DNA from: Patescibacteria group bacterium
Lineage (GTDB): Bacteria; Patescibacteriota; Saccharimonadia; Saccharimonadales; CAYUUR01
Direction of reading: 5' to 3'
NCBI GenBank assembly: GCA_052034685.1
Contig: JBPOIH010000002.1
Coordinates: forward strand, 7,738 to 71,737
DNA length: 64,000 nucleotides
Shown here: piece by piece, positions 1-64,000 of the stretch
Layout of the letters: every line of letters starts with the position of its first letter
How positions within the stretch are numbered: the first letter of the stretch is position 1
Position numbers and translations under genes: made by a program
Notes under the pieces: model-generated
Databases searched by the model: none
What the model was told of the DNA's origin: nothing
Seen by the model: the letters and a program-made list of their open reading frames with translations, nothing else

Positions 1-99
1 ATATTTAGTTTCCTCATCTTTTCCTTTAAAACCTTCTTATCGTCAAGTTCGTCCTGTTTAACAACCCGAGACTCGTGGCTTTTCATCAAGCTCTCCATC
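1..99 (-). CDS. 5' end of a CDS that continues beyond the window (MESLMKSHESRVVKQDELDDKKVLKEKMRKLNI...). It may be the frameshifted continuation of the upstream sensor gene.
   Basis: ATG at 99 (rc), preceded by AAGAGAG. The frame is open to nt 1. It starts 11 nt after the stop of 111..1220. Confidence 0.35.
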
Positions 100-110
100 T
101 CTCTTATATC

Positions 111-1220
111 TATCGAATTTGAGGTCGCATCTCCTGTACTAACAATGTATGGGCTGGATGAATTATTCGAGTTGATGGCAAACAGGCAGAACTCGACCTT
201 TATATACTTCTCGATAACCGCCCCCGACACGGATAGCAGATGACGCAAGTCAATGGTTGAAACAATCGCCTGGTTAAATTCGTTCAGAAGATCTTGAGAG
301 TCATAAGCGTCTTGGTAAAATAGCTGGTTGCTTTTCCGATTAAAATACTTCAGAAGAGGATTGAAGGTAAACGACAAAACTATAGCCAGCACAGCGTATA
401 CAATAGGTGCATACTTTGCGCTGTCTGAAAACAATCTTATGGCTTGATCCGCAAAAACAAACACAAAAATGCCTACCATCAGCCCAATACTGAGCGTCGA
501 TAAAATGTAACCGACGGAGCGCGCCACCAAAAAACGAATATCAAAGAAACGGTGCTTAATAATCGCATATGCCACCAGAATAGAGAATATCAGTACGGCG
601 AAATTGCCCAAAAGTAGCAATATTGAATCCGCCTGAACAATCCGTAAAAGAACTATTCCTGTAACTGCATTTGTCACTCCAACAATAAGTGTTGCGATTA
701 GCATAATTTTTAACTGGTTCTTTTCGTTAACTTCACGTGTTCTTTTATATTTCTTGATCAGGACGACTAAGCTCAAGAAAACCAATGCAAGACTCATTAG
801 ATCTGAAAAGTCATATAACGGACCAACATCAACCGGTAAAACTCCGTAGTCGAGAATCTCAACGCTTATTACGTTCAATTTCGTTAACGCCAAAGCCGAA
901 AACAGTCCGTAGAGCGATCCGACTATAATCTGCTTCCGCCTGTTGACACTACTGGTGTACGGAAAGACAAGGACAAGGTAATAGAGCATTAGTGGGACAA
1001 GCTGTCCAAACATTAACGCAAATCGTAAAGCCCAGAGGGCAACAATTTCCTGTGATGTGGTATCGCTAATGAATAGCAAAGTGAGCCATAAGCTGGATAT
1101 TAGGTTAAACGCTGCAAAGATTCGATTCTTAAGCCTTTTTGGGTCGTTTAAGAAAACGGCGAGCCCGATAAGGATCAATCCGATTATGGCAGGTATATAG
1201 GCAATTATCTTAAGAATCAT
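111..1220 (-). CDS. Polytopic membrane sensor-type protein (histidine-kinase N-terminal 7TM-like region plus the start of a GAF-like segment), 369 aa
   Basis: Missing from the ORF track and translated by hand: ATG 1220, TAG 111-113. The translation MILKIIAYIPAIIGLILIGLAVF... has about 7 hydrophobic helices, then KHRFFDIRFLVARS and a soluble tail. Confidence 0.6.
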
Positions 1221-1279
1221 CTTTGTTTTTCGTTGTTTTTACAAAGTTATTGTATCATGAGTGACTAAAGGTTTACACA

Positions 1280-2179
1280 ATGCAAATACAGAGAATTCCT
1301 GTGTTCCCAAATTTTTCAAAGCTTGATATTGCTCATCAAGAAGAGTTTGATCGACTGAGTAAAGATTTTGAACCATATGCAGAATTCAGCTTTCCTTGTC
1401 TTTTTTGCTGGGATACTGACGGAAGTACTCAATTATCGGTGTTGAACGGCAACCTGGTAATACGAATGCCTGACTATATTACTGGGGAGCCATTTTACTC
1501 ATTAATTGGTACGTCTATGATTGATGAATCTATGAATCAACTTCTTTCGATTACAGACTCTTTAAAACTAGTCCCAGAGGTAACAATCGATCATATCAAG
1601 CGAGCTGAGAACTTTGTTGTTACGGCCGATCGTGATCAATTTGACTATATATATTCACTTGATCAGTTAGTCAACTTACCTGGGGCACACTTCAAGGGTC
1701 GCCGAAACAAAAAGGGCCGATTCGTCAAGGTTTACGAAGATCAGCTGCATATCAGTAAGATCAAATTTGGGTCGTCCGAAACCATACCTCAACTTCTCAA
1801 TGTATTTGATCGATGGGCTAAACAACGCGGTAGGTCAATCAGTGAAGCCAGTCACGAGCGCTTGGCGCTATCACGGTTACTGACTGAGTCAACACGATTC
1901 AACTTAATTGGAATAGTCGTTGAGGTTGATGACGAAATTGTAGGATTTTCAATAAACGAGATTGTTCAAAAAAATTACGCCGTATGCCGATTTCAAAAAT
2001 CACTACTAGACATAGATCACTTGGACGCTTTTCTTTCAAACCTTGTTGCTGTTGAGTTAAAACACTACGGCTGCGATCTGATAAGCTGGGAGCAAGATCT
2101 TGGAATAGAAGGGTTGAGGCAATTTAAAGAGTCGTATAAGCCTGTTATGTTTCTTAAAAAATACACGGTTACAAAGTAG
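1280..2179 (+). CDS. Stand-alone DUF2156 protein (MprF C-terminal, aminoacyl-tRNA-dependent transferase-like fold)
   Basis: Family-typical blocks are present: FSKLDI...EFSFPCLFCWD and DRDQFDYIYSLDQLVNLPGAHFKGRRNKKGRF. Confidence 0.7.
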   Translation: MQIQRIPVFPNFSKLDIAHQEEFDRLSKDFEPYAEFSFPCLFCWDTDGSTQLSVLNGNLVIRMPDYITGEPFYSLIGTSMIDESMNQLLSITDSLKLVPEVTIDHIKRAENFVVTADRDQFDYIYSLDQLVNLPGAHFKGRRNKKGRFVKVYEDQLHISKIKFGSSETIPQLLNVFDRWAKQRGRSISEASHERLALSRLLTESTRFNLIGIVVEVDDEIVGFSINEIVQKNYAVCRFQKSLLDIDHLDAFLSNLVAVELKHYGCDLISWEQDLGIEGLRQFKESYKPVMFLKKYTVTK

Positions 2180-2181
2180 TC

Positions 2182-3297
2182 TTAGGCTACCTGCTGCTTA
2201 CTTAAAGCATAATACTCGATTGCACCCACGGGTTTATCCAGCCCACTGACTGTTGCCACACCACTTGCATTTATTGTGTCTGTAACAATATCCGGTATGT
2301 AGGTGGTACTTACTTCAGTGCACTCAAATGTAATTAGTAGGTCGGCTCCACGTTTGGCAGCCAGTTTGATACTGAAATCTACTACATCCGCAGAGTAGCG
2401 ATTTCCACGCCTAGACTCATCAGAAACTATGCCAGGGAAAATGAATATATTATTTGTAGCGTAGTACTCTTCATACTCTCTTTCAAACGCGCTCTTATTA
2501 AACCAAGGTGCTTTATTTATATCCTGTAAGAAAATCATCAAAGTTGTTATCTCGCCATCAACACGATTTACAACTTTTGCAATGTCTCGATCTTTTAGAA
2601 TATCGATTAATGCTTCCTTGTCAAACCCAGCCAGTGTCGGGTCATTCTCGCCCAATCCTTCAAATGGTTTTTCATAAAATGACCACACATGTTCAGCTTC
2701 ATCGCCCTCAATACTAGCCACAAGGGATGGGCCGTTTCTCGCATCTCTCTCGTAGATTCCCTCATCAAGCGCTTGCTCGTATGCCTCAAACATGGTTGGT
2801 GCAGTTGACACATTTTGCGCCCCACTATTAATAGCCACATGCCCTACAAAAAAATCTACCCTACTTTCGACGCCATCTTCTCCCCCAAATGCTTCAACCC
2901 TAAACCTTTGATCTAGTTTTGCCTCGCGTACAAGTTCAGCTATTGGACTTGCATTATCGTCACTATACTTTTCAGTAACAACCACTCCACCGCGCTCTAT
3001 AACTTCTTCAATCATTGATTTAACAGACTCGTGTGATTCCGCGTCAGCTGTAGGCGGGTGGACATAGCAGTAAATATCCGCATTTTTACCATAAGTCCTC
3101 TCTAGTAGAGCAGTGTTGTACCATTCAAGTGCCTCAACAGGTACAAGCACTGGGGCACTAACCTCATTTCCGTCCTGGTTTAGATAGTCGTAGTGTAAGG
3201 TTCCTGGGTTTTCTAATGCTCTTTCTAGATCTTCGCCAAAAATGCCGACAACTAGTATTTGATTATTCTCAGCCCTGTAATCGCTGTACTCGCTCAT
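2182..3297 (-). CDS. Acidic hypothetical protein; the C-terminal ~150 aa may have a GNAT-like fold
   Basis: ATG at 3297 is preceded by GGAGAG, 1 nt after the upstream stop. The motif FIFPGIVSDESRRGNRYSADVV resembles GNAT motif A. Confidence 0.55.
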   Translation of the reverse strand: MSEYSDYRAENNQILVVGIFGEDLERALENPGTLHYDYLNQDGNEVSAPVLVPVEALEWYNTALLERTYGKNADIYCYVHPPTADAESHESVKSMIEEVIERGGVVVTEKYSDDNASPIAELVREAKLDQRFRVEAFGGEDGVESRVDFFVGHVAINSGAQNVSTAPTMFEAYEQALDEGIYERDARNGPSLVASIEGDEAEHVWSFYEKPFEGLGENDPTLAGFDKEALIDILKDRDIAKVVNRVDGEITTLMIFLQDINKAPWFNKSAFEREYEEYYATNNIFIFPGIVSDESRRGNRYSADVVDFSIKLAAKRGADLLITFECTEVSTTYIPDIVTDTINASGVATVSGLDKPVGAIEYYALSKQQVA

Positions 3298-3298
3298 A

Positions 3299-4120
3299 TT
3301 ACTCTCCAACTTGGACTTTTCGCTTAATGTACTTATTATACATGCCCGTCACGCCGGCAAGCAGTAACAATCCACCAACTATTGTCTTTGGCACACCGAA
3401 AGAACCCAGGGCCTCTCCTGTCAAAACCCCTTCAGCCGTAAAGTACACACCCATACAACCTGCTGTCCTTAAGCCAGATACAACATTCTCCTCCTTGCTC
3501 CTTTCAGGATGCACAACTTGCTTTGCTGCTAGTAAAACCGCAGTTCCACCCACCATAGCAATAGCAGCACGTAAAGGTAATGGGATCTCCTTGTTACTTT
3601 CAAAATTCTTACCCGTAATTTTTTCAACACTCTGATGAACTTTCTCAAGAGCCTTTTTAGTACCTTTGCCACTTAAAACATCCGCAGCGACAACAGCAGC
3701 AAGACCTTCGATAGCAAATGTTGCTAATCCAAATGCAAACGCACTTGCAAGAGTGTTGCCTTGTGTGGCTTGGTAGGTTGCGCCGAAAACAGCATACCTA
3801 CTCGCTTCATTACCGAATGATGCTTCAAATGAAAGAAAGCCGGCCTGCAAAGTCCTTTTACTATAGTGAATTGGGTCGTTCTGTAGTGCCACTGCCGCAT
3901 ATTGCGCCCGATAGTTTACTGCTTGTGCGTGACCAACAATAAATGAGCCAGCTCTCGCGAGGAAGCCTTTGCTTACTGAATTGTCAGGGTTGTCCTGGTT
4001 AATCTCAACTATTGAGGCATTATTAATATCCAGCTCACTGACACTTTGAGACGGTATTTCTTTAAATGGGTCTAGATTTTCTTGCATAAATTTAACCTTG
4101 TCGATTGAGTTAAAAAACAC
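3299..4120 (-). CDS. Polytopic membrane protein, unknown function
   Basis: Long ORF with several hydrophobic segments, translationally coupled to 2182..3297. An alternative ATG lies at 4087. Confidence 0.55.
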   Translation of the reverse strand: MFFNSIDKVKFMQENLDPFKEIPSQSVSELDINNASIVEINQDNPDNSVSKGFLARAGSFIVGHAQAVNYRAQYAAVALQNDPIHYSKRTLQAGFLSFEASFGNEASRYAVFGATYQATQGNTLASAFAFGLATFAIEGLAAVVAADVLSGKGTKKALEKVHQSVEKITGKNFESNKEIPLPLRAAIAMVGGTAVLLAAKQVVHPERSKEENVVSGLRTAGCMGVYFTAEGVLTGEALGSFGVPKTIVGGLLLLAGVTGMYNKYIKRKVQVGE

Positions 4121-4222
4121 AGCTCCCTATCATAAGTGATAGCTCGCTGTGTTTTTCGTCTGAAAATGAACTTAGTACGACGTTGGATATGTTACTATAT
4201 TAATATGAAGTTGTCAATGTAG

Positions 4223-4253
4223 TTGACATTGGTGTAGTTATTTGGCATAGTAT
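4223..4253 (+). promoter_or_regulatory. Putative promoter of the Cys-repeat peptide gene
   Basis: A perfect TTGACA (4223-4228) sits within the inverted repeat TGTCAA-N5-TTGACA. An AT-rich -10 candidate (CATAGT/TAGTAT) lies 5-8 nt before ATG 4259, with no SD. Confidence 0.35.
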
Positions 4254-4258
4254 ATAAC

Positions 4259-4570
4259 ATGTTTAAAGAATTAAGACCTGGCACCCTAAACCGAAAGTTT
4301 ATCGCTATACCTCTGTCCGCGTTTTTTTTATTCAGCGCGCATGATACCCAATCGACAATATCGCCAAATTACGATCAGCAACAGCAAGAGGATATCAATA
4401 CAGATTTGAATAGGGTTTGTACGAATATCTATTTTGACAATCCGGATAGGTGTCAGCAAGCAGAAGACAAAACACACGATATCGGAAGTGATCCCATTTC
4501 AAACGCACAATCACTGGGAACAATTTGTACGAATATCTATTTTGACAATCCAGATAGGTGTCAGCAGTAA
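4259..4570 (+). CDS. Small secreted/anchored peptide with two identical C-x10-C repeats (CTNIYFDNPDRCQQ x2)
   Basis: N-terminal basic plus hydrophobic segment (KFIAIPLSAFFLFSA). Two 14-aa identical repeats are 36 aa apart, and the second ends the protein. Confidence 0.6.
   Translation: MFKELRPGTLNRKFIAIPLSAFFLFSAHDTQSTISPNYDQQQQEDINTDLNRVCTNIYFDNPDRCQQAEDKTHDIGSDPISNAQSLGTICTNIYFDNPDRCQQ
4417..4566 (+). repeat. Two 42-nt direct repeats (4417-4458 and 4525-4566; 1 mismatch, 108-nt period) encoding the Cys-bracketed motif
   Basis: ttgtacgaatatctattttgacaatcc(g/a)gataggtgtcagca was read directly in both places. Confidence 0.9.
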
Positions 4571-4587
4571 AACGTAAATTGACACGT

Positions 4588-5712
4588 TTACTCGGACAGG
4601 AAGATTTGGCTGGGTATTTGAAAGTCATTGAACGGAGCGCCATAAACAACTGTGTACGCACCAGCTGAGCCAAAATATACCTTGTCTCCAATCATAAGTG
4701 TCTCTGGCAAAAGTGCGTTATGCGTTATAGTGTCGCAAGAATCGCATGTCGGCCCAGTAAGAACATAGTTCGTTAGTTTGGCGTTTGGTCCATCTTTACT
4801 GGATGTTACCGGGTATTGAATACTATCTGACTCAAACATTTCGACAAATGCTTGAAACCGCCCAACATCTAGAAATAGCCAATCCTGATCTCCACGCCTG
4901 ACTTTACCAATTATTGACGATACAATCACACTACTTTCTGCCACCAAATAGCGTCCAGGCTCGCACCACAGATCAACTTCGTATGGCAGCTTAGCAACAT
5001 TTGCACGGATTCTTGCGGCAATATCCTCAATTGAAGGAATCGGCTGACAATGATCTACAGGGAAACCTCCCCCAATGTTTACCACTTTCATTTTGATGCC
5101 TGCCTTTAGCAACTCCTTCATAAGTTTTACTGTCCGCGAAAAAGCAGAGTCCCAAACTTCAAGACTTTCCGCTTGAGAGCCAACATGGAAAGCAATTCCT
5201 ATAGGCTCCAGTCCTTGCTTTCGTGCATAGGTTAAAATTGAGACAGCACTATCAATTGTGGCGCCAAACTTATCGCTTAGTTTTATCAAGCTACCTTTAT
5301 TCGATACGTTTATTCGCAAATATACTTTGCTGTGTGGTGCGTATTCGTGTAGCTTATCGACTTCCTCCGTTGAATCAACTGCATAAAATATGACTCCCTT
5401 ATCATAAGCCTGTTTTATATGACTAGGGATTTTTACTGGGTTACTGAAAATTACATCTCTTGGTTCTACATCCAGTTCGGTTAGGCGATCTAACTCACCG
5501 ATCGACGCAATCTCGAAACCACAACCTGTAGAATAAAGTCTCTTGAGGATAGGCTTAGCTGGACATGCCTTAACAGCGTAGTAAATCTTTGTATTGGGCA
5601 GGTTAGCCTTTAAGCCATAGAATTGCCGTTGAATATAATCGAGGTCAGTAACCATCAACGGAGTACTTGCAACACTACCCTTCAAGTATCGTGCATTAAG
5701 TCTGCTCGTCAT
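4588..5712 (-). CDS. PLP-dependent decarboxylase, ornithine/lysine/DAP decarboxylase family (fold type III)
   Basis: Motifs present: YYAVKACP (PLP lysine), GGGFPV, CEPGRYLVAES and GPTCDSCD. Confidence 0.85.
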   Translation of the reverse strand: MTSRLNARYLKGSVASTPLMVTDLDYIQRQFYGLKANLPNTKIYYAVKACPAKPILKRLYSTGCGFEIASIGELDRLTELDVEPRDVIFSNPVKIPSHIKQAYDKGVIFYAVDSTEEVDKLHEYAPHSKVYLRINVSNKGSLIKLSDKFGATIDSAVSILTYARKQGLEPIGIAFHVGSQAESLEVWDSAFSRTVKLMKELLKAGIKMKVVNIGGGFPVDHCQPIPSIEDIAARIRANVAKLPYEVDLWCEPGRYLVAESSVIVSSIIGKVRRGDQDWLFLDVGRFQAFVEMFESDSIQYPVTSSKDGPNAKLTNYVLTGPTCDSCDTITHNALLPETLMIGDKVYFGSAGAYTVVYGAPFNDFQIPSQIFLSE

Positions 5713-6671
5713 GTCTTGATTGTATCATCATGCCAAACATCTACTGGCCTGACACAATACATGCGCAAAAAGTTGGTAGGCGCTAACGACAACTTGATGT
5801 TTCTGAGTAATGGAAATCCCGAATCAGCCTCGATGTTTACAAATTTTACCCTCTCTTCTTTGAACCATCTTGCATACATATATATTGAAATCTCCATTAA
5901 ATATGGAAGTTCGTAACTAAAACGAGCATGTGACATTATCTTGTAATCGTCAGCAGGGCTATCTTGTAGAATCAAGAAACTATGTAGCTCTCCATCCAAA
6001 TACATGCCCAGTCCGTTAAAGCCAAGATCATTAGCCTTACGAATCGCAATCAACAGACAATCCTCTTCGTGTTTTGCGAAGTTATTCACGCCCCCCTTTA
6101 ACTTCCATCTGGAAACAAGCTCAATCAGCTCGTCAGCTTGATAAACCGAGCTCAGATCAAGCGGCGCAACTTTTATTCGCTCATTATTGTATTCATCTAG
6201 GAATCGCTTTAATTTCCACTGTTTGTGTCTTGGCAACGCATCAATATTGGCTAGTTGACGACAGTCCACAATACACTCATCGTGTTCACGCTCTGCAGTA
6301 AAGCGAAAGAGTTCTGGGTATCGGACTTGGCTAACCACATGTTCCGGGACATGAGTCAGACATTGCTTTTGTCCCTTTGACCGCTGAAAATCAAATACGG
6401 CGCAAAAAGTCTCATCGACATTATCGTTACCTAAAACCGTCAAGCCTGAATATTCATCATAACCTGGATACCACAAACATATCACCATGTTATTCCCGTG
6501 CATGGCAATTCTGCACGGCTCAAGCGCACTCCACCAAGTAAGTAAAGTACCGAAGCTTAGAGAAGCAGAAGGCTGAAATCGGCTACAAAATTGCTCGTAA
6601 AGCTCGCGGTCGGCAAGTGTGAGTTTGGTGAACTCAGGGAAGGTTTTGAAGTGAGAGGCACCTTTTTGCAT
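5709..6671 (-). CDS. Second, divergent stand-alone DUF2156 protein
   Basis: FPEFTKLTLADRELYEQF...SLSFGTLLTWW matches the N-terminal pattern of 1280..2179. ATG 6671 follows GGAG. Its 3' end makes an ATGA overlap with the decarboxylase start. Confidence 0.65.
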   Translation of the reverse strand: MQKGASHFKTFPEFTKLTLADRELYEQFCSRFQPSASLSFGTLLTWWSALEPCRIAMHGNNMVICLWYPGYDEYSGLTVLGNDNVDETFCAVFDFQRSKGQKQCLTHVPEHVVSQVRYPELFRFTAEREHDECIVDCRQLANIDALPRHKQWKLKRFLDEYNNERIKVAPLDLSSVYQADELIELVSRWKLKGGVNNFAKHEEDCLLIAIRKANDLGFNGLGMYLDGELHSFLILQDSPADDYKIMSHARFSYELPYLMEISIYMYARWFKEERVKFVNIEADSGFPLLRNIKLSLAPTNFLRMYCVRPVDVWHDDTIKT

Positions 6672-6770
6672 GATGGGCTCCAATTTGCACTTATCGTACT
6701 ATCTTTTGACAGGAATGAAAATTGCTTGTGCTAGACAGTATGTAATAACTGGTGCACAATAAAACTAAAG

Positions 6771-7136
6771 ATGAAACAAAAAGTCGCTGTTATCGAAGAT
6801 GATCTGCCAATCTGTGAGATGTATGAGTTCAAGCTACAAAACTCTGGGTTTGAGGTCAAGACGGCTCACAATGGACAGGATGGCTACAAGCTAGTAGAAG
6901 TCTTTAAGCCAGATCTTATTCTACTGGACCTCAAAATGCCCATCATGACGGGGGACGCCATGCTGCAAAAACTCCGCCAAACAGACTGGGGTGCTAACCT
7001 GCGCGTTATTATCCTGACAAATATTAGCCGCGACGAAGCACCGCACAGCCTCCGCTTCCTAAACGTTGACCGCTATATCGTCAAAGCACACCACACGCCG
7101 CAACAGGTAATAGATATCGTCAAAGAACTCATCTAG
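6771..7136 (+). CDS. Stand-alone response-regulator receiver domain protein (RR1)
   Basis: VAVIEDD...DLILLDLKMP...ILTN...KA is a CheY-like receiver. There is no output domain. Confidence 0.9.
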   Translation: MKQKVAVIEDDLPICEMYEFKLQNSGFEVKTAHNGQDGYKLVEVFKPDLILLDLKMPIMTGDAMLQKLRQTDWGANLRVIILTNISRDEAPHSLRFLNVDRYIVKAHHTPQQVIDIVKELI

Positions 7137-7233
7137 CAGTACGGCATTGTTTGAACTTTGGAGTACGACTCTCTCATCGTTTTCAGATTCTCCGAATTTA
7201 ATCACAAAGCTTAGCAATTGTTCAGAGTTTCAA

Positions 7234-7749
7234 TCACTTAGAAACTACTTTGTTAACCGCACTCCGCAATTTGCGGTTGCTCAATGCATAGATTGAGGTT
7301 AGCAATTCTAAATCACATCCATTCAAATCATTTGATGTTAGATTATTCTTTGGCCTAAAGATTGTGTGACCATACCTCAATATAATGCTTGTTATCAACG
7401 ATCTTTTGATAAGCTCTACGTTTACATCGGATGGTTCCGTAACCTTTTCTTCTATACCTAAAGTATCCGGGTTGATTTCACTGTTGAAGGCACAAGACTG
7501 TGGTATTTGCTCGAGGTTAGCCTTGGTAGCAACAAAAGAAATCTGTCTGCCCTGTGAGTCGTAAAGTTTAAAGTCGACATCCAGGATTGCTGTCCCGAAA
7601 TTATACACGTATTCAATGCTGTCGCTTATCTCATCGACAGAATAACCATCTTTATAACGATCAAGAAGGTAGTAGGGAGACTTTGTGTGGGAAGCTGCCA
7701 TGTTCATCATCTCCAGAATAACAAACTTCGCATAAATGAGTGTAACCAT
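7234..7749 (-). CDS. Hypothetical protein (171 aa) in the inserted segment
   Basis: ORF only, visibly more AT-rich than its flanks. An internal GGAG-ATG alternative start lies near 7701. Confidence 0.45.
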   Translation of the reverse strand: MVTLIYAKFVILEMMNMAASHTKSPYYLLDRYKDGYSVDEISDSIEYVYNFGTAILDVDFKLYDSQGRQISFVATKANLEQIPQSCAFNSEINPDTLGIEEKVTEPSDVNVELIKRSLITSIILRYGHTIFRPKNNLTSNDLNGCDLELLTSIYALSNRKLRSAVNKVVSK

Positions 7750-7807
7750 TCTATCGTACTGATTATCGCAAATTAAATACTATTGATATCGGGTCACTAT
7801 TATAAGC

Positions 7808-8224
7808 TCATTTTATGGACGTTTGTTGCGACGAATATGGCTCAAAATGTCGTACTTTGACAAGTGAACTTTTCCTCTTTAATAGCGCATTAATATTAAA
7901 CTTCTCTTTACCGACCTGCACTTTGTACGAGGTATGCTGTTTATCATACTCGTGAATTGTTATTTTTCCAGCAACCACATCATTAATTAGCTTTCTAAGA
8001 CTAGGGGCGAGTCGTTCAGGATGTTTTGGATTCTGGAACAATTCGATGGTGTAAGTATCATCGAAGAGGACTAGGGCTGTCCAGGGCTCAACATCAATTA
8101 CAATCTTACATGCATCACTGTTTAAAAGAGGGCTTACTTCAAGCCTTCCATCCGCACACTCAACTCGCGCCTTGTCTTCAAGGTTCTTTTTTAACTCCAA
8201 ACACAACTCGTTAAATGCTGTCAT
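7808..8224 (-). CDS. Hypothetical protein (138 aa) in the inserted segment
   Basis: ORF only; small soluble protein. Confidence 0.5.
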   Translation of the reverse strand: MTAFNELCLELKKNLEDKARVECADGRLEVSPLLNSDACKIVIDVEPWTALVLFDDTYTIELFQNPKHPERLAPSLRKLINDVVAGKITIHEYDKQHTSYKVQVGKEKFNINALLKRKSSLVKVRHFEPYSSQQTSIK

Positions 8225-8315
8225 TATGTATATGCTTCACTTTAATATATGATGGTTTATTGGAGATGAGAGTGGCTTTCATTGTTGTGGCTAGAATCTG
8301 ATAATAGTTATCATT

Positions 8316-8813
8316 CTACTTGTTTAATAGTTTGGAAAAAAATCCTCGTTTTTGTTTACGAATGTCGAGTAGCAGCCCTGATTTCAACTCTCTTCGTACA
8401 ATTCCTGGTGACTGTTGCACATTCCCAGTTTTAGTTATTTCGAAGTAGTATTTCTCGTCCTGACCAAGGATGACGCACCCGAAACTAGCGTCAGCGGTTA
8501 GTTCTTGTAGAAATGGAAGCTTCGAAAGTTGCGTCCCAATACTAATAAGTTGTTCTTCCGTACAATTACTTTTTTGAGGCATATCAACTTTAGTATTGAG
8601 GCTTATTTTCCCGTACTTCGTAGAATCATCATAAAATGCCGTTAGTGTGTCGCTTTGATAGTGCAGTGTGACCTCGACTTGTTTCTCAAAGTTACGCTCT
8701 CTTACACAATACGTAATTGGCACTTTTGACATTGCAATAAGTAGCAGGAGATTTTGGTCTAGTTTCAAAATCTGATTAACTTGGTGCTCTAGATTATTCG
8801 ACATTGTCTTCAT
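8316..8813 (-). CDS. Hypothetical protein (~165 aa) in the inserted segment
   Basis: ATG at 8813. The track's TTG start at 8834 would abut the response-regulator fragment. Confidence 0.45.
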   Translation of the reverse strand: MKTMSNNLEHQVNQILKLDQNLLLLIAMSKVPITYCVRERNFEKQVEVTLHYQSDTLTAFYDDSTKYGKISLNTKVDMPQKSNCTEEQLISIGTQLSKLPFLQELTADASFGCVILGQDEKYYFEITKTGNVQQSPGIVRRELKSGLLLDIRKQKRGFFSKLLNK

Positions 8814-8838
8814 TATCTCATAGGCAGTCGCCAAAATT

Positions 8839-8927
8839 GCCTACGCTTCCTAAATGTTGACCGCTACATCGTCAAGGCTCACCACACACCACAACAAGTC
8901 ATAGATATCGTCAAAGAACTTATCTGA
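8839..8927 (+). pseudogene. Displaced 3' end of a response-regulator gene (encodes LRFLNVDRYIVKAHHTPQQVIDIVKELI*)
   Basis: This 89-nt stretch aligns to 7048..7136. There are 10 substitutions, all third-codon-position synonymous, plus TGA in place of TAG. No upstream receiver sequence is present. Confidence 0.75.
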
Positions 8928-8963
8928 TAACTTACTAGCGCAACTATCCAGCTAAAAACAAGA

Positions 8964-8991
8964 TTGACTGCAGCTATAGACGCGCTATTAT
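8964..8991 (+). promoter_or_regulatory. Putative sigma70-type promoter of RR2
   Basis: TTGACT-16 nt-TATTAT. ATG 8995 and GTG 8998 follow within 3-6 nt, which looks leaderless. Confidence 0.4.
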
Positions 8992-8994
8992 CTG

Positions 8995-9375
8995 ATGGTG
9001 CCAAAAAACAAAACCATCTTACTTATCGAAGACGACGAAGCCATACGCGAAATGTATCGGCTCAAATTTGAGCATTTGGGCGTAGCTATTACAACAGCAG
9101 AGGACGGTAAAGAAGCGCTAAAAATTGCCCTAAAGATCAAGCCGTCTATACTCCTGCTCGACATCAAGATCCCTACTATTGGCGGCGAAGAAGTGCTTGA
9201 AGAACTCCAAAAACACGCTTGGGCCAAAGACATGAAGGTCATCATCCTTAGCAACATCAACGAAAAAGAGGCCCCGGCCAAACTCCGTGAGCTCCACTAC
9301 GACCGTTATATGGTCAAAGCACACTTTACGCCAGCAAAGGTAGTAGCCGCAGTAGCTGAAGTTATTGCCGAGTAG
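8995..9375 (+). CDS. Stand-alone response-regulator receiver domain protein (RR2)
   Basis: ILLIEDDEAIREMY...ILLLDIKIP...ILSN...KA. Confidence 0.9.
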   Translation: MVPKNKTILLIEDDEAIREMYRLKFEHLGVAITTAEDGKEALKIALKIKPSILLLDIKIPTIGGEEVLEELQKHAWAKDMKVIILSNINEKEAPAKLRELHYDRYMVKAHFTPAKVVAAVAEVIAE

Positions 9376-9487
9376 TTTATTGCCAAGCCGCCAACAGCGT
9401 GCTAGAGTGTACCATCATGCATATACATAAGCGTACAACCAAGACCAAGGTATCGTCCTAGCTGGTTCAGCGCGTCACTAAATACGA

Positions 9488-9513
9488 CCCCCGCTCATCC
9501 AGCGGGGGTTTTT
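9488..9513 (+). terminator. Rho-independent terminator
   Basis: cccccgc-tcatcca-gcggggg followed by ttttt. Confidence 0.65.
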
Positions 9514-9580
9514 GTTGTCTGCACAGAAGCCTCACTTAGGACCAAACCAAGACATATATCACCTAAATTGAGACCTAATC

Positions 9581-9976
9581 ATGAGACCGTTTATTACACA
9601 ATCAGAGCTACTGCCCAGCCAGGACAGAGAAACCCTCGCAACGCACGAGCTAGTAGAAGCCGCAGGGCGCCCACTTATGGTGTTCCGTCAGAACGGCTGG
9701 GATAGCTACTATAACGAATGTCAGGTAGAACCCAGGCGCGTCCTACTCACCACCAGTGTTCAGCTGGTGGCAATCCCCGATGCTGGGCATCTACATATAG
9801 AACCGTGCTTTAGAGGCACATACATTACCCTCAGCGGCATACACGTTCCGTCTGGTGACGAGTACGTTTTTGGCATGCGGCCAGAACTTGGCTTTTCGTT
9901 TGAGCCAGTTCATATTGATGCAGTGACAGCCTGGCGAGAAATAGACAACACTATCGCTCTTGAAACGAGTGAGTAG
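9581..9976 (+). CDS. Hypothetical protein (131 aa)
   Basis: ORF only. Confidence 0.4.
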   Translation: MRPFITQSELLPSQDRETLATHELVEAAGRPLMVFRQNGWDSYYNECQVEPRRVLLTTSVQLVAIPDAGHLHIEPCFRGTYITLSGIHVPSGDEYVFGMRPELGFSFEPVHIDAVTAWREIDNTIALETSE

Positions 9977-9989
9977 AGAACACTCCAAC

Positions 9990-10289
9990 CTAGTCTGGCT
10001 GGACTGATCTACTCCTCAGGTAGCCTATGCAAACTCCCAGCCCGAGTGCAATAGTAATGTAATACGCCAAGCCAGCGCGAAGTTCTATGGACACTTTGTA
10101 ACCGTCTGTGACTGGTACCTTGGCAAGTTCAAGTAATTGTAATGGCCCGATTGCTACAATTTCATTCCCCGATGCGCTGGCCTGCGTCGAGCCCAAAACT
10201 GTCAATGCAAAGAAAATCAATGCAGCGAACAGTAGTGCCCCGATAATGCTGGTTGTGAGCGCTTTATATTGTTTTGATCTATCTAACAT
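9990..10289 (-). CDS. Small two-TM membrane protein, last gene of the peptide/ABC operon (immunity-like position)
   Basis: Two hydrophobic helices. Its start overlaps the upstream permease gene end (10279-10289). Confidence 0.5.
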   Translation of the reverse strand: MLDRSKQYKALTTSIIGALLFAALIFFALTVLGSTQASASGNEIVAIGPLQLLELAKVPVTDGYKVSIELRAGLAYYITIALGLGVCIGYLRSRSVQPD

Positions 10290-11616
10290 ATCCGTAACTC
10301 CTTTGTCGTTTTAATTCTATCAACCATACAACACCCTCAAACATGACTGCTAGCAACACAAAGCCCAGTACCTGCCCAGGTAGGGGAAAATATTTTCCCA
10401 TGACAAGGAGGCAGACGTACAACAAGCAGCCTCCGGCAATTACCGATAACAGTTGTCCGCCCGTATTATCTGGCGTGGAGGCAAATAGGCTGCCAGACAA
10501 AATGCCAATCGCCACAGCGAGCGATTGGAGTGCAATATAGGTAAAAATCATCCATAGCGGATCCCTGAGCGTAGCAAGCACAACAAAGAGGAGCGGTAAG
10601 CCCAGCAGTACGCTGAGTAACCTCAGCGATTGCAACTGCACCCGTACTAGGCTTCCCACTCCACTAAGATGTGCTTCTAACGATTTATACTTTCTAAAGG
10701 TGATGCGCGCATCGCAAAACACTGCCATAGTCATAAACGCAATCAGGTGCAAACAGTCTTCTACTGATATAGTTGCTGGGTTTTTTCTCATAAACAAAGC
10801 AGCTATACATAAGACAATGAGACTAAACACGAACGACGTCTGAGACTTTTTGTTGCGCAAGAACTTGATAGCGAACCAGAAATGCACGATGCAAAACTGT
10901 GGCCAACGCAGCCATACAGCCGGTAATCGGGCTCGGTACATGTACCGTTGCAAAAAAACAGCCGACAGAACTGCAATTAAAAGACAAACACCACACAGTA
11001 GGTACACATAGTTGAGCATGGCTATGTTAGATTGCGTAATGAATACCTTGTTTATTATGCGCCCCATACCGTATACCACTAGCCCAAAACTCGCGAACTT
11101 TAGGAAGAAGTAGCGCGTATAGGTAGCCGTTACTAAAGCCAGGCAACTAAAACAACCGAGTGCCAAAGTCAGCATAGTAAACACACTTGAAACTGAGTTA
11201 ACACCAGCAATGTAAAGCGCTGCAGGCATGAGGAAAATATAGCCAACAACGGCGAGTAGAAGCGCAGAGATATTGTGAAGTAAGTACCTTTTAGGTCGAG
11301 ATACTGGCAGCAGTGCGAGTACTTTAAGTGAGTTATTGTTTCGCAGTTCCACCATGCCGCTTGCACCAAAGGAAAATAAGACCAATCCAGTAACCAGGAA
11401 GCCGAAGATTGTAATCATCGCTAGTACAAGACCCTGCGGTAGATCGCCACTAATCCCCATTGTCCGTATAAACTCACGTGCACAAAACCCAAGTACGCCC
11501 GCAGCAATACAGCTAAATCCAAGCTTATAGGCGGCCGCCTGAGCTGGAGATGAGGCGTTTGCACCAAAGGTACTAATGATTACCGTTCGTAGAAGCATGC
11601 TAATCTTCCAGCCCAT
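10279..11616 (-). CDS. Polytopic permease (445 aa, about 10-12 TM), partner of the ABC ATPase
   Basis: Highly hydrophobic throughout. It overlaps the ATPase gene by 17 nt. Confidence 0.65.
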   Translation of the reverse strand: MGWKISMLLRTVIISTFGANASSPAQAAAYKLGFSCIAAGVLGFCAREFIRTMGISGDLPQGLVLAMITIFGFLVTGLVLFSFGASGMVELRNNNSLKVLALLPVSRPKRYLLHNISALLLAVVGYIFLMPAALYIAGVNSVSSVFTMLTLALGCFSCLALVTATYTRYFFLKFASFGLVVYGMGRIINKVFITQSNIAMLNYVYLLCGVCLLIAVLSAVFLQRYMYRARLPAVWLRWPQFCIVHFWFAIKFLRNKKSQTSFVFSLIVLCIAALFMRKNPATISVEDCLHLIAFMTMAVFCDARITFRKYKSLEAHLSGVGSLVRVQLQSLRLLSVLLGLPLLFVVLATLRDPLWMIFTYIALQSLAVAIGILSGSLFASTPDNTGGQLLSVIAGGCLLYVCLLVMGKYFPLPGQVLGFVLLAVMFEGVVWLIELKRQRSYGYVR

Positions 11617-12328
11617 ATACTTGTTTGAATTTGTTTTCTAAACTCCCATGATCAGCTAGAACATTCGCTGTGTCGTCAGCGTAGACTAACCTTCCAGCAT
11701 GTATCATCAATGTCTGGTCAGAAAATCTTTCTGCCCACCATAGATCATGCGTAGATGCCAGCACGCTACCCTGATTGTTTACAAAATCCTTCATAAGACG
11801 TTCCACTTGAATGATTGCCACTGGGTCAAGTCCATTGCGGAGCTCATCAACAATCAAAACTTTTGGTTGATGTGCCAGTGCAGCGATAATTTGCAGTTTC
11901 TTCTTATTTCCATGACTAAGGGACCCGATCTGTAAGCGCCGATTCTTAAAATCTAATTGGTCGCAAAGTTGATTAATGCGTTTGTCAACCCCACGGCCGT
12001 AGATGTCAGAGAGCAAAACAAAAAACTCATCAGCGCAAAGTTCTGGTATTACCCAGTTATCATCGTCAGGGATAAACCCCATAATCGAATTGATACGTTT
12101 TTGGGTTTTAAAGGACGATTCTATGCCGCAGATCCTAACGCGCCCACTATACGCCGATATTAATCCCACCACTGCTTCAATAAGCGTTGTTTTACCGCTG
12201 CCGTTCGCACCGACAAGGCAAGTTACCTTGCCCTTTTGTAGCCGCACATTATCGACTTGTAGGGTGAAGTTCTTGCTCCGGTTAATAGTGAGGTTCTCGA
12301 TCACTAAAACATTACTACTTTGTCTCAT
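11600..12328 (-). CDS. ABC transporter ATP-binding protein (ABC-2/DrrA-like)
   Basis: Walker A GANGSGKTT, signature LSHGNKKKL and Walker B LIVDE. Confidence 0.9.
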   Translation of the reverse strand: MRQSSNVLVIENLTINRSKNFTLQVDNVRLQKGKVTCLVGANGSGKTTLIEAVVGLISAYSGRVRICGIESSFKTQKRINSIMGFIPDDDNWVIPELCADEFFVLLSDIYGRGVDKRINQLCDQLDFKNRRLQIGSLSHGNKKKLQIIAALAHQPKVLIVDELRNGLDPVAIIQVERLMKDFVNNQGSVLASTHDLWWAERFSDQTLMIHAGRLVYADDTANVLADHGSLENKFKQVYGLED

Positions 12329-13170
12329 GATGCTTTGCTCCTGTTAGAAACGAGCTTCATAAGTTGCTTCCCGTCACCATAGAACGGCAGCCAGCTCGAG
12401 AAATGAAACGCCATACACACATACCCCACCAATAGCGCCTCAGAACCGACTACCAAGCCTACGCCAAGCGCTATGCCGTAGCATAGGAGCGCGCCTCCGA
12501 GTGGACCCAATAAAGAAGATAGCAGCTCGTTGCGCGGACTTAGTGGCTTGTGTAGAATGCCGATTCTCAAACCACGCCGTATAAGTACTCGATGCGTCTG
12601 AGAATTTGCAAAGAAACTGTGAATGTACTCATGTAAAGAAAGAGAAGCTATGACGGTAACATTAAACTGTACGTACAGCATAATAATCTTGTTCGCATTA
12701 AATAATCCAGTACCGTACATGAGAAAACTTACAAAAAGTGACGCCAAAACAACCGGGAGTGACGCCAGGATTACCATCTGCAGAATGCCGTCAAAATCCG
12801 CACTACCCCGCGACGACCGTCCTCTGGTTGGCAGCCGATACAGAATAACTCGCAGACGGTACTCATATCTTTTAAGATCGAGTATCTTGCCTCGACGAAT
12901 TGACAAGCCAGCAATAGTGTCAAGAAAAGATATTATCTCATCAAGCTCTTCGCCTTTTATTTTGAGATCATTTGCCTTTCTCAACCAGGCATCACCTTGT
13001 GCTCCATTGCTCAGCAAGGTAATCAGTTCTGCTGCTCGAGATTCCATAATGTGATGTCTTCCTGTGGCATCATCTGCGAGCACCTTGCCCTTGATACGCA
13101 AACCAGCAGAGAGCGACAATACGTCACTCTCTGCAAATGCACCCGTACTGGCGAGTAAACAGCTGTCCAT
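12325..13170 (-). CDS. Membrane HExxH metalloprotease-like protein with an N-terminal PqqD/RRE-like domain
   Basis: HEYIH lies in a hydrophobic segment, followed by further TM helices. The N-terminal ~100 aa (VLADDATGRHHIMESRAAELITLLSNG...EELDEIISFLDTIAGLSI) fits the PqqD-like pattern. Confidence 0.55.
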   Translation of the reverse strand: MDSCLLASTGAFAESDVLSLSAGLRIKGKVLADDATGRHHIMESRAAELITLLSNGAQGDAWLRKANDLKIKGEELDEIISFLDTIAGLSIRRGKILDLKRYEYRLRVILYRLPTRGRSSRGSADFDGILQMVILASLPVVLASLFVSFLMYGTGLFNANKIIMLYVQFNVTVIASLSLHEYIHSFFANSQTHRVLIRRGLRIGILHKPLSPRNELLSSLLGPLGGALLCYGIALGVGLVVGSEALLVGYVCMAFHFSSWLPFYGDGKQLMKLVSNRSKAS

Positions 13171-13171
13171 A

Positions 13172-13369
13172 TTAGCGACAGTAAATTGTTACTCTTCCGC
13201 GAAGCCACTCGGTTGATACTTTTCGTACTCCTCGCCAACCACATAAAATGGTTGCTGCGGCTACGACACCACCAAGCGCTATACAAAACGCTAAAGCTGC
13301 GACAATTACCGCAGCCTCTTTGACTTCATAGTCGGCCAATTGGTCGGCTACAATCATTTGTTTTGTCAT
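13172..13369 (-). CDS. 65-aa hydrophobic, Cys-containing peptide (candidate precursor/bacteriocin-like peptide)
   Basis: A strong SD (AGGAGG) lies 11 nt upstream of the ATG. The stop is 1 nt before the next gene's ATG. Sequence: MTKQMIVADQLADYEVKE-AAVIVAALAFCIALGGVVAAATILCGW-RGVRKVSTEWLRGRVTIYCR. Confidence 0.6.
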   Translation of the reverse strand: MTKQMIVADQLADYEVKEAAVIVAALAFCIALGGVVAAATILCGWRGVRKVSTEWLRGRVTIYCR

Positions 13370-13407
13370 GTTATTAGCACCCTCCTATTTAGTTAATAAC
13401 ACGCTCA

Positions 13408-13436
13408 TATTTACCGCCGTTTTTTACACGCGTCAA
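13408..13436 (-). promoter_or_regulatory. Putative promoter of the peptide/ABC operon
   Basis: On the minus strand: TTGACG-17 nt-TAAATA, upstream of the SD. Confidence 0.3.
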
Positions 13437-13631
13437 GGGCTAATTTTTCTTGCTTTTCATCTCTGTTATGCTACGCTAACATTGTTCGAAGCTGTGCCAA
13501 AATTCTGAACTAACATACTGCCCACACAATGCTCTCTGTTGCAAGTAAAATTTGGCTCAAAATTTGCTCTTTTCCCATAGTATTTACATTAACGATGTAG
13601 AAAATACTTGGTGCGATGATTTAAAAACAAA

Positions 13632-13660
13632 TTGAGTTAGTTGCAAACATCACCTACAAT
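13632..13660 (+). promoter_or_regulatory. Putative promoter of RR3 (leaderless layout)
   Basis: TTGAGT-17 nt-TACAAT, then 6 nt to ATG 13667, with no SD. Confidence 0.4.
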
Positions 13661-13666
13661 TAGTGC

Positions 13667-14038
13667 ATGTCAGTCAAAATCGCCATTATTGAAGACGATC
13701 AAGCGATTTCTCAAATGTACCGTATTAAGTTTGAGGCGGAAGGTTATAGTGTGGAAACCGCCGAAAACGGCAAGCTCGGGCTAGAACTCTGTGAAAAGAT
13801 GCGCCCAGAGATCATACTGCTCGACCTGATGATGCCAGAAATGACCGGAGACGTCATGCTCGACAAACTCCGTAAAACCACCTGGGGCAAAAGCATCAAG
13901 GTTGTTATCCTTACCAACATGGGCGAACAAGAAATTCCTGAAAGCGTCAAAAAGCTTGGTGTTTCTGCGGTAATCCTCAAGGCCGATATGACGCCGCGCC
14001 AGGTTGCAGAACTCGTCAAAAAACAACTCGGAAACTAA
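13667..14038 (+). CDS. Stand-alone response-regulator receiver domain protein (RR3)
   Basis: IAIIEDDQAISQMY...IILLDLMMP...ILTN...KA. Confidence 0.9.
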   Translation: MSVKIAIIEDDQAISQMYRIKFEAEGYSVETAENGKLGLELCEKMRPEIILLDLMMPEMTGDVMLDKLRKTTWGKSIKVVILTNMGEQEIPESVKKLGVSAVILKADMTPRQVAELVKKQLGN

Positions 14039-14042
14039 CAAC

Positions 14043-15374
14043 ATGAAGATTGCTATCCTTGGCTTTGCTAGTCAGGGCCGTGCCGCCTACGAATATTGGA
14101 AGAGCCCTGATAACCAGATAACCATCTGTGATTCACGCGATTCAATTGATATACCTGATGATACGACGCCACAACTTGGGGCAGATTATCTGCAAGGTCT
14201 AGACCAGTTTGATCTGATTGTGCGGGGAGCACCAATTATCCACCCACGCGACATAATTGCAGCAAACTCACCGGAGATTGTAGCCAAGGTCACGTCTGCA
14301 ACCAATGAGTTCTTCCGCGTGTGCCCAAGCAAAAATATCATCGGCGTGACCGGTACCAAGGGCAAAGGTACGACATCTACACTGATTGCCCGCTTGCTAG
14401 AAGCTGCTGGCAAAAAGGTGCATTTGGGCGGCAACATCGGCATACCGCCGCTTGATATGCTGAAGGGCAACATCCAGCCAGAAGATTGGGTCGTGCTAGA
14501 ACTAGCCAACTACCAACTGATTGACCTTAAATACTCCCCCGCAACTGCAGTCTGCTTGATGGTTGTGCCTGAACACCTTGATTGGCATACTGACATGGAA
14601 GAATACGTAGAGTCAAAACAACAGCTATTTAAGTATCAGACGCACGAAGACCGCGCAATTTATAACCGCAATAACCAGTATTCGCAAGATGTCGTCAGCG
14701 TATCTATGGCAGCCAAGCAATCATATGAAGTGCCAGGGCCGGGAGCAGAACCAACCGAACGCAGAGGCGCATATGTAATGGATGACCTCGTATACATGGA
14801 CAATGTGGCAGTTTGTCACACCGGTGACGTCAAGCTACTTGGCCGGCATAACCTCGAAAACGTTTGTGCTGCTCTGGCAACAACCTGGGAGCTTATCAAC
14901 CAAGACGCAAGTTTATTTAAACAAGTGGTGAGCGAATTCAGCGGGTTAGAGCATCGTTTAGAGCTCGTCCGTGAACTAGACGGCGTCAAGTACTACGACG
15001 ATTCTTTTGGGACAACACCAGAGACCGCAACGGTGGCAATCCAGGCTTTTGAGCAACCCAAAGTTATAATTCTAGGTGGATCAGACAAAGGCGCAACCTA
15101 TGATGAACTGGCCCACGCCGTGGCATCAAACAATGTTAAGCATGTAGTACTCATCGGCAAAACTGGGCCAGCAATCAAGGCAGCATTACAAACAGCTGGC
15201 TTTGATGACATCAGTGACGGCGGCGAATCCATGCCAGAGATTGTAGCAACAGCACAACGCCTCGCTGAACCCGGAGATATTGTGTTGTTATCTACGGCTT
15301 GTGCAAGTTTTGATATGTTTGAAAACTATCAGGACCGAGGCGAACAGTTCAAGCGCGCGGCTCAATCTCTGTAA
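14043..15374 (+). CDS. murD: UDP-N-acetylmuramoylalanine--D-glutamate ligase
   Basis: MKIAILGFASQG... and GVTGTKGKGTTS show Mur ligase architecture. ATG 14043 is preferred over the track's start at 14004. Confidence 0.9.
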   Translation: MKIAILGFASQGRAAYEYWKSPDNQITICDSRDSIDIPDDTTPQLGADYLQGLDQFDLIVRGAPIIHPRDIIAANSPEIVAKVTSATNEFFRVCPSKNIIGVTGTKGKGTTSTLIARLLEAAGKKVHLGGNIGIPPLDMLKGNIQPEDWVVLELANYQLIDLKYSPATAVCLMVVPEHLDWHTDMEEYVESKQQLFKYQTHEDRAIYNRNNQYSQDVVSVSMAAKQSYEVPGPGAEPTERRGAYVMDDLVYMDNVAVCHTGDVKLLGRHNLENVCAALATTWELINQDASLFKQVVSEFSGLEHRLELVRELDGVKYYDDSFGTTPETATVAIQAFEQPKVIILGGSDKGATYDELAHAVASNNVKHVVLIGKTGPAIKAALQTAGFDDISDGGESMPEIVATAQRLAEPGDIVLLSTACASFDMFENYQDRGEQFKRAAQSL

Positions 15375-16035
15375 GTAAACGTTCTACCTGACGCACTACA
15401 GCTGCTTCTGGTTGGACTACAATTGCCTTGTTGCCTACTGCTGCTTTTATCTCTTCTTCTATCCAGTGGTAATGTGTGCAGCCAAGCACGATAACATCAG
15501 CACCTGCCTGCAGGGCTGATTCCAAACCTGTGTCAATGTGTTGTCTGTTAATGAGGTTGTTTTCTATCAGATAGGACCAGTTACTGCAATCAGGCTCAAT
15601 AACAGTGATACCCTCTGCGTACTCTTGTTTGAGCCAAGCATACCGCGGACTAGCCAGCGTTGTTGGTGTGGCGCAGACTGCAATCACTTTGGTCTTTGTC
15701 GATGCAACGGCCGGCTTGACCATTGGCTCTACCGCAACAAGCGGGACAGGAATAATGGTTCTGAGCTCTTCAATCAGCGTCGTGCTAACAGTGTTGCAGG
15801 CAACCACAATGACGTCACAGCCATCAGCAGCCAAGCTTTGTAGTATTGGCACAACAAAGCCTTTTATCTCTTCTGGGGTACGCGTTGCATACGGCACGTG
15901 TTCGACGTCATTACGGAACAGGACCTGATGTTCGGGCAAAGCTGCTTCAATCGCGTTGGCAACTGACTTGCCGCCAACCCCAGAATCAAACACACCTATC
16001 TTAGACATTTGCATACCGCCATAACTCTGAGTCAT
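15349..16035 (-). CDS. murI: Glutamate racemase
   Basis: VFDSGVGG, ACNT and GCTHY motifs. The true start is possibly ATG 16008. Confidence 0.85.
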   Translation of the reverse strand: MTQSYGGMQMSKIGVFDSGVGGKSVANAIEAALPEHQVLFRNDVEHVPYATRTPEEIKGFVVPILQSLAADGCDVIVVACNTVSTTLIEELRTIIPVPLVAVEPMVKPAVASTKTKVIAVCATPTTLASPRYAWLKQEYAEGITVIEPDCSNWSYLIENNLINRQHIDTGLESALQAGADVIVLGCTHYHWIEEEIKAAVGNKAIVVQPEAAVVRQVERLLTEIEPRA

Positions 16036-16609
16036 CCGGTAGCATATTGGGGATGGATAATACTTCTAGTGTATGCAAACGCAACCGAGACGCGTCTGAT
16101 TGTAGTAAGGCCGGGTCACCACGATGCGCAATACTGAAGAAATCAATATCTTTACCAGTCATCTCTTCCATTGCCAGCATACCGTTCAGCGAAGTGAACT
16201 TAGTGCTGAAATCGTCAACCATAACAATACGCTGTGCCGCGGCAAGCGCACGCCTATCATTTGCGCGCAGTGGAGAAAAGCGCTTGATGCCGCGCAGCGC
16301 GTCTTCTTTACGAAAGTATAATACGGGTATGCGGTACGTGGGAGCCAGCTCATCACTCAGTCCTTCAGCAAACCGCGTGCCACCATTAGGAATACCACAG
16401 ATGTAGTCAACGTCAGACAGATCGGGAACTTCTTCAATAACTTGCGCTTTCATACGGCGCACCGTCCGCATAAAGAACGGACTTCCTTGCACAATTCGGT
16501 CGGCTTCTAGTTTGTTATTTGCCGCTTCGCCACTGGCAAATGGCTCGTCTGTCACAGGATCACGACGCTCAAGACACGTTACGAGCAGTTCCTCGCGAAA
16601 ACTAAGCAT
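16001..16609 (-). CDS. Type I phosphoribosyltransferase family protein (PyrE-like)
   Basis: ICGIPNGG and the PRPP-binding-like IVMVDDFSTKFTS. Confidence 0.55.
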   Translation of the reverse strand: MLSFREELLVTCLERRDPVTDEPFASGEAANNKLEADRIVQGSPFFMRTVRRMKAQVIEEVPDLSDVDYICGIPNGGTRFAEGLSDELAPTYRIPVLYFRKEDALRGIKRFSPLRANDRRALAAAQRIVMVDDFSTKFTSLNGMLAMEEMTGKDIDFFSIAHRGDPALLQSDASRLRLHTLEVLSIPNMLPDDSELWRYANV

Positions 16610-17420
16610 TGTCCACCACGGCGCGTGCGGCGCGAATTACGTTATCAAAAAGTGCTGTTACGGTGAGCGGTCCAACACCGCCCTTTTCTGGCGTAATCTT
16701 GATGTTAGGCATATCCCGAACAGACGGGGCAACATCCCCTATCAGTCCGTTCTTGTCAGTTGCCACACCGGCATCAACAACCACCGCATCATCCTTAACC
16801 ATATCCGTAGTAATTAAGCCAGGGACACCAGTGGCACTGACAATAACATCGGCCTCGCGCAGTTTTTCTGGCAAATCAGGCGTTTGTTTGTCGGCCACTA
16901 ATACATCGTAATCAGAATGTGACCATAGCTTGGCGAGTGGACGGCCAACCAGGCGGCCATGCCCCACAATCACAATCTTCTTGCCAGCAGATAGCTCAAC
17001 ATTATAACCAGCAAGCAACCAGCTAATCGCTATAGGCGTAGGCGCATCATAGATAGCTTCACTGCTCAGACCGTCAACATCTTTTTCTGCAGCGACAGCG
17101 TTGAGAATATCATCTGTCTGCGTGGGGTCTGGGAGTGGAATCTGCACAATAATGCCATGCACTGATTCATCTTCATTCAGTTGCTTGATACGGTCAAGTG
17201 CTTCAGCTTGGTCGATGGTGTGCACATCTACCGCCACGCCAATCTCTTCGCCATAGTTTTGTTTGAGCTGCATGTAGCGATCAACAATTGGGTCCGGGTT
17301 GGTCCTTATGATTGCGAGCTTGGGCTGCAACTGGTCTGCTTGCACCAAGGCACGCACCTGTTTTGCTTGGCGCTCTTTGATGTATTCGGCCAGATCTTTG
17401 CCATTTAACAACTTTGTCAT
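16602..17420 (-). CDS. folD: Bifunctional methylenetetrahydrofolate dehydrogenase/cyclohydrolase
   Basis: LNGKDLAEYIK..., VQIPLP and VIVGHGRLVGRPLA. Confidence 0.9.
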   Translation of the reverse strand: MTKLLNGKDLAEYIKERQAKQVRALVQADQLQPKLAIIRTNPDPIVDRYMQLKQNYGEEIGVAVDVHTIDQAEALDRIKQLNEDESVHGIIVQIPLPDPTQTDDILNAVAAEKDVDGLSSEAIYDAPTPIAISWLLAGYNVELSAGKKIVIVGHGRLVGRPLAKLWSHSDYDVLVADKQTPDLPEKLREADVIVSATGVPGLITTDMVKDDAVVVDAGVATDKNGLIGDVAPSVRDMPNIKITPEKGGVGPLTVTALFDNVIRAARAVVDNA

Positions 17421-17446
17421 GCAATGAATTCTACCATAACAACAGA

Positions 17447-17472
17447 GAAGAGCCGAACTTAGTCGGCTCTTC
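17447..17472. terminator. Strong hairpin between two minus-strand genes
   Basis: gaagagccga-acttag-tcggctcttc, a 10-bp stem with T-rich flanks. Confidence 0.5.
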
Positions 17473-17495
17473 TTTTGCTGTTTGCTTTGCGCTAT

Positions 17496-17990
17496 TTAGG
17501 CAGCTACAGGTGCTTTTGGTTTTGCAGAACCACCTGGCTTGCCACCAGGGCCTACGTACTTTGCGTCACCAAAGGCGAAGTATAGAACTCCAACAATTGG
17601 TACGAAGAACAGCAATGCGTAGATTGGCTCTTTACCAAAGGACTTAGCTAGTTCAATACAGATAATAATCGTAACCGCGAGACTGGCAAGATAACCAACA
17701 AATGGAACCCAAGAGATGAGCCATACAAGTGACCACCAACCTGGCTTACCAGCGATTTCACAGAGAACCCAGTAGTTATAGAAAGGAATCAAGACCTTCC
17801 AGCCTTCGACACCGGCCTTTTCAAAAATCTTCCAACCAGCAACAACACTGACCACGAGAATGACGAGGTAAAAAATCAGGAAGAATCCGCTAAAAATAGC
17901 CAATCCTGCAAGACCTGCCTTATCGTCTGCCGTTAATGTTGTGTTGTCATACGTATATGTCGTATACGTCTGAGCAAGTAAATTGAGCAT
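17496..17990 (-). CDS. DUF5684-like small membrane protein
   Basis: GWKIFEKAG..GWKVLIPFYNYWVLCEIAGKPGWW. Confidence 0.6.
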   Translation of the reverse strand: MLNLLAQTYTTYTYDNTTLTADDKAGLAGLAIFSGFFLIFYLVILVVSVVAGWKIFEKAGVEGWKVLIPFYNYWVLCEIAGKPGWWSLVWLISWVPFVGYLASLAVTIIICIELAKSFGKEPIYALLFFVPIVGVLYFAFGDAKYVGPGGKPGGSAKPKAPVAA

Positions 17991-18129
17991 AATACCCCTC
18001 CAGTTATTTATATAGCTTCAGTATAGCCTACTGTTGTTAAGAATGGAATATGTGCATAACCTCTTGTCAATAACAGAGGTATATGCTATGATTTGACGGT
18101 TATTTTCGTCCGTGACACCTAAGGTAACC

Positions 18130-18147
18130 GGGCCAGTGGCTCAGCTG
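18130..18147 (+). other. Orphan 18-nt copy of the tRNA-Lys 5' end (17/18 identical)
   Basis: gggccagtGgctcagctg against tRNA gggccagtAgctcagctg. It does not continue into a foldable tRNA. Confidence 0.6.
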
Positions 18148-18251
18148 CCCTGTCCGAGGCTTCAGCCGAGTAAAGTTATTAGCACCAGGTGCTCTAACCA
18201 CTCAAACTGAACTTTCGCAGATAAAACAAGCTTGCACCTTTCATACATCAT

Positions 18252-18328
18252 GGGCCAGTAGCTCAGCTGGTTAGAGCACCTGCCTCTTAAGCAGGGTGTC
18301 GAGGGTTCGAGTCCCTCCTGGCCCTCCA
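18252..18328 (+). tRNA. tRNA-Lys(CTT), CCA encoded
   Basis: Hand-folded cloverleaf: GGGCCAG/CTGGCCC acceptor, anticodon loop CTCTTAA, T-arm GAGGG-TTCGAGT-CCCTC. Confidence 0.9.
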
Positions 18329-18336
18329 ATGAAAGA

Positions 18337-18359
18337 ACCGTCCTTGTGGGCGGTTTTTT
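18337..18359 (+). terminator. Rho-independent terminator after tRNA-Lys
   Basis: accgtcc-ttgt-gggcggt followed by ttttt. Confidence 0.6.
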
Positions 18360-18385
18360 CATTGGTCGTCCGGAGCGGCTCGGTT

Positions 18386-18544
18386 CCTCGACTTGGCTGC
18401 TTTAGCAGACAAAAGTCGAGGGTTCGGTCACAAGGAGCTCTCGCAGATGCTTGCATCGAGAAAGCAACGCAGTGTGCATTGCCCCTCCTGCCTTGTTTTC
18501 ATAGACGAAGTTTCGGGCCGGCTGAAAGTCGGTCGAGTCCCTCC
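18386..18544 (+). repeat. tRNA-linked structured element E1 (a family-A unit plus a 3' fragment of a family-B unit)
   Basis: It shares about 85% identity over its first 45 nt with the element after tRNA-Pro. It contains GTCGAGGGTTCG (identical to the tRNA-Lys T-arm 5' part), CCCTCCTG-CC and TCGAGTCCCTCC (tRNA-Lys 3' part mimics). Confidence 0.65.
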
Positions 18545-18588
18545 AGTGGAGACTGCTTCACAGAGAAGTTCTTTGTTATACTAAAAAT

Positions 18589-18966
18589 ATGAAACGTGGT
18601 GCTTTTGCGGTTATTCTAAAGGGAGATAAGCTTCTATTTGTTAAACCCCCTGATTGGGTATCGCAATTTAGTGGCCATTGGAATTTTCCTGGAGGAGTTG
18701 TCGAACCTGGCGAGTCTCTTGAGGAGGGGGCAAAAAGAGAAGCTTTTGAGGAAACAAACATCGTGTGTGAAATAGAAAGCCTTTTGATGACCGATCACAA
18801 CGAAAAATTCGACACATCCATAGCAATATTTAAAGCAAAGTACATATCTGGAGAAGTCACAATTCAACCAGAGGAAATATCAGAGGCAAGATGGATGACA
18901 ATTGAAGAAGCCCTTAATGAGCCTCTCGCCTTTGACATCAAGCAGGCGTTACTAGCTTTAGCCTAA
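18589..18966 (+). CDS. NUDIX hydrolase
   Basis: Nudix box GGVVEPGESLEEGAKREAFEETN. Confidence 0.85.
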   Translation: MKRGAFAVILKGDKLLFVKPPDWVSQFSGHWNFPGGVVEPGESLEEGAKREAFEETNIVCEIESLLMTDHNEKFDTSIAIFKAKYISGEVTIQPEEISEARWMTIEEALNEPLAFDIKQALLALA

Positions 18967-19022
18967 TGTTTGCTTCAGTTTAGATATGGTTTAATCGCTA
19001 AACTCCGAGAACGAGTACAACC

Positions 19023-19080
19023 GTGCGTTGCCCCTCCGACCAAAAGTTTCGGGCCGGCTGAAAGTCGGTCGAGTCCCTCC
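19023..19080 (+). repeat. Element E2, a direct repeat of the E1 3' part
   Basis: 19044-19080 is 37/37 identical to 18508-18544. 19023-19037 matches 18474-18488 with 1 mismatch. Confidence 0.85.
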
Positions 19081-19163
19081 TTCCAACGAAAAGATCGAGT
19101 AGTATAACCCGACGACAAACCAGCTTACCGCTATGCTAAAATTACCTAAGAGACCAAACGACA

Positions 19164-19457
19164 ATGATTGACTCAAACGAACGTATACTCACTGGTGAAC
19201 GCTTACGCATATACAAGCGAAACCGTAAAATTAACTTCCTATTGTTTGTTGCCTTGCTGTTCATAGCACTAATCCGAGGGACAAACGATTACAGTGAACT
19301 ACTCATACTTCTCGCCGCAACAGTGGCCGTGTGGTACTTGTATAAGTTTCTAACTAAGCAGACTGCACATCAACTGAGGAGGCAAGAACTTAAAATTGGC
19401 AGAAACGAAGCAGAAAAGATACTACAAAGCGCCGGAGTAAAAACAAGCAATAGCTAA
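19164..19457 (+). CDS. Small membrane protein, unknown function
   Basis: ORF with two hydrophobic helices. Confidence 0.45.
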   Translation: MIDSNERILTGERLRIYKRNRKINFLLFVALLFIALIRGTNDYSELLILLAATVAVWYLYKFLTKQTAHQLRRQELKIGRNEAEKILQSAGVKTSNS

Positions 19458-19524
19458 GCTGCGAAACTTCTCCTCACATAAAACGGTCTTTCCAATCCAT
19501 CGATCGAAAATGCCCTAGAAGAGC

Positions 19525-19956
19525 TTGTTAGCAAGCCACGCTCGGAGACCAAAATTGTTCTCAGAAGCTAAAGCGAAACGAGTTGGTCCCAGAATTGACT
19601 TATTATTACACGAGACTACGCATTCCTTCCTTTTCTTGACCCAACAATCAGAATCGACACAAAGGCTCTTGCAATTGGTCACTGATGTTCGAGGTGCAAC
19701 TGAAGGAGTAAAAGGCCTGACGGCTCTAGGCTCGTTAGATTTTTACAAGGGTGACAAGAAAATTGTAGAGGATACTACTGAACTAATGACAATGTATGCT
19801 TGGGACCCAGACTACGCAGAAGAATTTACTGACTTTTTAGCACAGCCTGAAGCTCGGTTGGTCAGAAATAGAGTAGGCCTCGTATCGGTCAGTAACTCCG
19901 CTCCGATTTTTGAGATACTGTCTGCAGCTGTCGAACAAAATATTGCTGCAGCTTAA
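19525..19956 (+). CDS. Hypothetical protein (contains HETTH), TTG start only
   Basis: ORF only. There is no ATG start and an upstream in-frame stop at 19516. Confidence 0.3.
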   Translation: MLASHARRPKLFSEAKAKRVGPRIDLLLHETTHSFLFLTQQSESTQRLLQLVTDVRGATEGVKGLTALGSLDFYKGDKKIVEDTTELMTMYAWDPDYAEEFTDFLAQPEARLVRNRVGLVSVSNSAPIFEILSAAVEQNIAAA

Positions 19957-20051
19957 GCTGCCTTAGTTCAAATAGCTCACACGATAACCCTCCAACACGG
20001 TTATGTTGAAACTCTTCCTTGTGAGGACTTTTTGTTTGATATAGTTATCCC

Positions 20052-20972
20052 ATGAACGAATCAGCAATTAGACGTCTTTTCTTGAACAATAATATTGATG
20101 TGACTGGCGATATTCGTAAAATTGAAGTCGGATTTACAAACACGGTCTATTGCGTAGACGATAAATACATACTTAAAATTTGTAGACTCACTGACAACGA
20201 GGTTTACTTTAAACGAGAAGTGCAGCTATACGAATACTTTGGCGCAAGCTTGCCGGTTCCTCGAGTACATACCTACGACGACTCAAAGTCTATCATCGAC
20301 AATCACTACATGATCTACCCACTCATTGAAGGAGAAAACCTTTACAATGTCTGGCACGCATTATCAGAAGAACAACGAAAAGATATCATAAGCCAACTGT
20401 GTGAAATATTAAAGCAAATCAACCAGACAGATATAGGTGCGCTGCCTAATGGCATAGATCTCGGAGATGGCACATCCTGGAAAGAAAAAATCCTGACCAA
20501 ACTATATAAGCATCTAGACGCTGTCGACAAAATGGGTACGCTTAGTGCGAGTGAAATAGCTCAGATTCGAAACTACGTTGAAGAACACCAAGACGTTTTG
20601 GATGAACAAAAGATGGCGCTGGTGTACTGGGACGCGCACTTTGACAATGTCATTGTTAAGGGCAGCAAAATTGTTGGGCTACTTGATTTTGAGAGGACTG
20701 AGTTAGCCTCGATTGACTTTGCTTTGGATATTGTTCAAAGGATGGTTGATATTCCAAAGAAGTACATGTCGGAATATGCAGAACAGTTTGCCAAGGATGA
20801 AGATTATGCTCAGCTTATGGAGTGGTACAAGGAATACTACCCAGAGTTATTTGATTTCCACGATATAGCAACCAGAATTAATTTGTATTCCATCGCACAC
20901 GACCTCGAAGATCTTGAGGGATGGCCCGATGTCCAATCTCTAAAGGACAATGTCTTGAAAATAACCGCCTAG
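20052..20972 (+). CDS. Aminoglycoside/choline-kinase-type phosphotransferase (APH family)
   Basis: VYWDAHFDNVIV...GLLDFE is the catalytic HxDxxxxN...D motif. Confidence 0.8.
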   Translation: MNESAIRRLFLNNNIDVTGDIRKIEVGFTNTVYCVDDKYILKICRLTDNEVYFKREVQLYEYFGASLPVPRVHTYDDSKSIIDNHYMIYPLIEGENLYNVWHALSEEQRKDIISQLCEILKQINQTDIGALPNGIDLGDGTSWKEKILTKLYKHLDAVDKMGTLSASEIAQIRNYVEEHQDVLDEQKMALVYWDAHFDNVIVKGSKIVGLLDFERTELASIDFALDIVQRMVDIPKKYMSEYAEQFAKDEDYAQLMEWYKEYYPELFDFHDIATRINLYSIAHDLEDLEGWPDVQSLKDNVLKITA

Positions 20973-21070
20973 CTTGCTGTAACGGCTGCGGTCATCCCTG
21001 CTATGACCTTCCAAAACAGTCCTGCTTAAAACAGAAGTTATTCGTATCCCCCTTTTGATATACTTCCCCC

Positions 21071-21553
21071 ATGCCCATACACCGTCCTAAACTCATATCA
21101 AGCATTGAAGGTCTCGGCCTTAATACAACCAAATCCATGAGATACACATCTAAGACAACGGCTATTGGCACTGAAATTTGGAATGAGTTAGAAGAACCCT
21201 GGCAAGAGGGCGAAACCATCATTGCGCGCCCAGGTTACAAATGGGTTACGCGGTGGGAGGTCGGCAAACCGTACATTATTAATAAGTTCTACGATGACGC
21301 TAATCATCTAGTCGGTATTTATTGCGATGTTGCTCGGCCAGTACGGCAAATTGAGGGTGGTTTTGAATTTGATGATCTTTACCTCGACGTCTGGTGGACT
21401 ACAGGTAAGCCAATCAGCGTGCTTGACGAGGATGAATTACAGGATGCCTTAAAGGCTGGCTACATTACAACAAATGAAGCCGACGAAGCTCATCGAGTTG
21501 CTAAAGAGCTGATAGAGTTGCTGAAGCAACAATCAGAAATTCTACAATTTTAG
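21071..21553 (+). CDS. DUF402 family protein (nucleoside tri/diphosphatase-like)
   Basis: GIYCDVARP...DDLYLDVWW...LDEDEL pattern. Confidence 0.65.
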   Translation: MPIHRPKLISSIEGLGLNTTKSMRYTSKTTAIGTEIWNELEEPWQEGETIIARPGYKWVTRWEVGKPYIINKFYDDANHLVGIYCDVARPVRQIEGGFEFDDLYLDVWWTTGKPISVLDEDELQDALKAGYITTNEADEAHRVAKELIELLKQQSEILQF

Positions 21554-21630
21554 ACCCATAACATCGGAGGCTGCCTTCTAATAGAGGCCACCTTAAACAG
21601 AGTTCATCTTCTTTTTGCTATACTTCAGAC

Positions 21631-22158
21631 ATGAAATTGATATTCATCTACGGGCCACCCGCCGCTGGTAAGCTAACTGTTTCAGAAAAGCTATCCGAAT
21701 TAACAGGCATACCTGTTTTTCATAATCATCATTCCAGAGATCTGGTGAAGGATATCTATGGGGATGGCCTAAATCAGCACTACGCACTCGTAGACAAAAT
21801 TCGCTATGACGTGATGGAGTACTGCGCACAGAACAATACCGATTTAATATTTACCTACGTATACGGTGGACCCCAAGATGACGATAACGTAAAAGGCTTC
21901 ACAAAAACGATTGAATCAAATGGCGGTCAAGTTTTGTTTGTAGAACTCACGGCCGATGCAAGTGATCTAGTAGACAGAGTCGATAATGATTCACGGAAAA
22001 GATTCAAAAAGTTACTGGACAAAAAGATAATGACAGAACTTACAGAAAACATGTCAATTTTTACCATTCCATACGTTGAATCATTGAAAATAAACACATC
22101 AGATACTAGTCCTGCTCAATCCGCTGATATCATCGCAAACAAACTAGGGTTGCTTTAG
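21631..22158 (+). CDS. P-loop kinase-like ATPase
   Basis: Walker A GPPAAGKLT close to the N-terminus. Confidence 0.6.
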   Translation: MKLIFIYGPPAAGKLTVSEKLSELTGIPVFHNHHSRDLVKDIYGDGLNQHYALVDKIRYDVMEYCAQNNTDLIFTYVYGGPQDDDNVKGFTKTIESNGGQVLFVELTADASDLVDRVDNDSRKRFKKLLDKKIMTELTENMSIFTIPYVESLKINTSDTSPAQSADIIANKLGLL

Positions 22159-22182
22159 TTTAGTAAGCTGAAGATAGTTATC

Positions 22183-22914
22183 TTGGACTTGGATGGCACG
22201 ACCGTTGCATCAAATGAAGCAGCTATGCCAAGCAAACGTGTTATTGAGGCAGTCAAAAGTGCCCAAAACAAAGTTCACGTAGCTGTAGCAACTGGCAGGC
22301 CATATAGTTACGCCTTGCCCGTTATCAAAGCGCTTAATCTACGCGGCCCGAGTGTATTTAACGGGGGTGCAGAGATAGTTGAAAGTGATACCGGCAAAGT
22401 ACTGCACCGCCAGATGTTGTCTATAGATGCGCTCCAAGAACTAGCTACTCTTAGCTTACCATTCGGCTATAAAATATACAGCGATGAAGATGACTACTCC
22501 TCACCAATAACGAATCCTAAACAGGTTACAGGAGAAGCTGCGAAGTTTTTTATTGAAGCGGTCAAAACCAACGACGCAATACATATACTTGAGGAGCTAG
22601 CTGCCGTCAAAACAGCGGCAGCTCACCCGACAACTTCATGGGATACAGGCGATGTGGTTGATATTCATGTCACACATGTAGATGGCACCAAAAGGCATGG
22701 CGTAGAAAGATTAATCACAATGCTTGGTATCGACAAGGAACATGCCCTTGCCATTGGCGACAGCCATAATGACATACCCATGATGGAGGCGGCTGGCTTT
22801 AAAGTAGCCATGGGCGACGCACCAAAAGAAGTGAAGGTTCTAGCTGATTATATAGCCCCCTCGCTACATGATGATGGCGTAGCCGAAACAATAGAACGCT
22901 TCATATTAGCTTAA
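22183..22914 (+). CDS. Cof-type HAD-IIB phosphatase
   Basis: LDLDGT and GDSHNDIPMMEAAG. The start codon is uncertain (TTG 22183 or further upstream). Confidence 0.85.
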   Translation: MDLDGTTVASNEAAMPSKRVIEAVKSAQNKVHVAVATGRPYSYALPVIKALNLRGPSVFNGGAEIVESDTGKVLHRQMLSIDALQELATLSLPFGYKIYSDEDDYSSPITNPKQVTGEAAKFFIEAVKTNDAIHILEELAAVKTAAAHPTTSWDTGDVVDIHVTHVDGTKRHGVERLITMLGIDKEHALAIGDSHNDIPMMEAAGFKVAMGDAPKEVKVLADYIAPSLHDDGVAETIERFILA

Positions 22915-23084
22915 GGATCAGTTGCAAAAAACTAAGAGGCTCTGCAGACATTGACTTAATTTAGCAAGCAAAGGTCGTGGCTCTAGTTCCACACGGGCCC
23001 ATCTAGAAACCCATAACAAGTTATTTGCTAATTAGTAAAGAGTATTTTAGAATGGTTTAAACAGTAGGTAGGAGAGTTAGCTCA

Positions 23085-24008
23085 ATGCATTATGAAGTTA
23101 TGTATTCCCCAGGCGATCCAAACAAAGAAGGCTGGGCGCAGAAAGAACAAGATGTAAATGACCGTCACCAGAATTGGTACAGACTTTCAAGAATCGTCTT
23201 AACTGATTTGTTTCACGAAACTGGCGTCTATGACAATCTGAAGCGTGGCCAGCGCGCAAAACTCGAACGAAAGAACCAACTGGCGCTCAACCCACAACTT
23301 CCGCTTACGCGCGGTGAGCGATCTGCCAATCGCGGACACGCCAGCGGGATCCCTCTGTGGGCTATACCTATTCTACTCGGCGCTTCTGTTGTTGGAGCAG
23401 GGGTCGACGCCGTTGAAGGGTATTCCAAGACCGAGCGGATAGGTAGCCAGTATTTGGCAAGTAAGTTCCAGAACCTACACCAACGTTTGGGAATTGACGA
23501 AACAATTCGTGGCATTGATGGCGTGAATGAAGGCATCGTGTCTCGACTGGCACCACAGTTGAGGGTTGGAAGCGCTGCTGTACTGGCAAGCCAAGAGCCT
23601 GCCAACTATATTGTGAACATGGCTGATCTTTTGGAAGCAACCGAAGAGGCATTACGGCAAGATGGCACAACCGCCAACTTAGAACGTAGGAGAAGACTCA
23701 ATACTCTGTTTACTGAGAAGGCGCCACAACCACTGTCAGCGCAAGACCAAAGAGTTCGCGCAGCTGAAGTATTTATGAGCAGTAGCCTGTTAAGTAACGG
23801 CGAAATCTGTGACATCAGTCTAGAGCGACGGGCAGATTTTCTTCCGGACGGAGAAAAGACATTCCGAATAGAGACGACAACTCCCTATGCGTATCTGTAC
23901 GAGGGTACTGACATGACTGGCGCATACGAGCCGTACAGAAGACTCTATGCCGACAGATTACTCAATCCAGACCCAATAGCTGAACTAGTACAGAACTCCA
24001 TCGCCTAA
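23085..24008 (+). CDS. Hypothetical protein with one TM segment
   Basis: ORF only. Confidence 0.45.
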   Translation: MHYEVMYSPGDPNKEGWAQKEQDVNDRHQNWYRLSRIVLTDLFHETGVYDNLKRGQRAKLERKNQLALNPQLPLTRGERSANRGHASGIPLWAIPILLGASVVGAGVDAVEGYSKTERIGSQYLASKFQNLHQRLGIDETIRGIDGVNEGIVSRLAPQLRVGSAAVLASQEPANYIVNMADLLEATEEALRQDGTTANLERRRRLNTLFTEKAPQPLSAQDQRVRAAEVFMSSSLLSNGEICDISLERRADFLPDGEKTFRIETTTPYAYLYEGTDMTGAYEPYRRLYADRLLNPDPIAELVQNSIA

Positions 24009-24050
24009 GAGAGTAGAGAGCGTAGATTATTATTTTGTTATACTTGGCAA

Positions 24051-24698
24051 ATGGATAAAGCTGCCAAGACTGTCTGGGACTATATGCTTCTCGGGCACCC
24101 CATAAAAAAGTGTGATGTTATTCTCGTGCTGTGTAGCGTAGATGAGCGCGTAGCTGAATATGCAGCTCAGTTATTTCTAGATGGGCGTGGTGACTATCTG
24201 GTGTTTTCTGGTGGGGTAGCCCACCAAGGTGACTTGCTTGCCACCAATTGGGAAGGAAGTGAAGCCGATCACTTTGCAGAAATTGCTGTTTCAAGAGGAG
24301 TACCGAAAGACAAGATCATTATTGAAGACAAGGCGCAGAACACCGGCGAGAATATTAGGTTTTCATATGACCTTCTTAAGAATCGAGCAGTCAAAATGAA
24401 TTCTATATTGCTTGTGCAGAAGCCATATATGGAACGACGCACATTCGCTACTTTTAAGGCTCAGTGGCCAGACATAACTACAGAGATTGTCGTGACATCA
24501 CCACCCATCAAGTACGACGACTACTTTGATACGGTCAATCCAAAAGAAATGGTTCTGAACATCATGGTTGGTGACCTGCAGCGCATAAAGGAATATCCAA
24601 AACTAGGCTTTCAAATTCTGCAGGATATTCCTGAAGACGTCTGGCAATCGTATGAGCAACTCGTAGCCGCAGGTTACACAGAACACCTCATGAAGTAA
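24051..24698 (+). CDS. DUF218/YdcF-like protein
   Basis: VILVLCS...YLVFSGG...NTGENI pattern. Confidence 0.7.
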   Translation: MDKAAKTVWDYMLLGHPIKKCDVILVLCSVDERVAEYAAQLFLDGRGDYLVFSGGVAHQGDLLATNWEGSEADHFAEIAVSRGVPKDKIIIEDKAQNTGENIRFSYDLLKNRAVKMNSILLVQKPYMERRTFATFKAQWPDITTEIVVTSPPIKYDDYFDTVNPKEMVLNIMVGDLQRIKEYPKLGFQILQDIPEDVWQSYEQLVAAGYTEHLMK

Positions 24699-24765
24699 GC
24701 AGTAACTGTAGAATTATCATGAATTAAAAACAGGATATGGTAGCTGTTTTTGTTATAGTTTAACT

Positions 24766-25290
24766 ATGAAAGAAGTCGCTTGGGTGTTTGGAAATAGTGC
24801 TGCAGGTAAAGAGACGTTTATAAAGTACGTAACCGGAAATAGCGACAAACGGCTTTTTGATAGGCTGGGCTGGACGAACAGAAAAGTAAAAGTTGCCCTA
24901 TCCAGCATTGATAACATTGGGCAGTTTCTGAACGACCCTATTACATTAAAGCGTGATGGCATTCTTACAGAAACGCCACACTTACTAAAAGAGGCGGATG
25001 TCGTGCTCATTAAGTGGCAAACGGTAGATAGTGAGGCGGACAGAATAGAAAAACTTATGGCGCTATTGCCCAATGTTCTGCATAGGATAATACTCATATC
25101 TACGCCAAAATCAGAACTCACAAAAAGGCTACCAAACAAAAGTTGGTGGGACGACGATGACATTGACGCTTTTATTCAAGAAGAAAATGAGAGTCTTGAA
25201 CAAATAATTAACGACCTAAAAGACAAGCTACCGGTTATTGAGATCTCTGGTAATCCAACCGAGCATTACCATCCTATCTCTAATTCATAA
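24766..25290 (+). CDS. P-loop protein, unknown function
   Basis: GNSAAGKET Walker-A-like motif. Confidence 0.5.
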   Translation: MKEVAWVFGNSAAGKETFIKYVTGNSDKRLFDRLGWTNRKVKVALSSIDNIGQFLNDPITLKRDGILTETPHLLKEADVVLIKWQTVDSEADRIEKLMALLPNVLHRIILISTPKSELTKRLPNKSWWDDDDIDAFIQEENESLEQIINDLKDKLPVIEISGNPTEHYHPISNS

Positions 25291-25324
25291 GACCCGTCTT
25301 GATGCCTTTTGATACAATACAAGC

Positions 25325-25606
25325 ATGTCATTTCAAGCCTATCTAGACAATATTGAAACCAAAAGCGGCAAGACTCCCAACGAGTACATTGAACTTGCTA
25401 AGGCCAAAGGTTTTAGTAAAGACACTAATGCCGGCGAAATAGCGACCTGGCTCAAGCAAGATTACCAGCTTGGCCACGGTCACGCCATGGCACTGGTGCA
25501 CGTTATAAAGAACGGTGCCAAGATTAGTGATAAACACGTTGATACCGGTAGTGCACATAGCGACGACAGTAACGAACTCCGCCTCGACGGCCTCAAAAAC
25601 AGATAA
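25325..25606 (+). CDS. DUF4287 domain protein
   Basis: MSFQAYLDNIETKSGKTPNEYIELAKAKG...GHGHAMALV. Confidence 0.65.
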   Translation: MSFQAYLDNIETKSGKTPNEYIELAKAKGFSKDTNAGEIATWLKQDYQLGHGHAMALVHVIKNGAKISDKHVDTGSAHSDDSNELRLDGLKNR

Positions 25607-25759
25607 ATCCCTCGGTATATTCAGGTTTTATTAACAACGTTTACTTCTTAGTTGCATTTTTGTTGCATAAAACTACAGGGGTGGATGTTGCATTATTTAC
25701 ATTTGTGTTTCATAGATGGTGCGTTATGCTTGCGAAGCAATTAAGCAAGGAGAGCACCC

Positions 25760-26791
25760 ATGGAAGATTTTACATTCATAACTGGCCGTCCCCTGCCTTC
25801 ACCAGAAGCAATCGCCCGACGTCCAGAAATGTACCGTCAGGAAAAGTATGAGGCCAAGCGCGGCGAAATCCAGGACAAAATCACTGAATTACAAACAGAG
25901 CTAGAAGGACTGCAGGAAAGTCTGGAAAACCCCGCTACGTATGAGCGGGTGCCATTTTTAGAGACATTAGACCCTGAAACCAAGGAGCAACTAGAGGCAC
26001 GACGCCACGAAAGAGAAGAGAAAGCCAAAACTGCGGCTTGTTTATTATTGGCTGACGTTAACCTAGGCGACGATGAAGCGGCTACTGCACACTATACAAA
26101 CAAAGTAGACCACGACTTGGCCGGCGGATACATAGAATACCATAGCGTGTTTTTGGCCAAGCAAGTCGGAGTGTACTTAGTTAGCCATCAAGTTAGTTTT
26201 GGTGAAAGCGTTGGTGCAAAACGGGATTACCTCACGCCTCACTACAGACAGTACTTACTGCACACTGACGCGCCACAACCACTGACATCTAGTAACAAAG
26301 GGATGTTAGATGATCTAGGTGAAGTAACTTTGGCCACAACCACACCTACTGACTGGGTGCTTGTGGAGCGGGACGTACAAGCAAGCACAGAAACAATTAG
26401 AACCAAGCGCTTAGCAGACCGTTTGATACCACTACTCAGCCACAATGAATTGCGCCCATTCGTGTCTGCTAACGGCTACACCGACCGTAATCGGCTCACG
26501 AATAGCTACCGTGTAGAATTGGCCGCAGGCGTTGCGATACGGGTAGATGGCACGTACTATCAAGAACTGCGCGGTAGAGTGCCAACAACTGTACTCAAGA
26601 GTGTGAAGATAGGAATTTTCCATGGTGAAGAGGCTGCCGAAGCGTACGTTATCGATATTCCTACGCTGGAGGTTCTTCCCCGCGAATATGATTCGTACGA
26701 AAATATAGGCAACAAACACCTCCACAGCAAAGCCGAGACACTCACTAATATTCTGTTCGAAAACATAGCAAATAGGCCTGTGGAGGAGTAA
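25760..26791 (+). CDS. Hypothetical protein (343 aa)
   Basis: ORF with SD AAGGAGAG 5 nt upstream. Confidence 0.5.
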   Translation: MEDFTFITGRPLPSPEAIARRPEMYRQEKYEAKRGEIQDKITELQTELEGLQESLENPATYERVPFLETLDPETKEQLEARRHEREEKAKTAACLLLADVNLGDDEAATAHYTNKVDHDLAGGYIEYHSVFLAKQVGVYLVSHQVSFGESVGAKRDYLTPHYRQYLLHTDAPQPLTSSNKGMLDDLGEVTLATTTPTDWVLVERDVQASTETIRTKRLADRLIPLLSHNELRPFVSANGYTDRNRLTNSYRVELAAGVAIRVDGTYYQELRGRVPTTVLKSVKIGIFHGEEAAEAYVIDIPTLEVLPREYDSYENIGNKHLHSKAETLTNILFENIANRPVEE

Positions 26792-26794
26792 GAT

Positions 26795-27346
26795 ATGAAC
26801 GAAATGCACCCTATTTACTTTGTTACTGGCAACCCACATAAGTTCCGCGAAGCAAAAGCTTTGCTGCCACAGCTTGAGCAAGTCGAGTTTGATCTGCCAG
26901 AAGAACAATCGCTCGACCCACAACTCGTTATCCGCAAAAAACTAGAAGTAGCTAAGACTAAACATGACGGTCCGCTCATTGTCGAGGACACGTCACTTTA
27001 CTTAGACGGCTTGAATGGCTTCCCTGGCCCACTCATTAAGTGGATGGCACAAGCCGTCAGTAACGACGGTATATACCAATTATGTCAGCGCATTCACAAC
27101 ACCGGGGCAGTCGCAAAAACGGTCATTGGTTACGACGATGGCGAAACGGTGCAGTTCTTTGAAGGTGAGATTCATGGCGAGATCGTTAAGCCGTACGGCA
27201 ACGAAGGTTTTGGTTGGGACGAGATATTCCGACCCAACGGACTCAGTGAAACCTTTGCAGAAATGGGCGACGAATTCAAACCAGAATTCAGCATGCGCAC
27301 CCATGCCTTCAACCAGCTGAGTGATTACTTGCAATCAAAACAGTAA
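26795..27346 (+). CDS. rdgB: RdgB/HAM1 non-canonical purine NTP pyrophosphatase
   Basis: FVTGNPHKFREA, EDTSL, FPGP and FGWDEIF. Confidence 0.85.
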   Translation: MNEMHPIYFVTGNPHKFREAKALLPQLEQVEFDLPEEQSLDPQLVIRKKLEVAKTKHDGPLIVEDTSLYLDGLNGFPGPLIKWMAQAVSNDGIYQLCQRIHNTGAVAKTVIGYDDGETVQFFEGEIHGEIVKPYGNEGFGWDEIFRPNGLSETFAEMGDEFKPEFSMRTHAFNQLSDYLQSKQ

Positions 27347-27402
27347 GTACTTCTACCCCGTTATATTTCTACTACATGTGGGCCGTTGCTATACTGTCAT
27401 AC

Positions 27403-27807
27403 ATGAGCGATAACAGCGACTTCATGCACAAAGACCTACCTGTCTATTCTTTCAAGACCGAGCAGCACTTTGAGAAATGGCTATCACAGAACTACGAACG
27501 TGAAGCCGGTTTTTGGTTGCGTTTCTATAAAAAAGCCACCAACATACCAACGATTCAGATAGGTGAAGCTGTGGATGTGGCGCTTTGTTACGGCTGGATC
27601 GATGGACTACTCAATTCATACAATGAGGAGTCCTACCTCGTGCGGTTCACGCCACGAAGAGCAAAGAGTGTTTGGTCCCAAGTAAACGTTGCCAAAGTAA
27701 AAAAGCTGACCGCGGAGGGGCGTATGCAACCAAGTGGCCAAGCCCATGTGGATGCCGCCCAGAAAGACGGCAGGTGGGCAGCGGCATATTCAAGCAAGAG
27801 ACGGTGA
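27403..27807 (+). CDS. YdeI/OmpD-associated family protein
   Basis: GFWLRFYKK...ALCYGWIDG...RFTPRRAKSVWS. TATACT lies 7 nt before ATG 27403. Confidence 0.65.
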   Translation: MSDNSDFMHKDLPVYSFKTEQHFEKWLSQNYEREAGFWLRFYKKATNIPTIQIGEAVDVALCYGWIDGLLNSYNEESYLVRFTPRRAKSVWSQVNVAKVKKLTAEGRMQPSGQAHVDAAQKDGRWAAAYSSKRR

Positions 27808-27837
27808 TAGCTAAAATATGCTGTTAGAATAAATAGC

Positions 27838-28272
27838 ATGAGTTCAAAAATTGAATCGATGAGCCCAAGACAATTTGCCTTTCAGGAATTATTTGTGGGC
27901 ACGCTCATTTATGCTGTTGTGCTTGGGTTTTTTAACGACTACACAACTATCGTTAGTGCCAGAAGCTTTTCGACGATTTTCTTTGCTTCATTCGTACTAG
28001 AGATCCTAACCTATCTAGCTTTTCAGTTAAAAGGTAGCATCGTTGCGCGGCTAAAAAATCGCCACGGTCTGTCGTATAGAATATTGATGTTCTTTTGCGT
28101 CTGGCTTGTTATGTTCCTGTCTAAGTTCATATTTCTTTGGGCGCTCGATTCGCTATTCGATGACTACATTATCATCAACGGCTTCTTTGGGATTTTGTTT
28201 ATAGTCTTATGTGTAACAATAGTTCAGCGACTTGCAAACAAAATATTTGTGCTTCTAGGTGGCCACAAATAA
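27838..28272 (+). CDS. Four-TM membrane protein, unknown function
   Basis: Hydrophobic ORF. Confidence 0.5.
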   Translation: MSSKIESMSPRQFAFQELFVGTLIYAVVLGFFNDYTTIVSARSFSTIFFASFVLEILTYLAFQLKGSIVARLKNRHGLSYRILMFFCVWLVMFLSKFIFLWALDSLFDDYIIINGFFGILFIVLCVTIVQRLANKIFVLLGGHK

Positions 28273-28309
28273 TTCTGGCTACAGACTCAAACCTTAGTTA
28301 AATAAAGCG

Positions 28310-29494
28310 TTGTTAAACGCCAATTTCATACAGAATGAAGCGTATACTAATCCTATGATAGTCGCAATCAGCCGCAGTAGTAGCTTCTTTTATACCTATA
28401 TTGCCAAACCCCTGCTCTTTAGGTTTAAGCCTGATGGCGTGCACGATTCTCTGGTCAAATTTGGCACTCACGTACAGAAGCATCATGTTCTCCGCTCTGC
28501 CATTGAGACAAGCTGGGCTTACAAAAACGATGCTATGCTGAGCCAAACAATCAATGGAGTCGCGTTCCACAACCCGGTAGGATTATCGGCAGGGTTTGAT
28601 AAAAACATTGTTTTGGCACGACTTATTAAATCAGTTGGTTTTGGTTTTATGGAGGGCGGCTCACTTACACTCCATGCATGCGATGGCAACCCTCGACCTT
28701 GGTTTTACAGACTGCCAAAAACAAAATCAATAGTTGTATACGCAGGATTAGCCAATGTAGGGGTGCAAGCAATCATTCAAACCGTGAAAAACTATCCAGC
28801 CAGCACGTTCAGCGATTTTCCGCTCAACATATCAGTAGCAAAAACCAACTCTAAAGAAACATGTACTGACAAAGAAGCGATTAACGACTACATAGGCAGT
28901 CTTATGCAACTTCAGCGCGCAAATGCATGCAGCATGTACACATTGAACATCTCGTGTCCCAATACTTATGGTGGTGAGCCGTTTACTACCCCCAAACGCT
29001 TAGAATCTTTGCTGGAGGCTGTCGATACATTGGAACTAAAAAAGCCTTTGTTTATAAAAATGCCGGCTCATTTACCATGGGAAGAGTTCAACGAGTTGCT
29101 GAAGGTTGCGCAAAGACACTCTATTCAAGGCTTAACGATTAGCAATCTGGCTAAAGATCGGGGTCAAGCTAAACTTATGGATCATCTGCCGGAATCAGTT
29201 GAAGGCAACCTCAGCGGAGAACCAACGAGAGAGCTAAGTAATGATCTCATTCGAAAAACGTACGAGCAGTATGGTGATCGATTTACGATCATTGGTGTTG
29301 GCGGTATATTCAGCGCAGAAGACGCCTACGAGAAGATACGGTTAGGCGCAACACTTGTGGAGCTGATAACAGGCCTGATATTTGAAGGACCTCAGCTAAT
29401 AGGCCAGATTAACAGTGGTTTGGCGCAACTCCTGGCACAAGACGGTTATAGCACGATCAGCGAAGCAATTGGCGTCGACACCAGAAAAGCCTGA
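28310..29494 (+). CDS. pyrD: Dihydroorotate dehydrogenase (class 2-like)
   Basis: FHNPVGLSAGFDKN, NISCPNT and IGVGGI. The start may be ATG 28355. Confidence 0.85.
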   Translation: MLNANFIQNEAYTNPMIVAISRSSSFFYTYIAKPLLFRFKPDGVHDSLVKFGTHVQKHHVLRSAIETSWAYKNDAMLSQTINGVAFHNPVGLSAGFDKNIVLARLIKSVGFGFMEGGSLTLHACDGNPRPWFYRLPKTKSIVVYAGLANVGVQAIIQTVKNYPASTFSDFPLNISVAKTNSKETCTDKEAINDYIGSLMQLQRANACSMYTLNISCPNTYGGEPFTTPKRLESLLEAVDTLELKKPLFIKMPAHLPWEEFNELLKVAQRHSIQGLTISNLAKDRGQAKLMDHLPESVEGNLSGEPTRELSNDLIRKTYEQYGDRFTIIGVGGIFSAEDAYEKIRLGATLVELITGLIFEGPQLIGQINSGLAQLLAQDGYSTISEAIGVDTRKA

Positions 29495-29589
29495 TAATTC
29501 AGTAATTCGAACCGGCGTATCGTGCCTTTCGCTACTATTGAGAGTCTGGATAAGAATTTTGTAGAAGATGATCCTTTCTTAAGCTTCAG

Positions 29590-30012
29590 TTATCCAGTAG
29601 CATCAAGAGCTCGTAGTGCATCGATCAATTCGTCAAAGACATTTTGATCATCCTCATTGGGTACTGTTATCCCCATTTCGTATTGAGCGTCTATCGATTT
29701 ACACACTTCACTTATGGATGAATCCTGGCCTGTTACGATGTGTTCGAACTCGTCTGGCCTATCAAGGTTGAGGGAGAAAGAGTCGACGACACCCGCTGGC
29801 GAAGTCCGATAGGCTAAAACTTTCCTATTCCCGTCGTTCAGTGCCATGACTCGCCACACCGCAAATGTCATTTTAATGTCTACCCACTCGGGAGCGACGG
29901 GGTTAAACTTATCGGCAAAAAACTCAGAAAGGAAAGTCACACGATCTTCTGGTTGTGATACTTCATGATTCATGAGTTTATTTTCCGCGCTGTTGATGAC
30001 AATTGCAAGCAC
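29590..30012 (-). CDS. Acidic hypothetical protein
   Basis: ORF only. Confidence 0.45.
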   Translation of the reverse strand: MLAIVINSAENKLMNHEVSQPEDRVTFLSEFFADKFNPVAPEWVDIKMTFAVWRVMALNDGNRKVLAYRTSPAGVVDSFSLNLDRPDEFEHIVTGQDSSISEVCKSIDAQYEMGITVPNEDDQNVFDELIDALRALDATG

Positions 30013-30046
30013 GAGTACTATAGGCTATAAATGGTATGATAGAAGT

Positions 30047-30301
30047 ATGCACAAAGAATTTACACCAGAGGAAGCAAAGAAGATTGGCGAAGAAATTGGC
30101 GTTAATTTTGCTGCGTTCAGCCTCGAAGAGTTCAGAAAAGGCTTAGTAGTAGAACTAGAGCATGGCTCAATGTGGGGCGACGAAACCAACGTCACCAAGG
30201 ACGACCCCCACTTTACCGGACGAATTGCCTGGGCACATCTGAAAGAAATTCCTGATTACTACACACGCCTTGAAAAAATGGAAAAAGAAGCCGGCAGCTA
30301 A
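30047..30301 (+). CDS. DUF5661-like small protein
   Basis: FTPEEAKKIGEEIGVNF...VELEHG. ATG 30047 is preferred because the track's start overlaps the divergent gene. Confidence 0.5.
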   Translation: MHKEFTPEEAKKIGEEIGVNFAAFSLEEFRKGLVVELEHGSMWGDETNVTKDDPHFTGRIAWAHLKEIPDYYTRLEKMEKEAGS

Positions 30302-30344
30302 CAACAAGCATTTTGGCATCGATGCACTTTGCTATAGTACTAAC

Positions 30345-30506
30345 ATGAAACTCGTTTGGATATTCGTTTCAATTGGCGGGATCATTGGCGGTTATTTGCC
30401 GACGCTGTTCGGACAAAATCCGCTCTCTGTCATATCTATTCTCTGCGGGGCGGCGGGTTCTTTCTTTGGCATCTGGGTGTATACCAAACTTGACCTTGGA
30501 CAATAA
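30345..30506 (+). CDS. Small two-TM membrane protein
   Basis: MKLVWIFVSIGGIIGG... begins at ATG 30345. Confidence 0.45.
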   Translation: MKLVWIFVSIGGIIGGYLPTLFGQNPLSVISILCGAAGSFFGIWVYTKLDLGQ

Positions 30507-30508
30507 AT

Positions 30509-30536
30509 AACGCCCGGATTGCTCCGGGCGTTTGTT
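30509..30536. terminator. Bidirectional terminator hairpin between convergent genes
   Basis: aacgcccgga-ttgc-tccgggcgtt followed by tgtt. Confidence 0.6.
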
Positions 30537-30551
30537 GCAAAAAACTATTAC

Positions 30552-31124
30552 TTATTTTCGCTTTGAGCTAGCTGGCTGATCAAGCGTGTGCTTCACGTCA
30601 AGTGAAAGCGCAATCAAGAGTGGTCCAGTAACGAGTGCGTACAGACCGAGGATCCATACAAATGCCACACCGGCTGATGCTGGCTGGAAGAGCACTACGA
30701 TACCTGCAAGTACTGAAATAATTGCACCGATCATAATGAGTGTTCGCATACCTGCAGACAAATCATCAGAAAAGGCCGCAACGGCTTCAATGACACCACG
30801 CACGATCAGCGTAAAGCCGATCAGCAAAATCAGTGTTGCAAAACTAACAAGCGGATGACGGATCAGGTAAACACCTACGCCAACCTGCAAAAGCCCGATC
30901 AGCAATACGAGGAACCATGTTCCGCGCTTACCAATAGCGCCGATACCTTGCACGATTTCCATAACGCCTGTTACTAAAATATATGCGCTAAACAAATACA
31001 CCAGTGTTACGAGTGTAATTGCTGGCCAAAACACTGCGGCAATACCAAACAAAAGCGCTGCAACACCACGCAATGTTAGTACCCACCAATAGTTTGACAT
31101 GAACTCTCTCTCAGATGCGTCCAT
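30552..31124 (-). CDS. HdeD/DUF308 family membrane protein
   Basis: WWVLTLRGVAALLFGIAAVFWP and repeated TM pairs. Confidence 0.7.
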   Translation of the reverse strand: MDASEREFMSNYWWVLTLRGVAALLFGIAAVFWPAITLVTLVYLFSAYILVTGVMEIVQGIGAIGKRGTWFLVLLIGLLQVGVGVYLIRHPLVSFATLILLIGFTLIVRGVIEAVAAFSDDLSAGMRTLIMIGAIISVLAGIVVLFQPASAGVAFVWILGLYALVTGPLLIALSLDVKHTLDQPASSKRK

Positions 31125-31157
31125 TATCTCTCCCTTTCGTTATATTGTGACCCTATA

Positions 31158-31565
31158 ATGCGCTTCTTTCCAATTTGTTGTCAAGTACACTTGTTTTTTG
31201 TGATAGTTAGCGAGATGATAGAGGTAATGAAAAACATGAACAAAGGCTATTTGGTAATCGGTATCGCCGTCGTCGTGCTGGGTATGCTGGTGCTCGCAAA
31301 CTTGCTTGATGTCGTACGCGGCAACAACATATATGAACTACTGTGGCCGATTACGATCTTTGCAACCGGGCTTGGACTCGTCAGCAGCCCCGGCGCTAAA
31401 GGTTTGGGCTACATCATTCTATGGATCGGCTTCTTGCTATTGCTACGCCAAATGCACGTCTTTGATTCTGACGCCGGCAAAACGATTCTGGTATTCGTTC
31501 TTGCCCTTACGGGCCTAGGCATCCTCACGCAAGCTGGTGACCGTATTGCCCCAAAAGACAGCTAG
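31158..31565 (+). CDS. Small membrane protein
   Basis: Hydrophobic ORF. The likely start is nearer 31227 (MKNMNKGY). Confidence 0.4.
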   Translation: MRFFPICCQVHLFFVIVSEMIEVMKNMNKGYLVIGIAVVVLGMLVLANLLDVVRGNNIYELLWPITIFATGLGLVSSPGAKGLGYIILWIGFLLLLRQMHVFDSDAGKTILVFVLALTGLGILTQAGDRIAPKDS

Positions 31566-31617
31566 CGTCTACACAATACTTTGAACCATAAGCAGAAACA
31601 CCGTACAATACCTGGTA

Positions 31618-32538
31618 ATGATTCAGTATTTGCGAAGTACCGACTACAAGCCACGCATTGGCGTCAAAAAAGATCTGCAGCCAGGCAGCTGGATTCGTGT
31701 TGAGAACCCAAACGACGATGAGCGCAGCAAACTCATCAAAGACTTTAAGTTAGACGAGACAATCCTACAGGACGCCCTTGACCCACACGAAGTCCCACGT
31801 ATTGAGACTGAAGACAAAAACATCTACCTGATCACGCGCCTGCCAGACACAGACGACGAATTTAATGACTTCACGACACCGGTAATGTTTGTTGTCCACC
31901 CAAAGCATCTTATTACTGTTAGTCGTGACCCGCTGGCCCGCCTGTGGCAGCCGTTCATCGACAAGACAGCAGTCGCTACCACACAGCAAACACAGACACT
32001 GCTCATGATGCTCGAAGCAATCGTGCTCCAATACGAACGACGCGTTGCCATCATTAACCGTCAAATGCGTGCAGCTATTGGCGACGTTACGCGTCTGCGT
32101 CCTACTGACATCGCAACTTTTGTGGAGTACGAACGAAAGCTAAATGATTACCTGGACGCACTTATTCCGAGCAACAACGCTATTGAAAAGCTACTTGGCG
32201 GACGTTTCTTGAAGCTCCATGAGGACGACAAGGATTTGGTGGAAGATCTGTCAATCGACCTCGAGCAAATTATTGTGCGTTGTAAAAGTTTGTTGCGTAC
32301 CATTACAAACGTACGCGATTCATACCGCGCCGTCATGGACACCAAACTGAATGAAACAATCCGCATCCTGACCGTCATTACCCTCGCAGTAACGGTCCCG
32401 ACCATGCTTGCCGGCTTGTACGGTATGAACGTCCACTTGCCGGGTGAAAACTCACCGATCATGTTCTGGATAATCGCCGGGATCTCTCTGCTTACCAGTG
32501 GAGCGCTAGCCTTCTACTTCCTCCGCAAACGCCGTTAA
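31618..32538 (+). CDS. corA: CorA magnesium/cobalt transporter
   Basis: YGMN motif (GLYGMNV) and two C-terminal TM helices. Confidence 0.9.
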   Translation: MIQYLRSTDYKPRIGVKKDLQPGSWIRVENPNDDERSKLIKDFKLDETILQDALDPHEVPRIETEDKNIYLITRLPDTDDEFNDFTTPVMFVVHPKHLITVSRDPLARLWQPFIDKTAVATTQQTQTLLMMLEAIVLQYERRVAIINRQMRAAIGDVTRLRPTDIATFVEYERKLNDYLDALIPSNNAIEKLLGGRFLKLHEDDKDLVEDLSIDLEQIIVRCKSLLRTITNVRDSYRAVMDTKLNETIRILTVITLAVTVPTMLAGLYGMNVHLPGENSPIMFWIIAGISLLTSGALAFYFLRKRR

Positions 32539-33230
32539 CCCAGGATTATGCGGTCTGTGTCAATCATCGCACGGCGCTGACTATCTGCAATCTCATCAAG
32601 ATCATGCTGTAAACTCGCTCGTGCTGCTGACTGCCTTTGTGCAGCTTCATCAAGCATTTCTTGCTCTTGAGAGTACGGCACGGTGAAATCTTCAATAAAG
32701 TATGCTTGGACAATTGGGTCAAGCAATGCCGCAAAGAGCTTTTCAGCCTCAGGATTTTCCATTATTCGAGAAAAGTGTGCTCCACCCTCGTATAATCCAT
32801 GACCCCATGGTGCAGATTCGTACTTCTTCCGTATGTCTTCTCCTGATTGCTGCACCCATACACGCGCTTCGAGTCCGCCGCGTTCTGCAAATCGATTAAT
32901 CAGCACCTCGTTTCTTCTCGGTCGCTTGTGCTCTGCGTATACCACTTCGACTTGCGGCAAGGCAATTCTTCTCGTATCAAAGTCTCTGCCAAACTCTACA
33001 TACCCGTCGTTGCTATTCCTGTAGTCAAAAGGCATAGAAACCACCGTGCCAATCTGTCGACTGTATCTGTCTACTGGCTGCGCTGCATTAGGAAGCGATG
33101 TAACCATCGTTTCAACCACAGCTGCTAGCTGTTCATTAAGCGGCATTGCAGTATCAAGGTTTTCTCCGTTACGGCCGGGCATAGTATCCTCCTGGGTGGT
33201 TATTAGATTCTTTAATAGTATGCGCGTCAA
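32535..33230 (-). CDS. Hypothetical protein (231 aa)
   Basis: ORF only. Confidence 0.45.
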   Translation of the reverse strand: MTRILLKNLITTQEDTMPGRNGENLDTAMPLNEQLAAVVETMVTSLPNAAQPVDRYSRQIGTVVSMPFDYRNSNDGYVEFGRDFDTRRIALPQVEVVYAEHKRPRRNEVLINRFAERGGLEARVWVQQSGEDIRKKYESAPWGHGLYEGGAHFSRIMENPEAEKLFAALLDPIVQAYFIEDFTVPYSQEQEMLDEAAQRQSAARASLQHDLDEIADSQRRAMIDTDRIILG

Positions 33231-33232
33231 AC

Positions 33233-33526
33233 TTACACGTCAAATGTATAGTCAACAAGTGCCCACGTACAAATAGTCCCCAGGTGTGCGGCCAGTTCGC
33301 GGTGCGCCGGGTGCGCTTTGTATTCGTCTAAACCCTGCTGGTCTGCAAAGTCGGCTACTTCAGCCACATCATAGGCACTTGGTGATTCGGCCTCATTGAC
33401 GCCAATACTCCAGCTTTCTACAGTCGGGCATTGTGCGCCCAAAGCTTCGAGCCGCTCGATGGCATCTTCTTGAACACTATCTGTCACGCCTTCATTAAAC
33501 TTGAAGAGCAAAATGTGTCTGATCAT
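33233..33526 (-). CDS. Dabb (stress-responsive alpha/beta barrel) protein
   Basis: MIRHILLFKFNEGVT... and ~97 aa size. Confidence 0.7.
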   Translation of the reverse strand: MIRHILLFKFNEGVTDSVQEDAIERLEALGAQCPTVESWSIGVNEAESPSAYDVAEVADFADQQGLDEYKAHPAHRELAAHLGTICTWALVDYTFDV

Positions 33527-33960
33527 TTGGTGTGTTCCTTTGCATGCCTATAGCCACCATGGCCTTTATCGTTCATTGTGGCGACTTCATCCCACTGCAC
33601 CGCTTCTGTCTTAATAATCATGCCTTGGACTACTTTGTCGCCAGCTTCTACGGTCACTGGGCTGTCGGTTATGTTGTGCAGGAAGGCGTAGTTCTCGTCG
33701 TCATTGCCACAATAGAACGGATCAACAACTCCAACTCCGTTTGCCAACATCAGACCTTTGCGCATGGGCGTACTACTGCGGCTAAACAGCAGGAGTGCAT
33801 GGCCATCGGGTACTTTGAGCGCAACGTTCTGAGCGACCGGTTTGATCTCGCCAGGACCAATCGTAACTGTCTCGCGACAGACAAGATCAAAACACGCCGC
33901 GCCTACTTCGGGAGCCGGCAATGCATAGGATTTGTCAAAGCGTTTTATGGGTATTTTCAT
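33523..33960 (-). CDS. dut: dUTP diphosphatase
   Basis: GVGVVDPFYCGNDDE (motif 3), 145 aa. Confidence 0.7.
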   Translation of the reverse strand: MKIPIKRFDKSYALPAPEVGAACFDLVCRETVTIGPGEIKPVAQNVALKVPDGHALLLFSRSSTPMRKGLMLANGVGVVDPFYCGNDDENYAFLHNITDSPVTVEAGDKVVQGMIIKTEAVQWDEVATMNDKGHGGYRHAKEHTK

Positions 33961-33998
33961 TGTTTTATCATAGTATCATTTTTGTAGCTTGGTAGTGT

Positions 33999-34484
33999 TT
34001 ATTTATAGAAATCGTAGGAGAGTTGGTTAAATTCAGGTAGTGTAAATATCTCTGCCTGACCATTATTCCACAGTGCAAAGTCAGCAACTCCGGCATCCAT
34101 AGTGAGGCGACTGCAGGTCGTACAGAACGGTTCACCTGCATCGGTGAAATTACCACCTTCATCAATCCGCATAAAGTATAGGGTCGAACCTGCAATTTTA
34201 TCAGCATGGTGCTTGAAGGCGTCTAGCACAGCGCGCCATTCTGCATGTACGCAACACGTTAAGTCATACTTTGGTTTTTTGCTATAGTTCCAGGTCATAC
34301 CACAGGTTCGGGCTGTCTCGTCCTCGCATACTGGGGAATTATAGCCTTCACCGATCACCTGGCCGTCTTTCACAATGACCGAACCACAATGACCCCGCTG
34401 GCAGGTGGCTTTGGCAGCAACGTGCGCAGCCAAGGTAAAGTACTTTTTAATCTTTTGAAGTTCGCGGCCATCAACTGTCTGCAT
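33999..34484 (-). CDS. Deoxycytidylate (dCMP) deaminase
   Basis: CVHAE and PCTTC zinc motifs. Confidence 0.8.
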   Translation of the reverse strand: MQTVDGRELQKIKKYFTLAAHVAAKATCQRGHCGSVIVKDGQVIGEGYNSPVCEDETARTCGMTWNYSKKPKYDLTCCVHAEWRAVLDAFKHHADKIAGSTLYFMRIDEGGNFTDAGEPFCTTCSRLTMDAGVADFALWNNGQAEIFTLPEFNQLSYDFYK

Positions 34485-34548
34485 GCATATATCCTACCAG
34501 ACAATCAAAAAGTGGAATACGCCACGTAATATGTGTATATTACTAACT

Positions 34549-35094
34549 ATGAGCAGCGTCGAAGCACCAAATTGTCGTCATTACCCAATAGGCTATTATG
34601 ACGGGGCTATCGCTGAGTTTGATACTGCTCCACCAGAACACCTCAAAGTTGAGTCATTTATTGATGAGGTAGGTATTCACTGGACGACTAACCTACCTGC
34701 GGCCGAGGTGCCTGCTGCTGTCGCAAATGTTGTACCAGGCGTCGTAGACATAGATGTATTCATGCAGGACGACAAGATCACGATTAACAGCGATGACATT
34801 GAAGGTTTGTTACGCACTGCAACACCCGAAGAAACCATTCGTCTAGCGTACACCTTTGAGCCAGACCGACTGAGCAAAGACGGATTGAAGCGCGCAATGG
34901 TTGTTGCGTGGAGAATTCAAAGAGAGGATATCCACGCGCCGTATCAGCTCGGAGTACTCATGCCTCGTGACACGCTTGAGATTCCAAATGAACTTATCGC
35001 CGCAACTGCCACAGAGAATGTCCGTGCAACGCCTGATCTACTGGATAGACTCATCAAAATCACTGCCGACGCATCCAGCATTTGGACAGATTAG
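34549..35094 (+). CDS. Hypothetical protein
   Basis: ORF only. ATG 34549 is preferred over the track's start at 34483. Confidence 0.4.
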   Translation: MSSVEAPNCRHYPIGYYDGAIAEFDTAPPEHLKVESFIDEVGIHWTTNLPAAEVPAAVANVVPGVVDIDVFMQDDKITINSDDIEGLLRTATPEETIRLAYTFEPDRLSKDGLKRAMVVAWRIQREDIHAPYQLGVLMPRDTLEIPNELIAATATENVRATPDLLDRLIKITADASSIWTD

Positions 35095-35118
35095 TTTGCA
35101 CTTACAAAATGCTCGTTA

Positions 35119-35496
35119 CTAAGGAGTGTTCGGCTCGGCATCTGCAATAATCTGTTCCATTGCAGTTATTGTATTTGGTCGAGCAAATCGCAGAACTTCT
35201 AATGCCGTCTCAGAGAAACTGCCCATCATTACACGAGCTGCGGCAAGTTTGAAGTCGTCAGACGCGCCTGGTTCATAACTTGCCTCGTCTTCAGGATTGA
35301 ATACGCATGTGAGACTTGCAGAAAAATCACAGGTTTGACATGCAACCCCGTACAGTTCTCCATCGGCACGCTCTTCTATAATGTACCAGCCCATCGTGCA
35401 CTCTTCGTCCTTATCGCACGTAATTCTTTCTCCTGCTTTGTCTTCAAACGCATGATCAAGCTTCCATTCACTAATTGGTTTTTCTATTCCTGCCAT
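35119..35496 (-). CDS. Acidic Cys-rich hypothetical protein
   Basis: ORF only. Confidence 0.45.
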   Translation of the reverse strand: MAGIEKPISEWKLDHAFEDKAGERITCDKDEECTMGWYIIEERADGELYGVACQTCDFSASLTCVFNPEDEASYEPGASDDFKLAAARVMMGSFSETALEVLRFARPNTITAMEQIIADAEPNTP

Positions 35497-35585
35497 AATA
35501 ACTCCTTATTACGATAATCATATATACCGCTGACAAATATGCAAGCATGAGTATTATGCGCTGTGTCGTTCTTCTATATACCAAT

Positions 35586-35609
35586 GAAAAAGCCGTCCAA
35601 ATGGACGAC
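35586..35609 (-). terminator. Terminator after tRNA-Arg(TCG)
   Basis: On the minus strand: gtcgtcc-attt-ggacggc followed by ttttt. Confidence 0.5.
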
Positions 35610-35617
35610 TCTTACAA

Positions 35618-35694
35618 TGGTACCCGCGGCAAGATTCGAACTTGCGACACCTGGTTCCGAAGACCAGTGCTCTAATCCACTGAGCTACGCGGGC
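35618..35694 (-). tRNA. tRNA-Arg(TCG), CCA encoded
   Basis: Hand-folded: GCCCGCG/CGCGGGT acceptor, anticodon loop CTTCGGA, T-arm GCAAG-TTCGAAT-CTTGC. Confidence 0.9.
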
Positions 35695-36047
35695 TTATCT
35701 TTTTTCACGTCTATTTTTGCCTGAATTTGTCGACTGTACGTGCGTTTCCTATGACAATTAGAACACACGACTTCGCATTTAGCAATCTCTGTAGTTAACT
35801 TCGTTATGCTACAACTGTTTATCAGCTTGTTCACCTCATAAAGCTTACCTTCTAGATGGTCAAAGTCCATAACGTAATATGGGTACTTTTCATTACAATC
35901 AACACACGGGGATGATTCTTTTACATCATTCAACCACAAACGAATGTCTTTCTTTCTTTTCAATGCTTTTTTAATGTACGTTTCCCGGTTCGCATAATAA
36001 TGACGACGGATTGCTGCTCGCTGCTTTTCAATATCTTTCCACGGCAT
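35685..36047 (-). CDS. Free-standing HNH endonuclease
   Basis: CVDC...DFDHL...CSNCHRKRT motifs. The last 10 nt, including the stop codon, are the first 10 nt of the tRNA. Confidence 0.8.
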   Translation of the reverse strand: MPWKDIEKQRAAIRRHYYANRETYIKKALKRKKDIRLWLNDVKESSPCVDCNEKYPYYVMDFDHLEGKLYEVNKLINSCSITKLTTEIAKCEVVCSNCHRKRTYSRQIQAKIDVKKDKPA

Positions 36048-36144
36048 AATGGGATTATAACAAACTACGAGTTTCGAAGCTATGCAAATTGCGGGTATCC
36101 ATTTATGTGCTTCACTTTTGAAAACCCGATATAATCATAACCAG

Positions 36145-37551
36145 ATGAAACTAAAAGCAAACCTGCACAAACTACGCTTACGCGCGGTAGCACTCAGCAA
36201 GAAACGCAATTTCAGAGTCGCGTGTACTGTGTTTGTAGCACTGTTTTTTATCATAAATATTGGTCTATACGGCTACTACAAAGAACGCACCTATCCACGC
36301 ACCACGCTAGAAGATATCCGTGTTGGTAGCGTCGAAAACGCTGGGCTCAGTGAGTTTGTAAGCAGTACTGATCTGTTACCAGAACAGGTGACATTAGTGC
36401 TCAGTGACACAAAAATAGAGACCAAAACAGCCGACCTCGGCATTTCTTTTGATCAAGAGGCCACGCTACAGCAACTGCAAACGGCCCGTTCTTGGTTGCC
36501 AATATATAACCTCATCGTAGCGCCAAAGGCGACTGCCGCATTTAGCGTAAATGATGACGTGTTCAGCAAGTTGCTTGCGAAAATATCAGCAAAGTACGGC
36601 AAAAAACCAGTCGATGCGCAAATCACATTAGAGAACAAAGTGTTCGTCGTCAAAGACAGTACTGACGGCAATGAAATCGATGTAGAAAGCGCCAAGACAA
36701 CAGTGCTAAATGGACTGCTCGGCGGCCAGCCAATAGAATTGCCAACCAAAGTCGTGACTGCCAAAACAACTGCCAAGGAGCTCGAGAAGTCCAATACTTC
36801 ACTGAATGCCCAACTCAAAACACAGGTCACCTACACCTTTGCTGGCAAAGAATCGACCCTTGACCCAACTAAAGTTTTTGCCCGCAAAGGGCAGTCCTAT
36901 CAGCTTTCTAACTCACTTATAGAAAGCCAGGTCACCAGCATCGGAGCGAGCTTTGGTATACGCGTTGCCAATACGGCGGGCGCAGTCAGCGCCACCCAAA
37001 AAGCAATTGCGGCGGGCAGTACGCTCAAATTTGCTCTAGAAGAACTCAAAGCCGAACGTTCATACAGTTACTGTGTTGCAGCACGAGGGGTTGCTACAAG
37101 TAATCTTGGCACCCTCAGAACAAAGCTCATCAGTGTATACGGTGATAAACGTGGCTGGTCGCTCAATGGGCGCGTCAACCTTGACCGTGTTAACAGCGGT
37201 TGTGATTTTACTGTCTGGCTAAGCGCCGCATCGCAAATGCCAACGTTTGGAGCAATCTGTGATTCAATGTGGAGTTGCCGTGTTGGCGCAAATGTCGTCA
37301 TCAACTTTGACCGCTGGCAAGGCGCCAGCCCAGCATGGAACGCAGCAGGCGGCAGCCTCGACGAGTATAGGGCCATGGTTATTAATCACGAAACGGGTCA
37401 CTGGTTTGAATTTGGACACAGCAACTGTGGCGGCAGCGGCCAGCCGGCACCTGTCATGCAACAACAATCAATTAATTTGCAGGGTTGTAAGTTTAACGCT
37501 TGGCCTACCTCAAGTGAACGAGCCAGACTAGCAAACGCGCTAGGTATCTGA
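36145..37551 (+). CDS. Membrane-anchored protein with a C-terminal DUF3152-like zinc-metalloprotease domain
   Basis: N-terminal TM, then C-terminal VINHETGHWFEFGH (HExxH). TATAAT lies 9 nt upstream of ATG 36145. Confidence 0.6.
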   Translation: MKLKANLHKLRLRAVALSKKRNFRVACTVFVALFFIINIGLYGYYKERTYPRTTLEDIRVGSVENAGLSEFVSSTDLLPEQVTLVLSDTKIETKTADLGISFDQEATLQQLQTARSWLPIYNLIVAPKATAAFSVNDDVFSKLLAKISAKYGKKPVDAQITLENKVFVVKDSTDGNEIDVESAKTTVLNGLLGGQPIELPTKVVTAKTTAKELEKSNTSLNAQLKTQVTYTFAGKESTLDPTKVFARKGQSYQLSNSLIESQVTSIGASFGIRVANTAGAVSATQKAIAAGSTLKFALEELKAERSYSYCVAARGVATSNLGTLRTKLISVYGDKRGWSLNGRVNLDRVNSGCDFTVWLSAASQMPTFGAICDSMWSCRVGANVVINFDRWQGASPAWNAAGGSLDEYRAMVINHETGHWFEFGHSNCGGSGQPAPVMQQQSINLQGCKFNAWPTSSERARLANALGI

Positions 37552-38085
37552 CTTGCCGTCAGACAGTTGCTTGGGCGGCTGTTCTGATTGCTTGAGGGTG
37601 TTTTCAAGCACCTTGATGATACTGCGAGCATGTTCTTTGCTCATGCCCATGCGTGCAATTGTCTGTGGCTGACCAGTTGTACCAGCGTTCTGCAAAAAGT
37701 TCATCACAACACCGTAGTTATTGACGGTTACATTTACCATGTCGGTGTATTGCACGCGTGTGTCTTGCGGAACCACCATTACAACCGGCGCACTTGGCTG
37801 GGTCATGTCACTGAAGCCGGTGTTCTGCAGGAGTTCTTCTGCGTTGTAGCCAGCGAGTTGCCAGATCTTACTTGCCTCTTCTTCTTTAACACTCAGATGG
37901 CTCAACAGTAGGAGTAGGATGTCTTCACTCGGCTTCATTGAACCGTCTTCAATCCGAAGTAACATCTCGGCATCAATCTCAACAGCACCTGATACGTCAG
38001 CTATCGTCTCCTGCAAACGAACACGCAGTGAACGAAGCTGCGATCCAAGCATTTGGTATGGTTTTTCCCTATCTGTCTTACTCAT
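37540..38085 (-). CDS. XRE-type HTH protein with a DUF3467-like C-terminal domain
   Basis: LGSQLRSLRVRLQETIADVS... is an HTH. The C-terminal NNYGVVMNFLQ...MSKEHARSIIKVLENTL resembles DUF3467. Confidence 0.65.
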   Translation of the reverse strand: MSKTDREKPYQMLGSQLRSLRVRLQETIADVSGAVEIDAEMLLRIEDGSMKPSEDILLLLLSHLSVKEEEASKIWQLAGYNAEELLQNTGFSDMTQPSAPVVMVVPQDTRVQYTDMVNVTVNNYGVVMNFLQNAGTTGQPQTIARMGMSKEHARSIIKVLENTLKQSEQPPKQLSDGKSDT

Positions 38086-38096
38086 TCCTACCAGAT

Positions 38097-39239
38097 ATGG
38101 TACGCCTTCACATCACGTCCTGCAAGCACAAGCTGAGCCGTAAATCACTAATTGACGCTTGGTCTTGGTATACTAAATGCGTGAAGATTATCAAAAACCA
38201 AGATTTATCCCTACTCACCTCATTCCAAACAGGCGGACCGGCCGAGACGTTTATCGTCATTGAGCAAACCAATGACTTACGCCAAGTGCTGACTGATTAT
38301 AAAAAGCCACTTTGGTTGCTGGGTTCTGGGGCAAACACGCTTATTTCTGACCATGGATTACCGGGCACTACGCTGCAGTTTCGTAACGACAAGATTGAGA
38401 TCCGTGAAGAGTCAGACGGCGCGCTGTGCATTGCTGATGCGGGTGTCGACTGGGATGCCTTTGTGCAGGCCACGATTGCTCATGGGTTATGGGGTCTGGA
38501 ATTCACGAGTGGGATTCCTGGCACGGTAGGGGCGGCAGTTGTTGGCAACATTGCGGCTTATGGCCAAGCAGTATCAGACAGATTAGCCTGGGTAGAGGTC
38601 GTGAGTACTAAAGGAGACCCTACAATCACTGAATGCCTGAAGACGCCTGAACTTGGGCTCAAGTATCGCTACTCTGACTTTCAGAACGCTAAGCTTGGTG
38701 ACCGCGTTATCGTCAGAGCCGCCTTTCAGCTTTCAACTAAGCCAACTGGCGACCTGGCATATGCATCTGCGCAAAAGGCTGCAAGCGACCTTGGACTGAG
38801 CACAGACTCACTCGCACATCGGCGAACGATAATTATGGAAGCTCGTAAACGCGCCGGGTCGCTGATTGAGCCAGGCAATACACACAAGACAGCTGGTTCA
38901 TTCTTCCGTAATCCTCATGTCAGCAAAGCACAAGCCGAGCAAATCATCGCTCACGAAGAAAACAACATCAGCATGGAACAAATCATGGGTCAAAACAGCG
39001 CCCATAGCGGTGACGCCTACCGTGTTTCTGCCGCTCATGTATTACTAGCTGCCGGCTTCAAGCGCGGCCAAGCGTGGGGAGCCGTACGCCTTCACCCCGA
39101 CCACATCCTTAAGATTGAAAACACTGGCGGCGCAACTTCTCAGCAAATTTATGATGTAGCTCAGGAAATTATCCGCACTGTTAAAGAGAAGCTCCACATC
39201 GACCTGGAGGCCGAAGTACGTTTCCTTGGCGAATTCTAG
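38097..39239 (+). CDS. murB: UDP-N-acetylenolpyruvoylglucosamine reductase
   Basis: TSFQTGGPAE and LGSGANTLISD. The start is ATG 38097 or GTG 38181; the track's start at 37938 overlaps the divergent gene. Confidence 0.85.
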   Translation: MVRLHITSCKHKLSRKSLIDAWSWYTKCVKIIKNQDLSLLTSFQTGGPAETFIVIEQTNDLRQVLTDYKKPLWLLGSGANTLISDHGLPGTTLQFRNDKIEIREESDGALCIADAGVDWDAFVQATIAHGLWGLEFTSGIPGTVGAAVVGNIAAYGQAVSDRLAWVEVVSTKGDPTITECLKTPELGLKYRYSDFQNAKLGDRVIVRAAFQLSTKPTGDLAYASAQKAASDLGLSTDSLAHRRTIIMEARKRAGSLIEPGNTHKTAGSFFRNPHVSKAQAEQIIAHEENNISMEQIMGQNSAHSGDAYRVSAAHVLLAAGFKRGQAWGAVRLHPDHILKIENTGGATSQQIYDVAQEIIRTVKEKLHIDLEAEVRFLGEF

Positions 39240-39257
39240 CGGGCTCTTGCTAGAAAC

Positions 39258-39797
39258 TTATTGGAGTGCGGATACGACTTGAACAATGACCAGCGACAAT
39301 ACCGTAGATACAGCCAGGTTACCAAGCACTACAAACGCTGGCCTAGCGTTAATACTTGGCTTGAACTGCAGCAGCAAGAACTTACCAGCATTGTAGAAGC
39401 CGCTCACGAGAAACAGTAAAGCGTTACATAACACGTAACCGCGCATGTCCTCACTTGTCTGAGAGGAAATTAACAAAACTAACAATCCGACAACTACCAA
39501 ACCAACTGCAGACAGCATGTACATTCGACGAGTTGCTTGAGCTTGGGCTTTTTTGGACAAGACCCGTTCTTGCCGAGCTGAGAACGCCCCAACTAGCCAG
39601 CAAATCGCACTAGCCGGCAATAACACTGTAACTGCGAACGCTAGTCCGAGCAGTGATATCGATTCCGTCTCTGCAGCGCTACCCGTCAATGTCAGCAACC
39701 ACGAAGCAACCGCTACTATTAGTGCTGCCCAGGCTAATTCCTTGGCACCTTTTGATAGTTTGTTCTCTGGACCGATAGCTTTAGCTTTCATCTTCAC
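39258..39797 (-). CDS. Multi-TM membrane protein
   Basis: Hydrophobic ORF with a 4-nt overlap with glyA. Confidence 0.5.
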   Translation of the reverse strand: MKMKAKAIGPENKLSKGAKELAWAALIVAVASWLLTLTGSAAETESISLLGLAFAVTVLLPASAICWLVGAFSARQERVLSKKAQAQATRRMYMLSAVGLVVVGLLVLLISSQTSEDMRGYVLCNALLFLVSGFYNAGKFLLLQFKPSINARPAFVVLGNLAVSTVLSLVIVQVVSALQ

Positions 39798-41086
39798 TCC
39801 TTGTCGCTGGGCAATGCGTATTGCACTGCAAAAGCGACTACTTCTTGTTTGAGAACATTCAGCGCTTTGGCATCATTGCGCTGCAGAATTGCTTGTTTCA
39901 TCCATTCAGCGACCAAGGCCATGTCATCAGGCTTTAGACCTCTGGTCGTAATTGCTGGCGTACCGATACGCAGACCACTCGGACGGAATGGCGGCAGAGG
40001 ATCATTTGGAATGGCGTTGCAGTTGGCGGTTAGACCAATGCTATCAAGTATATTTTGTGCTTCGCGTCCATCAATCTTATAGCTCGTCATCATGTCGATT
40101 TGGATCAAATGATTGTCTGTCCCATTAGTAACGAGTTTGAAGCCCCGTTTCATCAGCTCATCTGCCAGGCGTTTAGCGTTGTCTAAAACTGTTTGCGCAT
40201 ACACTTTGAATTCTGGCTGCAATGCTTCACCAAATGCGACAGCCTTGCCAGCAATCGTGTGCATATGCGGGCCGCCCTGAAATCCCGGGAAGACTTCGCG
40301 GTCAATCAATGTTGGCAAGTTTTCTACTGTTTTCTCCGGTGCTTTGAGCGGGTTGCCAGCCGTGCCTTTAGTCAAAATAAGACCACCCCGCGGACCCCGT
40401 AAGGTTTTGTGCGTTGTCGTGGTAATAACGTGGAAGCCATGGTCAAATGGGTTTGGCAGCACACCGCCCGCAATCAAACCAGCGATATGCGCCATGTCAG
40501 CCATGAGCACTGCATTGACCTCGCGGCCAATCTCGGCAAACTTAGCATAATCCAAACTACGCGGGAAACCACTGAAACCTGCCAAGATAATCTTTGGCTT
40601 CTCTTTGAGGGCCACAGCGCGCATTTCGTCATAATCAATCTCACCTGTTTCCAGATCTTTGATGCCATAACGAACAAAGTTATACAGTTTGGCGCTACTG
40701 GTAATTGGATGCCCGTGAGTGAGATGACCGCCATGATCCAAACGCATTGCCATAACTGTGTCACCCGGCTCAAGCCATGCTTGATACACGGCTATGTTTG
40801 CAGGAGCGCCGGAATGCGGTTGCACATTAGCATGGTCTGCGCCAAACAACTGCTTTGATCTATCAATTGCAAGTTGCTCAATGAGGTCTGTATTCTCTTG
40901 GCCACCGTAATACCGTCGGCCGGGGTACCCTTCAGAATATTTGTTTGTCAGGATACTACCATTCGCTTTAAGTACATCACGGCTTACATAGTTTTCGCTT
41001 GGGATAAGCTCAAGTCCCTCACGCTGTCGTTTTTCTTCTGCCGCAATTATGTTTGCTACTACTTGGTCTTTCATCATTTTCTCCAT
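39794..41086 (-). CDS. glyA: Serine hydroxymethyltransferase
   Basis: LELIPSENY and TTTTHKTLRGPRGG (PLP lysine motif). Confidence 0.95.
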   Translation of the reverse strand: MEKMMKDQVVANIIAAEEKRQREGLELIPSENYVSRDVLKANGSILTNKYSEGYPGRRYYGGQENTDLIEQLAIDRSKQLFGADHANVQPHSGAPANIAVYQAWLEPGDTVMAMRLDHGGHLTHGHPITSSAKLYNFVRYGIKDLETGEIDYDEMRAVALKEKPKIILAGFSGFPRSLDYAKFAEIGREVNAVLMADMAHIAGLIAGGVLPNPFDHGFHVITTTTHKTLRGPRGGLILTKGTAGNPLKAPEKTVENLPTLIDREVFPGFQGGPHMHTIAGKAVAFGEALQPEFKVYAQTVLDNAKRLADELMKRGFKLVTNGTDNHLIQIDMMTSYKIDGREAQNILDSIGLTANCNAIPNDPLPPFRPSGLRIGTPAITTRGLKPDDMALVAEWMKQAILQRNDAKALNVLKQEVVAFAVQYALPSDKE

Positions 41087-41214
41087 TCACATTGGGTTCG
41101 TAAAAGTCGTTTCTGGAGTAGAACAGCTATATCATGCCTCTATTCTACCCGAAAGTATCAATAGACACACAAAAATGCTTTTCATACACCAGATATGGTA
41201 TATAATTGGGTGCA

Positions 41215-42738
41215 ATGTCTTCGACCAACGAAAAGATTGGCAATCTTATTGCCCAGATACGACAAGAGCGCGGCCTCACGCAAGCTGAGTTCGCCCGTCG
41301 GCTCAAAACCAGTCAGTCAGCCATCAACCGCATAGAGCGTGGTGGCCAAAATCTCAGCCTAGAAACACTTGGCCGTATCAGTGACGTACTTAACAAGCAG
41401 ATTATCAGCCTTGGTGAGGGTGGTATCAACCTGCGCGTCGAAGGCGGGCAAGAACTCCATGGCGAGATTACACTCAAAACCAGCAAAAATGCTGCGGTTG
41501 CCCTTTTGTGCGCGAGCCTTCTAAACTACGGGGTTACCAAGTTCAAGTCCTTCCCGAGGATCGAAGAAGTCTATCGGATAATCGAAGTGCTGGAAAGCAT
41601 TGGCGTTAAGGTTAAGTGGCTCCCTGGCAACGACCTTGAGATTCGTCGCCCTGAGAAGCTGGAAATGGAAAAGATAAACAAAGTCTCAGCCAAAAAAACC
41701 CGCAGTGTTCTTATGTTACTTGGGCCACTCCTGCACGACTTCAAGACCTTTAATATCCCATACGCCGGCGGTTGCAAACTCGGCGAGCGGACAGTAACAC
41801 CGCACTTGTACGCTCTAGAAGAGTTCGGCATGAGCGTCATCGCCAAAACCGGCAGATACGAAGTTACCGTCAATAAACAAACTCCAAAACAACGGATTGT
41901 ACTGTATGAAACTGGTAACACTGTCACCAACAACGCCTTGATGGCAGCAGCACGAACAAATGGTACGACGACTATTCAAGCAGCAAGCGCTGACTACATG
42001 GTTCAGGACCTCTGCTTATTCCTGCAAAAGCTCGGTGTTAAGGTTAACGGCTTTGGCTCGTCAGTACTCGAAATAACTGGCGTCCCTCACATCAAAAAGA
42101 ACGTTACCTTTGCCCCTACCGAAGACCCTATTGAAGCTATGTTCTTTATATCTACCGCTGTCACAACAAATTCCAAGCTGACTATTCGGCGCGTGCCAAT
42201 TGATTGGATTGGCCTGGAACTGTTCAAGCTTAAAACCATGGGTTTGCAGTTTAAGATCGGCGAGCAATATAAAGCAACCAATGGTGTTATTAACCTGGCA
42301 GATATTGTCATCCAAAAGCATGACGGCACATTACAGGCGCCTGCTGATAAGCTTCATCCTAATCTCTGGCCAGGCATCAACCCTGACTGCATACCGTACT
42401 TTGTGCCAATTGTAGCCGTTGCCAAAGGCCGAACGCTCATCCACGACTGGATGTTTGAAAACCGCGCTATTTATTACACAGAGATGTCAAAGATTGGCGT
42501 CAACATAGAACTGGCAGACCCACACCGCGTGTACATTAATGGTCCGACTAAATTCACCCATGCTGATGTTGTCTCGCCACCTGCACTTCGACCCGCCAGC
42601 TTACTCCTCATTGGCATGCTCGCAGCCGAAGGGACTTCGATGCTGCGCAATGTATATACCATCAACCGAGGCTACGAAGACCTGGCGGAACGCCTTAATT
42701 CACTTGGCGCTAAGATTACCGTCCTACACGAACTGTAG
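41215..42738 (+). CDS. murA: UDP-N-acetylglucosamine 1-carboxyvinyltransferase with an N-terminal XRE-type HTH domain
   Basis: aa 1-65 (IGNLIAQIRQERGLTQAEFARRLKTSQSAINRIERG) form an HTH. The rest is MurA (GEITLKTSKNAA, YAGGCKLGERTV). Confidence 0.9.
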   Translation: MSSTNEKIGNLIAQIRQERGLTQAEFARRLKTSQSAINRIERGGQNLSLETLGRISDVLNKQIISLGEGGINLRVEGGQELHGEITLKTSKNAAVALLCASLLNYGVTKFKSFPRIEEVYRIIEVLESIGVKVKWLPGNDLEIRRPEKLEMEKINKVSAKKTRSVLMLLGPLLHDFKTFNIPYAGGCKLGERTVTPHLYALEEFGMSVIAKTGRYEVTVNKQTPKQRIVLYETGNTVTNNALMAAARTNGTTTIQAASADYMVQDLCLFLQKLGVKVNGFGSSVLEITGVPHIKKNVTFAPTEDPIEAMFFISTAVTTNSKLTIRRVPIDWIGLELFKLKTMGLQFKIGEQYKATNGVINLADIVIQKHDGTLQAPADKLHPNLWPGINPDCIPYFVPIVAVAKGRTLIHDWMFENRAIYYTEMSKIGVNIELADPHRVYINGPTKFTHADVVSPPALRPASLLLIGMLAAEGTSMLRNVYTINRGYEDLAERLNSLGAKITVLHEL

Positions 42739-44056
42739 ATCGCCAGTTTGGTCGCAGTAAATGCCCGATGTCACGACGGTATTGCATGCCGTCAAAATGC
42801 ACACCGTCTGAGCCAATCGCTGCATATGCTTTGGCGGCTGCTTCGTCCAGAGTTTCAGCCAGTGCTGTCACATACGCCACTCGACCACCACTTGCACGTA
42901 AGTCTAAACCATCGATTGTTACCCCAGCAAACTGCAACAGAATGTCGGCAGGCACACGATCAAGTCCATAGATGTGCTGAGATTCTGGGGAGACTCCAAC
43001 TGGGTAGCCCGCCCGTGCCAGCGCCACAGTAATTGCCGCTCGTGAACTCCGTGTCATATCACGCGGCAGTGTTAGTTCGCCATGCGCAGCCGCAAGATGC
43101 ATCTGCAGAACATCGACTCCTCCGGCACTAAGGACTGGCATTTGTACTTGCGTTTCTGGGTCACCCCATCGGGCATTAAACTCAAACACTGCTGGGTCAC
43201 CACCAAGTTCTTCTGCCAACATAATGCCTGCGTACAGTACACCCGCGTAGCCTGTGCCGTCAGTCTGCATACCCCTAACGATTTGATCAGCGATGCCCAT
43301 GAGTTTCTTGCGCTGACGATCACTCAGTAATTCATCGATCGGCAGGTAGGCTCCCATACCGCCGGTATTTAATCCCTTATCGTCTTCGCCGATCCGCTTA
43401 TGATCTTGCACAAATGGCAATACGCTATAGCCACCATTTCCATCCATCACGATAAACATCGAGACTTCCGGTCCGTGGAAACGCTCCTGGATAACTACTC
43501 GCTCTAGGCCACCCCCGGCATAAGCGCCATCAACCATAAGTTTATGTAGTTCTCGGCGGGATTCCTCTTCTGTTTTGGGCAAAATAACACCCTTGCCATC
43601 AGCCAGGCCATCGGCTTTTATCACATAAGATTCTGGATCACGTCCGCTGATTGCGTCAATCGCGCTATCAATATCCTCAACTATCCAATGTTTCGGTTTG
43701 GCAATTTTATGCCGTTCGCAAAAGTCGGCTCCGTATGCCTTGCTGGTTTCGTGCTTTGCAGACGTTGCATCAGGACCAAATGCTATAATGCCTTCTTTGG
43801 CGAGCGCACCGATAAAGTCACGTTCAAGTTGACGCTCTGAACTCACAACTGCCAGGTCTGCCTCTAATTCGTAAGCCAGGTGCGCAAATGCTTCTGGCGT
43901 GTTTGAAATATCATGCGACAGCGCATCAAGGTATGGATGCTGCATCGCACCATTGGCATATGCATAGTGCACTTCTGGGGCTAGATCAGACCCCAAGAAA
44001 GATCGGCCCAGTTCAAACTCACGACCCCCGGACCCTGCAATAAGTACCCTCGTCAT
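42716..44056 (-). CDS. purD: Phosphoribosylamine--glycine ligase
   Basis: VLIAGSGGRE, DHKRIGEDDKGLNTGGMGAY and FNARWGDPETQ. ATG 44056. Confidence 0.9.
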   Translation of the reverse strand: MTRVLIAGSGGREFELGRSFLGSDLAPEVHYAYANGAMQHPYLDALSHDISNTPEAFAHLAYELEADLAVVSSERQLERDFIGALAKEGIIAFGPDATSAKHETSKAYGADFCERHKIAKPKHWIVEDIDSAIDAISGRDPESYVIKADGLADGKGVILPKTEEESRRELHKLMVDGAYAGGGLERVVIQERFHGPEVSMFIVMDGNGGYSVLPFVQDHKRIGEDDKGLNTGGMGAYLPIDELLSDRQRKKLMGIADQIVRGMQTDGTGYAGVLYAGIMLAEELGGDPAVFEFNARWGDPETQVQMPVLSAGGVDVLQMHLAAAHGELTLPRDMTRSSRAAITVALARAGYPVGVSPESQHIYGLDRVPADILLQFAGVTIDGLDLRASGGRVAYVTALAETLDEAAAKAYAAIGSDGVHFDGMQYRRDIGHLLRPNWRSTVRVGR

Positions 44057-44253
44057 TACACATATTGTACTAGTTACTTGCCGAGCGCACAAAGAATCAG
44101 TTATAAAAACAGGTTTATTTTACGGAAATCTACGGGAATGACACGCCGAGTTTGTATAATTTCGCGCACATGGTTAATTTGTTACTTTAGATTATAATGC
44201 CCCCTATGAATAGCCTAGGACTTCCTTCATTCTCAAAGGCATGGAGTTAGCAA

Positions 44254-44895
44254 ATGAACCCAGCACTTAACCCGGCCGAAATTGCAGGTGGTAAACTTAC
44301 TTTCTCTCAGCACGTTATTGCGCCTGAACATAATTACCTTCAAGATGCCTATAATCCACTTTTAGCAGTTGCCTTTAATGGTTTTTCTGCATCTTGCATG
44401 GATTACTATCGTCATGCGTCAGAGACGAATCCTCAGGCAGTCATGCACGTTGAACCAAAACCTGTTGATATCAAACCAGGCACAATATCCTTCATGGTTG
44501 CTTGGGGCAGAAAAACAGAATTACCACACCCGCGCGCCCACAAGATACCCGAATACTTCGGGAAGAAAGTTATTAAATACGCCCTGGCACGCTCAAAGAC
44601 TCAGGAAACAGAACTGTTAGATGCTAAAGGATTCGTAGGTCGTGCTCGATTAGTCGATGGCATTCCTGAAGTAACCGTTGCGGTGGGTCAAGTCGGAGTA
44701 AGCTCATTGTTAACGCGATCTTACTCGATTGCAACGCCAGCGCTGGCAGAAATGTCAGTTGTCGAGATTGACTCCGATGTAAAGGCTTGCCGACCACTAC
44801 GATTTCATGAAGGGATCAAGTGGCATCCGAATAATGGATACATTGGTGTTGAATATTACCCGGATGATGAGCTGAGGGCTTTGAGGCAGATTTAG
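44254..44895 (+). CDS. Hypothetical protein (213 aa)
   Basis: ORF only. Confidence 0.45.
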   Translation: MNPALNPAEIAGGKLTFSQHVIAPEHNYLQDAYNPLLAVAFNGFSASCMDYYRHASETNPQAVMHVEPKPVDIKPGTISFMVAWGRKTELPHPRAHKIPEYFGKKVIKYALARSKTQETELLDAKGFVGRARLVDGIPEVTVAVGQVGVSSLLTRSYSIATPALAEMSVVEIDSDVKACRPLRFHEGIKWHPNNGYIGVEYYPDDELRALRQI

Positions 44896-44957
44896 AGTAG
44901 CGCTATGGGGCAACGGTGCTGCGCCACTTACTCGAAGCGAGCTTCTGCGTGAGGTTT

Positions 44958-45080
44958 ATGGGGATCGGTCACGTTCCGCGACCCCGAAACTTCATCTTTG
45001 AAAACAAGTTTTCAAGAGAAGGTTTCCTTGCAAAATGCCATCAGGCATTTTTCACCCACGACAGTCGTGGGTTCGTTCAC
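44958..45080 (-). repeat. tRNA-linked structured element E3 (family B), downstream of tRNA-His
   Basis: Five hairpins whose arms covary with the copy at 48321..48470. It ends with GATCCCCAT, identical to the tRNA-His T-loop/T-stem 3' part. Confidence 0.65.
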
Positions 45081-45087
45081 TATTCAG

Positions 45088-45131
45088 CCCCAAATAAAAA
45101 CGACCCCATTTGGGATCATTTTTATTTGGGG
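45088..45131. terminator. Long inverted repeat abutting the tRNA-His 3' end
   Basis: ccccaaataaaaa...tttttatttgggg. Confidence 0.5.
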
Positions 45132-45204
45132 CGAGCTATGGGGATCGAACCCACGACCTCCGGAACCACAACCCGGCGCTCTAACCAACTGAGCTAAGCC
45201 CGCC
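45127..45204 (-). tRNA. tRNA-His(GTG) with encoded G-1 and CCA
   Basis: Hand-folded: G-1 opposite C73, anticodon loop TTGTGGT, T-arm GTGGG-TTCGATC-CCCAT. Confidence 0.9.
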
Positions 45205-45290
45205 ATAAATAACAGAGGTGATTATATACCAAAACCACTCCTTAAACAAACGTATTTGTCACATGCGTTCAGCAATACTCAGGTAGTTCT

Positions 45291-45797
45291 TTATGTTTTA
45301 CTTGGTGTGATTGTGCCAGCGCGGAGCTCGTCACGGAGTTTCATCCAGATTTTGCCAAGCTCATTACGGCCATTACGTTTTGGTCCCCAGCCCCAGAAGT
45401 CATCCTTTGGAGAATCCTCAATGATGTCGAGGTCACCACTAAGTGATAACTTTTCTAGTACATACGGGTTTTGGGCTAGCTTGAGCTTGCAGATTTCATA
45501 CATGACGCCGACCTTCACTTCTTCCCAGTTTTTTGGCGCCTTGTCTGCATTTGCCTTTGCAATCTTATAGGCATCGTGAGCCGAACGTGCCTCAAAGATT
45601 GCTTCTACCAGTTCTGGAGCGGTCTCAAAGAAATGCGAGGCTTGATAAGCGTGCTCTGATGTCGGCCAACGCCGCCCCTTGTAGTCGACCTGGAATGACG
45701 AGAAGTTATCAAAGATATAAAACTCACGTGGGTAGAACCCAATTATATTACCGGAAGTGTCTAGTTGTGGATCACGAAATTGCACAGGTCTTTTCAT
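45291..45797 (-). CDS. NADAR (YbiA/DUF1768) family protein
   Basis: FYIFDNFSSFQVDYKGRRWPTSEHAYQA pattern. Confidence 0.8.
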   Translation of the reverse strand: MKRPVQFRDPQLDTSGNIIGFYPREFYIFDNFSSFQVDYKGRRWPTSEHAYQASHFFETAPELVEAIFEARSAHDAYKIAKANADKAPKNWEEVKVGVMYEICKLKLAQNPYVLEKLSLSGDLDIIEDSPKDDFWGWGPKRNGRNELGKIWMKLRDELRAGTITPSKT

Positions 45798-45824
45798 GTC
45801 TATATGATAGCACTGGCAGTAGCG

Positions 45825-46484
45825 TTAAATCGTGTATTTTTTATCCATAAAGAACAAGCCTGGCTTTTGTAATTCTCTAGCCAAATCAGGCATACTCGGT
45901 ATCATCTCTACTGAATTAAAGTCCGGTCTTGTCAACCATAGATTCTCCCCATGATTGTCTTTTTCTTGTAAAACCCCCGACGTATTTGTTACTTCTAGCA
46001 TGGTAAAGTGCGAATACGCCACCAGGCCATTTTCATCCTCTATTTGAACATATCCGGACCCTTTCACTGACATGTCACCTTTCAGACCTGTTCTATATCG
46101 CAGTATCCTATCGCCAGCTTGGCTTATCGTCTCACCCGCCTCTGGCTCGCCATGCATAAAACCAACTCTGCCAAATAGTGGCTGCACGAGTCGTTTCCTG
46201 ACCAGCCAGCGGTCTCCATCACGAATGCTCAATAGTATTATGGAATGTGCTTGGGCGAGCAAATTTTGGGGTCGTACTGCACCGTTAATACCGTAAAGCT
46301 TTCCGTTGTTGGTTAAAGTATACTCACCCTTATCTTTTGTAATGAGTTTTTGCTTGATGAGATTGTTCAGGTGATAGGTAAAAACATTGCCTTCGATATT
46401 CGCCGGCTTAAGCCTCGAGTACGTTAGTGACTCGCTCTCAACAAGGTCTGAAATAATTTTCCTCTGAATGTGATGCTCAATCAT
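45825..46484 (-). CDS. Winged-helix DNA-binding protein with a Nudix-fold-like C-terminal domain (no Nudix box seen)
   Basis: N-terminal IISDLVESESLTYSRLKPANIEGNVFTYHLNNLIKQKLI is wHTH-like. Confidence 0.5.
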   Translation of the reverse strand: MIEHHIQRKIISDLVESESLTYSRLKPANIEGNVFTYHLNNLIKQKLITKDKGEYTLTNNGKLYGINGAVRPQNLLAQAHSIILLSIRDGDRWLVRKRLVQPLFGRVGFMHGEPEAGETISQAGDRILRYRTGLKGDMSVKGSGYVQIEDENGLVAYSHFTMLEVTNTSGVLQEKDNHGENLWLTRPDFNSVEMIPSMPDLARELQKPGLFFMDKKYTI

Positions 46485-46553
46485 TACTCAATTTTATTCG
46501 ACTAGATGCAAACTTCCTAGTGTTTCATAGTGAACCCACAGGAGGAAAGAACT

Positions 46554-47663
46554 ATGAAACACGAACAAGCGACTGATTACAGCGAGACAATTAACCTAAA
46601 CGATCCTATTACAGAATTACTGCCACGCTATTATGAAGTGCACGGCACAAACCCAACGTACGAAATAGAAGAAAGTATGTTGCTCGATGGGCATGAAGTT
46701 GCCTGGATGCGCTACACTGGCGAAATCACTTACGACATTATGCAGCAAGGCCGCGAAGGTAACGCATATGAAGGTCACTCCTTGCATTGTGCCTGTCATT
46801 TCATGGAAGGGGTGGGCTGGGAAGAAAACGAGCGTGGGCCAATTGGACTATCAGGTGGTGACGGTTGTGAGAAAAAAGCTGCCGTAGTTGCTCTCCAGCA
46901 GCTACGGCTCCATGATGAATACAAGGCCTCAGGCATACTTGATGATCTGGACACAGAGGGCGTAAAGCATGTCTTGCTCGACCTTATCGAAAAGCACAAA
47001 GCAGGTGTTTTTTTTGAGGCACATAACGGAGCGGAATTTTGGGGTGGACATTACTACTTGCAAACTGCAGCAACAATTATGGGCATACCGTTTCGAGAAG
47101 TTTGGCCAGGACTTCGACAACTCTGCGCAGAAAAACGTGTTGACCTAGAAGGCATGGTCGTTCAGGAATACCGTCAACCTGCCCAACCACAAAACTACGA
47201 AACCGATGACCTACCCCAACCAGCCATTCATCACGAAAAACCCGACAAAGTATGGGCGTTGGTACCACAACCTGGTCAGACGCTTGATCTAGAAACAACT
47301 GAGATCGAAGCAAAGAATCGTTGGTCAGTCATCGGACGATGCGTCAGCGGCCTAGCGCATGAGCCGGCACTTGCACAGCGTCGTCTGGAAGAGGCCCTTT
47401 TACATCCCCGCGTCAGTAACGACCGGCTGTATCAAATGAGCTTTGTAGAACCAGATCACCATGCAGGTGCGCTAGCAGTGGTTGCCTACACTGCGCGTAA
47501 TAGTAACCAACCAGAAGAATGGGTCGTTGAAGGCTTCGTAGGTGATGCGGTTGTTCCAGAAGTTCACACTTTAGAAATGCATCACCCAACTATCTTTGGT
47601 ATCGATGCCGAAGATCATGCAATGATCAATCAAAAGATAGAAGAATGGTGGCCACAAGCCTGA
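46554..47663 (+). CDS. Hypothetical protein (369 aa)
   Basis: AGGAGG lies 8 nt upstream of ATG 46554. Confidence 0.5.
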   Translation: MKHEQATDYSETINLNDPITELLPRYYEVHGTNPTYEIEESMLLDGHEVAWMRYTGEITYDIMQQGREGNAYEGHSLHCACHFMEGVGWEENERGPIGLSGGDGCEKKAAVVALQQLRLHDEYKASGILDDLDTEGVKHVLLDLIEKHKAGVFFEAHNGAEFWGGHYYLQTAATIMGIPFREVWPGLRQLCAEKRVDLEGMVVQEYRQPAQPQNYETDDLPQPAIHHEKPDKVWALVPQPGQTLDLETTEIEAKNRWSVIGRCVSGLAHEPALAQRRLEEALLHPRVSNDRLYQMSFVEPDHHAGALAVVAYTARNSNQPEEWVVEGFVGDAVVPEVHTLEMHHPTIFGIDAEDHAMINQKIEEWWPQA

Positions 47664-47707
47664 GCCGATACGCATACTTACCAAACAAATTATTGCACAG
47701 ATTAAAA

Positions 47708-48292
47708 CTATTTTGTTGCTTGAATGTCCTGTAACTTAGTAATTAATTCTTGGGTATTTCCGCTCTGCTTCATAGACCAGTCAGGCTTAATGTCCTTTGT
47801 GGCTTTGTTATAATCCCGAAGTTGATCAGGCAGTTCACTAAGTATCTGAGCAACATTAACGCCTCTAACTTGAATGCGATTAGCCAGCTCTTCTTCCGTA
47901 GCCTCAAGACCAATAATAAACACAGGCCTTCTATTTGCATTAGCCACATTAAGATAGCTATCACCATGCATGTAGTATTGAATTATATTATTGTCAAAAA
48001 CCACTAGCTTATTGGGTGCTACGGCAAAAATTTTCTCTACTACCTCCGCCACAATTGCTTTTAGTTCAATACCTTGCTCAGTTGCTTTAGGGTACTTCTT
48101 TAGAAGTATACGAACTTCATCATTACATACATAGGTAGCATCCAATTTATCAACTAGTAGTCGTCGAGTCGTAGATTTCCCTGAACCAGAACAGGCAAAG
48201 AAAAATATACATAATGGAGAATTACTTACCTCTAAGTTAGGTCGGCTAGCGTAATATTCTTCAGCCAGCTTTTTTAGTAAATATTCAGACAT
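47708..48292 (-). CDS. P-loop kinase/zeta-toxin-like ATPase
   Basis: Walker A CSGSGKST. The gene is AT-rich. Confidence 0.55.
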   Translation of the reverse strand: MSEYLLKKLAEEYYASRPNLEVSNSPLCIFFFACSGSGKSTTRRLLVDKLDATYVCNDEVRILLKKYPKATEQGIELKAIVAEVVEKIFAVAPNKLVVFDNNIIQYYMHGDSYLNVANANRRPVFIIGLEATEEELANRIQVRGVNVAQILSELPDQLRDYNKATKDIKPDWSMKQSGNTQELITKLQDIQATK

Positions 48293-48320
48293 AAAGTAAT
48301 CATATCAAACAAATGAGTAA

Positions 48321-48470
48321 CAGGGATTCGACCTACCTTTGGCAGGCCCAGAACTTCTGCCATGACAACAAGTTGTCGGGTGAAGATTCTCTTGCAAACT
48401 GCAACCGGGCAGCTTTCACCCCGACCCTTGGGGTCGGGAGCTCGAACCACTTAGATAGACAACTCAAAAA
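48321..48470 (-). repeat. tRNA-linked structured element E4 (family B)
   Basis: Homologous to 44958..45080 with compensatory hairpin changes. It ends with TCGAATCCCTG (tRNA-Arg(TCT) has TCGAATCCTGC). Confidence 0.65.
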
Positions 48471-48515
48471 CCCGCTTGTGCGTGGTACGGCGTGATTACC
48501 GAGATTAAAATACTA

Positions 48516-48755
48516 CTATAGGGGATGAGTTGATTGGTGTAGAGCTTTTATCTGATCCTTTGAGAGTCTTTTTTTGTCGTTCTCTTCCCATACTCTGCGC
48601 CACTCACCGTATATTTTTTGACGAAGCTCAATATCGCCACCGGCTGCATCATCATATGCATACTGAATCCCACAGCTCGGGCAGATTTCAAATGAATCCA
48701 CGGGATCCAAGTCGCCCCAATCTTCGCCGCATACCAGACATTTGTATTTACTCAT
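48516..48755 (-). CDS. CPCC-type cysteine-rich zinc-ribbon protein
   Basis: CLVCG...FEICPSCGIQYAYDD. TATACT lies 6 nt upstream of the ATG, with no SD. Confidence 0.65.
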   Translation of the reverse strand: MSKYKCLVCGEDWGDLDPVDSFEICPSCGIQYAYDDAAGGDIELRQKIYGEWRRVWEENDKKRLSKDQIKALHQSTHPL

Positions 48756-48769
48756 GCAATAAGTATAGC

Positions 48770-48798
48770 AAAAGACCTCTCTAGCGAAGAGGTCTTTT
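48770..48798. terminator. Hairpin after tRNA-Arg(TCT)
   Basis: aaaagacctct-ctagcga-agaggtctttt. Confidence 0.55.
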
Positions 48799-48812
48799 AA
48801 TCATAAGCAAAT

Positions 48813-48889
48813 TGGTGCCCCGGGCAGGATTCGAACCTGCGACCTTGAGCTTAGAAGTCTCCTGCTCTATCCAGCTGAGCTACCAGGGC
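48813..48889 (-). tRNA. tRNA-Arg(TCT), CCA encoded
   Basis: Hand-folded: GCCCTGG/CCGGGGC acceptor, loop CTTCTAA, T-arm GCAGG-TTCGAAT-CCTGC. The anticodon stem has two mismatched end pairs. Confidence 0.8.
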
Positions 48890-48900
48890 ACACCGCCGCT

Positions 48901-48930
48901 ATTATACCTTCACTAGTGCTATTCTTGCAA
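48901..48930 (-). promoter_or_regulatory. Promoter of tRNA-Arg(TCT)
   Basis: On the minus strand: TTGCAA-18 nt-TATAAT, 11 nt upstream of the tRNA 5' end. Confidence 0.5.
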
Positions 48931-49142
48931 AACAGAGGTTATATTCCTCATAGGACTGCCGCACCTTCAGGCAGCAACAGCGCGCAGCTGGCTGGCCGCA
49001 AAGTGCCTATCTTCTGTCAGCGTAGCTTTGGCTACACTTCCATAATCTAATCTCTTTTCGGCTCAGCCATCCCTCACCCTGTTATCTACCAGAAAATACG
49101 GAAGTCCTATATACTACTAAGCATAAACGGAAACCAATTATT

Positions 49143-50474
49143 ATGGATCAAGAGCCGCAAACTCCTAACACAGACGAACAACCAAGTGCGCCGCCCCCTC
49201 CGACACCGCCAATTAAGACAGAGGATGAGCTGTTTCAATCAGCTGGTCAACACATGGAAATGGAATCATCACCAGAGGTTGCACCAAACCCCGTAGTTGC
49301 GCCCAAGAAATCAAAAAAGAAGCCTATCGTCGCCGTTATTGTCCTAGTGGCATTGCTGGCCGGTGCAGGAGTTGTAGGCTATCTGCTCACGCAGGATCGA
49401 CCGGCCGAGACACCTGCCGCAACCGTACAGCCGGCCGAAACCAAACCCGTAGCACTTACCTACGAGCCAAACACTGTAACTTATACTTACCGCGCAAAGT
49501 CCTCTGACCCCGTAGCAGTATTCACACGTCCAGCTGCCGGTGGTGAACGCAAAGAGATCCAACAACTGACGCGCGACAGCATCATAACGGCTTCAGATAC
49601 TTCTGGGCCGAATAGTGCATTTGTTGACGGCAGCACCATTTACGTCAGCACAGATAACGGAGAAACCTACAAAAAAGTGTTTGAAGGAGAAGCCGGCGCG
49701 CAAGTGACTAGTCTCAAATTTGACGCAGACAATACCGGTTTGGCATTCGGCTACCTTAAAAGTGACAAACCAAAAAATGAAGTCAGAACAATTGATATGT
49801 CTGGCCAGAATGCTAAAACACTATTCACTGCAGACACCGCTGGCGCCTACATATTGGGGTGGTCAAGCAAAGCAGAACGCATGGTATACCAAACAGGCTG
49901 TTACAACTGTGATGGCAGGCCAGAAAACACCTACAGCTTTGATACCAAAAGCACCAAGCGGACTGCGCTACTCGAGGACGTAAAAGCTAATGAACTCGCC
50001 AGCATTTCAGTTTCAAGCGACACATCACTGATGATCTATATTGTAGGCGTCTATCCAACTAACTCTGATGATCCACTGCCGGCGCTGGTCCCACCTTACG
50101 TCGTGAACCTCATAAAGCTAAGCGGCACGGACAAACCTACTGAGATTGCGCGCATTGGTAACGCAGGTGAAAAAAACTCTAACGGTACACTCTTAACCCG
50201 AACAACTCTGGCTGGCTTCACAGCTGGCACCAACACACCGTACTACACCGCCGACAAACAGCTCTTCCTGGTGAAGGCAAACGAAGGACTGCTCTTCTAC
50301 GAATCGGCAGATGTCATAGAAAATGTTGATTACATAAGCGACAAGTATGTCATTTCGAGAACCGGTGACCCGAGTGATTTCACCATGGCTAACTACGATA
50401 CTGCCACCAAGAAATCAGTAACTATCCTCCAAGGTGACAACAACACCACTATCTTTGGCGTCACAACCGACTAA
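49143..50474 (+). CDS. N-terminally anchored extracytoplasmic protein, beta-propeller-like
   Basis: Pro-rich N-terminus, one TM, then repetitive beta-strand-rich sequence. Confidence 0.5.
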   Translation: MDQEPQTPNTDEQPSAPPPPTPPIKTEDELFQSAGQHMEMESSPEVAPNPVVAPKKSKKKPIVAVIVLVALLAGAGVVGYLLTQDRPAETPAATVQPAETKPVALTYEPNTVTYTYRAKSSDPVAVFTRPAAGGERKEIQQLTRDSIITASDTSGPNSAFVDGSTIYVSTDNGETYKKVFEGEAGAQVTSLKFDADNTGLAFGYLKSDKPKNEVRTIDMSGQNAKTLFTADTAGAYILGWSSKAERMVYQTGCYNCDGRPENTYSFDTKSTKRTALLEDVKANELASISVSSDTSLMIYIVGVYPTNSDDPLPALVPPYVVNLIKLSGTDKPTEIARIGNAGEKNSNGTLLTRTTLAGFTAGTNTPYYTADKQLFLVKANEGLLFYESADVIENVDYISDKYVISRTGDPSDFTMANYDTATKKSVTILQGDNNTTIFGVTTD

Positions 50475-50776
50475 TCGAGCTCGATTGCCAAAGACTTTTT
50501 AACCACTTTCTTATTTACAGAATTCTGGAAAAGTCTGTATGCATCACGGTTTTCCTTTACGTATATCATTTTAATCCCAAGTTCTTGATCGCAGCCCTGG
50601 CATACAAGTTTGGATTCTTTTGGCGTCAGGTTGATCATTCTATCAACATACATGCGTTTGAGTGGTCCTGGTCCATCCTTTTGGTATAGACAAATGTGGT
50701 CGTCACATTTCTCACAGGTAACATCGATGATCCTTGACCAGCCTCCTCTTGCTTCGCTGTAAGCGTCTTTTTTCAT
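50471..50776 (-). CDS. Small CxxC zinc-finger protein
   Basis: CEKCDDHIC...CQGCDQ. ATG 50776 is preferred because the track's extension runs into the tRNA-linked repeat. Confidence 0.5.
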   Translation of the reverse strand: MKKDAYSEARGGWSRIIDVTCEKCDDHICLYQKDGPGPLKRMYVDRMINLTPKESKLVCQGCDQELGIKMIYVKENRDAYRLFQNSVNKKVVKKSLAIELD

Positions 50777-50827
50777 AGTGCAATTATAACAAAAGACGTC
50801 GGGAAGGACGTCTTTGTGACTGGCTCG

Positions 50828-50993
50828 TGGTGCGGGTGGAGAGACTATCTGATAAATCAGATGCACCGGCAGCGCATGCTCGGAGCAAGCTCCTGTGCGT
50901 GCACTTTGTCTTCGAACTCGTGCTACGCCCAGTAGAGTTCGATTACTTGTTCACATACCAATCCTTTACTCTCGCGCAGCGAGAACAAAGGAT
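50828..50993 (-). repeat. tRNA-linked structured element E6 (family A-like), ending in an exact 17-nt copy of the tRNA-Gly 3' end
   Basis: 50828-50844 is identical to 50994-51010 (tggtgcgggtggagaga). Internal TCGAACTC...GAGTTCGA is an inverted copy of the T-arm, and there is a GTGCAT box. Confidence 0.7.
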
Positions 50994-51068
50994 TGGTGCG
51001 GGTGGAGAGAATCGAACTCTCGTCTCCAGCTTGGAAGGCTAGCATATTAGCCACTATACAACACCCGC
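50994..51068 (-). tRNA. tRNA-Gly(TCC), CCA encoded
   Basis: Hand-folded: GCGGGTG/CACCCGC acceptor, CTAGC-CTTCCAA-GCTGG anticodon arm. Confidence 0.9.
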
Positions 51069-51111
51069 AAAGTGTCGATTGACCACGCTATTATAACAGA
51101 GACAGCCTGGT

Positions 51112-51699
51112 CTATCCAGTGATGAGCTTCTCGAGCAAGTCGCCCAAAACGTAGGCAAGGCCTGCCGCAATCACGCCCAGTACGAGTGTTTCCATGATAG
51201 AACGTACCCGTGGAGCTTGAGCCACGCGACTTTTAAGCAAACCAATGCCAACAAACGCCAATGCCGTCATAAAGGCCGTTAAGTAGAATGCATCCATGTT
51301 GTTCATTCCAAGATCAAAGATAAAGTCAGCAGTAAACACCAGCAACGGCACCAACCCTACGAGGATAAACGAAGCATAGGTGGTAACACCATTCACTGCA
51401 GGTGACGGCTCATCGGCAATTGATTCACCCTTCTTTTCCATAAGTTGCTGCTCTGATTTGGTAGATAGATACGATCCGACTCCCATCGAGAAGCCGTCAG
51501 CAATCAAGTTAGCAAAGCCGAGCACCAACAAAATTTTGGCCTCAAAGCGCGCGCCAGTTGCACCAGCTACAACCGCAAACGTTGTAACTGCCCCATCGAT
51601 ACCGCCATATACAAACTCACTCAAATAATCTTCTAAGTGTTGTCGAGCCTTTTGATATGGGGATTTTTTGGTAGTTTTTTTCTGTGTAGTCATGCTCAC
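51112..51699 (-). CDS. VIT1/CCC1 family iron/manganese transporter
   Basis: YLSEFVYGGIDGAVTTFAVVAG. Confidence 0.8.
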   Translation of the reverse strand: MSMTTQKKTTKKSPYQKARQHLEDYLSEFVYGGIDGAVTTFAVVAGATGARFEAKILLVLGFANLIADGFSMGVGSYLSTKSEQQLMEKKGESIADEPSPAVNGVTTYASFILVGLVPLLVFTADFIFDLGMNNMDAFYLTAFMTALAFVGIGLLKSRVAQAPRVRSIMETLVLGVIAAGLAYVLGDLLEKLITG

Positions 51700-51706
51700 T
51701 AGTATA

Positions 51707-52351
51707 TCAGATAAGTTGCAGCGTATTCAGGCCGGCAACAACAACCAGCGGCACCAAGACATTATCCATTCCCAGCACACCAACATTTTCCATGAAGGCT
51801 GCAATGAGCGGTAGCCAAATGACAATCCAGATATTTGCCAGCGCATATGATGAACCCTGCATCAATACCACATAACCGATCAGCAGAAATGAAATAACCA
51901 GGAACGTAACCGTACCAACCACACTCTTCTTATACGTAAACACACGGTAGTGCCGTCGCTCACCATAAATAGTGCCAAATATAGCTGCAAACCCATCAGC
52001 CAAGGCAAGGTGCAACACGGCAACTGTAAATACAAGTTCTGTAGACGCGAGCAAAGAAGCCATTAGAATGCCCACCGGGAACAATAATTCACCGTGAGTT
52101 TTTCTCTTCACTTCATGGATAGCTTTAAAGGTGTTTAGTCTTTGCGAAACAAGTACCACCAAGAAGAACGCCACGCACATAACCCTGATCTCCTGCCAGG
52201 TCATAAAGTACGGCCAAAAGGCTACGTACATGCCCACGGTGACATGCACTAACTTGCGACCAACCTCGCCCCTCACGTGCTGTGCGCGCCACAGGTACTC
52301 AGACAAAACCAGAAGGAACAGCACACCGGCAATGGCGAATAGATAGTTCAT
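51707..52351 (-). CDS. CTP-dependent polyprenol/diacylglycerol kinase family membrane protein (dolichol-kinase-like)
   Basis: RKLVHV and LADGFAAIFG motifs; polytopic. Confidence 0.5.
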   Translation of the reverse strand: MNYLFAIAGVLFLLVLSEYLWRAQHVRGEVGRKLVHVTVGMYVAFWPYFMTWQEIRVMCVAFFLVVLVSQRLNTFKAIHEVKRKTHGELLFPVGILMASLLASTELVFTVAVLHLALADGFAAIFGTIYGERRHYRVFTYKKSVVGTVTFLVISFLLIGYVVLMQGSSYALANIWIVIWLPLIAAFMENVGVLGMDNVLVPLVVVAGLNTLQLI

Positions 52352-52377
52352 TGACTCCTATTATACGTCGTGAGAGT

Positions 52378-54574
52378 TTACTTCGCTAGGTGCTTCTGCT
52401 TACGTAATACCACGATCAGTACAGCGCTGAAAGCCAGGACAGACGCAGCAGCCACAAAGTACTGTGTGGGTTGCCCAGTATCTGCGAGATCACTATCGCC
52501 TGAGGCGCTTGTTTCATTCAGACTGTGATAAGCCGAAAATTCTGATGTCGAGCCGTGACTGTAAGTACTAGGATCAGGATTTATTTCTGCTGCAAAAGAC
52601 GACTCAGGTACAAATAGAGAAATGGACACGAGCATGAGTACTGCAACTATTATTTTATTCACAGTCCGATACATACGGTGGCCCATTTCCCCTTCGTAGA
52701 TTATCCGTGCAGTTATTGTTTCTCCACAGCACAGTGGCGGTTGCGGAAACAGTCAAGTTATCATCAATATTAGTTACTCCCGAGAAAACGTGCTCGGCAT
52801 TATCCTCACTACCATCAACTATAAAGCTACCCATGTGCTGCTTACCTTCACCATAACCTAGATTGCCAAGCTGATCGTTTAGATAGAAATCCAAACGATA
52901 CCCCACCAAGTCTTCAGCACGTAGTGATGAACCATCTTCACTATCTTCAATTAAGCCTGCGGTGAAGTCGTAGTTAATAGTAAGTTCTGTGCCATTGCTA
53001 CGTGAACTATTGATAACTGGATAATTAATGTAATTATTGGCCTGATCGGATGGATAGGTAAGGATAAACGCACGATTATCATTCGGGCCCGTATCAACAT
53101 CCGCGACATTGTCGTTCGCAGAATCATGAGCTAGATTGATACCTAAGTTCTCATTGCCAAATATACTGTTGCCTATTACGGAAACACCAAACACGTCAGC
53201 GCCTGGAGACTGGAAGATTTGCACTCCATCGTTACCATTACCGGCAATTACGTTACCTTCGGTGCTGTCGCCGCCGATCTCAATGCGATAAATACTTTGG
53301 GCCCCACCGCAAGGTGACGCTGTAGTAGTCTCATTTACTTGGACCCCATTCTGAGTATTTCCATAGCCCTCGGCGATCAATCCTTCAGTATTAGTCCCAA
53401 TGTAATTGCCCTGAACAACACCCCGCTGGTTGACCGTTGCGGAGCAGCTATTATCTGTCTCTAGATTGTTGTAAATCCTTACACCATTGTTACCGTTGGC
53501 AGATATTACGTTACGTTCGGCCGGCGTATCGCCACCAATCCGATAATCTGTAATAGGCGAATTTGCCCGTACCCCATTACCTAGATTACCTAACGGCAGG
53601 CCCGAAACAGATAACCCTATGTAGTTTCCAATTATGCTAACGTCTCCCTGTTCATATGTGTAGAATCGTATTCCGTCGTTTGTGTTCCCAGATATAACGT
53701 TTGTTTCAATAGTTACCTCAGCGAGATTTCCTATCAGTCCATCGTCTTGCTGGAGCGCATTGGTACCGGATGAATCTGTGCCGATTAAGTTATCCTTGAT
53801 ACTTGTTGTGGGGTGTGAAGAATCACCAATAATACCAACCGCACTTGTCGTGATTAGATTATTCTCTATCGAAAGCCCTTCAATAATACTTCCGACGTTA
53901 ATGCCTATTGTGGTGTCTAGACTGGCGGTACCCTGAGTATTTGTACCAATATAGTTACAATTTATTGATATGTCTGTGTCGGCCCCACTACCAAAACTAT
54001 CTGTACCAACGTTAATTGCCCTGAACTCACTATTCCATGACGTGTCGTGATTGATCACTAGTCCTCGTATAGTTGTATTGCTCGCTTCACCAAGACCTGA
54101 TGAATCAATTATAAAAGCAGTGCCGTACGAATCGGCTAGATCATCTACATATGTAACCTCAATGAGTAAATTGTGTGGGGTATTAGATGTGCTTGGAAGA
54201 GCTGGTACTAAGTCACCACAGCTCGCTCCTGGCTGACTCGTCCCATCAATCAGGACTGTTTCCGTAATGACAGGTAGAGCAGTATCGAGTGAAATCCGAT
54301 GCACCCCGGCACCGGCTATCGCAAAGTTGATCGTGTCGCTACCGTCAAGCATGTTTGCCTCTTCTATCGCTGCACGCAACGTGCAGTTACCCGATCCGTC
54401 ATCGCATATACCATTACCCGCATCGCTATCAGTAGTGTCAAGTATCGAATCTACCTGCAATGTCGCGGCAGACGCCTGGGGGCTGAAAAGAAAGCTTGAG
54501 AACACGACGCCAACCATAAGGATAAAAAATCCAACAAAATATGTGTTCCGCCTACTCAATGTTTTGCCCTTCAT
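52378..54574 (-). pseudogene. CSLREA/beta-helix surface-protein paralog split by a frameshift (ORFs 52655..54574 and 52378..52686)
   Basis: The 102-aa ORF carries the C-terminal module (GSTSEFS...LADTG + TM + basic tail) that is contiguous in paralog 54634..57186. The second frame is open back to 52752 and aligns there (IYEGEMGHRMY against PEEGDPGFGMY). Confidence 0.65.
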
Positions 54575-54633
54575 AATACTTATGCTAAGTATACCAAACG
54601 TAGTTAAAATACAGAAAGTTAACGCGCTGGTAG

Positions 54634-57186
54634 TTATCTGGTAGCGATTGATGTCCTGCTTCTGACGGAAAACACCAATCCACCTACACTCAGTAATATG
54701 GCTACGGCAACTAGCGCGCTCGTTCTTGACGCTCCAGTATCGGCCAGGGTATTTGCTGGATCCTCACTGAGGTTGGTAAATGAAGAGAACTCTGAGGTAG
54801 AACCATAAATGTAACTCCCTTCAGCGGGCGTATACTCAGCAGCACTGACTGTGGGCATAAAGAAATCTTTAATCCGACTAACGACGCTGTGTTCAGGTGC
54901 CGCACTAGGAAGTATATACATGCCAAAACCTGGATCTCCTTCTTCTGGGATAAATGAATCGGTGGTAAGCAGTGTTGCGGTTGCAGAGATATTCACGTCA
55001 TCGCCCAGCGCTACATCGGTTACAAAGGTGTGTTCGGCAGCCGATTCATCTCCATTCACATAGAAGTAACCCAAGTGTGTTTTACCCTGCCCATAGCCAG
55101 ACGGGTCTTCACTGTCGTTTAGGTAAAAATCAAGCCGATAGCCAACAACGTCGATCGTCCCATCATCTTCCTTGGCATCAAAATCGTATACAACTTTCAC
55201 ATAGTCTTCACCATACACAGCGCTGGTTACTTCTGGGTAAGCCACGAAGTGATTAGCTTGCTCAGCGGGGTAAGTTGCTGGATCAGCAGTATTCTTGGTT
55301 GCTGGGCCAGTTTCTACATCGGCCACTCCGTCGTTATCGGTGTCGGTCGCCAAATTTATACCCAAACCGCCATTACTATGAATACTGTTCGGCAATATGG
55401 CGATATTGAATACGTCAGAGCCACCACACAGATATGTATCACCGTCGTACTCATCAAACTCATCATCGCACGTCTCATCAGGCTGGCTATATATCTGCAC
55501 ACCGTCCCCTTCGTTACCAGCAATTACGTTTTGCTCACCGGGATTATCGCCGCCGATTGCGTGATTAAAAACAGATACACCGCCGCCGCAATCTTGCGTG
55601 AAAATCTCGTTAGCTTGAACTCCTGCACCACCATTTCCATAGCCGTCAGCAACTTCTCCACCCACGTTTAACCCAATGTAATTCCCAGTTACGCGCGAGT
55701 TTCTGGTGACCGAACAGCCATCATTATAGATATGCACTCCGGCGTTTGTATTTGCGGAGATTACATTCCTGTCTTCAAGGCTATCCCCACCAATAACCGA
55801 AAAGATATCTGTGCCTACAGAATCTGTGTCTGTAAACACCTCAACCCCATCCGTACCGTTACCTGCCGGTTGACCGCTAGCGTCTAAGCCAATGTAATTC
55901 CCAGTAATCGTAGCGCCCTGTTGACGCACTCTGACGCCAGTATAATCATTACTATAGATAGTATTGTTGTGAATAACGGAATTGGCTAACGCTGAGACGC
56001 CATCCCTGTTGCCGTGTATCAAATTGTCACGAAGCGTGTAGCTCCCGCCATCCAAACCAGAGATATTTGCACCGAACAAAGAATTATCTCGAAGCGTGTT
56101 ATCTGATGCTTCTCCTGTACCATCAGATACAGATATGCCAGTCCCGTCGTTATTTGCAACTAGGTTTGAGGTTATCGTCAATGATGTAGATGAACTAGAC
56201 TGGATCCCCTCGGAACCATTACCGACACTATCGCCATTCATATTGGCACCAATATAATTGTTCGTGATAGACACGCTGTCTGCGCCGTTGACGCCTATCC
56301 CTTGATTTTCACAACCTGCGACAACATTATTATTTACCTGGCTCGTTGCTGCGCCTTCTACATAAATTCCTTGCGAATAATCTTCGCTATCCGTCAGCTC
56401 ATTCTGTCCGGTTTCGTCTGTGCAAAATAAATTGGACTCAACTACATAATTACTGCCCTCACTTACAATGAGTCTTTTTGCGAACAGGTTGTCCTCTATT
56501 GTGATGTTTGTACCGTCTCCGTTCACTGAATAGAGGTCCGCTGCGAAATTTTCTGCGAACGTCACGCCGTCTGTATCAGCCCCGAAATAGTTACAGCTAA
56601 TCACCATATTGGAGACATTGTCTCCAATAACTAGCCCATACACTTGATCGTTACCGTCAAGCCCAGCATTAACAATCCCCAACCCGGTTACAGATGAACC
56701 AGACGAGCCAGTTTCAAATCTCAGAATTGCAAGATTCACGTCAACATAGGTTAGGTCTGAGCCATCGATCACGATACGAAGGTCATGTGGGGTATTAGAT
56801 GCTGCTGGCAGCTCATCAGGTACCAAATCACCGCAAGATGCCCCTGTCTGGCTCGTACCATCCATACTGATCGGGGTTGTTATTTCTGGCAGAAAATCCA
56901 GTAGTGCAATAGTGTGTGGGCCCGCACCAGAAATAGCAAAAGTAATAGTATCAGATTCTGGTGTTGCGTTGGCTTCTTGAATCGCTGCCCGAAGCGTACA
57001 ATTGCCCGAACCATCATCGCAAAGACCATTACCGATATTGTCATCAGTGGCATCGAGTGTTGAATCAACTTCAAACGTCGCCGCCGAAGCTTTCATGGTA
57101 AACAAAAAAGTGGGCGTTATAACGCCTATAACGAGAATTACTAATGGCAGTAAATACCTGCTTTTTATTTTCACTTTGTTACCCAA
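54634..57186 (-). CDS. Sortase-anchored CSLREA-domain, right-handed beta-helix repeat surface protein (850 aa)
   Basis: Signal peptide, GNCTLRAAIQEAN, many NxIxGN-type repeats, and a C-terminal LADTG followed by a hydrophobic segment and RSRTSIATR. Confidence 0.8.
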   Translation of the reverse strand: MGNKVKIKSRYLLPLVILVIGVITPTFLFTMKASAATFEVDSTLDATDDNIGNGLCDDGSGNCTLRAAIQEANATPESDTITFAISGAGPHTIALLDFLPEITTPISMDGTSQTGASCGDLVPDELPAASNTPHDLRIVIDGSDLTYVDVNLAILRFETGSSGSSVTGLGIVNAGLDGNDQVYGLVIGDNVSNMVISCNYFGADTDGVTFAENFAADLYSVNGDGTNITIEDNLFAKRLIVSEGSNYVVESNLFCTDETGQNELTDSEDYSQGIYVEGAATSQVNNNVVAGCENQGIGVNGADSVSITNNYIGANMNGDSVGNGSEGIQSSSSTSLTITSNLVANNDGTGISVSDGTGEASDNTLRDNSLFGANISGLDGGSYTLRDNLIHGNRDGVSALANSVIHNNTIYSNDYTGVRVRQQGATITGNYIGLDASGQPAGNGTDGVEVFTDTDSVGTDIFSVIGGDSLEDRNVISANTNAGVHIYNDGCSVTRNSRVTGNYIGLNVGGEVADGYGNGGAGVQANEIFTQDCGGGVSVFNHAIGGDNPGEQNVIAGNEGDGVQIYSQPDETCDDEFDEYDGDTYLCGGSDVFNIAILPNSIHSNGGLGINLATDTDNDGVADVETGPATKNTADPATYPAEQANHFVAYPEVTSAVYGEDYVKVVYDFDAKEDDGTIDVVGYRLDFYLNDSEDPSGYGQGKTHLGYFYVNGDESAAEHTFVTDVALGDDVNISATATLLTTDSFIPEEGDPGFGMYILPSAAPEHSVVSRIKDFFMPTVSAAEYTPAEGSYIYGSTSEFSSFTNLSEDPANTLADTGASRTSALVAVAILLSVGGLVFSVRSRTSIATR

Positions 57187-57236
57187 TTAATGTACTGGGT
57201 AGATTTTACCACAAGCGTGTTGCCCAAGTCTACCTG

Positions 57237-58688
57237 TTAGTCGTTATGAAGTAGCATCAGACGAGCTGCGCCAAGCGACACGATGTCTATCTTGTCTTCT
57301 AGCGCTGCGTCTTCGAGTGCAACGACTTTAGACCGCCGATTTCCAAAACCAGCAGAATCTTCTGGTACGAGCTGGTACTCAAGCAGGTCTAACATTTCTT
57401 TAGGAGTACGAAAAAGCAGAAACGTACTACCTTTTGCAAAACGACTCAGCAACTCGTACGGACTATCAACTGATGACCGCGGGAACATTACGTCTCGCCC
57501 AATATGTGTCGACTGGGTGAGCGTTTGCACCGTGCCACTGCGTAAGTCGGCAATCAAGCGCGTCGTGCTGGCAGTCCGCTCGCCGCGTGATCCACAGCCA
57601 GGCGAGTGCACATCGTCTCGCTCTACAATCAGCCTGCTAGATCTCTGGCTACCGGTATCTATCTCGAGACGCCAGGCACGTCCGCCGATATCTTGCAAAG
57701 GCTTGGCGGTAAATCGAACACCGTACTCAGCCAGACCTTCGTTATATGGCAGTTCTCCAACTAAGTCTGCCAGTCTGTTGAGTACATCAACACTAGATGG
57801 ACGAGTCCGCTCTGCAGCCAACCTGCCAACATGCCTGAAAGCATTCAACCGCCTCGTGTAATGATCAAGGTACGACTCCTTACTGGCCGGGATCATGAGT
57901 GGACCGGCGGGTACTTCGCCTGCGGTCAATACTATACGACCTGTAAGTAGCCAGTTATCTGCATCAAGGATAGCTTCTGGTGACACCGTATCTGCACTAC
58001 GACGAACAAGTGCAGCAGCGTTTATAGTAATCTCGTCAACTTCTTGGACATCCTCTTCTACTACGTGCAACTCTTCAGGATGATAGCTTGGCCCAACCAA
58101 CCGTGCAGTCACTGGGTTGATTGGCAAGACCACGTTACGGTCAACAATCGTTATACCTTCACCCGTTAGTTGGCCGGCTTGTACTGTTTGGAGCTGGTCG
58201 TAAACCGTTATCACTTCCCCACCGTGCTCACGAACAAACTCATCCACTGCCCGCAAACTATCGCGCGCCTGGCGGGCTTCATTAATCACTTCAGCTTGAT
58301 CAACATCGCTCTGTTGTCTGAGTGAATGCCTTAGGCCGTACAAAGTGAACTCGTCAGCCCCTTGCGTCTCAGCATAGGCGATAACTTGTGCCTTGGCCGC
58401 TTCGCGCTCTGATTCTGCCATCGCTCGTAGCTCAAAATGTCTGTCAATTACTTCATCATCATCACGATGCTCAGCAATGTAGTCGTCTAAAGAAAGCCCG
58501 TGAAGGTAAGAAACCGTCTCGCCTGCTTGATCAACTCCATCCATATCTCCATAGCGCTCCTCGAGACTATGATATAGGCTGGTATCATTACTATCGTAGC
58601 GAGCAACCTCTTGCTGCCAATCAGTTAAGAGCGTCATAAGCTCTACACTATCAAGTATTTCTTGCCTCTGTAACGCTTCGCCGCTCAT
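57237..58688 (-). CDS. Large acidic hypothetical protein (483 aa)
   Basis: ORF only. Confidence 0.5.
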   Translation of the reverse strand: MSGEALQRQEILDSVELMTLLTDWQQEVARYDSNDTSLYHSLEERYGDMDGVDQAGETVSYLHGLSLDDYIAEHRDDDEVIDRHFELRAMAESEREAAKAQVIAYAETQGADEFTLYGLRHSLRQQSDVDQAEVINEARQARDSLRAVDEFVREHGGEVITVYDQLQTVQAGQLTGEGITIVDRNVVLPINPVTARLVGPSYHPEELHVVEEDVQEVDEITINAAALVRRSADTVSPEAILDADNWLLTGRIVLTAGEVPAGPLMIPASKESYLDHYTRRLNAFRHVGRLAAERTRPSSVDVLNRLADLVGELPYNEGLAEYGVRFTAKPLQDIGGRAWRLEIDTGSQRSSRLIVERDDVHSPGCGSRGERTASTTRLIADLRSGTVQTLTQSTHIGRDVMFPRSSVDSPYELLSRFAKGSTFLLFRTPKEMLDLLEYQLVPEDSAGFGNRRSKVVALEDAALEDKIDIVSLGAARLMLLHND

Positions 58689-58753
58689 AGTGTTCCCTCG
58701 TTTATAACCTTAATTTTGCGCCACACGCAACAAAATGGCAAGTAGTGGGGATG

Positions 58754-59386
58754 TTACAGTTTGGTCTCGTAGATCAAGAGCGTTCGTGCTAAGTTTGCTT
58801 TAGCTTTGTGTTCTAGCTCATCACGAATCTCTGGTACAGCAAATATGACTTTCGCTTCATCCGACCATTCCGCCAAAAATAGACCTCGCTTTTTACGGAA
58901 CAGATCGGGATCAACGTATGAATATTCCTGGCCGATTGCCGCGTCGTAAGCATCAAAGACTTCTGACTCAGCTGCCAGAATTGACATGTCTGCATCCAAG
59001 AAATAACCTAGGTCACCGTCTGACCCATTCCACTGATGTGATATCGTTGCCAATATATAGGCTGACGCCTTACGCATCCGTTCCGCCGGCTGTTTGTCAG
59101 CAAATGCCTCAAGTGTCAGCGCAGCACTCTGCTCTTCGTTTTGACCGCCACCAAGCTTAGGGTCATATATGACATCATGTCCTAACGTTGCCAGTAGCAC
59201 TGTCGGCATATCTGCAATAATCGCTTCTCGCTCCAGTAGGAATTGCGTCATCTGTTCAATATGCGTGAGCGTGTGGTAATGCCGCCAAGGCTCCTGTTCA
59301 TAGCGACCCAGAAAATCAGCCACACTCGGGTCGTCACCAGGAAGCATGAGTTGCTCTGTATAGATTATTTGTAGTTCTTCTCTCAT
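58754..59386 (-). CDS. HD-superfamily phosphohydrolase-like protein
   Basis: HYHTLTHI...LGHDVIYD. Confidence 0.6.
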   Translation of the reverse strand: MREELQIIYTEQLMLPGDDPSVADFLGRYEQEPWRHYHTLTHIEQMTQFLLEREAIIADMPTVLLATLGHDVIYDPKLGGGQNEEQSAALTLEAFADKQPAERMRKASAYILATISHQWNGSDGDLGYFLDADMSILAAESEVFDAYDAAIGQEYSYVDPDLFRKKRGLFLAEWSDEAKVIFAVPEIRDELEHKAKANLARTLLIYETKL

Positions 59387-59507
59387 GTAGTTTTTCTATG
59401 TACTCCAATATGTTCACCTGTAGTATGCAATAACGGCCGCCAAACCACAACTATCTTATAATGCGTTTCCGCTTGTGCTGACACCACATGTATGGCTATA
59501 ATGAAAC

Positions 59508-60227
59508 ATGGAAACACTACACTCTCCTGAATCACAAATAGCCGTCATGCCCTTGCATGCCATAACTGAGATGCTTGGTACCGAAGGCTTGGTGCAACGT
59601 TTCAGCTATGAAGTCTCACGCTTTAGTGTTGAAGACCAACACAAAGCTAACCAAGCATTCCTTGTAGCCTGCGAACTACACAAAGACCAACACCGTACAC
59701 GTGAACCCTACATCAATCACATCGTGCGGGTGGCGACGCGGATTATGTCTCACTACGAAGTTGATGATATCGATGTCATATGTGCGGCACTCTTGCACGA
59801 TAGCGTCGAAGACCACGCTAAAACCTTGGCAGGCGACAGCGTTGCTGACCCAAAAGCCGCCGCCTTAGCTACCCTCAGCACATGGTTTAACCCACGTGTG
59901 GCACGACTCATTGCAGGCGTCACCAACCCTGAATTCAACCCGGCGACCAAGAATGAAGACTACCTTGCGCATGTTAGCGATCTCTTCCTCAATGGCGACC
60001 CATGGCTGGGTGTTATCAAGTTGTCTGACTTTACGGACAACGCTACGGGACTTATCTATACGGTTGGGCCCAAGGTACCTAAACTGGCGCGTAAATATAC
60101 ACCAGCCGTGCCAGTCATGCGTCTTGCGCTTCGCAGTCCTGATTTCCCACTAGCACCGCACGTTATTGCGCACATCAATGAGCAATTAGACCTGACCGAG
60201 GAGCGGCTCAGCCTCCTCGCCGCCTAG
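59508..60227 (+). CDS. SpoT-type HD-domain protein (small alarmone hydrolase-like)
   Basis: ELHKDQHRTREPYINHIVRV...AALLHDSVEDH. Confidence 0.75.
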   Translation: METLHSPESQIAVMPLHAITEMLGTEGLVQRFSYEVSRFSVEDQHKANQAFLVACELHKDQHRTREPYINHIVRVATRIMSHYEVDDIDVICAALLHDSVEDHAKTLAGDSVADPKAAALATLSTWFNPRVARLIAGVTNPEFNPATKNEDYLAHVSDLFLNGDPWLGVIKLSDFTDNATGLIYTVGPKVPKLARKYTPAVPVMRLALRSPDFPLAPHVIAHINEQLDLTEERLSLLAA

Positions 60228-60241
60228 TGATCTAGTAAAGT

Positions 60242-60345
60242 TGGGTGAAAGGGCAATGCACATGAATCTGTGCGCCGAGCATCTCGGGCAACAGACTCAT
60301 GACCGAACCTGCGACTTTCGTCAGCTAAAGCTGCCGAGTCGAAGG
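60242..60345 (-). repeat. tRNA-linked structured element E5 (family A), downstream of tRNA-Pro
   Basis: Its first 45 nt are about 85% identical to E1. It contains GTCGCAGGTTCG and ends in CCTTTCACCC, both matching tRNA-Pro. Confidence 0.65.
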
Positions 60346-60370
60346 CTCGAGACTTAACTCTTGACCAATC

Positions 60371-60391
60371 AAAAAGCCCACATTGCTGTGG
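60371..60391 (-). terminator. Short terminator after tRNA-Pro
   Basis: On the minus strand: tccaca-gcaa-tgtggg followed by cttttt. Confidence 0.4.
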
Positions 60392-60401
60392 ACTCTTTGA
60401 T

Positions 60402-60478
60402 TGGTCGGGGTGAAAGGACTCGAACCTTCGACCTTGCGGTCCCAAACCGCACGCGCTAGCCAACTGCGCCACACCCCG
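60402..60478 (-). tRNA. tRNA-Pro(TGG), CCA encoded
   Basis: Hand-folded: CGGGGTG/CACCCCG acceptor, loop TTTGGGA, T-arm GAAGG-TTCGAGT-CCTTT. Confidence 0.9.
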
Positions 60479-60634
60479 ATGATGAACTTTTCACTTGTTG
60501 GGAATTGCACTAACAGAGGGAGATTATACCCGAAAACCATGCATCACGCCAGATGTTTCTATTTGTTGTCGTCTGTGACGTGTTGTACATGCTACTCTGG
60601 CGTAACACCGAGGGGTATGGGATAATACTGGCAG

Positions 60635-60793
60635 ATGAGGTACGCGTCGATATTTTTCACTATCTTGTTGATCTGGGTGGCAATTATTTTCATGGCGCTT
60701 ACCAGAGAAGACCCAGACGAGATCTTTCAACTTTTCCTAGCAGTTAACTTCTGTACCCTAGTGCTCTTCCTTATTGGCTTTGCCAAGAAATAG
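60635..60793 (+). CDS. 52-aa two-TM mini-protein (below the track's size cut-off)
   Basis: MRYASIFFTILLIWVAIIFMALTREDPDEIFQLFLAVNFCTLVLFLIGFAKK. Its stop abuts ATG 60794. Confidence 0.35.
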   Translation: MRYASIFFTILLIWVAIIFMALTREDPDEIFQLFLAVNFCTLVLFLIGFAKK

Positions 60794-62365
60794 ATGTTAA
60801 CACCCATGCGTGAAAGCTCAATCGCCGCAATCAAAAGACACCGCACAGCCCGGCTGGCGCGGCTCATAACACGCGCTTATTACATGCACAAACGCGGCCA
60901 AGAGGACAGGCTCTACACAATTGTTTGTGACGAGTTCGTTTCGCTGGGAGGTGTCTATGTGAAGTTTCTGCAAGGTGTCTTGCTCAGAAGTACGGTCATG
61001 AAAAAATGGCACAACCCCGAACGTCTGCGCATTTTTGAAGATTTAGAGACAGAACCGCTCGATATTGTAGGGATACTTCAGAAGGAGCTATCGCCGGAAC
61101 AACTAGCGCAGATAACACTTGTGCAGCCGCAACCATTTGCCGCCGGGAGTTTTGGCCAGGTGTACTACGGGCAGCACGCCAACGGCAAGCCACTTATCAT
61201 AAAGGTACTCCGGCCAATGATTCGCGAGCTGCTGCGCTGGGATCTCAAACTGCTCAGCGCCTTTAGTCGAACATTCTTCACAAAACTATACAAGAATATG
61301 GATGTGAGTGTTGTCTCGGCACTCAAAGAATTCCGCGCTGCCACCCTGCTTGAGACAGACTATAGAGCAGAGGCAGACTTTGCACACGAACTGTACGAAC
61401 ATTACAAAGACCACCCAAAGTACCTCATACCAGAAACATTTGCCAACCTCTGCACCGACCACATCATCGTGCAAGAATACATGGATGGTATTTCAGTCGC
61501 ACCCATCGTCAAACTGCAAGAACAAGGCGTCGACCCCAAACAATATGTTTTTGACCAACTCGGCTCAGACCTAGATGAGCAGCTGATAACTTTAGGCTTT
61601 GAAGAACTAAACGGCATCTTCAACCTAGAGCGCGTTCCGGGCGATCCACACCCTGGCAATATTAAACTATTAACAGATAACCGGGTTGGTTTAATTGATT
61701 TTGGCATTGCCGCACATACTCCACCAGATAAAGCAGCGTTCTTTGGCGTCATATATGAATGGAATCGATTGTTTGAGAGCAATCAAAACATCAGCGGTTT
61801 GTTTGAGCAGTTTATGCGGTTCTTTGTACGTGATTTGTATCGCGCACTCAGGCGGCTCAGCGCATTGTCAAACACTACGACGGCAGACGTCGTCAAAAAA
61901 CAAAACAACTTTACCCAGCAGGTGGGGCAAGTGGCCCAGGAAGCATTTGCTGGCGCAATCGGCACAGCCGACCTCAAGCCAATGCTTGCTGATGGTAGAA
62001 TTGTCAAAATCGTGAATCAGATGATAAACAAGAACAACCGGTTTGGTTTGGTCGTAAAGCTCGAGGCGTCAGAAATTCTGCGTGCTGCGCAAACATACCT
62101 ATCGCTGATTGAAACACTCGGGCGCAACAAAGTAGTCTTGCCTGTTGTGTTTGACGCTGTTATTCGCCAAGTTGAGCACGACCACCCAGAACTCAGTAGC
62201 CAACAGGATGACAACATGAACGTAGCCGATGCGCTGGAGATTGTCAGTAACTGGCTCGAGCGAGTGGCCGAACGCGACCCAGCACTCTTTCGTCAACTCA
62301 CAGAACGTATTAGAATGAAGACACAACCGCCGATAGCGCCAAAGGAGACACCAAGCAATGCTTAA
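60794..62365 (+). CDS. ABC1/UbiB family atypical kinase
   Basis: PFAAGSFGQVYYG and DPHPGNIKLL...GLIDFG. Confidence 0.85.
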   Translation: MLTPMRESSIAAIKRHRTARLARLITRAYYMHKRGQEDRLYTIVCDEFVSLGGVYVKFLQGVLLRSTVMKKWHNPERLRIFEDLETEPLDIVGILQKELSPEQLAQITLVQPQPFAAGSFGQVYYGQHANGKPLIIKVLRPMIRELLRWDLKLLSAFSRTFFTKLYKNMDVSVVSALKEFRAATLLETDYRAEADFAHELYEHYKDHPKYLIPETFANLCTDHIIVQEYMDGISVAPIVKLQEQGVDPKQYVFDQLGSDLDEQLITLGFEELNGIFNLERVPGDPHPGNIKLLTDNRVGLIDFGIAAHTPPDKAAFFGVIYEWNRLFESNQNISGLFEQFMRFFVRDLYRALRRLSALSNTTTADVVKKQNNFTQQVGQVAQEAFAGAIGTADLKPMLADGRIVKIVNQMINKNNRFGLVVKLEASEILRAAQTYLSLIETLGRNKVVLPVVFDAVIRQVEHDHPELSSQQDDNMNVADALEIVSNWLERVAERDPALFRQLTERIRMKTQPPIAPKETPSNA

Positions 62366-62546
62366 AGAAATGATCTTGTTTATCAAATACCCCTACACTG
62401 CGGGCGTCATTGCAACCATCTGGCTTGGAAGCGCTATCCTGCTGGCCGTTAACGCAGAGCTGCCTATGATTAAAATCGTCATGATTAATATGTTCATGAG
62501 TATCATAATCGCTGCCGTCGGCTTTACCGGCAAAAAAGAAATCTAG
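62358..62546 (+). CDS. Small two-TM membrane protein
   Basis: An 8-nt overlap with the upstream gene; hydrophobic. Confidence 0.45.
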   Translation: MLKEMILFIKYPYTAGVIATIWLGSAILLAVNAELPMIKIVMINMFMSIIIAAVGFTGKKEI

Positions 62547-62554
62547 GCTTTAGC

Positions 62555-63220
62555 TCAAGTTGGTTTTGGTGGAGAGAACAAATAAACTTGGCTTACTTCG
62601 ACACTTTTTGACGCCTTATCTGCAATGTATTCAGTCACAATATCTATACCATCCGTGTTTTCTGGGTGGTACATCGCAATATCAAAATAGTAATTGTCGG
62701 GTTCCGTTAAATGCACTTCACCCTTAATTACTTTAGAAATTGACGCCAGTAATAAAGCCCACTCTTCTGAAAGCCACACCTCATCCTCCGCAGCTATCTC
62801 TTGCGAAATCAAGCACACATCAGGGGAAACTTGACGCGTTACTACGTCTCCAACCAACACCTCGGCATAATCATTCAGCTGTGGCGCAGTTTTGTCACGC
62901 AGCCGAACTAGCTCACCGTATAAACCACCGTACCTAATGTTTGGATTCTCTCGGACTACACGCGTGCTTTCCTCGCGACTAATTATATCAATCCCCACAC
63001 GACGCACATTTGTTCTAATCTGTGCCCCAACGCATTTTGCTAACTTTGGAAGTTGGGCATAATACGCAAGATCTTCGCTTGCAGACCGAGGCAGAATGCC
63101 ACGAGTATATCGAAAGCTATTCGGCATATCTGCCTTAAAACCATGTCCCTCTGGCGCTATGTCGCTCATGGAAAATGAGTATACCTGATCTTTACCGACT
63201 AAACACAAGCGCAATATCAA
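62555..63220 (-). CDS. Hypothetical protein (221 aa)
   Basis: ORF with a 4-nt overlap with the upstream gene. Confidence 0.5.
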   Translation of the reverse strand: MILRLCLVGKDQVYSFSMSDIAPEGHGFKADMPNSFRYTRGILPRSASEDLAYYAQLPKLAKCVGAQIRTNVRRVGIDIISREESTRVVRENPNIRYGGLYGELVRLRDKTAPQLNDYAEVLVGDVVTRQVSPDVCLISQEIAAEDEVWLSEEWALLLASISKVIKGEVHLTEPDNYYFDIAMYHPENTDGIDIVTEYIADKASKSVEVSQVYLFSPPKPT

Positions 63221-64000
63221 ACTTGTAAGCGAATTTGTTCAATAGAACGAGCGCGGGTCGTAGATTCATCAACTTCTGCCAATACGGCACAGAACTGCAT
63301 AGGGCCAGCGCCTTCAATCTCATTACGTACGATTTTGCCGTCTTTCCAGCGCGTCAGGACTGATTCAAACGTCACGCCAAGTGACGAATTGAGCGTGCCG
63401 CACATACCGACATCAGTTATGTGAGCCGTACCTTTTGGCAACACACGCGCATCTGCTGTTGGCACGTGCCAATGATCGCCTACTACCAGGCTAGCCCTAC
63501 CATCAAGATAGTGGCCGATTATAACCTTCTCGCTGCTGTAATCACCGTGAAAATTTACAATAATCGCCACAGTGCCTTGCCCGTGCTTAGCGATAATCGT
63601 ATCTATGGTATGCAGAGGGTTATCTACCGGCGTATCAGCATCGCGCCCCACAATCGCACCGAGCAAACTGACCACCAGGACTTTGCCTTGTTTAGTTTCC
63701 GCTATCTTCCAGCCATCGCCTGGACAGTTATGCATGTTGGCGGGACCAATTACTGGGCTATTTGGATCACTCAAAAGAGAATGAATCTCCGTCTTGTGCG
63801 CCGTCCAGTTACCGCCGGTAAAGAAATCAACGCCTGCTTTTTGCAGTCGTTTCATATCAGCCGGTAAGAAGCCCTTACCTTCACTAACGTTCTCTGCCTG
63901 GGCAACTACAAAATCAATTGAGTGATCGGCTCGTAATTTTGGTAGCACACGTTCAACGACTCGAACACCGGGCTCCGCCATCACATCACCAATATAGAGA
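63217..64000 (-). CDS. YmdB-like (TIGR00282) metallophosphoesterase; N-terminus lies beyond the window
   Basis: ...LYIGDVMAEPG reads out of the window edge. Also QAENVSEGKG, GNWTAHK and NFHGD. Confidence 0.8.
   Translation of the reverse strand, partial: LYIGDVMAEPGVRVVERVLPKLRADHSIDFVVAQAENVSEGKGFLPADMKRLQKAGVDFFTGGNWTAHKTEIHSLLSDPNSPVIGPANMHNCPGDGWKIAETKQGKVLVVSLLGAIVGRDADTPVDNPLHTIDTIIAKHGQGTVAIIVNFHGDYSSEKVIIGHYLDGRASLVVGDHWHVPTADARVLPKGTAHITDVGMCGTLNSSLGVTFESVLTRWKDGKIVRNEIEGAGPMQFCAVLAEVDESTTRARSIEQIRLQV

Follow-up and report, generated by a model that had tools for sequence, protein, structure and literature searches.

The window, that is, the whole stretch of 64,000 nucleotides analyzed here, encodes a tRNA-Pro(TGG) gene on its minus strand, followed on the 3′ side by a terminator-type hairpin and a short structured element designated E5. 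The features of this locus are as follows.

60402-60478, minus strand: tRNA-Pro(TGG), detected by ARAGORN and by Rfam model RF00005 (65.8 bits); template of the E5 arms
60365-60404, minus strand: terminator-type hairpin CCAATCAAAG...TTTTTGATTGG, recognized from the sequence and including the CCA of tRNA-Pro
60243-60353, minus strand: E5, whole element, 111 nt, folded, 3′ of tRNA-Pro and its terminator
60338-60353, minus strand: antisense arm GTCTCGAGCCTTCGAC of E5, an inverted copy of tRNA-Pro nt 47-60
60316-60337, minus strand: hairpin H1 of E5 with an internal loop, TCGG-CAGC-TTTA-GCTG-ACGAAA, from the fold
60304-60315, minus strand: sense arm S GTCGCAGGTTCG of E5, a sense copy of about tRNA-Pro nt 46-58, the end of which is T-loop nt 57
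60254-60303, minus strand: cassette Z of E5 (family-A core), 50 nt, replacing T-loop nt 58-60
60243-60253, minus strand: T3 CCCTTTCACCC of E5, containing CCTTTCACCC, an exact copy of tRNA-Pro nt 61-70

The stem of the terminator-type hairpin is flanked by an A-tract and a T-tract, with a T-run after the hairpin (60365-60401). Hairpins of the same style were found 3′ of tRNA-Lys, tRNA-His and tRNA-Arg(TCG), the last of which has no element. The antisense arm of E5 matches tRNA-Pro nt 47-60 at 13 of 14 positions (one mismatch), and the match is perfect in L001, a close relative in which a flanking HD-domain protein is 95% identical. This outer arm had been described in an earlier note on this DNA as 8 nt long and is actually a 14-nt inverted copy; that it caps the partial tRNA copy as a fold-back had been overlooked. 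The sense arm S matches tRNA-Pro at 11 of 12 positions, with one base differing, and is identical to nt 47-58 of tRNA-Arg(TCT); in L001 it reads GTCGAAGGTTCG, a perfect match. Cassette Z consists, in order, of GTCA, a long hairpin TGAGTCTGT...ACAGATTCA containing the inner hairpin CCGAG-ATG-CTCGG, and GTGCATTG. The last of these had been taken for a conserved box, which does not hold strictly, as it is replaced by GAACATTG in L001 and by GTGCCTTG in the E5 ortholog of locus L134. In T3, CCTTTCACCC corresponds to the T-stem 3′ strand and part of the acceptor 3′ strand of tRNA-Pro. Nucleotides 58-60 (AGT) of the tRNA are absent from E5, being deleted and not duplicated, and no target-site duplication flanks the cassette. 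A terminator scan of the tRNA strand revealed no intrinsic terminator inside E5, the long hairpin being followed by GTGCATTGCCC with no U-tract.

A search of the whole window against Rfam (15) at the gathering threshold returned tRNAs and no described RNA family on E5. When the E value was relaxed to 10 for the E5 locus, the locus of a related element, E1 (see below), and five metagenome loci, the matches were tRNAs and microRNA-like hairpin look-alikes far below threshold. Neither ARAGORN nor Rfam (to E 10) predicted a tRNA or tRNA pseudogene on 60243-60353 or 18377-18492, and only the real tRNAs were detected. E5 had no blastn match in phage and plasmid DNA, and the tRNA was the sole match of the 58-64 kb region to phages. 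A likeness of GCUGACGAAAGUCG...GGUUC to a hammerhead or to domain V of group II introns was rejected, as the stem is perfect in L001 and has no bulge, and Rfam gave no match. A primer-binding site on the opposite strand was also rejected, there being no retroelement context. Gene callers place ORF starts inside the elements.

An element with the same order of parts lies behind tRNA-Lys.

18377-18492, plus strand: E1, paralogous family-A element behind tRNA-Lys, with the part order of E5
18377-18392, plus strand: antisense arm of E1
18393-18414, plus strand: H1 of E1
18415-18426, plus strand: S of E1
18427-18481, plus strand: Z of E1
18482-18492, plus strand: T3 of E1

E1 and E5 share a 43-nt block of 86% identity (E = 1.7e-9, blastn within the window), and GTGCATTGCCC is identical in both. 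The 20-nt pattern GCTTTAGCNGACRAAAGTCG matched the E1 and E5 sites only, with a chance expectation of 0.03. The inner hairpin of H1 covaries as had been described, with CAGC/GCTG in E5 versus CTGC/GCAG in E1. The earlier proposal that E5 mirrors tRNA-Pro in the way that E1 mirrors tRNA-Lys is borne out by the common plan, the homologous core and the arms derived from the neighbouring tRNA. A presumed third family-A copy (E6) was not found, E1 and E5 being the only two copies in the window. A core pattern, GACNAAAGTCGNNGGTTCGGTCA, was also searched in 185,579 species genomes, a collection that does not include the source genome. It yielded four matches, which were judged to be due to chance; three of them were clearly within coding sequence and none lay beside an element-bearing tRNA. 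Therefore, the exact family-A core is very rare.

The design of E5 recurs at other tRNA genes of the window.

18508-18544, plus strand: module B, located after E1, with the 3′-terminal part of a family-C core and then TCGAGTCCCTCC (tRNA-Lys nt 55-66)
50828-50946, minus strand: element behind tRNA-Gly, of the same architecture, with antisense AATCGAACTCT, sense GAGTTCGA and a cassette with an H2 hairpin
44900-45080, minus strand: element behind tRNA-His, of the same architecture, with an antisense-TGT-sense fold-back, a family-C core and CGATCCCCATA
48313-48470, minus strand: T-loop-split modules for tRNA-Arg(TCT), with GGTTCGA, a hairpin and CTGCCCGG, then a family-C core and TCGAATCCCTG

The trailers of tRNA-Gly and tRNA-His follow the E5 plan with cores unlike that of E5, and this occurrence of the design with unrelated cores had gone unnoticed. 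The order and spacing of parts are alike after four tRNAs of the window, with the antisense arm at +49 to +51 and the 3′ copy at +148 to +160. At its end, the tRNA-Gly element repeats 17 nt of the tRNA 3′ end exactly, CCA included, and it has its own terminator after it at 50792-50815. The hairpin between tRNA-Gly and its element has no T-run and the proper terminator comes after the element; co-transcription of the two is therefore plausible. In the tRNA-His element, CGATCCCCATA is followed by an H2-like hairpin and CCCCATAGCGC. The tRNA-Arg(TCT) modules sit 3′ of a small zinc-ribbon-like ORF. Module B has an identical second copy at 19044-19080, so that a perfect repeat of 37 nt stands on both sides of a NUDIX gene; an exact look-up found no identical record for the NUDIX protein. 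Upstream of tRNA-Lys, downstream of a conserved promoter, lies a mirror image of the trailers (a 5′-type copy), and in the predicted fold of this leader with the tRNA the mimic is paired with the tRNA (z = -4.8). Such mirror-image copies, upstream of tRNA-Lys and, at locus L133, of tRNA-Pro, had likewise escaped the earlier reader.

A metagenome scan and synteny look-ups in metagenome and assembly contigs uncovered at least 14 more elements; these follow Pro, Met and His tRNAs, on contigs that are Saccharibacteria-like. This sample is small and was partly found with a pattern that required the antisense arm, which biases it towards the architecture, though neither cores nor 3′ copies are subject to this bias. 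The fetched DNA, about 1 Mb, contained 82 tRNAs, and an antisense arm of at least 11 nt at +45 to +60 was confined to this element class; control tRNAs scored 8 or less, except at L122, where a convergent tRNA-Pro gene accounts for the match. The antisense arm and T3 were both best matched to their own tRNA in all 16 elements compared. At L134, the T stem of tRNA-Pro is changed (GTAGG/CCTAT), and all three arms of the E5 ortholog follow the change: the antisense arm has CCTAT, the sense arm GTCGT.., and T3, TCCTATCACCC, carries TCCTATC in agreement with the tRNA of that locus. These observations agree with the earlier claim of a conserved core with flanks that track the host tRNA.

Whole units are 75-156 nt long and begin 5-17 nt past the terminator hairpin, always in the tRNA orientation. 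Throughout these elements, TTCG (nt 57) is invariably the end of the sense arm, and the 3′ copy resumes at nt 59-61, which bears out the earlier view that the arms are a 3′ copy of the tRNA with an interruption in the T loop. A cassette of 16-100 nt interrupts the T loop after nt 57 in all elements except that of L129, where the whole T arm and acceptor end are copied (an exact match over 24 nt, or over about 30 nt if a 1-nt gap is allowed). The 3′ copies are 10-19 nt long, from 10-11 nt in E5 to 17 nt with CCA for tRNA-Gly; copies of 17-19 nt with CCA were found for Gly in the window, at L117 and for Pro and His at L128. The 3′ copy is followed by its own terminator in three cases (Gly in the window, His at L128, and L129). 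Cores are shared between tRNAs: one is common to Lys and Pro in the window and another to Pro and His at L128, the H2 hairpin is common to Gly, Lys and His in the window and to L120, L127, L128 and L134, and the family-C core splits T loops in His and Arg of the window and at L120. At L133, the family-C core lies between nt 26 and 27 of a partial copy of tRNA-Pro that is of the 5′ type; this copy carries its own duplicated -10 region, which argues for duplication at the DNA level. Cores were closer within one genome at different tRNAs than across genomes at the same tRNA. The number of modules also varies, as L134 has two where the window has one, and L113, with a flanking DUF5684 protein 65% identical, is without E1. 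Synteny of the HD-domain protein showed no tRNA at that place in more distant relatives. At the loci examined, we saw no empty site, circular form, target-site duplication, cassette terminal inverted repeat or intermediate.

Two readings of the arms were tried and rejected. Reverse-transcription snap-back is at odds with the antisense arm, which copies an uninterrupted T loop, and with the L133 copy, which includes the promoter. The antisense arm is also not a degenerate sense copy of the 3′ half of the T arm, as the discriminating positions are antisense (17 of 17 at L124).

The fold of the E5 cassette has a z-score of -4.4. Covariation was seen in H1, H2 and the E5 hairpin, and that of H1 extends to metagenome relatives (ATTTTGC/GCAAAAT, ATTTTCC/GGAAAAT and others); a MAFFT alignment of all 5′ modules mis-aligned the two H1 types, and pairs were counted by script within each subfamily. 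Between the E5 hairpin and its L134 ortholog there are one compensatory change and four one-sided changes, all four of which retain G.U pairs on the tRNA-sense strand. On that strand, loops of the CTTG/CTCG type occurred ten times and the complementary CAAG/CGAG type not once. Folding energies of whole elements did not consistently favour the sense strand, the H2 hairpin being slightly more stable as its reverse complement. Many loops are 3 nt long (GAA, AAA, GTA within GCGNAGC), a size more usual in DNA mini-hairpins. It is known that GCGNAGC-type triloops form very stable DNA mini-hairpins. E5 is conserved above the neighbouring synonymous sites: 6 of its 111 positions differ from the L001 ortholog, versus 36%, 20% and 7.5% of third codon positions in three adjacent genes. 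The linker and terminator (60353-60401) had no difference from L001 in 49 positions.

In Pfam scans of 40 window ORFs, 35 of which lie within 17.5-63 kb, no integrase or other recombinase, transposase or reverse transcriptase was matched, and the same holds for ten ORFs next to L124 and L129; several of the scanned ORFs had no Pfam match of any kind. The genes adjoining the sites include accessory and defence genes (NUDIX, a kinase, GmrSD, DUF3800 and a pPIWI-associated nuclease). In viral contigs, the H1 pattern had one unrelated match and the antisense/sense pair pattern one match, in a coding region. A loose pattern for module B matched 97 stretches, which were assessed through the tRNAs at these loci, none of which showed the architecture. 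The H2 pattern had a single match, in a non-coding region of phage contig L131 with an H2-like hairpin and GAGCGTAGCGA repeats, which is suggestive and within chance expectation.

REP/BIME, Correia, BOX and other MITE-like repeats are likewise small, modular hairpins that lie in intergenic DNA after genes and are possibly transcribed. In contrast to these multicopy, near-identical families, the window has two family-A copies in 64 kb, with tRNA-specific arms and no terminal inverted repeats or target duplications. No copy was found whose flanks were unrelated to the adjacent tRNA, and no REP-like family, U-tract or Rfam match would place the shared blocks in a known terminator or repeat family. 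Class C group II introns insert after terminators, and the elements likewise lie just past a terminator hairpin in sense orientation. However, such introns have a 5′ GUGYG, domains V/VI and a length of several hundred nucleotides, whereas E5 is 111 nt long, and the Rfam group II intron models did not match it even with the E value relaxed to 10. Sequence that derives from tRNA and lies beside genes, possibly for the tRNA 3′-end machinery, is also found in plant mitochondrial t-elements and mascRNA-type 3′ modules, whereas the present elements lack an acceptor-stem 5′ strand and a cloverleaf and match no Rfam tRNA or mascRNA model. As their design recurs at other tRNA genes of the window and in related uncultured Saccharibacteria, the tRNA-linked elements constitute a real and, it appears, undescribed family; targeted insertion or templated copying, the processes favoured in the earlier note, would have given rise to them.

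As a tentative reading, E5 may be one member of a modular family linked to tRNA genes, so far found only in Saccharibacteria-like DNA. Each unit reproduces part of the final third (nt 44-76) of the tRNA gene beside it, with a cassette splitting this copy after nt 57, and at the open 5′ end of the copy an inverted copy of nt 45-62 folds back as a hairpin cap. We would provisionally regard the units as modular hairpin cassettes in T-loop-split partial tRNA copies that spread at the DNA level and fold as sense-strand RNA. The cassettes (family A, H2 type and family C) are proposed to be the mobile or exchangeable part; they are found in split copies of different tRNAs and in different genomes, and the local tRNA would be the template of the arms. 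Most probably, a DNA-level partial duplication of the tRNA gene would come first, after which cassettes could be copied and pasted between T-arm-like sequences. A dedicated enzyme with its gene elsewhere could perform this second step, or the step could rely on microhomology of the conserved GGTTCG...TCC flanks. The arms (10-19 nt) are too short for ordinary RecA gene conversion, which counts against this explanation. The units are predicted to fold on the tRNA-sense strand and would probably be transcribed as trailers through read-through. Since a strong-looking terminator precedes most elements and no promoter match was detected between terminator and element, this transcription is put forward as a proposal. 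In the RNA, S could have two mutually exclusive partners: the antisense arm, giving a clamp, or T3, giving a T-stem-like helix that closes the cassette. The clamp state would leave the tRNA 3′-strand copy single-stranded.

It is conceivable, if rather unlikely, that the units are instead dedicated cis-acting RNAs, in which the trailers and the tRNA-Lys leader regulate or proof-read maturation within the tRNA precursor and mobility is secondary. They might compete with the helices of the tRNA itself, since tRNA nt 45-62 are open to invasion by the antisense arm and the 5′ acceptor strand of the tRNA to pairing with the copied 3′ strand; alternatively, they might serve as decoys for a T-arm- or 3′-end-binding factor. 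The invariable orientation and fixed distance, the sense-strand-only CUYG-type loops, the conserved element with its covarying hairpins, and the match of all three arms to the tRNA, beyond what internal pairing requires, are consistent with such a role, as are the pairing of the tRNA-Lys leader mimic after its promoter and the position of the tRNA-Gly element ahead of the real terminator. However, strong terminators separate tRNA and element in most cases, some tRNAs (Arg-TCG) have no element, L113 is without E1, module number varies and repeats bracket a cargo gene; the greater likeness of cores within a genome than per tRNA is also not what an ancient regulator passed on vertically would lead one to expect. 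It is extremely improbable that the resemblance is due to chance, or that the elements are neutral, decaying local duplications without common origin. T-arm sequences are indeed alike among tRNAs and partly palindromic, and short matches arise easily. Nevertheless, the E value of the E1/E5 block and the rarity of the 20-nt pattern, the control tRNAs without antisense arm, the homologous cores in separate genomes and the compensatory changes speak against chance, as the earlier note had already argued.

Islands and prophages with tyrosine integrases leave direct repeats of tRNA 3′ ends (attL/attR), among them P4-type repeats of 16-20 bp, and crossovers in the T loop are known. The 3′ copies could be attR-type repeats of such islands or phages, and the cassettes the arm sequences of related elements after deletion of cargo, although we consider this unlikely. 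Each element has a partial 3′ copy downstream of an intact gene, reaching the CCA in Gly of the window, at L117 and at L128 and longest at L129, in three cases with its own terminator; variable accessory genes are nearby, related ends occur at different tRNAs, a perfect repeat brackets the NUDIX gene, and an H2-like hairpin and GAGCGTAGCGA repeats occur on the phage contig. A classical attR, however, would be a contiguous block, whereas the copy here is split at A58 by a structured cassette and preceded by an inverted copy of nt 45-62 that integration does not predict. No integrase was found at any examined site, and these 75-156 nt units have not decayed as scars would be expected to: E5 is conserved and the arms co-vary with the tRNA. 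The terminator style after tRNAs is genome-wide and not specific to the elements, and the phage match is within chance expectation for the H2 pattern. Folded single-stranded DNA recombination sites, like integron attC or the CTX-phage attP hairpin, are still less probable. In such sites an imperfect hairpin mimics a duplex target; here the antisense/sense hairpin would rebuild a duplex T-arm segment that a recombinase pairs with the chromosome. The stem does reproduce nt 45-62 of the tRNA gene and always matches the local tRNA, GCGNAGC-type triloops are frequent, energies show no clear preference for an RNA strand, and repeats bracket cassette-like small genes. The elements are, unlike those sites, anchored to tRNA genes; no recombinase was found in the Pfam-scanned ORFs and no IntI in the window, and R/L core boxes (GTTRRRY-type) were not evident in the element by eye. 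The ten-to-zero CTTG loop bias fits RNA tetraloops better, and it can be reasoned that a CTX-like product would place the cassette beside an intact tRNA, not a partial copy.

In Thermoproteales archaea, similar introns occur at many positions of different tRNA genes, which has been interpreted as intron transposition. The present cassettes are likewise short, related inserts in tRNA loops (T loop, D/anticodon junction) with tRNA-specific flanks. In contrast to the archaeal introns, they lie in a bacterial host, in partial copies that cannot encode a tRNA, alongside an intact gene; we know of no splicing endonuclease in such a bacterial host. There is a small chance that the cassettes are new bacterial mobile elements that insert specifically into exposed tRNA loops, with part of the target copied or retained and the intact tRNA kept. 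They would target the T loop, at A58 or at nt 53/56, and the D/anticodon junction; insertion would be templated or guided by the tRNA with no enzyme gene nearby, and the RNAs could act on the cognate tRNA by way of their matching arms. Bacteria would then have an equivalent of the intron transposition of archaeal tRNA genes, or else a guide-like RNA directed at the T arm of tRNAs.

Saccharibacteria live as episymbionts and have very small genomes. Repeats of the kind described here break assemblies inside tRNA genes, and the limits of variable gene islands can be recognized by the elements. If the modular, tRNA-linked family is real, many tRNA genes of Saccharibacteria have a structured companion built from their own sequence. 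One could then test by what means short sequences keep their match to a tRNA in the absence of long homology, be it a templated or targeted process or strong selection for pairing with the tRNA, and whether cis-encoded tRNA mimics serve tRNA maturation or protection in these reduced bacteria.

The window carries six tRNA genes, with Rfam in agreement. Behind tRNA-Pro lies an element, E5, built in part from copies of that tRNA, and a counterpart, E1, stands behind tRNA-Lys; the two share a core, here called family A.

60402-60478, minus strand: tRNA-Pro(TGG)
60365-60404, minus strand, 3' of tRNA-Pro: hairpin with T-run that includes the tRNA's own CCA (CCAATCAAAG...TTTTTGATTGG)
60353-60243, minus strand: E5, 111 nt, starting past an 11-nt linker after the tRNA-Pro terminator hairpin
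E5 part 1, antisense arm: GTCTCGAGCCTTCGAC, an inverted copy of tRNA-Pro nt 47-60
E5 part 2, H1: small hairpin in an internal loop, TCGG-CAGC-TTTA-GCTG-ACGAAA
E5 part 3, S: GTCGCAGGTTCG, a sense copy of tRNA-Pro nt 47-58
E5 part 4, Z: 50-nt cassette of GTCA, a long hairpin and GTGCATTG
E5 part 5, T3: CCCTTTCACCC, within which CCTTTCACCC is exactly tRNA-Pro nt 61-70
18377-18492, plus strand: E1, behind tRNA-Lys and its terminator, part order as in E5

T-loop nt 58-60 are absent from E5, and its predicted fold greatly exceeds shuffled controls in stability (z = -4.4). The likeness of E1 and E5 asserted in the earlier note is real: besides the common part order, they share a 43-nt block of 86% identity (E = 1.7e-9, within the window) and an identical GTGCATTGCCC, and GCTTTAGCNGACRAAAGTCG is confined to their two sites in the window (0.03 expected). 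The terminators of tRNA-Lys, Pro, His and Arg(TCG) have a style in common, in which the tRNA CCA is paired with a downstream TGG (CCAAT...ATTGG); they look bidirectional because A-tracts and T-tracts flank the stems.

Known categories did not account for the elements. An Rfam family was ruled out, as the elements had no Rfam match, and E5 had no match in phage and plasmid collections. A terminator scan of E5 gave no terminator-like site on the tRNA strand. The elements are also not REPs or MITEs of the multicopy kind, since the window holds two family-A copies with no third, and the core pattern had no true match among 185,579 species genomes. By terminator scan of E5 and copy census, the shared blocks do not belong to a terminator or a REP-like family.

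A scripted search of each tRNA's flanks for sense and antisense copies of that tRNA showed this plan behind four tRNAs of the window.

tRNA-Pro: antisense copy of nt 47-60 at +51; 3' sense copy of nt 60-71 at +148
tRNA-His: antisense copy of nt 47-61 at +49; 3' sense copies of nt 57-67 at +160 and nt 61-71 at +217
tRNA-Gly: antisense copy of nt 49-59 at +50; 3' sense copy of nt 57-75 at +148
tRNA-Lys: antisense copy weak (7 nt); 3' sense copy of nt 60-69 at +153

The tRNA-Gly element matches the final 17 nt of its tRNA exactly, CCA included, and has a terminator of its own, while the hairpin that separates it from tRNA-Gly has no T-run. T-loop-split modules also occur at tRNA-Arg(TCT), 3' of a small ORF; tRNA-Arg(TCG) in the window has no such element. 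Within the trailer module of tRNA-Arg(TCT), the opposite strand (48413-48426, plus strand) reads CTTTCACCCCGACC, which reproduces 14 nt of the tRNA-Pro 3' end exactly; on the tRNA strand this would be antisense to tRNA-Pro. By our own estimate, the chance probability of such a match within the window is about 0.03.

The window genome is Saccharibacteria-like, and its protein homologs carry the name Candidatus Saccharimonadales. In a close relative (GCA_964603495.1, locus L001; 95% identity in the flanking HD-domain protein), an E5 ortholog is present with perfect antisense and sense arms. A metagenome scan for a tRNA-Pro T arm, a gap of 45-75 nt and the T-arm antisense, a pattern independent of the core, returned 13 loci. 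In eleven, an element follows tRNA-Pro or a tRNA-Met whose T arm is the same; the other two are a tRNA cluster of uncertain relation (L119) and, in L122, a tRNA-Pro gene in convergent orientation. Since the pattern demanded an antisense arm, these examples prove recurrence, not frequency. The contigs also hold elements beyond what the pattern demanded, at tRNA-Pro(CGG) in L124 and at tRNA-His in L128, the latter with a 19-nt 3' copy including CCA and its own terminator. Look-ups of synteny through the YmdB-family phosphoesterase gene gave two further relatives, L134 (YmdB 77% identical), which has the element, and L133 (82% identical), which has a 5'-type copy. Examination of 82 tRNAs from roughly 1 Mb of fetched DNA gave no antisense arm longer than 8 nt outside the element class except in L122, where the convergent gene explains the match. 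In L134, the tRNA-Pro terminator shares its stem-loop and 3' half with the terminator of the window tRNA-Arg(TCG) (AGAGTCGTCCATTTGGACGGCTTTTTCATTGG).

The claim that the arms track the adjacent tRNA was borne out. For 16/16 elements, the best match of both antisense arm and 3' copy was the element's own tRNA, with ties limited to tRNAs having a common T arm. The sharpest case is L134, in which the tRNA-Pro T stem is GTAGG/CCTAT instead of GAAGG/CCTTT and the element follows the change (antisense ..CCTATGAC, sense arm beginning GTCGT, 3' copies TCCTATC(ACCC)). In an alignment of three orthologous S-Z-T3 units, this change appears as A-U replaced by U-A in the S/T3 helix. The arms are too short for ordinary homologous conversion, which leaves a templated or targeted process, as the earlier note favoured, or selection for pairing with the tRNA.

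The cores are interchangeable modules. Within one genome, elements at different tRNAs carry a common core (Lys and Pro share one in the window, as do Pro and His in L128). Between genomes, elements at a given tRNA frequently have different cores. A recurrent hairpin, H2, keeps to a fixed plan: its outer helix leads through a 1x1 C.A mismatch and two G-C pairs to an internal loop of RCA/GA, and a 4-bp helix then closes a loop of CUUG, CUCG or UUCA. It occurs in the Gly, Lys (E1) and His elements of the window, and in L120, L127, L128 (twice) and L134. The second core, family C, of about 85-90 nt, splits the T loop in window His, window Arg(TCT) and a unit 5' of the L120 tRNA-Pro. In L133 (9545-9746), 5' of tRNA-Pro, it splits a partial 5' tRNA copy (nt 1-26) at nt 26/27; this copy bears a duplicated -10 region of its own and finishes with a perfect fold-back, GGTTTGG|CCAAACC, after which come a second promoter and the real tRNA-Pro. 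The 'B' module behind E1 is the family C 3' end. A 37-nt perfect direct repeat of 'B' (18508-18544 and 19044-19080, plus strand, 536 nt apart) flanks a 125-aa NUDIX gene (18589-18966), with similar GTGCATTGCCCCTCC / GTGCGTTGCCCCTCC nearby, and the arrangement looks like a gene cassette. L134 has two modules (H2 type, then family A) versus one in the window.

Several further observations concern leaders and neighbouring DNA. The tRNA-Lys leader contains a mirror-image 5' mimic (18128-18205, plus strand; promoter-like site at 18064-18092), in the order sense nt 1-18, an insert of about 31 nt, TTAGCACC and a 15-nt antisense of nt 17-31. In the predicted fold the mimic is paired with the tRNA (z = -4.8). 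It is kept in L112, a contig from the close relative that also supplied L001, and in L113 (65% identity in the flanking DUF5684 protein), whose own tRNA sequence it follows; among the tRNAs examined it was seen at tRNA-Lys only. A CTTG-loop hairpin (GCAAACTTGTTTTGTCGGC) conserved 5' of tRNA-Pro (L120 2010-2060, L127 3505-3535, minus strands) may be part of a conserved leader. A 157-aa gene lies directly 5' of tRNA-Pro in L001 (2561-3034) and is absent from the window (60480-60580); tRNA-Pro is the border of a variable segment. L131, an IMG/VR contig with terminase and NADAR genes, has a 1.15-kb non-coding region (829-1981) with an H2-like hairpin (1384-1410), GGTACC iterons and three GAGCGTAGCGA repeats, which are also present in elements L117 and L128. 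The H2 match is within chance expectation for the pattern, though the extra base pairs and the repeats fit the family; the region could serve as an origin, attP or RNA locus, or the match may be due to chance.

Evidence on the folding strand is mixed. Four-base hairpin loops in these tRNA flanks are CTTG/CTCG ten times and CAAG/CGAG never, and CUYG loops are a recognised class of stable RNA tetraloops. In the E5 hairpin of three orthologs, 4/4 one-sided substitutions retain G.U pairs on the sense strand, and one pair changed in a compensatory manner (U-A to C-G). We count both the loop bias and these substitutions in favour of folding of the tRNA-sense strand. Against a clear strand preference, whole-element folding energies favour neither strand consistently, H2 folds slightly more stably as its reverse complement, since the conserved C.A then becomes G.U, and many element triloops are of the GCGNAGC kind, which forms stable DNA mini-hairpins. 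Between the window and L001, differences number 6/111 in E5, 0/49 in the linker plus terminator and 0/77 in tRNA-Pro, compared with 36%, 20% and 7.5% of third codon positions in three adjacent genes; this suggests constraint on E5, though the mosaic divergence of the region keeps it short of proof.

Chance resemblance is scarcely credible. Scars of classical integrase action are improbable in our judgement: no integrase, transposase or reverse transcriptase was matched in Pfam among the 40 window ORFs, several of which had no Pfam match at all, nor among ORFs adjoining two metagenome elements. Genes near elements are often of accessory or defence type (NUDIX, P-loop kinase, NADAR, GmrSD, DUF3800, pPIWI-associated nuclease). 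Also in the window is an 850-aa secreted-looking protein with beta-helix-type repeats (54634-57186, minus strand), whose L134 counterpart matches NosD/Beta_helix; several large ORFs near it have no Pfam match. A folded single-strand DNA recombination site, with which the GCGNAGC triloops would agree and the CTTG/CTCG bias would not, is more doubtful still than integrase scars. A dedicated precursor-RNA regulator or decoy is a more serious candidate, albeit an unlikely one; it would share the sense-strand folding, and the signs of DNA-level spread fall outside it.

Our preferred reading, held tentatively and at somewhat less than an even chance, is that the elements are partial tRNA-gene copies, capped by fold-backs and split in a tRNA loop by exchangeable hairpin cassettes, and that these units arise and spread at the DNA level and fold as sense-strand RNA trailers. 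The duplicated -10 region of L133, the gene-bracketing repeats, the varying number of modules and the cores shared across tRNAs argue for origin and spread at the DNA level. Such partial-copy repeats appear to fragment short-read assemblies: two public ones break within tRNA genes that have such copies, L112 (position 1) in tRNA-Lys (...GGGTGTCG), where the T arm starts, and L133 in the D arm of its real tRNA-Pro. The elements may also cause false or over-extended ORF calls, and a public gene call in L134 (7687-8313) begins within the trailing element (ATGTGCGCTCGCAAAG...). On this reading the units would fold as sense-strand RNA trailers and probably act in that form, with two mutually exclusive pairings predicted to be possible, the antisense arm with S or S with T3.
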